Notes under the pieces: model-generated
The model's database searches: none
What the model saw: only the letters and a program-made list of their open reading frames with translations
What the model was told of the DNA's origin: nothing
Origin: a virus
Lineage: Duplodnaviria; Caudoviricetes
Reading direction: 5' to 3' (one strand)
DNA length: 29,139 nt
Virus record (IMG/VR): IMGVR_UViG_3300044825_000063
Location: 1 to 29,139 of that record
Program-made: the position numbers and the translations under genes
Part shown: positions 1 to 29,139 of the stretch, piece by piece
Layout of the letters: the number at the start of each line of letters is the position of its first letter
Position numbering within the stretch: the stretch's first letter is position 1

Positions 1-2
1 AC

Positions 3-365
3 CGTTCAGTTGCCATTGGTCTTGAGAAAGACGGTGAGCTTGTCGCCGGTACGGTTTATGAGATGTGGAACGGCAGATCGGTTGTTTGTCACATCACTTG
101 GGATCAAATCACCCCGGCTTACCTAGCCGCTGTATACGATTATCCCTATAACGTCTGTAATGTTGATAAGATAATAGGGCCGATTTCCAGCAACCATACC
201 CGGGCGCTGAAACTGGTCACGAAAATGGGGTTTTCGGAGGAAGCGCGTATCAAAGACGGCGCACCTGACGGAGACATTGTTTTTATGACGCAGACACCAG
301 ACAGGTGTCGTTTCTTGGAGCCGAGGTATGGGCAAAAAATCACCAGCACCGCCGCCAGCGCCTGA
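3..365 (+). CDS. GNAT-fold phage head-assembly protein (P22 gp14/T7 gp13-like position), 5'-truncated
   Basis: Frame is open from the window edge (RSVAIGLEKDGELVAGTVYEMWNG...). C-terminal N-x2-A-x-K-L-x2-K-x-G-F-x-E-E GNAT signature. Lies just upstream of the ejection genes. Confidence 0.7.
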   Translation, partial: RSVAIGLEKDGELVAGTVYEMWNGRSVVCHITWDQITPAYLAAVYDYPYNVCNVDKIIGPISSNHTRALKLVTKMGFSEEARIKDGAPDGDIVFMTQTPDRCRFLEPRYGQKITSTAASA

Positions 366-2748
366 CTACACCACCCTAGCCATCAAGCAGGGTGAGGCGA
401 ATTTGGCCGCTGCCAAGCAGTCGGCATATATGTCCAATCCCAACATCTACGGCCCCACCGGGTCGCAGACGGTGACTTGGACACGAAATGCAACCGTAGA
501 CACGGACGCCTACAACAAGGCGTTGCAGGCTTATCAAGATCGCATTGCCCAATACGGCCCCGAGTATGCGGGTGAAACGCCAGATCAAAGCCAATTTACG
601 ACGTACATTGAACAGCCAACAATTACGCAAACCATTGACCCTAATGCGCTTGCGGCGTTGCGTTCTCAAGAGCGGGCGCAATTAGAGTTATCAAAAGCGG
701 CTGAAGGCGCTGCGGGTGGCTTAAAAAACCTTGGCATCGCGTCGGCATTTAGCCCGCAAAACCTGCCGAGCCTTGGTTACGACATCGGCTCATCGGGCGC
801 AATTCAAGGCGCACCGCAAGGCGTTTACGGCCCAATCGCAACTTATGGTCAAGGAGAATTGCCCGGACAGGTCACCGCAGGCCAGCAGGCGACGGTCAAC
901 CTTCCGGTGCAAGGCGCCAGCACCGCGCAAAACCAGTATTTTGGTATGGCAGGGGCTGGCCCCGCTGCACCGACCAATCTCGGTATGTTTGACGCCGGTC
1001 AATTCACCTCGCAAGCCGCCCCAAGCGGGCAAGCGTTTGGAACCGCACAAGGCGGCCCGTCAGGTGGTTTGTACGGCATGGCAGGCGCTGGCCCGCAGGG
1101 ATTGAACCTGCAAGGGCTTGACCTGTCAGGCATCGGCGGTGTGGCCGGTGGCCCCGCACAAGGCCAATTCGGGTACGCACAGCAGTTTGTGGGCGGCCCG
1201 CAGTTACAGAGCCAGATTGATATTGCCAACTTGCCGCAGGGGCCAGTAAACGCTGGCATGACGGCGCAGACGGCATTGCTGTCGCGTTTGTCACCGCAGT
1301 TGCAGGGCGAGCGTCAGCAACTCCAGACGCAACTGATTAACCAAGGTCTGCGACCGGGTGGCGAGGCGTACAACTCGGCGATGGCGGCGCAGATGCAGAA
1401 GGAAAACGACCTTCTGTTGCAGGCCGCCGCGCAGGGCATCAGCCTTGATCAAGCCGCTCGTCAGCAGGCGTTTAGTGAGCAGCAATCCCGCGCTATGTTC
1501 GCCAATCAAGCCGCATTGTCAGGCTTTGGCGCAGGCATGGAGCAGGCGCAGCTTTACAACACGGGCTTGGGGCAAAACCTCCAGCAGTCGTTGGCAACGC
1601 AAGCCGCGCAAAACCAAGCGCAGCAGCAAGCCTTCCAGCAGCGTTTGCAGGCCGGTGAGTTTGGCCGCGAGGCGCAATTAGCGTCGTTCGGCACGCAGCA
1701 GCAAGCGCAAGAAGCCGCTAACCAAGCCATCGCGCAGAACTTTGCACAGGGCCAAGCCGCACAGCAGATGCAAAATCAGGCCATCGGCCAGAATTTTGAG
1801 CAAGCGTTGGCGGCACAACAGGCGCAAAACGCAGCCCTCGGTCAAAACTATCAGCAAGCCCTCGGTGCGGCTGGGTTCAACCGTGAAGGGCTGTTACAGC
1901 AGTTTGGCATGGGTCAGTCAGCGCAAGAGCTTGCGAATCAGGCGTTGGCGCAGAACTACCAAACGACGTTTGACCAAGCGCGACTGCAAAACGAGGCGTT
2001 GCAGCAGATTTTCAATCAGTCGGCAACGCAACAGCAGATGTACAACCAAGCCGCTGCACAAAACTTCCAGCAGCAGGTCGCCGCGCAGCAAGCAAACCTT
2101 GCCCGCCAAGCGCAGCAGGTTGGTCAGGCGCAGGGAGCCGCAGGGTTCTACAACGAGGCGCAGGCACAGGCTTACCAGCAAGAGTTGGCGCGTCAGGCTG
2201 CCGCAAACGCCGCACAACAGCAACAGTTCCAGCAGAACATCGCCCAACAGCAGTTCCGCAACACCGCGATTCAGCAGGCACTTGCCCAGCAGGCCGCAAT
2301 CCGCAGCATCCCGGTCAACGAGATCAGCGCGTTGTTGTCAGGCGGTCAGGTCAACGTGCCGCAGTTCCAAGGCTACAGCGGCGTTACCGTGGCTCCTGCG
2401 CCGATATTCCAAGCGGGTCAAGCAGCGGGCGATTTTGCACAACGCAATTATCAGAACCAAGTTGGCTCCTATAACGCAGGCATGGGGTTGCTCGGCAGCC
2501 TTGCTGGAGCCGCAGGTACAGCCGTCAGCGGCCCGCTCGGCGTAGCGGGATTGTTTACGTCGGATCGTCGCTTGAAGTCCAACATCGTGCGCGTCGGAAC
2601 TCACCCGCTTGGCATTGGCGTATACGAGTACGACATCAACGGCGAGCGTCAACGCGGCGTCATGGCCGATGAAGTAGAGACGGTGCTACCGGAGGCGGTC
2701 GTAACCCGTTCCGATGGCTACAAGATGGTCAACTACGGGCTTCTTTGA
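328..2748 (+). CDS. Putative DNA pilot/ejection protein with Q/A-rich repeats and C-terminal peptidase S74 (intramolecular chaperone) domain
   Basis: MGKKSPAPPPAPDY N-terminus typical of pilot proteins; long Gln/Ala helical repeats; C-terminal SDRRLKSNI...GVMADEVE..LPEAV...GYKMVNY S74 motif. Confidence 0.7.
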   Translation: MGKKSPAPPPAPDYTTLAIKQGEANLAAAKQSAYMSNPNIYGPTGSQTVTWTRNATVDTDAYNKALQAYQDRIAQYGPEYAGETPDQSQFTTYIEQPTITQTIDPNALAALRSQERAQLELSKAAEGAAGGLKNLGIASAFSPQNLPSLGYDIGSSGAIQGAPQGVYGPIATYGQGELPGQVTAGQQATVNLPVQGASTAQNQYFGMAGAGPAAPTNLGMFDAGQFTSQAAPSGQAFGTAQGGPSGGLYGMAGAGPQGLNLQGLDLSGIGGVAGGPAQGQFGYAQQFVGGPQLQSQIDIANLPQGPVNAGMTAQTALLSRLSPQLQGERQQLQTQLINQGLRPGGEAYNSAMAAQMQKENDLLLQAAAQGISLDQAARQQAFSEQQSRAMFANQAALSGFGAGMEQAQLYNTGLGQNLQQSLATQAAQNQAQQQAFQQRLQAGEFGREAQLASFGTQQQAQEAANQAIAQNFAQGQAAQQMQNQAIGQNFEQALAAQQAQNAALGQNYQQALGAAGFNREGLLQQFGMGQSAQELANQALAQNYQTTFDQARLQNEALQQIFNQSATQQQMYNQAAAQNFQQQVAAQQANLARQAQQVGQAQGAAGFYNEAQAQAYQQELARQAAANAAQQQQFQQNIAQQQFRNTAIQQALAQQAAIRSIPVNEISALLSGGQVNVPQFQGYSGVTVAPAPIFQAGQAAGDFAQRNYQNQVGSYNAGMGLLGSLAGAAGTAVSGPLGVAGLFTSDRRLKSNIVRVGTHPLGIGVYEYDINGERQRGVMADEVETVLPEAVVTRSDGYKMVNYGLL

Positions 2749-2757
2749 GGACATCAC

Positions 2758-3141
2758 ATGAACGGATTTACCCCTGACCGAAAGCCGCAGCAAATGGCGC
2801 GTATGCTGGCAATGCAGGAGCGGAATCTGTCGCTCAACAGCCCCGGCAACAATATGCGGAATGTCCCGCAGCCTAACCTGATGTACTCGGGCGCTACGCC
2901 TAACACCAACCCCGGTGTGCCGCCGCAGGCCATGAACTTTAACGGCCCACCGCAGGCCATGCAGGGTGGTCGTCCGATGGGTTACGGGCCGCCCGTTCGC
3001 AGCATGGGTCAGCCGCAGATGGGGCCGCCTCGCTCACCGCAAGTGGGCGGCATGATGCAGCGCCCGCGTATGCCCGCTCCCGCAGGTATGACTACGCCGC
3101 AGGGAGGCTCATACAGAGGGGACTTTGAAAATGCCAGTTAA
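2758..3141 (+). CDS. Pro/Met/Gln/Gly-rich low-complexity hypothetical protein
   Basis: GAGGA RBS upstream; fills the gap between two structural genes; same strand. Confidence 0.65.
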   Translation: MNGFTPDRKPQQMARMLAMQERNLSLNSPGNNMRNVPQPNLMYSGATPNTNPGVPPQAMNFNGPPQAMQGGRPMGYGPPVRSMGQPQMGPPRSPQVGGMMQRPRMPAPAGMTTPQGGSYRGDFENAS

Positions 3142-4549
3142 GTACACGCAAACCTTCCGCGCACCAACTGAATACGAGCGCCAGTTAGAGGAAGCGCGTC
3201 GGCGTGCCGCATTGGCAGAAGCCCTTGCACAGCAGGAATATCAGCCGATGGAAGGCAACGCAGCGCCGATCCCCAAGGCTGCGCCGCTAGTGAAGGCATT
3301 GCAGAGTTTTATGACCGCTCGCGCAGGTCGTCAGGCAGAAGAAGCCAAGGCCGAGGCAGAAAAAGCAGGCCGCACCGAATTTGCTGATTACATCCGTTCG
3401 TTTGAACCCGAGCAGCGCAACGTCAACATGGCGCAGCTTGCCGCTATGGAAGCGCCGATGCCGATGATCAACACGGAGCCGGGCGGTGGCCCTGCCGTGC
3501 CGTATGGTCAACCGGGGTTCCGCAGCACGGAATACGCACAGCCGAGCGCCATTGCAGCGCCTAACCAGCGTTTAATGCCGGTAATGGGAGCAGACGGCCA
3601 GCCTGATTTCAGCCAGCCGATGCAGATGCAGGTGGGCGGCCCGCTTACTATCGCGCAGAAGCGTGCGCGAGCATTGGAAGGTTTGGAAAGCGGCAACCCG
3701 ATGGTGCAGCAGTTCGCCATGTCGCAGTACGAGGCGACGATGCCCAAAACAACGCAATTAAAACTTGCTGACATCAACCCAAGCGACTTTACGCCAGCCA
3801 GTTTGGCAGAGGCGACAAGGACGGGCGATATCAGCAAATTAGACCCGATTGAAAAGCCCACCGCTGGATCACCGTTAAGCAGATTGATTGCAGAGCGCAA
3901 TGCGTTGCCGCTAGGTAGTCCTGCGCGAGTTATTTACGATGCTGCTATTAGGAAAGAAACGACAACTGCGCCGGGCGTAAGCGTAACTGTTGGCGATAAA
4001 ACGGCCAATAAATACGCAGACGCCATTGCAGAGGGAGTTGCAAAACAAGACTTGGATGCCATTGCTGCTGGTGAAAATGCCATCGCGCAAATTGAATCGT
4101 CGTACCGAGTGCGTGATTTGCTTAAGCAAAACCCAATTACCGGCACAGGCGCTGAAGCGCGTCTTGGCTTTGAAAAAGCACTCGCAACGGCAGGATTTTC
4201 AAAAGGCGATAGGGCATCGGTTACCGAAAACTTGTCTGCTGAACTTGCCAAAACGACGTTGGCGGCGGTTCGTACTAGTGGGCTTGGGTCAGGTCAAGGA
4301 TTTACTGACAAAGATCGGCAGTTCTTGGAACGCGCTGCTGCGGGTCAAATTGACCTTACTCCCGCCAATCTCATTTACCTAGCGGAATTGAACGAAAAAG
4401 CGGGTAGAGCCAACATTGCTATTAGCAATCGCGTTCGCGCTCGCGCACGGCAATTGCCGCAATTTAGGAACTTGCCCGGTATGTTCCCTGATATTACCGC
4501 CCCCGCCGCATACGGCAGCCAGCTTCCCGCTGGCGCGACGCTTGACTAG
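3131..4549 (+). CDS. Putative DNA ejection (internal virion) protein
   Basis: Long ORF; ATG at 3131 follows GAGGGG; Ala/Gln-rich helical composition; position in the ejection cluster. Confidence 0.6.
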   Translation: MPVKYTQTFRAPTEYERQLEEARRRAALAEALAQQEYQPMEGNAAPIPKAAPLVKALQSFMTARAGRQAEEAKAEAEKAGRTEFADYIRSFEPEQRNVNMAQLAAMEAPMPMINTEPGGGPAVPYGQPGFRSTEYAQPSAIAAPNQRLMPVMGADGQPDFSQPMQMQVGGPLTIAQKRARALEGLESGNPMVQQFAMSQYEATMPKTTQLKLADINPSDFTPASLAEATRTGDISKLDPIEKPTAGSPLSRLIAERNALPLGSPARVIYDAAIRKETTTAPGVSVTVGDKTANKYADAIAEGVAKQDLDAIAAGENAIAQIESSYRVRDLLKQNPITGTGAEARLGFEKALATAGFSKGDRASVTENLSAELAKTTLAAVRTSGLGSGQGFTDKDRQFLERAAAGQIDLTPANLIYLAELNEKAGRANIAISNRVRARARQLPQFRNLPGMFPDITAPAAYGSQLPAGATLD

Positions 4550-4572
4550 CCCTTACGGTAAGCGAGGAATTT

Positions 4573-6672
4573 ATGGCATACCGCGAAGGTCAAACAGCAA
4601 CAAACAAGCAAACCGGCGAACGGTTTGTTTTCCGAGGCGGCAAGTGGGAGTCATTAGCGCCACCGCCTGCCGCTGCGCGTGAGCGAGGAGCGAATTTACC
4701 GTCATCTGTTCAAGGCGCAATGACGTTTGGTCAAGGCGCGACGTTTAATATGCTTGACGAGTTGGCTGGCGCTGCTGCGCTTGGTCAACTTGGTCAGTCA
4801 TACGCAATGGGCGGCACCCAAACTGCGCCAACTCGCGCTGACTACACCGCGCCGCGTGACATCATTCGCGGCGGTACTGCGGCATTTGCAGAGCAAAACC
4901 CCAAAACCGCACTTGGCCTTGAAATGGCGGGCAGTCTTGCTACGTTGCCGTTCAGCATGGGCGGTTCTGCTGCCCCCTTGGGCGCTGGCATCATTTCTCG
5001 CGGCTCTCGCTATATTGCCCCTGTGGCAGCGCAAAGCGCGGTTGGTGCGGCAGGCGCAAGTGAGGCCGAAACAGCGTCTGACTTGGGCATGGACATTTTG
5101 TATGGCACCGGCACGGGCGTTGGCATTGGCGGTGCAACAGGCCTTGGCATCAAAGGCGCTGGTGCAGTCACGCGACGTATGGCGCCGACCATGCAGCGTG
5201 AATTTGAGTTGCAAGCACCAAGAGAGCGTCTAGCGCAACTTTTGCAGCGTGACGCCGCTGCCCGAATCCCGCCCGACACCATCGCCAAGCAAGATCGTAT
5301 CGCCGAGCTTGAGCGCCAATTAAAAGTCATTCCCGGCCCGTCGCTGATAAAAGCACGGATGCAAGAAGAACTGAATGCGCTAAAAAGCGGTGTAGAGGCT
5401 GATCCGACGCAAGTGGCTGCGGCTCGTTTGCAGCGTCCCCGTGGCGGCGGCCTTGGCCCAGAAGCGCCCATTGCTGCAACGGGTTCTGCTACTCGCGCAG
5501 AATTAGCGTTGCTGCGTAACGAGCCGGGTTCTACGCAAGGCATGATTGACAGATCAATGCGCCCGCTCGTCAACAAGCGCGGGGATCGTTTGCAGGCGTC
5601 GGCAGATGAACTGTTAGACGCGCAAGGCGTGCCGTTTAGAGCAACGGTGCGTCAATTTAACGAGCAAGCCAAAACTAGGGCTGCTCCGTACTACGCAAAA
5701 CTAGAAAACTACGACGTAACCGTAGACGCAGAGCTCGCTGCGCTTCTTAATCGTGCAAAAAAGACGTTTTCGGAAGCAGAAGAACTAGCCCTTGTTGAAG
5801 GAATGCCCGAAAAATTAAATCTTGGCAATTTGCGCCCCGGTGATCGCGTCCCGTTTAACGTATTAGATACGCTAAAGCGCACGTTGTACGACATTGAAGA
5901 AGGCGCAAAAGGCGATTTTGGCAAACCAACGCAAAAAAGCCGTGGTTACACCAATTTGCGCCGCGATTTAACGAACAAGTTGGACAATGTTGCGCCAAAA
6001 GACGACCAAGGACGTAGCGTTTACAAGTTAGCCCGCGATGAATTCAGCAGCGAGACGCAAATGGCAACCGCAATGGAGCGCGGTCGCAAAGTCATGTCAG
6101 AAGATGTGGAAGATTTAGAAGAAATCATTAATGACATGGAGCCAGCGCAATTAAGCGCGTTCCGACTTGGCGCTGCTCAAGCCTTGCGTGACAAAACAGC
6201 CAAGCCAGCAGGTCAAGCGGAATTGATGAATCTGCAAAAGTCACCCGGCTTGCAGAAGCGTTTGCGCTTGGTGTTTGGCAACGATTTCCGCAAGTTTCAA
6301 GCGACGGTGTTACGCGAAGCGGAATTGCAGGAAACGGCTCGCGCAGGCAAAGGATCGCAAACCTTTTCGCTGCTCAAAGGCGAAGAAGATCAAAACAAAC
6401 TTGCACAAGCTTTGCAGGCCGCGCAAATGTTGCAAGGCGACATGATTGCCGGTGCGGCAGCGGTCGCAGCCAAAGACAAAGGCAAGAAATTGACCGAACG
6501 TCAGCGCCAACAACTAGCAGAATTGTTGTTGTTACGCGGGCAGCCCGCGCAAGACGAATTGCGTAACATTCGGCTGTATATTGACCGTCGCGCAGCGGCG
6601 CAGAAACGCGCACAAGAAGCATCAGGGCGTATTGGCGCATTTGGCGCTGGATATGGCGCTGGTCAGGAATAG
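4573..6672 (+). CDS. Putative large DNA ejection (internal virion) protein
   Basis: GAGGA RBS; GQGATFNMLDELAG motif and Gly/Ala hydrophobic segments typical of podovirus injection proteins; 699 aa. Confidence 0.65.
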   Translation: MAYREGQTATNKQTGERFVFRGGKWESLAPPPAAARERGANLPSSVQGAMTFGQGATFNMLDELAGAAALGQLGQSYAMGGTQTAPTRADYTAPRDIIRGGTAAFAEQNPKTALGLEMAGSLATLPFSMGGSAAPLGAGIISRGSRYIAPVAAQSAVGAAGASEAETASDLGMDILYGTGTGVGIGGATGLGIKGAGAVTRRMAPTMQREFELQAPRERLAQLLQRDAAARIPPDTIAKQDRIAELERQLKVIPGPSLIKARMQEELNALKSGVEADPTQVAAARLQRPRGGGLGPEAPIAATGSATRAELALLRNEPGSTQGMIDRSMRPLVNKRGDRLQASADELLDAQGVPFRATVRQFNEQAKTRAAPYYAKLENYDVTVDAELAALLNRAKKTFSEAEELALVEGMPEKLNLGNLRPGDRVPFNVLDTLKRTLYDIEEGAKGDFGKPTQKSRGYTNLRRDLTNKLDNVAPKDDQGRSVYKLARDEFSSETQMATAMERGRKVMSEDVEDLEEIINDMEPAQLSAFRLGAAQALRDKTAKPAGQAELMNLQKSPGLQKRLRLVFGNDFRKFQATVLREAELQETARAGKGSQTFSLLKGEEDQNKLAQALQAAQMLQGDMIAGAAAVAAKDKGKKLTERQRQQLAELLLLRGQPAQDELRNIRLYIDRRAAAQKRAQEASGRIGAFGAGYGAGQE

Positions 6673-6682
6673 GAGATAAGCA

Positions 6683-8599
6683 ATGAGCTTTAACGGCAGC
6701 GGCGTATTTGTCATCAATTCGGCAGGCCAGCCGGTCGTTGCCAACACGGTTATCTCGTCAACCGTTTTCAACGCTCTGACGGCTGACCTTGCTACCGGCT
6801 TGACCAACTGCATTACCAAGGACGGTCAATCCACGCCCACGGCTAACATCCCGATGGGCAGCAACAAGATCACGGGCCTTGCGGTGGGTACGCTGGCGTC
6901 CGACGCCGCTAACCTCTCACAAGTACAGTCCACCTCGGTCAAACTAATTTCGGTCAGCGGTGCCGATACCGTTACCGGCACGCTCTCGCCTGTCCTTGCG
7001 GCGTATGAAGCAGGCCAGATGTTCTATTGGGTGGCCGCTGGCACCAATACCGGCGCTGTCACGCTCAACATCAACAGCCTTGGCGCAAAAGCCGTTACGC
7101 GAGACGGCAGCACGGCGCTGATCGCGGGTGACATCCAATCTGGCGAAATCGTGATGGTCGTCTACGACGGCACGCGGTTCCAGATGATCAACGCCGCCAA
7201 CTCGTTCGGCAACACGACGATTAACGGCACGCTGACGGTTACCGGCAACACGACGTTGCAGGCTAACGTCAGCATCGGTTCTACGTTGGTGGTAGGCGGT
7301 ACGCTGGCTGTGGTCGGACGATCCGACCTGCCGACCGTATCTACCGCCTCCATGAACGCAGCGGTGGCAGCGGTTACAGACCTGCGTGCTACCAGCGCCT
7401 CTATTACTTCCGCAAACGTCGGCACGGCGGTTATCTCCACAGGTACGGTGACTAACCTCACCTCCACCGCAGCCTCTATTGCGTCGGTTAATGCGGGCGT
7501 GGCGCTGCTGACGACGGCGACGGTTACCGACCTGTCGGCTACCAGCGCATCCATCGCATCGGCCAATCTGACCAACGCCAACATCACCAACCTCACGCTT
7601 TCGGGCGTGTCGGTAGCGTCGGCGAACTTTGGTGTCGCGAACGTCACGGACTTGCGTGCAGCGGGAGCCTCGGTCACCTCTGCCAATGTCGGCACAGCGG
7701 TCATCACGACCCTAACAGCCACGGGAGCCTCGGTCGCCTCGGCTAACGTCGGCACCGCAGCGGTTACCCGGTTGGATGCTACGGGGGCATCGGCTGCCTC
7801 CATCAACGCGGGCGTGGCGTTAATCACCACCGGCACGGTTACCAACCTGACATCCACTAGCGCGAGCATCGCCTCGGCTAACCTCGGCACGGCCAACATC
7901 ACGGCGCTGACGCTGACCGGCGTATCGGTCGCCTCGGCTAATGTTGGGGTTGCCAACATCACCGACCTGCGAGCGGCAGGCGCGTCGGTTACCTCGGCCA
8001 ACGTCGGCACGGCTGTCATCACCACGCTCACCGCCACAGGGGCGTCTATTGCCTCTGCCAATGCGGGACGGCTGGATGTCACGGCAGCCTCGGCAGCGTC
8101 CATTAACGGTGCGGTGGCGCTCTTTACGACCGGCACGGTGACGAACCTCACCTCTACGTCGGCCAGCATCGCCTCTGCCAACCTCGGCAACGCACAGGTC
8201 ACCGGAGCGAGCATCGCATCGGCCAATGTCGCGGCATTGACGGCAACAGGAGCGAGTATCGCCTCGGCCAATATCGGCACGGCGGTGATCAGCACGATTG
8301 CCTCAGTATCTATCGGCTCGGCCAACATCGGTACGGCGGCAATTTCCACGCTGACCGCTACCAACGCATCTATCGCCTCGGCAAACGTGGCAGCGATGCG
8401 GTTTATTGGCGCATCCTCGGGATACGTCGGCTTTATCGCTCAAACATCAGCAGGCTCTGCAACGTATACTTGGCCCAATGCCGATGGCATCAATGGGTAT
8501 GTGTTGCAAACCAATGGATCGGGAAACTTGTCTTGGGTCGCACAATCTGGCGGTGGCGGTGGCGGTGGCTCCAATGCTTACGCTTGGTTTATCTCTTGA
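6683..8599 (+). CDS. Tail fibre protein with pentapeptide-periodic beta repeats
   Basis: AGGAG RBS; N-terminal virion-anchor-like region (DLATGLTNCITKDGQSTPTANIPMG); NTGAVTLNINSLGAK motif; long S/T/A/N/V repeats; C-terminal GYVLQTNGSGNLSW motif. Confidence 0.8.
   Translation: MSFNGSGVFVINSAGQPVVANTVISSTVFNALTADLATGLTNCITKDGQSTPTANIPMGSNKITGLAVGTLASDAANLSQVQSTSVKLISVSGADTVTGTLSPVLAAYEAGQMFYWVAAGTNTGAVTLNINSLGAKAVTRDGSTALIAGDIQSGEIVMVVYDGTRFQMINAANSFGNTTINGTLTVTGNTTLQANVSIGSTLVVGGTLAVVGRSDLPTVSTASMNAAVAAVTDLRATSASITSANVGTAVISTGTVTNLTSTAASIASVNAGVALLTTATVTDLSATSASIASANLTNANITNLTLSGVSVASANFGVANVTDLRAAGASVTSANVGTAVITTLTATGASVASANVGTAAVTRLDATGASAASINAGVALITTGTVTNLTSTSASIASANLGTANITALTLTGVSVASANVGVANITDLRAAGASVTSANVGTAVITTLTATGASIASANAGRLDVTAASAASINGAVALFTTGTVTNLTSTSASIASANLGNAQVTGASIASANVAALTATGASIASANIGTAVISTIASVSIGSANIGTAAISTLTATNASIASANVAAMRFIGASSGYVGFIAQTSAGSATYTWPNADGINGYVLQTNGSGNLSWVAQSGGGGGGGSNAYAWFIS
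7544..8180 (+). repeat. Degenerate tandem duplication inside the tail fibre gene (units of 315 and 300 bp)
   Basis: SASIASANL recurs at 7544, 7859 and 8159; the intervening peptides align with one 5-residue indel. Confidence 0.85.
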
Positions 8600-8608
8600 G
8601 GTAAAAAC

Positions 8609-9484
8609 ATGGCACTTTTAATCCTTGATGCAACGACGAAATCCATTGAGGTCGCCATGTCAGGCGCGGCGGCCACAACCAACCCCGATTTCACGGCGGC
8701 ATGGGCCGATGACACGGGGTCGGCGTTTACCGAGGGCGCATCAGACGGTGCGCTAAACGGTACGTCTGCGGTCACGCTGGTAGCTGCCCCTGCCTCTAGC
8801 ACGCGCCGCGTCGTTAAAACCATCACCATTGAAAACAAGGACACGGCAGCCGTCACGCTGACCATCTCCTACAACAACAACAGCACCCTGCGAACCATTG
8901 CCAAGGTCACGTTGAACGTAGGCGACACTTGGACAACAGACGGCACGTTTGACACCAACGGCTCGTTTAAGCAGACCCTTGGTTCGGTCAATTTGTCCTC
9001 GGGCGTCACCGGCACGCTTCCGGTCGCTAACGGCGGCACAGGCGTTACGACCAGCACGGGTACGGGCAGCGTGGTGCTGTCCACTAGCCCCTCGCTTACG
9101 ACCCCGGTATTGGGTACGCCTACCTCGGGCAACTTGTCCAACTGCACGGCTGACGGCACTAACCTCGTCGGCTACCGCAACATCCCGCGCTCGGGATCGG
9201 CCAAGACCACCTCGTACACGCTTGCCACAGGCGATGTGGGTGAGTTCATTGAGGTGGGTTCTGGCGGCTCGGTGACGATTCCTGACGCCACGTTTGCGTT
9301 AGGTGATGTGGTGTCGGTGTTCAACAACACCACGGGCAATGTCACAATCACCTGCACGATCACAACGGCTTACATCGGCGGTACGGACGCAGACAAAGCA
9401 ACCGTCACGCTTGCAACAAGAGGGGTGGCGACAATTTTGTTCCTGTCGGGTACGGTGTGCGTTATCTCTGGCAACGTGAGCTAA
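8609..9484 (+). CDS. Tail fibre-associated structural protein
   Basis: GAGG RBS; Thr/Ser-rich; GTLPVANGGTG fibre motif. Confidence 0.7.
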   Translation: MALLILDATTKSIEVAMSGAAATTNPDFTAAWADDTGSAFTEGASDGALNGTSAVTLVAAPASSTRRVVKTITIENKDTAAVTLTISYNNNSTLRTIAKVTLNVGDTWTTDGTFDTNGSFKQTLGSVNLSSGVTGTLPVANGGTGVTTSTGTGSVVLSTSPSLTTPVLGTPTSGNLSNCTADGTNLVGYRNIPRSGSAKTTSYTLATGDVGEFIEVGSGGSVTIPDATFALGDVVSVFNNTTGNVTITCTITTAYIGGTDADKATVTLATRGVATILFLSGTVCVISGNVS

Positions 9485-9488
9485 AGCC

Positions 9489-10394
9489 ATGAGCGGAATC
9501 ATGTTGATGCTCTTGGGGGCCAAAGGAGCGCCAAGTGCTACGCCAACGGTTGAATATCTTGTCGTCGCTGGTGGTGGCGGTGGTGGCTATTCTATTGGTG
9601 GTGGCGCTGGTGCCGGTGGTTTTAGAACCGGCAGCGGATTTTCTGTAACTGCTGGCGTCAGTTACACCGTTACTGTTGGCGGCGGCGGGAATGGCGCATC
9701 AAGTTACGCAAGAGGATCAACCGGCAGTAACTCTGTATTCAGCACCATTACTTCAGCAGGAGGCGGTGGCGGTGGATCATACAATCCACCAGCGGATACC
9801 GCAGGAATCATTGCTGGCGGCGCGGGCGGTTCTGGCGGCGGCGCAGGAGCGCGAGGGCCAAGCCAACAACCGGGCGGCGCAGGAAACACGCCCAGCACTT
9901 CCCCGTCACAAGGCAACAATGGCGGCAACGCCGCAACAGGCGGTGCTATCGCTGGCGGTGGCGGCGGTGCAAGTGCTGCTGGTCAGGCAGGAGCAGTCTC
10001 GCCTTATACGCCCGGCGCTGGTGGAAATGGAACAGCGTCAAGCATTAGCGGATCATCAGTTACCTACGCAGGCGGCGGTGGCGCAAGCGGTCAAATATAT
10101 TCACCGGGTGGCGTGAATTATAACGGCGCTGCTGGCGGTTCTGGCGGCGGTGGCGCAGGCGGTACTGTTAGCACCGGAACAAATGGAACGGCTAATAGCG
10201 GCGGCGGTGGCGGCGCAGGTTCTTATGATGATGGCACCGAATATGCCGGTGGCAACGGTGGCTCTGGCCGAGTCATCATTCGTTACTCGGATACTTATCC
10301 GGCTGCTGCTTCAACAACTGGATCGCCGACTGTAACCACTTCTGGTGGTTATCGCATATATAACTGGACATCTTCAGGTTCAATCACGTTCTAA
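9489..10394 (+). CDS. Glycine-rich domain tail/receptor-binding protein
   Basis: VEYLVVAGGGGGG...YTVTVGGGG...GGNGGSGRVIIRY pattern of phage Gly-rich domain proteins. Confidence 0.8.
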   Translation: MSGIMLMLLGAKGAPSATPTVEYLVVAGGGGGGYSIGGGAGAGGFRTGSGFSVTAGVSYTVTVGGGGNGASSYARGSTGSNSVFSTITSAGGGGGGSYNPPADTAGIIAGGAGGSGGGAGARGPSQQPGGAGNTPSTSPSQGNNGGNAATGGAIAGGGGGASAAGQAGAVSPYTPGAGGNGTASSISGSSVTYAGGGGASGQIYSPGGVNYNGAAGGSGGGGAGGTVSTGTNGTANSGGGGGAGSYDDGTEYAGGNGGSGRVIIRYSDTYPAAASTTGSPTVTTSGGYRIYNWTSSGSITF

Positions 10395-10397
10395 CTT

Positions 10398-10649
10398 ATG
10401 AAAACGTATCAATTGCTTGGTATCAATACGGCAATTCACTTGTTGCGTCCCGGTGCTAAATGGGAATGGACGGGCGGTGTTGGATTTACCGTTTGGGATG
10501 ACCCGAGGCCAAAGCCTTCCATTGAAGAAGTAATGGAAACGATTGATAAAATTAAAGCGTTTGAGGAAAGCATCAACACAATCTTGCTGCCCCATCAGCA
10601 GCAAGAATTGGAAAAATACATAAACGAATTAGAACAGGAAGCGGCGTGA
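10398..10649 (+). CDS. Small tail-module protein (XkdW-like/fibre-associated)
   Basis: AIHLLRPGAKW...W.DPRPKPS.EE motif recurrent beside phage fibre genes; tightly packed. Confidence 0.55.
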   Translation: MKTYQLLGINTAIHLLRPGAKWEWTGGVGFTVWDDPRPKPSIEEVMETIDKIKAFEESINTILLPHQQQELEKYINELEQEAA

Positions 10650-11248
10650 TTACATATAGCCTTTTCCCAACGGCTGTTGCAAAGTTTGAACTTGGACGGG
10701 ACTACACCGCCGAGGAAATGGCGTTTGTAAATTCGCAACCAACTCATAGCAATTCTGGAAATACGACAAGCGATAATCGCTATGTGTTGCGTCACGACAC
10801 GATGGCAAGCCTAAAGGCATTTGCCGAAGCAAGCGTTAATGAATATTTACGCTCTATTTGTGCGCCAAAGCATGAGGTTGCATTGCGTCTCACGCAATCT
10901 TGGCTCAACTACACAAAAGATGGTCAATACCATCATAAGCACGAACATCCGAATTCGTTTGTGTCAGGCGTGTTGTACTTAAAAGCCGCTCGTCAAAAAG
11001 ACAAAATTCATTTTTATAAAAGTTTGTACCAACAGATTAAATTGCCAACTGATCAATTCAACGTCTACAACAGCGATTCATGGTGGCTTGAGGTAGGCGC
11101 TGGCGATCTAATGCTATTCCCGTCAAGTTTGACGCACATGGTTGAAACCGTGCAGGGCGATGAAAGAGTGTCCTTGGCTTTTAACACATTTCCGGTTGGC
11201 TACGTCGGCGACGAAAGCCATTTAACGGCATTGCATTTGGAGCATTGA
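10646..11248 (+). CDS. Putative 2OG-Fe(II) oxygenase (TIGR02466-like)
   Basis: SWLN...HHKHEHPNSFVSGVLY (HxH), GDLMLFPSSLTHMV (distal His) and RVSLAFN (2OG-binding RxS). Confidence 0.88.
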   Translation: MITYSLFPTAVAKFELGRDYTAEEMAFVNSQPTHSNSGNTTSDNRYVLRHDTMASLKAFAEASVNEYLRSICAPKHEVALRLTQSWLNYTKDGQYHHKHEHPNSFVSGVLYLKAARQKDKIHFYKSLYQQIKLPTDQFNVYNSDSWWLEVGAGDLMLFPSSLTHMVETVQGDERVSLAFNTFPVGYVGDESHLTALHLEH

Positions 11249-11249
11249 T

Positions 11250-11615
11250 ATGGCGCATTTTGCACAGTTGGATGAAAACAATGTCGTGCTTCAAGTCATT
11301 GTGGTGGCTAATGAAGACACAACGGACGAGAACGGCAACGAAGTGGAAAGCATCGGTGCTGCGTTCTGCCAAGGGCTTTTGGGCGGTAACTGGAAGCAAA
11401 CCAGTTACAACGGCAACATCCGCAAGAACTACGCTGGTATCGGCTACGCCTACCGCGCTGACATTGACGCTTTTGTAGCGCCGCAGCCGTACCCGTCGTG
11501 GACGCTGGACGCTGATGCAAAGTGGCAAGCTCCAGTTCCGATGCCAACTGACGGCAAGATGTACTCATGGGATGAAGCCACGTTGTCGTGGGTCGCAGTT
11601 GAGGGTATGCCGTGA
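11250..11615 (+). CDS. Conserved tail-fibre-associated phage protein
   Basis: MAHFAQLDENNVV...WKQTSYNGNIRKNYAGIGY...DAFVAPQPYPSW...WQAPVPMP family pattern. Confidence 0.75.
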   Translation: MAHFAQLDENNVVLQVIVVANEDTTDENGNEVESIGAAFCQGLLGGNWKQTSYNGNIRKNYAGIGYAYRADIDAFVAPQPYPSWTLDADAKWQAPVPMPTDGKMYSWDEATLSWVAVEGMP

Positions 11616-11806
11616 CATCAGTCCAAGAGCTAGAAGTGACCGTTACCAGCCACATTGATGTTTGCACAGTACGGTACGAGGCCATCCACGCTCGCCTCAA
11701 GCGCCTTGAGCAACTGATGTTAAAGATCGGTGGCGCAATCATTTTGATCCTGCTTGGCGCACTCGGCAGCATGGCTGTTTTGCTTCTTGAGGCTGTCCAA
11801 AAATGA
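11612..11806 (+). CDS. Small single-TM membrane protein of the lysis region
   Basis: GTGA overlap; H..VC..RYE.I..RLKRLE coiled segment followed by one hydrophobic helix. Confidence 0.7.
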   Translation: MTSVQELEVTVTSHIDVCTVRYEAIHARLKRLEQLMLKIGGAIILILLGALGSMAVLLLEAVQK

Positions 11807-12216
11807 CTGAACCCACCGACATCCAGTTGCTGAAGGTGCAGATACAGGCCGAGTTGCAACGGCTTGAGGCACAGTCGTCTGCCAAAGACGTAGCCGGTAA
11901 GGCCATCGGCAAGGACGGGCTAAAATACATTACGGCCATCGTGGTCATCGGTGTGTTATCTAGCCTTGCGCTGGATTCGGACAAGATCGCTGCTGTGATG
12001 GGGCTACTCGGTGCCTCGCTGACCGCTCTTATCTCCATGCTTGCCAATATCGCAGGCACGGTGGAGAAGGAAGAAAAGCCCGAGTTTGAGGTGATTAAGG
12101 AACTTATCGCCAAACTAGACCGGCTGGATCGCAAAGAACAGCCGATGCGGGTGGATGTTGAGGGCGATCATGTCACCGTCACCAAGGGCGACGACGTTGT
12201 GAGGGCTTCCAAATGA
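11803..12216 (+). CDS. Two-TM membrane protein (holin/antiholin-like candidate)
   Basis: ATGA overlaps at both ends; two hydrophobic segments. Confidence 0.6.
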   Translation: MTEPTDIQLLKVQIQAELQRLEAQSSAKDVAGKAIGKDGLKYITAIVVIGVLSSLALDSDKIAAVMGLLGASLTALISMLANIAGTVEKEEKPEFEVIKELIAKLDRLDRKEQPMRVDVEGDHVTVTKGDDVVRASK

Positions 12217-12698
12217 TGACGATGGTTAGCACGTTCCTGTCGTTCCTTGCAGGCGGTTTGCCCAAGATTCTGCAAATCTTCCAAGACCGCCAAGACAAAA
12301 AGCATGAGTTAGCCCTTGTTGCCGCGCAGAAGGAGCGTGAACTAGCCCTTGCAGAGCGGGGGTTTATCGCACAAGCACGGGTTGAGGAAATCAAACTAGA
12401 ACAGGTGCAGACGCAGACGGCTGCCGAGGAGCGTCAGGCGCTATACAACCACGACATTGAGATTGGCAAAGGCGCATCCCAATGGATGATTAACCTGCGT
12501 GCCTCGGTACGTCCGGTTGTAACCTACATTTTTGTGCTGGAGCTGGTCGCGCTGAACATCGCGGGCGTCTGGTACGCCTACACCACCGGCATCCCGTTTG
12601 CGATCGCTATGGAAAACGTATTCAGCGACGACGAAATGATGATACTAGCGTCTATCATCGCGTTTCATTTTGGTGGTAGAGCATTCTCGCAGAAGTGA
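12213..12698 (+). CDS. Holin (GTA 3TM holin-like)
   Basis: LRASVRPVVTY...IIAFHFGGR motif; immediately upstream of the lysozyme. Confidence 0.75.
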   Translation: MMTMVSTFLSFLAGGLPKILQIFQDRQDKKHELALVAAQKERELALAERGFIAQARVEEIKLEQVQTQTAAEERQALYNHDIEIGKGASQWMINLRASVRPVVTYIFVLELVALNIAGVWYAYTTGIPFAIAMENVFSDDEMMILASIIAFHFGGRAFSQK

Positions 12699-13177
12699 AG
12701 GTTAGCCCTGCTGCTATCAACATGATCAAACACCATGAGGGCGTCAGAACACGCCCTTATCGGTGTCCTGCGTTGTTATGGACGGTCGGGGTTGGTCACG
12801 TTATAGACCCCTCACACGCGGCGGTGAAATATGAGGAACGGCGCACCTTACCGATACCGGATGGCTGGGATCGCATCCTCACTATGGGAGAGGTGGACGC
12901 TATCCTTGCTCAAGACCTTGGCCGGTTTGAGCGCGGCGTGGCCCGACTTTGCCCTGCTGTTGTTGGTCATCAAGGCCGGTTTGACGCATTGGTGAGTTTT
13001 GCCTTCAACGTCGGCCTTGGGAACTTGCAACGCTCCAGCCTACGCATGAAAACCAACCGTGGCGAGTTTGAAGAAGCCGCCGACGAGTTTATGAAATGGA
13101 CAAAAGCCGGTGGCCGAGTGTTACCCGGCCTTGTTAAGCGGCGTCAGGATGAGCGGGCGCTATACCTTAACGGTTAA
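12695..13177 (+). CDS. Endolysin, GH24 phage lysozyme
   Basis: HHEGVRTRPYRCPALLWTVGVGH (E-x8-C-x5-T), FDALVSFAFNVG and GLVKRRQDE motifs. Confidence 0.95.
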   Translation: MKVSPAAINMIKHHEGVRTRPYRCPALLWTVGVGHVIDPSHAAVKYEERRTLPIPDGWDRILTMGEVDAILAQDLGRFERGVARLCPAVVGHQGRFDALVSFAFNVGLGNLQRSSLRMKTNRGEFEEAADEFMKWTKAGGRVLPGLVKRRQDERALYLNG

Positions 13178-13397
13178 GCAGATACTCTATTTCGTTGCGG
13201 AGCGTCTTAATCTCTAACTCCAGCAGCGATGCCTCATCGTGTAGCCCCATGCGCCGCATCGCCACAAACGCATTAGCAAGCCTGTCGCCCTGCTTTTGAC
13301 CATATCCCCAAGGGATGCGCTCTAGCTCCTCCTTCCACGCTCCCGGTGGGGATAAGTCATCTATCAGCGAGCCTGTCAGTTCGCACCGTTTCACCAT
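13167..13397 (-). CDS. Hypothetical protein (last gene of leftward operon)
   Basis: ATG at 13397 after GAGGGCGGG, overlapping the upstream stop; 76 aa. Confidence 0.55.
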   Translation of the reverse strand: MVKRCELTGSLIDDLSPPGAWKEELERIPWGYGQKQGDRLANAFVAMRRMGLHDEASLLELEIKTLRNEIEYLLNR

Positions 13398-13504
13398 ATA
13401 TCCCGCCCTCCTCGGGAGCAGCGCCAGTTTGGATATGGCACAGAGCGCCATTCACGATCACGGTTGGCCTGTAGCCTGCGGAATAGGTCAATGATCCATC
13501 TCAC
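13391..13504 (-). CDS. Small basic hypothetical protein (37 aa, MRWIIDLFRRLQANRDREWRSVPYPNWRCSRGGRDIW)
   Basis: GTGA start/stop overlap with the upstream gene and GGAGG RBS; fills the gap exactly. Confidence 0.5.
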   Translation of the reverse strand: MRWIIDLFRRLQANRDREWRSVPYPNWRCSRGGRDIW

Positions 13505-14052
13505 GGTAATGCCTCCACGCTGTAAGACATTGACGGGGATTTCCAATCCCTCGGAACATCCCCGCCAATCCAAGACGGGTCACACCACAACAGCCTGTTG
13601 TTGGGGTACGCAATCCATTGCCCATCGTCTAACGCAATAATGTGGTGATCCTTGCTCTGGTCGGGTACTTCACTCCACCCACCATTAGCCCAAAACACGG
13701 TAAAAAGATACACACCGGGGCGCTGCACGCCATCGCGCCCGATAGCCTTGACGCGGTGGTTACGCAGGAACTGCACCTCACGCACCTCGCAGAATCGGCT
13801 AAAAGAATCCCACCAGCAGGCAATCTGGAGGCTCATAGCGGGGCAGGGCTTGCTGCATAGGGCATGGATAGGGATACGCGCCCATTGCGCCCCCTGCGCC
13901 GTCATAAGCTGAAACATGGGTACGCGCATGGGTTCGGCGCGAAAGCCAAATACGGTTACCTCGGTGAATTCTCCGTGGCCTTTCTGCTGGTCGTACAGAA
14001 ACTCGTTACGGACGTAGGCCGTGGTGTACGGCGTATCTACCCAGAAACTCAT
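13501..14052 (-). CDS. Conserved phage hypothetical protein
   Basis: YVRNEFLYD...HGEF...GAQWARIPIHAL...WDSFS...K.HHII.LDDG...AYPNNR pattern that I recall from aquatic phages; function unknown. Confidence 0.75.
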   Translation of the reverse strand: MSFWVDTPYTTAYVRNEFLYDQQKGHGEFTEVTVFGFRAEPMRVPMFQLMTAQGAQWARIPIHALCSKPCPAMSLQIACWWDSFSRFCEVREVQFLRNHRVKAIGRDGVQRPGVYLFTVFWANGGWSEVPDQSKDHHIIALDDGQWIAYPNNRLLWCDPSWIGGDVPRDWKSPSMSYSVEALP

Positions 14053-14333
14053 ATCAGCCCCTCTTTCTCTAGTTGCACGATGGTTCGCGCCATGCCGTCG
14101 TAATGGGCTAGACGTAACTCATCGCGTGTCATGCCGCTCTTGCGTGTTCTACCGTCTATTTCGTCGTGACAGGCGCTACACGCCCACGCACCAAGCAGAT
14201 CGGGTGATTTCATGCCCATGCCGCTGACGCCCACAAGGCGTATGTGTGCAAGCACGGTACTGGCGCTGTTGAAGTTGCACACGCCCGGTATGCGTACCGT
14301 ACAGCCTCGGTCTTTGGCAGCCTTACGCAGCAT
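14049..14333 (-). CDS. ybcO: DUF1364/YbcO-family putative Zn-binding nuclease
   Basis: CTVRIPGVC...TVLAH...GMGMKSPD...AWACSACHDEIDGR. Confidence 0.88.
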   Translation of the reverse strand: MLRKAAKDRGCTVRIPGVCNFNSASTVLAHIRLVGVSGMGMKSPDLLGAWACSACHDEIDGRTRKSGMTRDELRLAHYDGMARTIVQLEKEGLI

Positions 14334-14730
14334 ATACAGGCTCCGGTATCACGATGCCCATGTCAGCGCAGCGTGTTTCTAGGAACAGCAAATAATCGCT
14401 GAATTCTTGTTTGGTCAGTTTGCTAGATCGCTTGATCGGGCGCATACGCTTGCGGCCAAAGCCTTCTAGCGTCTCCCAACCTCCCCATTCGCCCAACATA
14501 TATTCGTGTATGTCGTCTCGCGTCCAACCTGCCAGCGCCTCACCACCACCCTCTAGGATCGCGGGATAACACACGCCCCAAAGAAAGCGGTTTTGTTGAT
14601 CGGTGCGCGGGCGCTTCCACTCCAGCACCTCTATGCACCACGCACGGTCAGGCGATAAGCCCTGCACCATACGGGCAGCAGCTACGGCTAACTGCTCTGG
14701 TGTGGTGCCTTTAGGAAATATGCGCTTCAC
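14323..14730 (-). CDS. ninB: NinB/Orf-family recombination mediator
   Basis: RTDQQNRFLW and SSKLTKQEFSDYL motifs; GTG start at 14730 after GAGGAG; adjacent to ybcO. Confidence 0.75.
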   Translation of the reverse strand: MKRIFPKGTTPEQLAVAAARMVQGLSPDRAWCIEVLEWKRPRTDQQNRFLWGVCYPAILEGGGEALAGWTRDDIHEYMLGEWGGWETLEGFGRKRMRPIKRSSKLTKQEFSDYLLFLETRCADMGIVIPEPVYAA

Positions 14731-15379
14731 GCATCCACTCCTCGCCGTATTCCACATCCATGTAGTCGGCAAACCACGGGCCACCACGGGTGAAATGCAC
14801 GGCAATCGGGTTCGGGCATTGATCGCGGGTATGCCAGCCTTCAAGATAATTCCATGTCGTTGGCAACTCCCCGATTACGTCATCGGTGAGCCAATTAAAA
14901 CGGTGCAGGTACATCCCCGTCTCGCGGTTTACCACCTCGGGTGTAAGAACCTTGACTTGGCTGTGGCCGCAGTTGATAAACATGAAAGATGACCAGTTCT
15001 TTCGTGGATATTGATGCTGCGCTTTGTTGTCCATCTTGACGGTTTCAGTAGGCCGGTAATCGTGCTTTACAAGAAAGCAGGCTTTTGCCCCATCGGCGTA
15101 GTCCAACAGTCCCGCAATGTCCCCCCTGAAAAGAAAATCGCAGTCCACAAATACCGCCCAGCCGTCGTAACCGGCGAGATATGGGGTCAAAAAGCGGGTA
15201 AACGAAAACTCCGTAGACGACAGCGGATCAGCCTCACGCCAGTAAAGTCCACGCTCCCGAAGTTCTGACTGCACGATGGGCTGGATGTCCACCTCCACGC
15301 TGGAGTGCTTGAGGATGCTTTTACGGCAAACCTGATACGCAATATCCTCGCGGCTATCCCAACCGATAAATACCTTCAT
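14711..15379 (-). CDS. GT-A fold glycosyltransferase (GT8-like)
   Basis: VFIGWDSRE, STEFSFTRFL, FVDCDFL (DxD), YPRKNWSS, WNYL and HFTRGGPW motifs. Confidence 0.9.
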   Translation of the reverse strand: MKVFIGWDSREDIAYQVCRKSILKHSSVEVDIQPIVQSELRERGLYWREADPLSSTEFSFTRFLTPYLAGYDGWAVFVDCDFLFRGDIAGLLDYADGAKACFLVKHDYRPTETVKMDNKAQHQYPRKNWSSFMFINCGHSQVKVLTPEVVNRETGMYLHRFNWLTDDVIGELPTTWNYLEGWHTRDQCPNPIAVHFTRGGPWFADYMDVEYGEEWMREAHIS

Positions 15380-15846
15380 AGCCGTTCCTCAAAATCTATG
15401 TACCGCCAGCCAAGATATTCGGGCGTGACGGCATAAACGTCGTAGTCGTAGCCACGCTCCCGATCCACTATCTTTTGCACACGCCAATCGGGAAACGTCG
15501 TTTTAACGTCCACCAGCGCCGCTACGGTCATGCTGGCGTTGACGATGTAGTAGTAATCAGGGCGAGGATCGGCAGCATCAAACGACTTCTTGGCGCAGAT
15601 AGCGGCAGTCTCAAACGGCCACGCCTGATACGCAAAATCGTGCTTGATGTGCTTTACCTCTATCCGCTTACCCGAGGCATATATGTCGCCCCTATCGGCA
15701 AACTCTGCCCGGTCGGCAAAATCTTTTGCCATGCGCCGCTTGGGCAGCGTCACGGTATGGCCGATGTTGAGAAGATAAGTCGCCACGACAATCTCTGCCG
15801 GGCGACTTGCCCTAAACCTAGCCTCAAAATCAGAAGGGTGTATCAA
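15376..15846 (-). CDS. PD-(D/E)xK nuclease-like protein
   Basis: E...DRGDIYASGKRIEVKH motif; TTG start is uncertain. Confidence 0.55.
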   Translation of the reverse strand: MIHPSDFEARFRASRPAEIVVATYLLNIGHTVTLPKRRMAKDFADRAEFADRGDIYASGKRIEVKHIKHDFAYQAWPFETAAICAKKSFDAADPRPDYYYIVNASMTVAALVDVKTTFPDWRVQKIVDRERGYDYDVYAVTPEYLGWRYIDFEERL

Positions 15847-16114
15847 GGTCGTCCCAATTCGTTTCGGTGATTTCTGGCTTCTTGGTCGGCTGGCGCTGCG
15901 GTTCGCCAGTACGAGCTAACTTGCCCTCGCCCTTGGGTTCAATCTTAATGCTCATGTACTTGTCACCTGTCTTTTGCGAGGACTTAATCCAAGCCGACAG
16001 GTTGTAATCCACGTTGTTGATCACCGCCGAACCACGGTAGTCAGGCCGTTTTTCATTCCCACTTTTGTCATTGCGGAATAAAACGCCCTTCATGTTCGGA
16101 TCGTATTGGGTCAC
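15830..16114 (-). CDS. DUF736-like putative ssDNA-binding protein with acidic SSB-type tail
   Basis: GVLFRN...KRPDYRG...LSAW...YMS; ends WDDLDTPF; follows the ERF/exonuclease pair. Confidence 0.7.
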   Translation of the reverse strand: MTQYDPNMKGVLFRNDKSGNEKRPDYRGSAVINNVDYNLSAWIKSSQKTGDKYMSIKIEPKGEGKLARTGEPQRQPTKKPEITETNWDDLDTPF

Positions 16115-16722
16115 AGTTTCAACTCCTTCAACTTGGTTACTTTTTCGTCTAATTCTGCGAGGAACTTACGCACCTCGTCCTCTAACTCGGCAATGCGTTT
16201 ATCGTCACGCGGAACCCGCACAATCAGCATTTGCAGATGCTCGGGTAAACGCGGGTCGTAGCTCACAAAGTCACACCATTTCGTCATCGTGCAGGCCATC
16301 TGCCATTGCATCTGCGTGACGTACTTTTCGGGTGGTTTGCCTGATAACAGATATTCCAAGTGGGTCGCGGTGTTGGGGCATTTGAACTCCACCAACCCCT
16401 CGTCACTCACAATGCCGTCAGGGGACGCGCCAGAGTCGCGCAACACTAAATGCTGCACAAACCCTGTCTCTGCCACCAACTCGCCTGTGCGGGCGCTATA
16501 GGCGGCTCTAGCGTGTGGTTCTTGCTCCGTACCCCACTCCATCGCCGCGTTGCTAAACGACGACGCTTTTTGTCCCGTCAGCCGCTCCACAATCAGGTCG
16601 GCCATGTAGTTATCACGGGAGGCGCTGTAGCCGCTTTTGGTCTTGGCAACCACATCGGCCACGCGGGAAGCGGTAACCTTGCCAAGCCGCGCCTTGTGCC
16701 AATCATCGGTACGCTGTTCCAT
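16111..16722 (-). CDS. YqaJ/lambda-type 5'-3' exonuclease
   Basis: QRTDDWHKARLGKVTAS, MEWGTEQE, GASPDG, EFKCP, QMQWQM and FVSYDPR motifs. Confidence 0.95.
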   Translation of the reverse strand: MEQRTDDWHKARLGKVTASRVADVVAKTKSGYSASRDNYMADLIVERLTGQKASSFSNAAMEWGTEQEPHARAAYSARTGELVAETGFVQHLVLRDSGASPDGIVSDEGLVEFKCPNTATHLEYLLSGKPPEKYVTQMQWQMACTMTKWCDFVSYDPRLPEHLQMLIVRVPRDDKRIAELEDEVRKFLAELDEKVTKLKELKL

Positions 16723-17276
16723 TACACATTCTCCGAGGTGGTCAGTTCTTTCTTGCGGGCGGTAAACGCATCAATGTGCGTCATGCGCTGCTCTTTGGTC
16801 AGGCGCTTAAACAACCCGTTAAGGCTGTCTATAGATTTTGTGCTGTTAATCAGCGCCACCAAGTCCTCGTCAAGTTGAGGGGCAGCCTTACGCCCCTGTG
16901 CGGCCTCGGCGTCATCGTCAATCTGTGCCAATCCGACAATCGCAGCCAGCGCATAACGACGGGCGTAGGTAATGCCCGAGCCTTGCCCCTGCGGGCTGGC
17001 ATCCTTGGTCAACACCGGCATTTCGCCCGCGATCCACTCACCGCTGCTATGCGCCAACGTCGTCACTAGCATCAATCCTTGCTCGGCCATGCGGGTTGTC
17101 TGGATCACCGACAAACCGTTAGCGGCTAATTGTTTACGACACGCATCCCAGCATGACGCAAGGTCAGCGTATTTGCTTTTGAAAAACGGGTTGCTACTGT
17201 CTTTCAGCGCACCCGTAATGTCGGCTTGGGCTTTGCTTAACGCGGCGGCCAATGCGCCAATGGTTTCACTCTGCAT
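16722..17276 (-). CDS. erf: ERF-family single-strand annealing recombinase
   Basis: KDSSNPFFKSKYADL, HSSGEWI and QGQGSGITYARRYALAAIVG...DDDA motifs. Confidence 0.95.
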   Translation of the reverse strand: MQSETIGALAAALSKAQADITGALKDSSNPFFKSKYADLASCWDACRKQLAANGLSVIQTTRMAEQGLMLVTTLAHSSGEWIAGEMPVLTKDASPQGQGSGITYARRYALAAIVGLAQIDDDAEAAQGRKAAPQLDEDLVALINSTKSIDSLNGLFKRLTKEQRMTHIDAFTARKKELTTSENV

Positions 17277-17394
17277 CTTCTTGCTCCTTTAGTTCTGCCA
17301 AAGCCTTATTGCAGGCTTCTATGCGTTCTTGTTCTTCACGTTCCTGCATCTCTAAATCCAACTGGTGCCACCAGCTCATGTCATCATCGTTCAT
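17266..17394 (-). CDS. Small acidic hypothetical protein (42 aa)
   Basis: ATG at 17394 after GAGAGGG; MNDDDMSWWHQLDLEMQEREEQE...; overlaps the erf start. Confidence 0.6.
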   Translation of the reverse strand: MNDDDMSWWHQLDLEMQEREEQERIEACNKALAELKEQEDAE

Positions 17395-17509
17395 AACTTG
17401 CAGCCCTCTCTGTGGGAGTACAGCCGCCGTCACCACATGGGTCGCACGCAGCGGCAAGTAAATACAACACAATTAAACCGATAAACTGCGGCCAAGGTGA
17501 GCGGCTCAT
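17384..17509 (-). CDS. Putative small lipoprotein (41 aa), absent from ORF track
   Basis: Manual translation MSRSPWPQFIGLIVLYLLAAACDPCGDGGCTPTERAASYER; ATGA overlap with the upstream stop; hydrophobic core then LAAAC. Confidence 0.6.
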   Translation of the reverse strand: MSRSPWPQFIGLIVLYLLAAACDPCGDGGCTPTERAASYER

Positions 17510-17784
17510 CGGCCTTCATCCCACGGGCCGTTGACCTCGGCATCGGTTTCCGCAATCTCGCGGAGCGTCTCAAGCTGCCAATCAGACAACTCGTCTAAAT
17601 CCATCTGGATGTCGTGGTTAAGGGAGGTGGCGCGTTTGTCGCTGTCAAGGAATATGCCGATCAGGTCGGCACCCTCAAGCGAAATGTCGCCGTCCAAATC
17701 CTGTGCGTATTCCACGCGAACTTCAAACTTGCTGCCGAGGGCGTAGAAGGTGCCAAAGGCGTGAAAGAAATTGTTTTTAAGCAT
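17506..17784 (-). CDS. Acidic early hypothetical protein (92 aa)
   Basis: AGGAG RBS before ATG 17784; 21 D/E versus 7 K/R by manual count. Confidence 0.75.
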   Translation of the reverse strand: MLKNNFFHAFGTFYALGSKFEVRVEYAQDLDGDISLEGADLIGIFLDSDKRATSLNHDIQMDLDELSDWQLETLREIAETDAEVNGPWDEGR

Positions 17785-17812
17785 ATCTATTGCTCCTGTT
17801 GTCAGGGGCGGC

Positions 17813-18070
17813 TTACGCCGCCACCCCGTCAAGGTTGATTACGCGAGGGCGTGAAGGGTCATCAAAAAAGTGGTTGCCTTCCATTGGCGCAGTAAAGTTG
17901 ACCGGCAATTCGGCTTTAAGCGGTACGCCTTCCCAATATCGCGCAACGGTTTCGGCGGTAAACGTGCCTTCGTCAGCGTTAATGCTTTTGACGATGCCGA
18001 TGTAGTAACAATCGCGGTTGCTGTGGAAATCAAGGCTCTTGACAAGGGAACCAATCTTTAAGCTGCTCAT
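17813..18070 (-). CDS. First leftward early gene, hypothetical (possible SH3-like beta protein)
   Basis: AGGAG RBS; directly downstream of the leftward promoter; LKIGSLVKS..F...YIGIVKSI pattern. Confidence 0.75.
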   Translation of the reverse strand: MSSLKIGSLVKSLDFHSNRDCYYIGIVKSINADEGTFTAETVARYWEGVPLKAELPVNFTAPMEGNHFFDDPSRPRVINLDGVAA

Positions 18071-18109
18071 TGTGTATCTCCTATCTGTGGATGCGTTGTG
18101 TCTGTCAAC

Positions 18110-18177
18110 GGTTGCTAGTTTAGCAACCTAAACGGCCATGTCAACACCCTAGGCAAAAAAAGTTTAGACGGATAGAC
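18110..18177. promoter_or_regulatory. Operator-like palindromes in the divergent control region
   Basis: GTTTAG-caac-CTAAAC (18118-18133), imperfect copy GTTTAG-acgg-ATAGAC (18162-18177) and overlapping GGTTGCTA-gtt-TAGCAACC (18110-18128). Confidence 0.6.
18117..18144 (-). promoter_or_regulatory. Leftward early sigma70 promoter (pL-like)
   Basis: Minus strand TTGACA-N16-TAAACT with TG extended -10. Confidence 0.75.
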
Positions 18178-18178
18178 T
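18150..18178 (+). promoter_or_regulatory. Rightward early promoter (pR-like), probably giving leaderless cro mRNA
   Basis: TAGGCA-N17-TAGACT ending 7 nt before the cro ATG; no SD sequence. Confidence 0.55.
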
Positions 18179-18185
18179 GCCGAGC

Positions 18186-18353
18186 ATGGACATACAGAAG
18201 CTCATCAAACGATACGGTAGCCAGCAGGCCGTTGCTGCGGCCCTCGGCGTTACCAAAGGCGCTGTAAGCCAATGGGTAAAGGCTGGGGCGATCCCTGCGG
18301 CTAGGCTGTGGCAGATCAAAGCCGGGGCTGTAAAGCCGCCAAAAGGACGTTAG
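18186..18353 (+). CDS. cro: Cro-like HTH regulator (55 aa), absent from ORF track
   Basis: Manual translation MDIQKLIKRYGSQQAVAAALGVTKGAVSQWVKAGAIPAARLWQIKAGAVKPPKGR, with a classic HTH (AAALGVTKGAVSQW) and IP..R. Confidence 0.92.
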   Translation: MDIQKLIKRYGSQQAVAAALGVTKGAVSQWVKAGAIPAARLWQIKAGAVKPPKGR

Positions 18354-18361
18354 TGGACGCT

Positions 18362-18390
18362 AAAACGAAAAGCCCCCGTGAAGGGGGCTT
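18362..18390 (-). terminator. Intrinsic terminator oriented for a leftward (antisense) transcript
   Basis: Stem AAGCCCCC/GGGGGCTT (18370-18390) with 5-nt loop; U-tract (TTTTCGTTTT) only on the minus strand. Confidence 0.75.
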
Positions 18391-18437
18391 GACGCTGCCG
18401 GGGGACTGGCATTACGCTGAATGTGCAATGTAGCGTG
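18362..18437 (-). ncRNA. Predicted ~76-nt antisense small RNA (OOP/RNA I-like)
   Basis: Bounded by a minus-strand promoter and a minus-strand terminator; three predicted hairpins; no ORF. Confidence 0.55.
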
Positions 18438-18443
18438 GTCAGG

Positions 18444-18472
18444 ATTCTGACGAGCCGTTCTGGTTCTGTCAA
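18444..18472 (-). promoter_or_regulatory. Antisense sigma70 promoter
   Basis: Minus strand TTGACA-N17-CAGAAT; the -10 is covered by palindrome GTCAG-gatt-CTGAC (18438-18451). Confidence 0.65.
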
Positions 18473-18484
18473 CAAACCCATCAC

Positions 18485-18640
18485 GCAGCCCCTTGACATG
18501 GGCCAAATCTGTCAGCGGAGGGCCGGTCGTTTGGATCGGGCTGGACACCGCTTACCAAAGTCCAGCGGGCCTAAACACCGTGGCTATACGGGCATAGGCT
18601 TGGCCTCGCTGCCTTCCGCAGAAGTGGGGGGTAGGGGGGC
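18485..18640 (+). other. Highly structured non-coding element ending in G6-TA-G6 (candidate replication origin/primer RNA)
   Basis: Nested inverted repeats GCTGGAC/GTCCAGC, GCCTA/TAGGC, CCGTG/TACGG, CTTC/GAAG and closing stem CAGCGGAGGGCC/GGCCTCGCTG; GGGGGGTAGGGGGG at 18626-18639. Confidence 0.45.
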
Positions 18641-18675
18641 CATTCCCGGGCTTCCGAGCATTGGGGTATTAAGAC

Positions 18676-19176
18676 ATGGGTAAGATGACAGAAGCACAGA
18701 GAATACGGGTAGCAAGCAGATACGTCAGGGCAGTCAGAGGTAGAGGACTGCAATCTGGTGAATCGCCAATCAAGTTAGCCGTAAAACTGTTAACAGAAAT
18801 GCACCATGCACCGTGTATTGGGGTGCCAGAAAAAAACATTGATTACTTAGACAAGCACCACGCGGTGATGCTGGAGGTAATTAGCGCCAACAAGCACAAA
18901 TTGCCGAAACGAACGAAACGCGCGAAACCAGAGTTTTTAGAGAGTTTTGCGTGGCGCAAAGTGCGAATGGAAGCCTTGCTGAAGTTTGGCCCCAAATGTA
19001 TGTGCTGCGGCGCTACCCCTGCGACGGGCGCGGTAATGCACGTTGATCACATCAAGCCCCGCTTAACGCATCCAGAATTAGCGTTAGAGCTTGATAACCT
19101 CCAAATCCTTTGCCACGAGTGCAACCACGGTAAAGGTAATTGGGACAGCACCGATTGGCGGGGGAAACATGGGTGA
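18676..19176 (+). CDS. HNH endonuclease (McrA-type, Zn-binding)
   Basis: CMCCG...HVDHIKP...DNLQILCHECNHGK. Confidence 0.92.
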   Translation: MGKMTEAQRIRVASRYVRAVRGRGLQSGESPIKLAVKLLTEMHHAPCIGVPEKNIDYLDKHHAVMLEVISANKHKLPKRTKRAKPEFLESFAWRKVRMEALLKFGPKCMCCGATPATGAVMHVDHIKPRLTHPELALELDNLQILCHECNHGKGNWDSTDWRGKHG

Positions 19177-19501
19177 TGAATTCACTTACTTTCCGACTAA
19201 ACAGGCTCAACCGGAAAAGCCTAAACCCAGTCACAACTTAGAACACCAGTTCCACTCCAATCAGGTGATGTGGAATTCGGCAGTACAGGAATCCCCGCTA
19301 AACCGCTTAAAGTTCTACGACGCACAGTTAGCCAGAGGCGTTGAGGTCAACCGTGATAGGGTCGCTGAACTGATCCGAGAGGCTGGCGCTGCTGCCGTGC
19401 TGTCGGATAGGGATACGATTGGGCTGGTACGCCAGCTTTGGGGTGAAAAGGCGGTGGAGAAGTTGCGTGCGCGTGCCAAAACTGAACAAGTACAGAGGTA
19501 A
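19169..19501 (+). CDS. Hypothetical protein (110 aa)
   Basis: ATG at 19169 after GGGGG overlapping the HNH stop; helical composition. Confidence 0.65.
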   Translation: MGDEFTYFPTKQAQPEKPKPSHNLEHQFHSNQVMWNSAVQESPLNRLKFYDAQLARGVEVNRDRVAELIREAGAAAVLSDRDTIGLVRQLWGEKAVEKLRARAKTEQVQR

Positions 19502-19507
19502 TCAAAT

Positions 19508-20218
19508 ATGGTGGCAAATATGGTTAATCCGTTGCATCAACGAGGCCCGGAACGCGGAGGGATACGACGATACCTTGATACCGTCACCCCGCAAGAATAC
19601 CTCCCGCAGACGGGTGAAGTTGACCTTACGCAAGTCACGCTTACTGGCCTTGCCGACCTATTCGGGTCGGATAAGGGGAGCATCAAACACGGCTACACCC
19701 AGCACTATGAGAAGATCATTGACGATTTGGGCGGGAAGAACGCGCCGCTGACCATTGCCGAGATCGGCATAGCGTGTGGGGCATCGCTGCGGATGTGGGC
19801 TAACTATTTGCCTAACTCCAAGATTGACGGTTACGACATCCAGATGGAGTGCGCCAAGCTCTGCCGTGACCTGCCGAGTGTCAGCATCACGATCAGCGAC
19901 CCACGCAAGGTGGACAAAGACGCCGCCTACGACCTAGTGATTGACGACGGCAGTCATATCGCTGAGGACGTTCTTGGGGTGTTGGCGCATTGCTGGAGGT
20001 GGGTCAAACCGGGTGGGTACTACGTCATTGAGGACATGGGCTGTACCTACAACGACGGTTACCGGGACAAGTTCAACAAGCATTTCAGCAAAGACCTGAA
20101 GAACGACCGCAACCTGATGCTCCAGATGTTTGACGCACTCTCTCGGGAAATAGATCACGGGGTCGGTGCGTTTACCGAGATGCGGTATTACCGTCAGATG
20201 TGGGTATTTAAGCGATGA
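19508..20218 (+). CDS. Class I SAM-dependent methyltransferase, sugar O-methyltransferase (MycE/TylE-like)
   Basis: GSDK...HGYTQHYE, EIGIACGASLRMW, YDLVIDDGSH and VKPGGYYVIED motifs. Confidence 0.85.
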   Translation: MVANMVNPLHQRGPERGGIRRYLDTVTPQEYLPQTGEVDLTQVTLTGLADLFGSDKGSIKHGYTQHYEKIIDDLGGKNAPLTIAEIGIACGASLRMWANYLPNSKIDGYDIQMECAKLCRDLPSVSITISDPRKVDKDAAYDLVIDDGSHIAEDVLGVLAHCWRWVKPGGYYVIEDMGCTYNDGYRDKFNKHFSKDLKNDRNLMLQMFDALSREIDHGVGAFTEMRYYRQMWVFKR

Positions 20219-20538
20219 GGCACGCCGCCCGCCGTGATGCCAATGACGCCATCATCACCGAGGCGCTACGCAAGGCGGGATTCACCGTTATGGATTATGG
20301 CAAGGCAGGCCAAGGTATTCCCGACAAACTCGTTACCCGCCCGCTACCTGACGGGTTGCCGTGGGTGTGCTGGGTAGAGGTCAAGATGCCAAAGGGGCGG
20401 CTACGGGAGGCGCAGGAGGCGTTCAAGGCGGTCTTTGGGGCGAGGGGCGAGCATTACGTCGCCCGTGACCCCGAGACGGCTATACGCGACCTGTGGGCGT
20501 TATACGACGAACAGATCAAGCCCGAGCAGCGTCGGTGA
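20215..20538 (+). CDS. VRR-NUC-type PD-(D/E)xK nuclease (putative Holliday junction resolvase)
   Basis: RRDAN..I..ALRKAG...GIPDKLV...WVEVKMPKGRL..AQ..F. Confidence 0.8.
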   Translation: MRHAARRDANDAIITEALRKAGFTVMDYGKAGQGIPDKLVTRPLPDGLPWVCWVEVKMPKGRLREAQEAFKAVFGARGEHYVARDPETAIRDLWALYDEQIKPEQRR

Positions 20539-21196
20539 ACATCTGTGCCTTACGGTTGCCTTTGTAATGCGCGATGACGGGGTTCGGATGCTCGCCAAAA
20601 TGCTCGGGAAGGCAGGCGTATTGATGTTCTGGCAGATGCGCGACGACGAACGGCGGCAGGCGGTTGACGTATTCCCGCAGCACCTCTTGGTCGCCGTACC
20701 AAGTTTTGTATTTAGGCTCCAGCCGGTCGTACATCTCGGCCAACTGCTCCCACGCAAACCCGTCAGGGGTGATGGTGCAGCAGCCGATGTAGGGGTACAC
20801 GGCATCCAGAGTTTTATTGGCGTGTTCCGAGTAATCCTGACCGCGTTGCTTGGCGTTAAAAATCGCTTCACGCTGGAAGGATCGGCGCGTTACGGCAATG
20901 ACCGCATCGCCCAACAACAACTCGGGATGCAGGGGACGACGCACCAGCATATCGGTGTCCATGTACAGGGCTGGTTGGGCAAGTTGCAGCGCGGCAAACG
21001 CTCGGGTGCGCCACAGCATCAGGTACTCGGGGTTGCCCTCGGTGGGGTGCGCCCAAGTCACACCCGGTATGGTCGGGGTGTCCTTATCGGTAACTTGGAT
21101 GATTTCAGCGCCCGGATTGTGCTTGCGAAGGGACGCCACCATTGCAGTCGGCTGGGAAATGTCTGCGCCGACATGGAAAAACACAAAGGTTGACAT
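20516..21196 (-). CDS. GT-A fold glycosyltransferase (nucleotide-diphospho-sugar transferase)
   Basis: LYMDTDMLV (DxD), WYGDQEVL and IAHYKGNRK motifs. Confidence 0.8.
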   Translation of the reverse strand: MSTFVFFHVGADISQPTAMVASLRKHNPGAEIIQVTDKDTPTIPGVTWAHPTEGNPEYLMLWRTRAFAALQLAQPALYMDTDMLVRRPLHPELLLGDAVIAVTRRSFQREAIFNAKQRGQDYSEHANKTLDAVYPYIGCCTITPDGFAWEQLAEMYDRLEPKYKTWYGDQEVLREYVNRLPPFVVAHLPEHQYACLPEHFGEHPNPVIAHYKGNRKAQMFTDAARA

Positions 21197-21210
21197 AGGA
21201 GAAATCTAAC

Positions 21211-21843
21211 ATGGTTAATTTGAACAGAAAACGCACTAGCCGAATTATTTGGGAAACGCTGCTGGAAAACGTCGTAAGCCACCCGAAAGCGCCATGGGTG
21301 GAGCAACTCAATATGCTGGATGCGCTGCGTGCTACCGCCAAACCCACAGGTAGCGTGAGTTTTGCAACGTTTTGGTGTCTCTATGCCGTGGTGCAGGCGT
21401 ATAAACCAAAGCGTGTTGCCGAAGTCGGCACCTATATCGGGAAATCCACACTCGCCTTGGTGTCGGGCGGTGCGGAAGTACACACCTGCGATTACAGCAA
21501 CGATGTGAAACTGCCGTTCAAGGTGAACCAGTACCCGATGACGAGCAGCACCGATATGTTCGCCAAGCTCCAGCCTGCCATTGACCTGTTATTCCTTGAC
21601 GGTCGGTTGGAACCCGATGACCTTGGCCATATCGGTCGCCTGCTGCACTCGCAGAGCATCGTGGCGCTAGATGACTTTGAGGGCATAGAAAAAGGCGTGG
21701 CGAACGCCATGAAGTTTACCTACCACGGTGCGATGCTCGTTTACCCGCCAGAGCGTGAGGTATTGGAGCGGCACGGTATTCCTGACGACAGCACGCTGGC
21801 GCTGATCCTGCCGCACGGATTAGTGCAGTTGACGAACCAATAG
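21211..21843 (+). CDS. Class I SAM-dependent methyltransferase (Methyltransf_24-like)
   Basis: AGGAG RBS; PKRVAEVGTYIGKST, IDLLFLDG and IVALDD motifs. Confidence 0.82.
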   Translation: MVNLNRKRTSRIIWETLLENVVSHPKAPWVEQLNMLDALRATAKPTGSVSFATFWCLYAVVQAYKPKRVAEVGTYIGKSTLALVSGGAEVHTCDYSNDVKLPFKVNQYPMTSSTDMFAKLQPAIDLLFLDGRLEPDDLGHIGRLLHSQSIVALDDFEGIEKGVANAMKFTYHGAMLVYPPEREVLERHGIPDDSTLALILPHGLVQLTNQ

Positions 21844-21873
21844 CGTTAAAATACCCTCACCACGGGAGGCTCT

Positions 21874-22242
21874 ATGTCCCACAAAGACGCGGCAGAATTT
21901 GTTGGCGTGTTGTTGCACTCGGCAACAGCAACGCATTTTCTGCATTTGCAGACGGCAAGTTACGCCGCTCATAAGGCACTCGGCCACTACTACGAGAACA
22001 TCGTGGGGCTTGCCGACCGTTGGGCAGAAAGTTATCAAGGACACACGGGAATTATCCCGCTGACCGACTACCCGGATGGTTTTAAGGTACAGAAGGACGC
22101 CGCCGAATACGCCAACAGTTTGCTGACGTTTGTGAAAGGTATCCGAGGCGATTTGCCGCAGGAAACTGATCTGCAAAACATCGTGGACGAAATTGTTGCC
22201 GAGATCACGACGCTGATTTACAAATTGGAGCGTTTCAAATGA
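21874..22242 (+). CDS. Ferritin/Dps-like four-helix protein (DUF5856-like)
   Basis: GGGAGG RBS; HFLHLQTASYAAHKALGHYYE...D.WAESYQG...LQNIVDEI...YKL. Confidence 0.8.
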   Translation: MSHKDAAEFVGVLLHSATATHFLHLQTASYAAHKALGHYYENIVGLADRWAESYQGHTGIIPLTDYPDGFKVQKDAAEYANSLLTFVKGIRGDLPQETDLQNIVDEIVAEITTLIYKLERFK

Positions 22243-22397
22243 ACCGTAAGCCGGGACTCTACGCCAACATTCTGGCAAAGCAGGAGCGCATTAAAGCCGG
22301 TTCGGGCGAAAAGATGCGTAAGCCCGGTGACCCCGGCGCACCGACCGCCAAGGCGTTTCGTGAAAGCGCCAAAACGGCCAAGAAAGAAAACAAATGA
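22239..22397 (+). CDS. Small basic conserved phage protein (52 aa), absent from ORF track
   Basis: MNRKPGLYANILAKQERIKAGSGEKMRKPGDPGAPTAKAFRESAKTAKKENK; ATGA overlaps at both ends. Confidence 0.85.
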   Translation: MNRKPGLYANILAKQERIKAGSGEKMRKPGDPGAPTAKAFRESAKTAKKENK

Positions 22398-22684
22398 CCG
22401 CCGCGTGGACTCGTAGCGAAGGCAAGAACCCCAAGGGCGGGCTGAACGCCAAGGGCCGCGCCAGCTACAAGCGTGAGACGGGGGGAACTCTTAAGCCGCC
22501 GGTCAAATCGGGTGACAATCCACGCCGAGCCTCTTTCCTCGCACGGATGGGCAATATGCCGGGGCCGATGGCAAAAGACGGTAAGCCCACACGCCTAGCC
22601 CTCGCACTCAAGGCATGGGGAGCCTCTAGTAAGGAGGACGCCCGAGCCAAGGCCAAAGCCATCAGCAGCAGGAACAAGGCATGA
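22394..22684 (+). CDS. Basic conserved phage protein (DUF6321-like)
   Basis: AWTRSEGKNPKGGLNAKGRASY...RRASFLARMG...ALKAW. Confidence 0.8.
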   Translation: MTAAWTRSEGKNPKGGLNAKGRASYKRETGGTLKPPVKSGDNPRRASFLARMGNMPGPMAKDGKPTRLALALKAWGASSKEDARAKAKAISSRNKA

Positions 22685-23718
22685 ATCGCAAACGCCTTGC
22701 CGCTGCACTCGCCTACGTTGACGAGAAGGCAAAGCGCCTGACGAGCCTAGACCAGCCTAAAGAGTCTGACGCCGTGGACATGGCGCTAGAGATGGGCGGT
22801 AGTTTTATCCCCGGCGTAGGCCAAGCCCTTGCTGCCCGCGACTTTGAACGCGCCCGCCGAGCCGGTGACGAAGCTGGTATGGGCATGGCCGCTGCGTCGG
22901 CTTTGCCCGTGGGACGGTTAATCGGTGCGCTAAAGGGCTTTGACCCCGTAATGCGCGAAATTGACGTTTATCACGGTAGCCCGCACCGTTTTGACGAGTT
23001 TGACGCCAGTAAGATCGGCACGGGTGAGGGCGCACAAGCGTATGGGCATGGCATTTACCTTGCCGAAAGCCCTGATGTGGCTAAAACCTACCAATCAGCA
23101 CAAAGCCCTTCAGCGCGTAAAGCAACGATGACGTTGCAAGCATCTGACGGGAACGTAAATAAAGCCATTGCTGCAATGAAAAAAGAAGTTGCAACAATGA
23201 CTGCTCATAAAGATTCGCCGTATTTGCGGCAGGGTGCGTTTCAAGAGACGCAAGACGCGCTAAATTATCTGCAACAAATGAAAAAGGGCGCTGCACCGCA
23301 AACGGGCGCGCTTTACACCGCCGACCTACCCGACGAAATGGTAGATCGGATGCTGGATTGGGATAAGCCGTTAATTGAACAAAGGCCAATATTGAAGGCT
23401 CTAACAGAAATGGCAAACCGCGATAGAACCGGGGCGTCAGCGGTCGCGGCTAGAACCGCTCGCTCCATCCTTCAACGCGCTGGACAGGCAGCAGATAGTT
23501 ACGGAAAAGACAAAGTAACTGGCGCTTCATTGTATGACTCGTTTTTAGCAGATGAGATACCAGACCAAGCACAACGGTCGCAATTTCTTAAAGATTTAGG
23601 CATCCCCGGCATCCGATACCTAGACGCAGGCAGCCGAGGCCAAGGCGGTAGCGGCACCCGTAACTTCGTCGTGTTCCCCGGTGAAGAAAAGAAGGTCAAG
23701 ATACTAAAGCGCGAATGA
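22681..23718 (+). CDS. Protein with pre-toxin-like N-terminus and ADP-ribosyltransferase-like domain
   Basis: SFIPGVGQALAARD; VYHGSPH...GEGAQAYGHGIYLAE...GIPGIRY...NFVVF pattern seen in phage polyvalent proteins. Confidence 0.55.
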   Translation: MNRKRLAAALAYVDEKAKRLTSLDQPKESDAVDMALEMGGSFIPGVGQALAARDFERARRAGDEAGMGMAAASALPVGRLIGALKGFDPVMREIDVYHGSPHRFDEFDASKIGTGEGAQAYGHGIYLAESPDVAKTYQSAQSPSARKATMTLQASDGNVNKAIAAMKKEVATMTAHKDSPYLRQGAFQETQDALNYLQQMKKGAAPQTGALYTADLPDEMVDRMLDWDKPLIEQRPILKALTEMANRDRTGASAVAARTARSILQRAGQAADSYGKDKVTGASLYDSFLADEIPDQAQRSQFLKDLGIPGIRYLDAGSRGQGGSGTRNFVVFPGEEKKVKILKRE

Positions 23719-23719
23719 T

Positions 23720-24013
23720 ATGAACGCAGGCGCATTTAAAAAGGGTCAGAAAGGCGGGCCGGGCAGGCCCAAGGGATTGCCTAATAAGTCCACGCAGGCG
23801 GCCAGAGAGGCCATTGCAGCCTTTGTGGACGGCAACGCAGACAGACTCCAAGGGTGGCTAGATCAGATCGCAGAGGAGAAGGGGCCACAGGCTGCTTTTG
23901 ATTGCTTCAGCACCCTGTTGGAATACCACGTTCCTAAGCTCGCCCGCCAAGAAATCACAGGTAAGGACAACGGCCCGGTCAAGGTGCAGATCGGATGGAT
24001 GGCTCCCGAATAA
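23720..24013 (+). CDS. terS: Terminase small subunit
   Basis: FKKGQ.G.PGRPKG.PNKST N-terminus; EITGKDNGPV C-terminus; directly upstream of TerL. Confidence 0.8.
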   Translation: MNAGAFKKGQKGGPGRPKGLPNKSTQAAREAIAAFVDGNADRLQGWLDQIAEEKGPQAAFDCFSTLLEYHVPKLARQEITGKDNGPVKVQIGWMAPE

Positions 24014-25335
24014 TCCTGCCCTATCGCCCACGCAAGGCGTTCATGCCATTCCATGAGCGCACTAAACGCTGGGCCTGCCTTGTCGCACACCGCCGCGCAG
24101 GCAAGACAGTCGCCGCCGTCAACGACATGATCCGCGCTGCTGCGATGTACCAGCAGCCTTACGGACTATTTGGTTACGTCGCCCCGTACCGCAGTCAGGC
24201 AAAGGCCGTGGCGTGGCAATACTTCAAGGACGGCGCACACCCCATCGTGCAGTCCATCAACGAGCAAGAACTGACTATCACGCTAATCAACGGCAGTCAG
24301 ATACGCCTGTTCGGTGCCGACAACGCTGATGCCATGCGCGGCCTTGGATTTTCGGGGCTGTATCTTGACGAGTACGGTGATTTTAAGCCGAGCGTGTTCG
24401 GGAACGTGTTGAGAGCGTCCCTGTCAGACAAGCAGGGTTGGTGCGTTTTCGGCGGTACACCGAAAGGCAAAAACCAGTTCTGGGAAATTTACGATACCGC
24501 CACTCGTCTCCCTAGCGAGTGGTTCCTGTTGCGCTTACCCGCCTCAACCAGCGGGCTTCTCCCGGCGACAGAGCTAGCCGCCGCTAAAGCGCAGTTGGCC
24601 GAGGATCAGTACTTACAGGAGTACGAATGCTCATTTGAAGCAGCAATCCTCGGCGCTTTTTTCGGAAAAGAGATGCGAGAGGCGCAAGATCAGGGCCGCA
24701 TCACCAACGTACCGCACGACCCCAACCTGCCGGTGTATACGGGTTGGGACTTGGGTTTCCGCGACGACACGGCCATTTGGTTCTATCAGGTCGCCCGTGG
24801 CGAGGTGCGCGTCATAGACTTTTACGCCGTCTCGGGCGAGGACATTCACACGATTGCCGATGTGGTACGCATTAAGCCGTACCGCTATGCCAAGCACTAC
24901 CTGCCGCATGACGCTCGGGCTAAGAGCTTACAGACCGGGCGCAGTATCGTGGAGCAACTTGCCGCCCAACTAGACATCGCCAAACTTGCCGTTGTCCCCG
25001 ACATCGGTGTGCAGTCAGGCATCCAAGCGGTACGCATGATGCTGCCGCGTGTGTGGTTTGACGCGACCAAGTGCAGCGATGGCATTGAGGCGCTGCGCCA
25101 ATACCAACGCGAGTACGACGAGGATAAGAAAGCCTATCGTCAGTCACCACGCCACGATTGGACATCACACCCTAGTGACGCCTTTAGAATGGTTGCGGTA
25201 TCATGGAGTGAAGTCGCTGACAAGCCCCCAGCGCCAGAGGTCAAGCCGCTGATGGTGGGGCCGCAGAACACAGTCACGTTAAACGATATGTGGGCGGTTC
25301 ACGACCGCACGACGACAAGGAGAGCAAGGATATGA
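23995..25335 (+). CDS. terL: Terminase large subunit
   Basis: Walker A HRRAGKT, Walker B LYLDE, GTPKG coupling motif, GWDLG nuclease motif and HDWTSHPSDAFR. Confidence 0.97.
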   Translation: MDGSRIILPYRPRKAFMPFHERTKRWACLVAHRRAGKTVAAVNDMIRAAAMYQQPYGLFGYVAPYRSQAKAVAWQYFKDGAHPIVQSINEQELTITLINGSQIRLFGADNADAMRGLGFSGLYLDEYGDFKPSVFGNVLRASLSDKQGWCVFGGTPKGKNQFWEIYDTATRLPSEWFLLRLPASTSGLLPATELAAAKAQLAEDQYLQEYECSFEAAILGAFFGKEMREAQDQGRITNVPHDPNLPVYTGWDLGFRDDTAIWFYQVARGEVRVIDFYAVSGEDIHTIADVVRIKPYRYAKHYLPHDARAKSLQTGRSIVEQLAAQLDIAKLAVVPDIGVQSGIQAVRMMLPRVWFDATKCSDGIEALRQYQREYDEDKKAYRQSPRHDWTSHPSDAFRMVAVSWSEVADKPPAPEVKPLMVGPQNTVTLNDMWAVHDRTTTRRARI

Positions 25336-25634
25336 GCATTGTCAGCCCGAATCGTTACCCCTACGAGACAGTAGCCGCCTCGCAGACCGCACAGGTACTC
25401 GGTGGCACAGGTGCCGTGGGTGACTACCTTCATCGCATCGTGGTTACGGTCACGACGACCGGCAGCAGCACGTTAAGCGTTTTGGACGGCAGCACGACCG
25501 TCCTGACGATGGCTGCCAACACTCCGGTGGGCGTGTACAGCATTGAAGTCAACGCCGCCTCGGCTACCGGCCCGTGGGCAGTCACGACCGGCGCAGGGCT
25601 TGCGGTTATGGCTGTTGGATTCTTCACGGCCTGA
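25332..25634 (+). CDS. Small beta-rich probable virion protein
   Basis: AAGGA RBS and ATGA overlap with terL; Thr/Val/Ala/Gly-rich, 100 aa. Confidence 0.7.
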   Translation: MSIVSPNRYPYETVAASQTAQVLGGTGAVGDYLHRIVVTVTTTGSSTLSVLDGSTTVLTMAANTPVGVYSIEVNAASATGPWAVTTGAGLAVMAVGFFTA

Positions 25635-25636
25635 TT

Positions 25637-27658
25637 ATGGAAGGCGTACTGCAACCGGAACTGGAAAAGTATCTCCGTACTATCGCGCAGTACGACAACG
25701 AGTTTGCCAAATGGCAGGCCCGTACCAAGAAGATCGTTAAGCGTTACCGCGACGATAGCCGTGGGCAGGGTGGCAACGAGGCTGCTCGCTTTAACATCCT
25801 CTGGTCAAACGTCCAGACGCTAAAGCCTGCCGTTTACGCCAAACTCCCTAAAGCCGACGTATCACGCCGGTTCGGGGACAACGACCCGGTAGGCCGCGTG
25901 GCTGGCTTGCTCCTTGAGCGGGCCATTGATTTTGAGATTGAACATTACGCTGACTTCCGCTCCACCATGTCGTACAGCGTGGAGGATCGGTTCCTCGGTG
26001 GCCGTGGCACGGCATGGGTGCGCTATGAGCCGCACGTTGCCCCCATCGGCATTGAGGACGACGGCGTATCCATCACCTCCAACATTGAGCAGGGTGAGGG
26101 TGCGCCGCCTAACCTAGAGCAGATTGAGTACGAGTGCGCCCCAACCGATTACGTCCATTGGCGTGATTTCGGCCACTCACAGGCTCGCACATGGGAAGAA
26201 GTCACCTGCGTGTGGCGCTGGGTGTACATGACCCGCGAGGCGTTGGCAGAGCGGTTTGGCGACGAGATGGCTCGCAAGATACCGCTAGACCAAGGCCCAG
26301 AGCCGCTGAACGCTTACAACGAGGCCAAGCGCACTTACAACCGTGCCAAGATTTGTGAACTGTGGGACAAGGAAACCGAGAGGGTGTACTGGTTCTGCAA
26401 GGGAATGCCGCAGATCATTGACGTTCGTGATGATCCGCTCGGCCTTGAGGGATTCTTCCCCTGCCCGAAACCGCTCTTTGCCACGACGACTAGCGACACG
26501 CTGGTGCCGGTGCCTGACTTCCTGCTGTACCAAGATCAGGCGATGGAGTTGGACATCCTGTCTGACCGCATTGATGGCTTGGTGAAGGCGCTGCGTGTGC
26601 GTGGCGTTTACGACGCCAGCCAGCCTGCGCTGCAACGCTTGATGACGGAGGGCGACAACAATGCGCTTATTCCAGTTGATAAGTGGATGGCTTTCAGCGA
26701 GAAAGGCGGCCTTAAAGGCAGCATTGACCTTCTCCCGCTGGACACGCTCGCCAACGCCCTCCTCAACTGCTACCGAGCAAGAGAGGACATCAAGTCCCAA
26801 ATCTACGAAATCACGGGCATCTCGGACATCATCCGTGGGACATCCTTCGCGTCGGAGACTGCAACGGCGCAACAAATCAAAGGGCAATACGCAGGATTGA
26901 GACTGCGTTCTATGCAGGAGGACGTAGCCCTTTACGCCTCTGAATTGATACGCCTCAAGGCACAGGTCATGTGCCGACACTTCCAGCCCGAGACGATCCT
27001 TGCCTACGCTGCTGCGGGGCAGATGTCGCCAGCGGATCAGCAGTTGATCCCGCAGGCGCTGGAACTGCTCAAAGACAAGCCGCTGCGTAACTTCCGCGTG
27101 GACATTGCCGCCGACAGCCTTGTGATGCTGGACGAAAACCAGATGAAGCAAGACCGTATGCAGTTCTTGCAGGCATTTGGTGGCTTCCTCGCTCAAGCAT
27201 TGCCGGTTGGTCAGGCCAGCCCGCAGATGGTGCCGATGATGATGGAGTTGCTGCGCTTTGGTATGCAGGCATTTAAGGCTGCAAGACCGATTGAAGGGCA
27301 GATTGACTCCACGTTGCAGCAGTTGCAGCAGGCTGCCGCCCAACAACAGCCCGATGGTGAGCAGCAAGGCAAGCAGGCCGAGTTGCAGCAGAAGGGTCAA
27401 ATGGAAGCGTCCAAGATGCAGATGGAATCTGCGCTCACGCAGGCCAAGATGCAGCATGAGATGCAGATGGAACAACTGCGTAACCAAGCCAAGATGGCGA
27501 TGGAACAGCAGAAGATGGACTTTGAGGCACGCTTAAAGGCGGCAGAACTGCAACAGAAGCAGGCTGCTGACCGTTATAAGGCTGACCTTGACGCCCAGAC
27601 CAAGCTCATCATCGCGCAGATGGGCAAAACCATGCCAACCCCCTCATTTGAGCAATGA
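25637..27658 (+). CDS. Portal protein
   Basis: 673 aa after TerL; FNILWSN, YEITGISDIIRG...ETATAQQIK; Q-rich C-terminal coiled coil like the P22 portal barrel. Confidence 0.9.
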   Translation: MEGVLQPELEKYLRTIAQYDNEFAKWQARTKKIVKRYRDDSRGQGGNEAARFNILWSNVQTLKPAVYAKLPKADVSRRFGDNDPVGRVAGLLLERAIDFEIEHYADFRSTMSYSVEDRFLGGRGTAWVRYEPHVAPIGIEDDGVSITSNIEQGEGAPPNLEQIEYECAPTDYVHWRDFGHSQARTWEEVTCVWRWVYMTREALAERFGDEMARKIPLDQGPEPLNAYNEAKRTYNRAKICELWDKETERVYWFCKGMPQIIDVRDDPLGLEGFFPCPKPLFATTTSDTLVPVPDFLLYQDQAMELDILSDRIDGLVKALRVRGVYDASQPALQRLMTEGDNNALIPVDKWMAFSEKGGLKGSIDLLPLDTLANALLNCYRAREDIKSQIYEITGISDIIRGTSFASETATAQQIKGQYAGLRLRSMQEDVALYASELIRLKAQVMCRHFQPETILAYAAAGQMSPADQQLIPQALELLKDKPLRNFRVDIAADSLVMLDENQMKQDRMQFLQAFGGFLAQALPVGQASPQMVPMMMELLRFGMQAFKAARPIEGQIDSTLQQLQQAAAQQQPDGEQQGKQAELQQKGQMEASKMQMESALTQAKMQHEMQMEQLRNQAKMAMEQQKMDFEARLKAAELQQKQAADRYKADLDAQTKLIIAQMGKTMPTPSFEQ

Positions 27659-28002
27659 AACGCACCTACGTTTTCATAGACGGCGAGTTTGTAGAGCGTA
27701 AAAAGGACGCCAAGGGGCGTTATCACTACGTTATGCCCGACATCGTGCCGTACAAAAGCATGATTGACGGCAAGATGGTCACCTCACGCTCGGAACACCG
27801 ACGCCACCTCAAGGCCAACAACTGCATTGAGGTCGGCAATGAAGATCCGAGCAAGCACGTTCGGCGCGAAAAGCCGGTAGACACGCGCCTTGAGCGCATT
27901 AAGCACATGGTCAACACCCGACTGACCAACGAGCAAGCAGATCGCATACTGCGCGACCTGCGCCAACACGCGAATTTCACCAATCCCCACAGGAGAGGCT
28001 AA
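27655..28002 (+). CDS. Conserved phage hypothetical protein
   Basis: PYKSMIDGKMVTSRSEHRRHLKANNCIEVGNE motif; ATGA overlap; between portal and scaffold. Confidence 0.75.
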   Translation: MKRTYVFIDGEFVERKKDAKGRYHYVMPDIVPYKSMIDGKMVTSRSEHRRHLKANNCIEVGNEDPSKHVRREKPVDTRLERIKHMVNTRLTNEQADRILRDLRQHANFTNPHRRG

Positions 28003-28003
28003 C

Positions 28004-29011
28004 GTGGACGAGCAGATGGAACGAGAAGAAGCCCCACAGGCTGATGTCGTAGACCGCCGAGCGATTCTTGAGCAGGGTTTAGAGGCGGCAGAGCGTGGCG
28101 AACCCATTGAACCCGTTGCCCGTGACGGCAAGGGGCGTTTCGCTACGCCGAAAGCAGCAGAACCCGCTGACGAACCGCAGGTGGAGGAAGAACCGCCCAT
28201 CTGGAAGCGTCCCCCGGCGTCGTGGAAAAAGGATTATCACGAGGTTTGGCAGAAAGCCGACCCCAAGATGCAGGAATACGCATGGCAGCGTGAGGAGCAA
28301 ATGCGTGCGGGCGTGGAACCGCTGCTCTCCAAGGCGCAGTTTGCCGATGCGATGCAGGAAGCCATCTCCCCGTATATGCAAACGATACAGGGGCTTGGCT
28401 TAACGCCTGACAAGGCTGTGGCTGCGCTGATGGACGCTGACCACAAACTACGTAACAGCGACCCGCAAGCCAAGTTGCAGTATTTCGCGCAATTAGCGCA
28501 GTCCTACGGCATCAACCTTGGCGCGATGCAAGGCCAGCCCGCCCAACAGGGTCAGGCAGCACCGCAATCGGTTGACCCGATGGTGTGGCAGTTGCAGAAC
28601 GAATTGAACAAAGTCCGTGGCGAGGTCATGGGCTGGAAACAACAGCAGGAGATGGCCGAAAACCAGACCCTGCTAAACGAGATCAACCAATTTAGTTTGA
28701 AGGCCGAGCATTTTGAGGATGTCCGACCGGCGATGATCCAACTCCTACAGAGTGGGATGGCGCAGACGTTGGATGAAGCCTATGAGAAGGCCATCAGACT
28801 TGACCCTAACTTGTTTGAGCAGGTGAGCAAGGCCCAACAGGCCGAGATCGTTGCCAAGCAAGCCAAAGAGGCCAACAAGGCCGCGAAAGCGGCCAGAGCA
28901 GCAGCGGTGAGTGTCAGAAGCGCCACACCCGGCGTGAACACGGCTCCCAAGGCGGCAAATCGTCGCGCACTCCTAGAGGAAGCATTTTCCGAAACAGAGT
29001 CGCGTTTGTAA
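28004..29011 (+). CDS. Capsid scaffolding protein
   Basis: AGGAGAGG RBS, GTG start; acidic N-terminus with RDGKGRFA; helical Q/A/E/K composition; directly before the capsid gene. Confidence 0.82.
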   Translation: MDEQMEREEAPQADVVDRRAILEQGLEAAERGEPIEPVARDGKGRFATPKAAEPADEPQVEEEPPIWKRPPASWKKDYHEVWQKADPKMQEYAWQREEQMRAGVEPLLSKAQFADAMQEAISPYMQTIQGLGLTPDKAVAALMDADHKLRNSDPQAKLQYFAQLAQSYGINLGAMQGQPAQQGQAAPQSVDPMVWQLQNELNKVRGEVMGWKQQQEMAENQTLLNEINQFSLKAEHFEDVRPAMIQLLQSGMAQTLDEAYEKAIRLDPNLFEQVSKAQQAEIVAKQAKEANKAAKAARAAAVSVRSATPGVNTAPKAANRRALLEEAFSETESRL

Positions 29012-29034
29012 TTAACTGATGAAGGAGTAATCAA

Positions 29035-29139
29035 ATGGCATTTGCCAACTCAAGCATCAGCGACATCATTGCCACGACTATTCAGAGCCGTAGCGGTGAA
29101 CTCGCTGACAACGTGACGAACAACAATGCGTTGCTTCGT
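29035..29139 (+). CDS. Major capsid protein, 5' part (runs off the window)
   Basis: AAGGAG RBS; MAFANSSISDIIATTIQSRSGELADNVTNNNALLR; follows the scaffold. Confidence 0.85.
   Translation, partial: MAFANSSISDIIATTIQSRSGELADNVTNNNALLR

Follow-up and report, generated by a model that had tools for sequence, protein, structure and literature searches.

The window, the whole stretch of DNA analysed here, is a single viral record of 29,139 bases, with complete relatives being longer (35-36 kb). Its terminase shows 39-45% identity to the terminases of Rhodoferax phage P26218 and of HTVC010P-like podoviruses; the gene before the terminase (345 aa, 22681-23718) shows a weak match to the ART-PolyVal (ADP-ribosyltransferase) domain. 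A leftward recombination operon (Erf, YqaJ, SSB and NinB), with its promoter at 18144-18117 on the minus strand, diverges from a gene for a 55-aa Cro-like HTH protein (18186-18353, plus strand; PF14549, E 6e-12), whose mRNA is probably leaderless, with the promoter at 18150-18178. Two copies of a palindrome (18118-18133 and 18162-18177; span 18118-18177, unstranded) lie across the divergent promoters; it is altered in relatives with a different Cro, and the two copies are likely the Cro operators. 3' of cro come 320 non-coding bases, then an HNH endonuclease gene (18676-19176, plus strand) and a gene for a conserved 110-aa helical protein (19169-19501, plus strand), for which no family was recognised. 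In many relatives the latter protein is fused C-terminal to the C-terminal domain of lambda O. Fold and atlas searches with it returned nothing usable (best Z 6.0, rmsd 2.8, 66 aligned residues) and gave no link to helicase loading, which counts against the explanation that we favour below.

The non-coding region was originally predicted, from the sequence of the window, to contain a small antisense RNA gene on the minus strand, and its elements were recovered where they had been placed. The antisense promoter P- (TTGACA-17-CAGAAT) lies at 18472-18444, with a predicted start at 18436, and the intrinsic terminator at 18390-18362 comprises an 8-bp stem (18390-18370) with the tail TTCGTTTTAG. The predicted 75-nt RNA between them (18436-18362, minus strand; 71-85 nt in 123 unique relatives) folds exactly as had been claimed into three successive hairpins, namely a 5' stem with a 13-nt loop, a stem with a C-rich loop and the terminator (ACGCU/AGCGU, UGCC/GGCA and the terminator stem; -28.2 kcal/mol, z -3.98, with 0/200 shuffles equally stable). 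The plus strand of the same 75 nt folds no worse (-33.9, z -4.17). The GC hairpin has its U-tract on the minus strand only: all 123 unique modules show 2-3 T after it on the plus strand versus 6-7 on the minus strand, and G.U pairs in the terminator stem occur on the minus strand only (90 versus 0). Taken singly, such motifs are at chance level in 16500-20500 (3 promoters versus 2.3 expected and 6 terminators versus 4.3), and hence the case rests on their joint conservation in relatives.

Viral loci picked by the terminator and TTGACG only (119 loci, 95 unique, 93 long enough) are related to each other, so that the counts do not represent independent events; 87 of these 93 carry the antisense promoter (TGTCAA with an nAnnnT -10 at 69-78 nt), four more have, by eye, a one-base variant of the antisense -35, and 92 have the sense -10. 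The same pattern in cellular genomes was accompanied by the antisense promoter in just 2 of 64 matches, both of them phage-like contigs in assembled bins (L331 and L337), and no prophage copy was found in cellular genomes. Promoter and terminator are thus jointly conserved among the viruses, which had been named as a test of the gene. Selection by the Cro protein recovered the module in 71 of 81 loci (80 Cro-selected plus the window); the ten Cro-selected loci that lack it comprise four contigs ending at cro and six distant Cro genes. Reverse selection on motifs of the downstream cassettes described below found it in 57 of 65 type-A rows, the other eight being chance 15-mer matches by eye, and, by pattern, in 46 of 58 type-B rows, the remainder of which are, by eye, eight standard modules, three diverged ones and one row without a module. 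These comparisons indicate that a conserved, self-terminating antisense gene of ~75 nt is real. Its link to cro did not hold up, since the gene also follows inserted genes and L447 has no cro upstream. A loose two-promoter pattern gave mostly chance matches: judged by eye, the real modules among its 120 rows were confined to the top 7. In L002, L009, L042, L055, L058, L061 and L240, additional genes have been inserted freely, either ahead of the module, behind cro, or past the cassette; those of L240 include a Mom-family gene.

The possible convergent sense promoter of the original prediction is also present: P+ (TTGACG-18-TACGCT; 18389-18418, plus strand) lies inside the antisense gene, with a predicted start at 18425; both promoters are of the sigma70 type. 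In the 123 unique modules, a set for which, other than for the 93 loci, the sense pattern was part of the filter, both -10 boxes keep the key A and T with a variable middle, and a pyrimidine-purine start step lies 6-7 nt past each -10 (92%/96% on the sense side; on the antisense side the pyrimidine is found in 98%, with A at position 7 in 69% and at position 8 in 28%). The sense promoter being conserved too, the two predicted RNAs overlap by only ~12 nt (18425-18436 in the window, unstranded, including the 5' arm of a long sense hairpin), as in IS10 RNA-OUT and unlike ColE1 RNA I; the predicted overlap is 11-15 nt in 122/123 unique modules. The P+ spacer itself encodes a covarying hairpin (18396-18411, unstranded), the loop of which is G-rich on the plus strand and C-rich in the antisense RNA. 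Its stem has at least 4 bp in 38 of 40 diverse modules, with 22 different perfect stems, and the mean of 4.53 exceeds the 3.10 obtained with swapped arms as well as the shuffled controls. Its loops vary in sequence around a GGG, which is found in 148/177. Thus, relatives preserve stems through covariation while the loops vary, as expected of the proposed RNA. RNAalifold on a plain sequence alignment recovered the terminator alone (9 pairs, 2 compensatory), a point against the explanation that we favour below.

What follows the module is an exchangeable slot. The next ~250 bases in 196 module-bearing loci hold one of three cassettes (A in 123, B in 45 and C in 19, with 9 unassigned), and near-identical Cro proteins (98-100%) stand ahead of all three types. 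Cassettes A and B are non-coding, not detectably related and ~235-290 nt long; homology between the two was rejected, with neither model matching the other type. On their plus strands, covarying stems show compensatory change in 18/46 (A) and 13/39 (B) predicted pairs. The window carries type B (18487-18661, plus strand), which would form the 3' part of a ~237-nt P+ transcript and is a candidate for an RNA-opened origin; the HNH gene is an optional partner of this cassette. It contains an invariant G-tract (G6-TA-G6; 18626-18639, plus strand), the only such cluster in the window, the pairing partner of which varies between C and U. Type C, on the other hand, is a DUF1376 gene ('primosomal protein') accompanied by iteron-like repeats and by an A-rich tract close to its 3' end; by an established analogy, it would correspond to a lambdoid initiator-plus-origin. 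In 11 type-C loci DUF1376 starts 35-41 nt past the P- -35 box. DUF1376 is found in none of four complete A/B genomes, which also lack integrase, CI and ParA, versus one of one for type C. In many A/B phages the next conserved gene opens with the O C-terminal domain only: among the 59 unique regions upstream of such genes there is none without A, B or C (assignment by eye applying to 16, all of them diverged copies of A), and the module lies at most 1.2 kb away in 53 of them. Upstream of DUF1376 genes the module is found in 28/54 unique regions, and more distant DUF1376 genes are without it. Comparison across relatives shows not only the promoters, terminator and stems but also the exchange of cassettes.

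Several further features of the cassettes were observed. The type-A RNA (L001:2786-3030 and relatives) is a highly conserved structure of ~250 nt with several covarying helices, probable pseudoknots and no Rfam match, and its core motif occurs in about 250 IMG/VR stretches. Both cassettes end in a repeat-hairpin-repeat unit with the repeats ~60-70 nt apart (18589-18595 and 18655-18661 for the type-B repeats of the window). The type-A 11-mers covary, copy 1 having G where copy 2 has A in 77 of 83 cases; speculatively, copy 1 of the RNA would pair with the template strand at copy 2. In L538, L539, L829, L830 and L748 cassette B, with or without the HNH gene, is followed by the leftover 3' end of cassette A. 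Such a remnant lies behind B in 3/73 unique B loci, which suggests that B displaced A, perhaps by homing. Among the DUF1376 variants, L627, L628 and L631 have the antisense gene with a degenerate P+, whereas L613 lacks the module and has the gene coupled directly to cro.

On the sense side, the long hairpin at 18432-18486 (plus strand) encloses P-, and its 5' arm can pair upstream or downstream. The three segments involved change together across modules: the central arm gives -10.8 with its own downstream arm versus -8.3 +/- 0.3 with those of others. In the models, the antisense positions opposite sense nt 1-5 lie in an open loop (0.84-0.96 unpaired), but sense nt 1-7 are only 0.43-0.62 unpaired, which, together with the shortness of the 12-14-nt overlap, speaks against our preferred explanation. 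When the overlap was blocked in silico, pairing of the 3' arm with downstream partners rose from 0.28 to 0.50 in 14 type-B and from 0.27 to 0.58 in 14 type-A sequences; the cassette core was little altered (0.08-0.11 per nt), and this, too, weighs against that explanation. In type C the distance from the sense start to the start codon is 83-93 nt, and the overlap is 11-19 nt; as the overlap does not cover the ribosome-binding site, any effect must be relayed by refolding. Such blocking in 11 type-C leaders lowered predicted access to the ribosome site in only 6, raised it in 1 and left it unchanged in 4 (mean 0.23 to 0.13), another point against that explanation; taken together, these models make a refolding relay in the sense RNA no more than plausible. 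An additional contact of the C-rich antisense loop with the G-rich loop in the long sense hairpin was not upheld: it is not significant in types C (37/500 shuffles) and B (20/500), and in type A its significance (0/500 shuffles) is confounded by kinship; it is absent in the window. A 21-nt arm in the P- region (18461-18481) is 81% complementary to the start region of the HNH gene (18676-18696), to which it is paired in the predicted fold.

The module also occurs in a second group of phages that have no cro, with cassette A in L447 (940-1290) and cassette B in L745 (55-390). In L447 and L530 the cassette stands back to back with a Toprim primase gene and is followed by no downstream sense ORF and then an AT-rich tract. 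L530 (486-695, minus strand) and L775 combine cassette B with a sense promoter and a very AT-rich tract without the antisense gene, and the cassette can hence work without it. This configuration in L530 and the degenerate P+ of L627, L628 and L631 count against the explanation that we favour. Five near-complete relatives were all negative for integrase, for a CI peptidase domain and for ParA, as were five relatives, a set overlapping the former, for DnaB. No other initiator, helicase or polymerase was recognised in the window or among the 58 ORFs of two complete relatives, a count that a remote initiator could escape. Possible signs of an R-loop in the cassette are indirect and limited to the invariant G-tract and a downstream A+T-rich tract: the A+T content of the 60 nt past the cassette is 56% in type A (n=82) and 61% in type B (n=68), versus 44% for the window; but in the window itself this segment has only 55% A+T, which detracts from the origin reading. 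The most A+T-rich stretches of the window are not at the cassette; the richest 60-nt stretches (up to 75%) lie at 10971-11070, within a 2OG-Fe(II) oxygenase gene. The GC-skew minimum falls 0.4-0.8 kb upstream of the module in 4/5 genomes; it was set aside because it coincides with the switch in gene direction.

Our best reading is that an antisense RNA controls the initiation of replication through this module, possibly at an origin opened by RNA. In its explicit form, toward which we lean with modest confidence, binding of the antisense RNA to the 5' end of the P+ transcript makes the latter refold, so that replication initiation is lowered; here we infer transcription, pairing, the relay and origin function. 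The 75-nt minus-strand RNA would catch the 5' end of a rightward transcript arising from a promoter within its own gene, and this capture would throttle the replication cassette which that transcript carries. As modelled, the open loop of the antisense 5' hairpin would pair with the first sense nucleotides, and the pairing would extend to a 12-14-bp duplex, thereby opening the base of the long sense hairpin and freeing its C-rich 3' arm. In the relatives with an initiator gene the freed arm would lengthen a hairpin beside the ribosome-binding site and hide it; in types A and B, including the window, it would misfold the structured RNA that might otherwise take over from the missing initiator by opening or priming the origin. 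Competition between the promoters probably contributes as well. That the likely target is the rightward non-coding transcript tied to replication, as initially suggested, is supported. Control of copy number in a plasmid state, also envisaged in the original prediction, may be a further consequence, though ParA was not found.

Alternatively, the overlapping convergent promoters might act by transcriptional interference, excluding each other and setting the level of transcription into the origin in the manner of lambda pO and pR; the small RNA would then be mostly a by-product, and the terminator would protect the cro operon. The starts lie 11-15 nt apart, so that the footprints of the two polymerases would have to overlap, and lambda pO is reported both to lower pR transcription and to be required for efficient replication (PMC3985674). 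However, this leaves unexplained the covarying stems within the small RNA, the open loop facing the sense 5' end and the three-way covariation of the central arm, and we regard it as unlikely. Likewise unlikely, in our estimate, is an arrangement of the ColE1/CopA type, in which the target would be read-through from the cro operon and all 75 nt would pair via kissing of the G-rich and C-rich loops. The 2-3 T after the hairpin on the plus strand make read-through plausible, and the prevalent yet variable GGG loops of the spacer and the retention of the antisense gene in L627-type loci with a degenerate P+ are in keeping with it. Wobble pairs in the two stems other than the terminator also favour the plus strand (89 versus 9 and 223 versus 12), which we count against our preferred explanation because it fits a read-through sense target; this bias may, however, reflect only G/T-rich loops. 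The conservation of P+ in nearly all of the 93 loci and L447, which has no cro and, by eye, no evident upstream sense promoter, oppose such a target, and the RNA I-like full-length pairing originally proposed is not supported, P+ being equally conserved and the overlap short. Finally, the cassette RNAs could be long leaders or stand-alone RNAs with another job, such as host takeover or endonuclease mobility, the antisense RNA only timing early-middle gene expression; while a gene follows the cassette in most loci, and B is often accompanied by an HNH or DUF559 nuclease gene and at times by the A remnant, this is distinctly improbable given the strict alternation with an initiator-plus-iteron gene, the absence of a downstream sense gene in L447 and L530, and the failure to recognise another initiator, helicase or polymerase in the window or the two complete relatives.

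Antisense control of replication by way of opposed transcripts finds parallels in several systems. Lambda OOP is a self-terminating antisense RNA of 77 nt (PMC3349717), and its promoter pO lies immediately before the initiator slot, directed against rightward transcription (PMC3985674). The conserved gene described here occupies the OOP position, directly upstream of an O-type initiator slot, and specifies an RNA of similar size (71-85 nt). It differs in that no CI or cII is present, with no cII-like ORF between cro and the module, as had been foreseen; hence, overlap with the cII 3' end and lysogeny control do not apply. Moreover, the antisense gene contains a second conserved promoter, in sense direction, and a structured RNA can take the place of O in the slot. 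In IS10 an open loop of the antisense RNA-OUT meets the free 5' end of its target (PMC4737173), and the same loop-to-5'-end geometry as in RNA-OUT/RNA-IN is predicted here by the models. Unlike in IS10, the overlap is 12-14 nt, the ribosome-binding site remains uncovered, and the RNA, with three hairpins, matches no Rfam model. In ColE1, the pairing of RNA I extends over nt 2-110 of the 550-nt RNA II, the promoter of which lies outside RNA I (PMC5043065). RNA I resembles our RNA in its small size, three stems and self-termination, and in facing the start of a long non-coding RNA within an element for which no encoded initiator is recognised (compare the DUF1376 count in complete A/B genomes). 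Unlike ColE1, the overlap is ~12 nt, the long RNA ~235-290 nt, the element a tailed phage and R-loop priming hypothetical, and complementarity does not span the first ~110 nt unless the target is cro read-through. Among phages, T4 oriF and oriG combine a promoter with a downstream unwinding element and a persistent RNA-DNA hybrid (PMC4412123). The layout of promoter plus downstream tract is alike. To our knowledge, the T4 origins involve neither an elaborately folded RNA nor an antisense regulator, and T4 encodes its own replisome.

The plasmid systems R1 (CopB/CopA), pMV158 (CopG/RNA II) and pT181 combine a small HTH repressor, a counter-transcribed RNA and an initiator gene, with the antisense RNAs pairing extensively with the rep leader. 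The type-C relatives share this gene order, unlike types A and B, which have no initiator gene. Three further classes were rejected. The C4 antisense RNA of P1 and the CI RNA of P4 are processed from the same strand as their target, whereas the present gene has its own opposite-strand promoter and terminator and no match to the Rfam c4 family. The lambdoid nut boxB is a hairpin with a fixed GNRA-like pentaloop on the sense strand after cro, whereas here loop length and sequence vary and the terminator wobbles are exclusively on the minus strand. The reading of the spacer palindromes as Cro operators was dropped because the palindromes differ between loci whose Cro proteins are identical, and because the divergent promoters have a repeated palindrome of their own. 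Rfam, including RNAI, gave 0 matches at the gathering score in the window and 13 relatives, with only two chance matches at E<=10 in 18050-18750, and a BLAST comparison of the region with collections of phages and plasmids gave no match. A look among sequencing runs brought up no RNA data set; the four runs compared consist of contigs, probably from DNA, that carry no information about strand or transcript ends. We found no description in the literature; three of the six text supplements of a catalogue of viral structured RNAs (PMC10690425) contain 0 matches to the motifs, and the RNAs may be in the rest.

While antisense control of replication is textbook for plasmids, here a single conserved RNA switch stands ahead of three outputs that can replace one another, one of them a protein initiator and the others different structured RNAs, in uncultured, abundant freshwater phages. 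The notable feature of the module is that RNA cassettes stand in for the initiator gene. We tentatively raise the stronger proposal, to us possible rather than probable, that phages have repeatedly replaced a lambda-O-type initiator and its iterons by two unrelated origin-opening or origin-priming RNAs under antisense control via a 12-nt toehold. If true, this would amount to an RNA replicon that resembles ColE1 in having no initiator, is exchanged between phages as a cassette and possibly governs copy number or superinfection exclusion during an integrase-free carrier state. Were the RNAs origins, they would offer natural matched pairs with an RNA in the role of the initiator protein, two new and compact RNA folds in which R-loop priming could be probed, and an antisense switch with a short toehold in hundreds of natural versions. 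The module also hints at a way in which phages whose only regulator is Cro-like might keep their replication in check. In a more distant phage (L776:1630-1995; MW202691), the gene with only the O C-terminal domain follows another kind of non-coding stretch, which has a minus-strand promoter at its start and the same G-tract hairpin at its end and is possibly a fourth cassette.

Follow-up and report, generated by a model that had tools for sequence, protein, structure and literature searches.

The window, by which we mean the whole 29,139-nt stretch of DNA analysed here, is a 29-kb partial phage record with divergent early arms. The leftward arm encodes Erf, a YqaJ exonuclease, SSB and NinB, and the rightward arm consists, in order, of cro, a gap, an HNH gene, a 110-aa ORF, a methyltransferase, VRR-NUC and the packaging genes. 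The initial annotation, which proposed an RNA-primed replication origin in the gap, had noticed about 320 bp without a convincing gene, and this observation held: 322 bp (18354–18675) separate cro from the HNH gene. An 86-aa ORF at 18423–18683 was rejected as a gene because its variable columns were spread equally across the codon positions (45/60, 45/59 and 43/60). Furthermore, 22 of 38 relatives differed there in length by a non-multiple of three, the frame was open in only 13 of 39 variants, and the ORF had no Pfam or PHROG match. The ORF is not conserved, and the codon-type conservation that had been named as evidence against an RNA element was absent. The features of the locus are as follows.

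18186–18353, plus strand: cro-like HTH gene (Pfam P22_Cro, E 6e-12; PHROG repressor/regulator)
18360–18390, minus strand: intrinsic-terminator-like hairpin with a T-rich tail, the predicted 3' end of an antisense RNA of ~70 nt
18389–18418, plus strand: predicted sigma-70 promoter, TTGACG-N18-TACGCT, with its start predicted near 18425
18444–18472, minus strand: predicted antisense promoter, TTGACA-N17-CAGAAT (10 of 12 matches), start near 18437
18485–18663, plus strand: body of the type B structured RNA (39-variant alignment)
18493–18515, plus strand: P1, strong support (both-side changes in 5 of 8 pairs)
18516–18521 with 18651–18656, plus strand: P2, a weak closing stem, weak support
18523–18539, plus strand: P3, fair support
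18540–18566, plus strand: P4, strong support (6 of 7 pairs)
18568–18600, plus strand: P5, with the invariant ATACGGGCA, weak support
18601–18642, plus strand: P6, fair support at its ends
18626–18639, plus strand: G6-TA-G6 tract in the 3' arm of P6, invariant (G5-TTA-G6 in variants)
18676–19176, plus strand: HNH endonuclease gene, an optional passenger (behind 19 of 64 type B elements)
19169–19501, plus strand: ORF 19169, a 110-aa helical protein, encoded behind DUF1376 at 32 of 35 initiator-type loci

The cro transcript may extend into the RNA element. By eye, a TAGGCA-N17-TAGACT motif in 18150–18186 ends 7 nt before the cro ATG, a distance that suggests a leaderless cro mRNA, and a leftward promoter-like site (18144–18117) overlaps this region upstream of cro. 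Different optional ORFs, the HNH gene among them, lie directly 3' of type B elements; homing nucleases could be drivers of origin-cassette swapping. Elsewhere in the window, a protein of 345 aa bearing an ART-PolyVal ADP-ribosyltransferase domain (E 4e-7) is encoded at 22681–23718, directly before the terminase genes. A 638-aa tail-fibre-like protein made up largely of Ser/Ala/Val/Thr repeats is encoded at 6683–8599; the corresponding position in a complete relative (G001) is taken by another tail fibre, of 1073 aa. Among the G001 ORFs scanned, neither a cI nor an integrase family was found.

Fold and conservation of the type B element

Scanning with a type B pattern found 92 viral stretches, and the 147 pattern matches over all loci reduced to 40 distinct variants, of which 39 were aligned and one partial copy was dropped. 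On a six-helix model with the inner P5 stem, 86% of cells were paired across the 39 variants, compared to at most 49% in slid controls. Covariation among relatives, which had been suggested as a check on the RNA, was present, with both-side changes in 21 of 56 pairs; the shuffle control ignores relatedness, so these counts are not probabilities. Helix 6 had no double change in the 39-variant alignment. The plus strand of 18354–18690 folded better than its shuffles (z –4.4; minus strand, z –1.8). With RNA parameters, the plus strand was better in 12 of the 13 variants tested (z –2.47 vs –0.63), whereas DNA parameters gave no strand bias (z –1.11 vs –1.19; 7 of 13 variants). Rfam 15 gave 0 matches above the gathering threshold in the window (best E for type B, 6.5), and blastn against cultured phages and plasmids returned nothing beyond short or terminator matches. 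The stretch 18485–18663 is a conserved non-coding family. The element is likely transcribed; the evidence from RNA runs consists of assembled contigs with small shares, which carry neither strand nor transcript ends. Among GTDB contigs, two of nine pattern matches were real, both on short MAG contigs that are perhaps misbinned phage.

The three hairpins drawn in the initial annotation were recovered at their positions (18523–18539, 18540–18566 and 18568–18600). Its closing stem (18513–18524 with 18602–18611) can be drawn with 10 pairs but overlaps the first of these hairpins at 18523–18524; this stem was discarded, having a mean pair probability of ≤ 0.07 in all seven transcript lengths tried, 67% pairing over the 39 variants and covariation that was equalled by 346 of 500 shuffles. 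A 4-bp CTTC/GAAG hairpin is likewise not the predicted fold, in which 18601–18619 pairs with 18624–18642 instead. The ATACGGGCA of P5 lies at 18586–18594 and is nearly repeated in the P1 loop at 18498–18505 (exactly so in the L188 group); the two are possible twin protein-binding sites.

The tract GGGGGGTAGGGGGG at 18626–18639 is the sole match in the window when up to one mismatch is allowed, and 0 of 100 shuffles contained such a match; it is beyond chance. It had been drawn after the last hairpin, outside any stem, and here its presence and uniqueness stood; an unpaired state did not, since the G's are predicted to be paired (mean probability 0.93) within P6, an 18-pair hairpin with the tract in its 3' arm. 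The tract was also paired in the MFE folds, read by eye, of all 39 variants. This predicted pairing argues against a free tract unless folding is kinetic. The partners of the tract G's toggle between C and U and the tract itself is invariant; the pairs are C-G or U-G and never U-A, which suggests that the G's are kept for something beyond pairing. The tract is conserved in relatives, as had been anticipated, although its invariance is partly built in, because loci were collected partly by a pattern that contains the tract. Independent invariance comes from 30 loci reached via the upstream module (among the matches listed) and 8 reached via ORF 19169.

Occupants of the slot after cro and the retained downstream gene

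Upstream of the element lies a module of predicted promoters and terminator (18360–18472). The terminator-like hairpin and an A-tract are conserved among relatives, and a covarying hairpin lies within the spacer of the predicted promoter at 18389–18418. Of the 36 distinct modules, 33 were parsed, and in each of these the spacer measured 17 or 18 nt (the pattern allowed 16–19); a promoter scan did not list the site, and its sequence suggests that it functions as a promoter. The –10/–35 spacing of the antisense promoter was 16–17 in 33 of 36 distinct A/B modules. With both starts as predicted, the antisense RNA overlaps the transcript from 18425 by ~13 nt, and in full only upon read-through from cro. 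The antisense –35 word was also present in 32 of 35 loci that carry a DUF1376 gene in the slot (see below); the layout resembles that of lambda pO/oop and of RNA I, but because DUF1376 carriers share the antisense module, it does not serve as an RNA I for a primer alone.

When viral contigs were scanned for this module, at least 119 stretches, which are not independent genomes, were obtained (about 220 exist). Among the matches listed, 5 of 119 were unrelated and lacked the module, 10 of 119 were incomplete, and 104 were classifiable. In these listed matches, type A RNA was the commonest occupant of the slot (66 of 104, 2 by eye), type B RNA was found in 30 of 104, and a DUF1376 winged-helix gene in 8 of 104 (1 by eye). 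No locus examined held two of the three occupants. RNA A and the G tract were absent from all 40 DUF1376 loci, two complete DUF1376 genomes had neither RNA A nor RNA B, and DUF1376 was absent from five of five complete type B genomes and one type A genome (control positive in 4/4). Among the 35 parsable DUF1376 loci of the 40, the upstream module was present in 32 (23 by pattern, 9 by eye) and an ORF 19169 homolog lay downstream in 32, mostly ~450 bp from the start. One complete DUF1376 genome had 20 of the 27 window proteins tested in common (cro 87%, Erf 88%). In L395–L397, DUF1376 directly follows cro without the promoter/antisense module, a fourth slot arrangement.

The slot gene was confirmed as DUF1376 in all five cases tested (E 1e-18 to 1e-22). 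Its PHROG label is 'primosomal protein', with the match confined to the first ~130 of 272–345 positions. The DUF1376 model is a winged helix, for which fold matches were generic only (best Zur, Z 6.7, rmsd 3.0, 75 residues). In addition, 11-bp-spaced iteron-like repeats lie beside AT-rich repeats within the coding sequence in all three genes examined, which would correspond to the layout of a lambda-type origin within an initiator gene. DUF1376 is a putative initiator or origin-binding protein; the accessible part of PMC5795418 assigns no function to it.

The other RNA elements were located as follows.

L020, 2609–2979, and G002, 6624–6850 (minus strand in G002): type A RNA, ~220 nt
L168, ~8920–9060, minus strand, and G005; also L062, L072, L086, L088, L121 and L133: type C G-hairpin element, actinophage-like
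L134/G015, 1–1020; also L065, L115 and L131: type D G-hairpin element, from temperate phages that encode an integrase

Type A had 18 of 44 pairs compensatory, no long G tract and no Rfam match (best E 3.8), and it is unrelated to type B, as neither CM matched the other type. Since type A fills the same slot without G6-TA-G6, the tract is dispensable for the function of the slot in general. The exact 17-mer around the G tract matched 103 viral stretches, and in many unrelated phages the tract likewise forms a hairpin's 3' arm; these wider loci were selected by the tract and serve as leads only. In type D (G015, 98% complete), the element follows cI and cro and precedes a small ORF, behind which lies a P-like helicase loader (phrog_109, E 7e-5); CM matches to this type (E 7e-7 to 8e-4) are inflated because the loci were picked for the G tract. 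By eye, the small ORF resembles an initiator C-terminal domain, with no PHROG match, and in L107 an element lies upstream of a stand-alone initiator C-terminal domain. Type C is divergent from an exonuclease-helicase-primase operon; G005 has genes for a helicase and a primase but revealed no O-like initiator. In L064 and L079, ordinary initiator genes contain the same G tract in antisense orientation and unpaired. The tract may mark origins at the DNA level too.

A 176-aa protein has a second half homologous to ORF 19169 (hhalign 94.7%, E 6e-8) and a first half that matches the C-terminal part of O-like initiators only (phrog_678, positions 222–307 of 346, E 2e-13). In G009, the 176-aa ORF lies 141 bp after the G tract of a type B element. 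At least 700 nt of downstream sequence was available for 64 of the 92 type B loci: a stand-alone initiator C-terminal domain was present in 53 of these 64, and this domain and/or an ORF 19169 homolog in 64 of 64. The C-terminal module is thus retained, so that the RNA replaces only the N-terminal DNA-binding half and the repeats. The ORF 19169 family is 92–100% identical in part of the set, behind both unrelated RNAs. ORF 19169 had no clear fold match (best Z 5.9), and a search of 217–2000 aa gave no longer fused form, a weak negative in that the 176-aa fusion falls outside this range.

Scanning 48 ORFs of the window yielded no initiator, helicase, primase or polymerase, and because this record is incomplete, complete relatives were tested. 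In G001, a complete type B genome with terminal repeats (34,174 bp), 45 of the 48 called ORFs were scanned, and none matched a helicase, a primase, a polymerase or a whole initiator. Seven further complete A/B genomes contributed 134 of 389 ORFs without a match in G001 or the window, and the 111 cluster representatives of these gave the same negative result for all four. These absences come from profile searches on a simple ORF caller that can miss overlapped genes, as it missed cro in G001. A conventional initiator or iterons elsewhere in the genome, which the initial annotation had named as evidence against its proposal, were not found. The detrended GC-skew minimum lay –1.2 to +0.3 kb from the element in 8 of 9 genomes; it was left unused because the minimum coincides with the transcription switch and skews at four-fold sites were inconsistent.

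Taken together, the placement of an RNA where an initiator is expected has comparative support, because relatives with the same module and downstream gene carry DUF1376 with iteron-like repeats there, while the idea that an O/P system was replaced wholesale fell with the retained C-terminal module.

A probable RNA-activated origin and its rivals

Among these uncultured phages, the RNA lies exactly where close relatives keep the likely origin-binding half of an initiator, and an RNA-activated origin is therefore likely; that the element is an origin of some kind, one acting at the DNA level included, is highly probable. We favor an RNA/R-loop origin that replaces the DNA-binding half of the initiator and its iterons, in which the RNA 3' end primes and the retained module loads the helicase, and give this reading a probability of roughly 0.55. 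RNA polymerase would start at 18425, or read through from cro, and the 5' stems of the element RNA would fold co-transcriptionally. At the G tract, the nascent RNA would either close the G-U-rich P6 and be released, with no firing, or remain hybridised to the template in a persistent R-loop, which an RNA-DNA hybrid quadruplex might hold in place. In the latter case, host enzymes would extend the RNA 3' end into the leading strand, with the retained C-terminal module (ORF 19169) assisting in the loading of the host helicase onto the displaced strand. Firing would be modulated by the convergent antisense promoter, in the manner of lambda pO.

In the main rival reading, the nascent RNA could also replace the DNA-binding domain without priming, as a scaffold that tethers the C-terminal module and the host helicase while host primase makes the primers. 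Retention of the module in 64 of 64 loci would suit such a scaffold, as would the invariant, weakly paired ATACGGGCA and a CCGAGCA word that resemble protein sites, the use of type A without a G tract, and activation by the ColE1 R-loop without priming, as given in the accessible part of PMC4412123. We nevertheless consider the scaffold unlikely, since the same ORF 19169 family behind two unrelated RNAs is hard to reconcile with a specific RNA-binding adaptor, and the invariant G tract would go unexplained. Should the hairpins instead act on the displaced or extruded plus strand, like an ssi or primosome-assembly site, the RNA would be incidental; in an R-loop, RNA and displaced strand share one sequence, which by itself cannot tell RNA from ssDNA. 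The fold is weak and without strand bias under DNA parameters, unlike under RNA parameters, and P6 relies on many G-U pairs, which together leave this DNA-level origin a slight chance.

Two roles outside initiation, as a regulatory leader or as an HNH guide, both fit the swap poorly. A leader, attenuator or put-like antiterminator of the rightward operon, for which HK022 put is a precedent as an antiterminator RNA, would leave replication to recombination (Erf, SSB, NinB, resolvase). In its favor, the element lies immediately behind cro, where the operon begins; the long hairpin P6 has a pyrimidine-rich run behind it, and recombination genes are present. We regard this as improbable, if less so than the DNA-level origin, because DUF1376 carriers run the same downstream genes without such an RNA, because a leader would not predict that the RNA and the iteron-bearing gene are never found together, and because a single incoming genome requires some first initiation. 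An HNH-associated guide or mobile-element RNA (HEARO/OMEGA-like) is suggested by the HNH gene that adjoins the element in the window, but HNH follows only 19 of 64 elements, many elements lead directly into the initiator C-terminal gene and no Rfam match was found, which makes such a guide very improbable.

If we return to the RNA/R-loop origin, a wider reading can be put forward tentatively, at somewhat less than even odds: lambdoid-type phages repeatedly swapped the DNA-binding half of the initiator and its iterons for small RNAs, giving a hybrid RNA-protein initiator in which an R-loop/G-tract switch marks the origin and the protein loads the helicase. Its basis is at least two unrelated RNA families, plus the G-hairpin cousins in other phage groups. 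Many small phage genomes show no replication genes. The loci described here are natural alleles, in which a protein initiator, RNA A or RNA B stands between a common upstream module and a common downstream gene. If our reading is true, two further RNA origin families of ~180–220 nt would be added, an initiator could be split with RNA taking over origin recognition, and the G5-6 T(T)A G6 hairpin would become a searchable origin marker in initiator-less phages. Such elements would also provide compact replicons and a bacterial model of G-tract-controlled R-loop priming.

Comparison with known origins

The lambda O/P origin, as far as the accessible part of PMC3985674 describes it, shares with these loci the slot after cro and, as predicted here, a short convergent antisense RNA ahead of that slot and a transcript that crosses the origin. 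Intragenic repeats and an AT-rich stretch are found in the DUF1376 allele. Unlike lambda, the window has no DNA-binding initiator half or iteron array in the slot and carries a folded RNA instead. In lambda, pO/oop affects origin firing via promoter activity and not via the RNA, according to the same part of PMC3985674.

With ColE1 RNA II/RNA I (NC_001371; accessible part of PMC4412123), the element shares a predicted structured, G-rich transcript with a G6 run near its 3' end. A convergent antisense promoter with a terminator, both predicted here, is a further point in common, and no origin-binding protein was recognised. RNA II is about 550 nt, whereas the body of the element here is ~180 nt, its G tract is predicted to be paired, and a C-terminal initiator module is encoded. 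The antisense RNA also differs, lying mostly upstream of the predicted start and being present in initiator carriers too. Searches of the RNA II region of NC_001371 with nhmmer and CMs of types A and B gave no match (for the origin comparison, one of the 21 alignment rows contained no sequence and did not enter the CM). The accessible part of PMC4412123 states that the ColE1 R-loop depends on rG:dC contact and that it can activate replication without priming. The retained C-terminal module, which is foreign to ColE1-type origins, points equally to helicase loading without RNA priming.

In cluster A mycobacteriophages, a non-coding region of ~600 bp suffices for replication as an alternative to repA (accessible part of PMC7157519, as for the points on this cluster that follow). 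The origins of Alma, RedRock and Gladiator share with the element that a non-coding region is the alternative to an initiator gene of sister phages (PMC7157519). By eye, they also have an A-tract with a GC hairpin, a –10-like word on the opposite strand and a structured body. However, types A and B had no HMM or CM match in the three origins (best CM E 6.1, type A in the Alma origin), and a by-eye likeness of type A to both ColE1 RNA II and the mycobacteriophage origins failed the HMM/CM tests. The cluster A origins adjoin parABS, serve the plasmid prophage only and occur with phage polymerase genes (PMC7157519); unlike them, the element here occupies a lambdoid cro-O-P slot and half of an initiator is retained. 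Neither ParA nor ParB was found among the window ORFs or 45 G001 ORFs. As there is no match to the cluster A origins or ColE1, the element at most works like them and is not a member of either group.

Mitochondrial CSB II (accessible part of PMC3488243) shares a split G tract on the transcribed-sense strand with the potential for an RNA-DNA hybrid quadruplex. The tract here differs in having its own complementary arm, with which it is predicted to pair at equilibrium, and a quadruplex would be expected by analogy only. A description of the element was not found in the literature searched, which left most subscription papers outside it, and six files of a catalogue of structured phage RNAs (PMC10690425) gave 0 matches; the motif may still be contained in other supplements, without a function. 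RNA-based phage origins are known already, and the RNA family described here is apparently a new one among the structured RNAs of phages.
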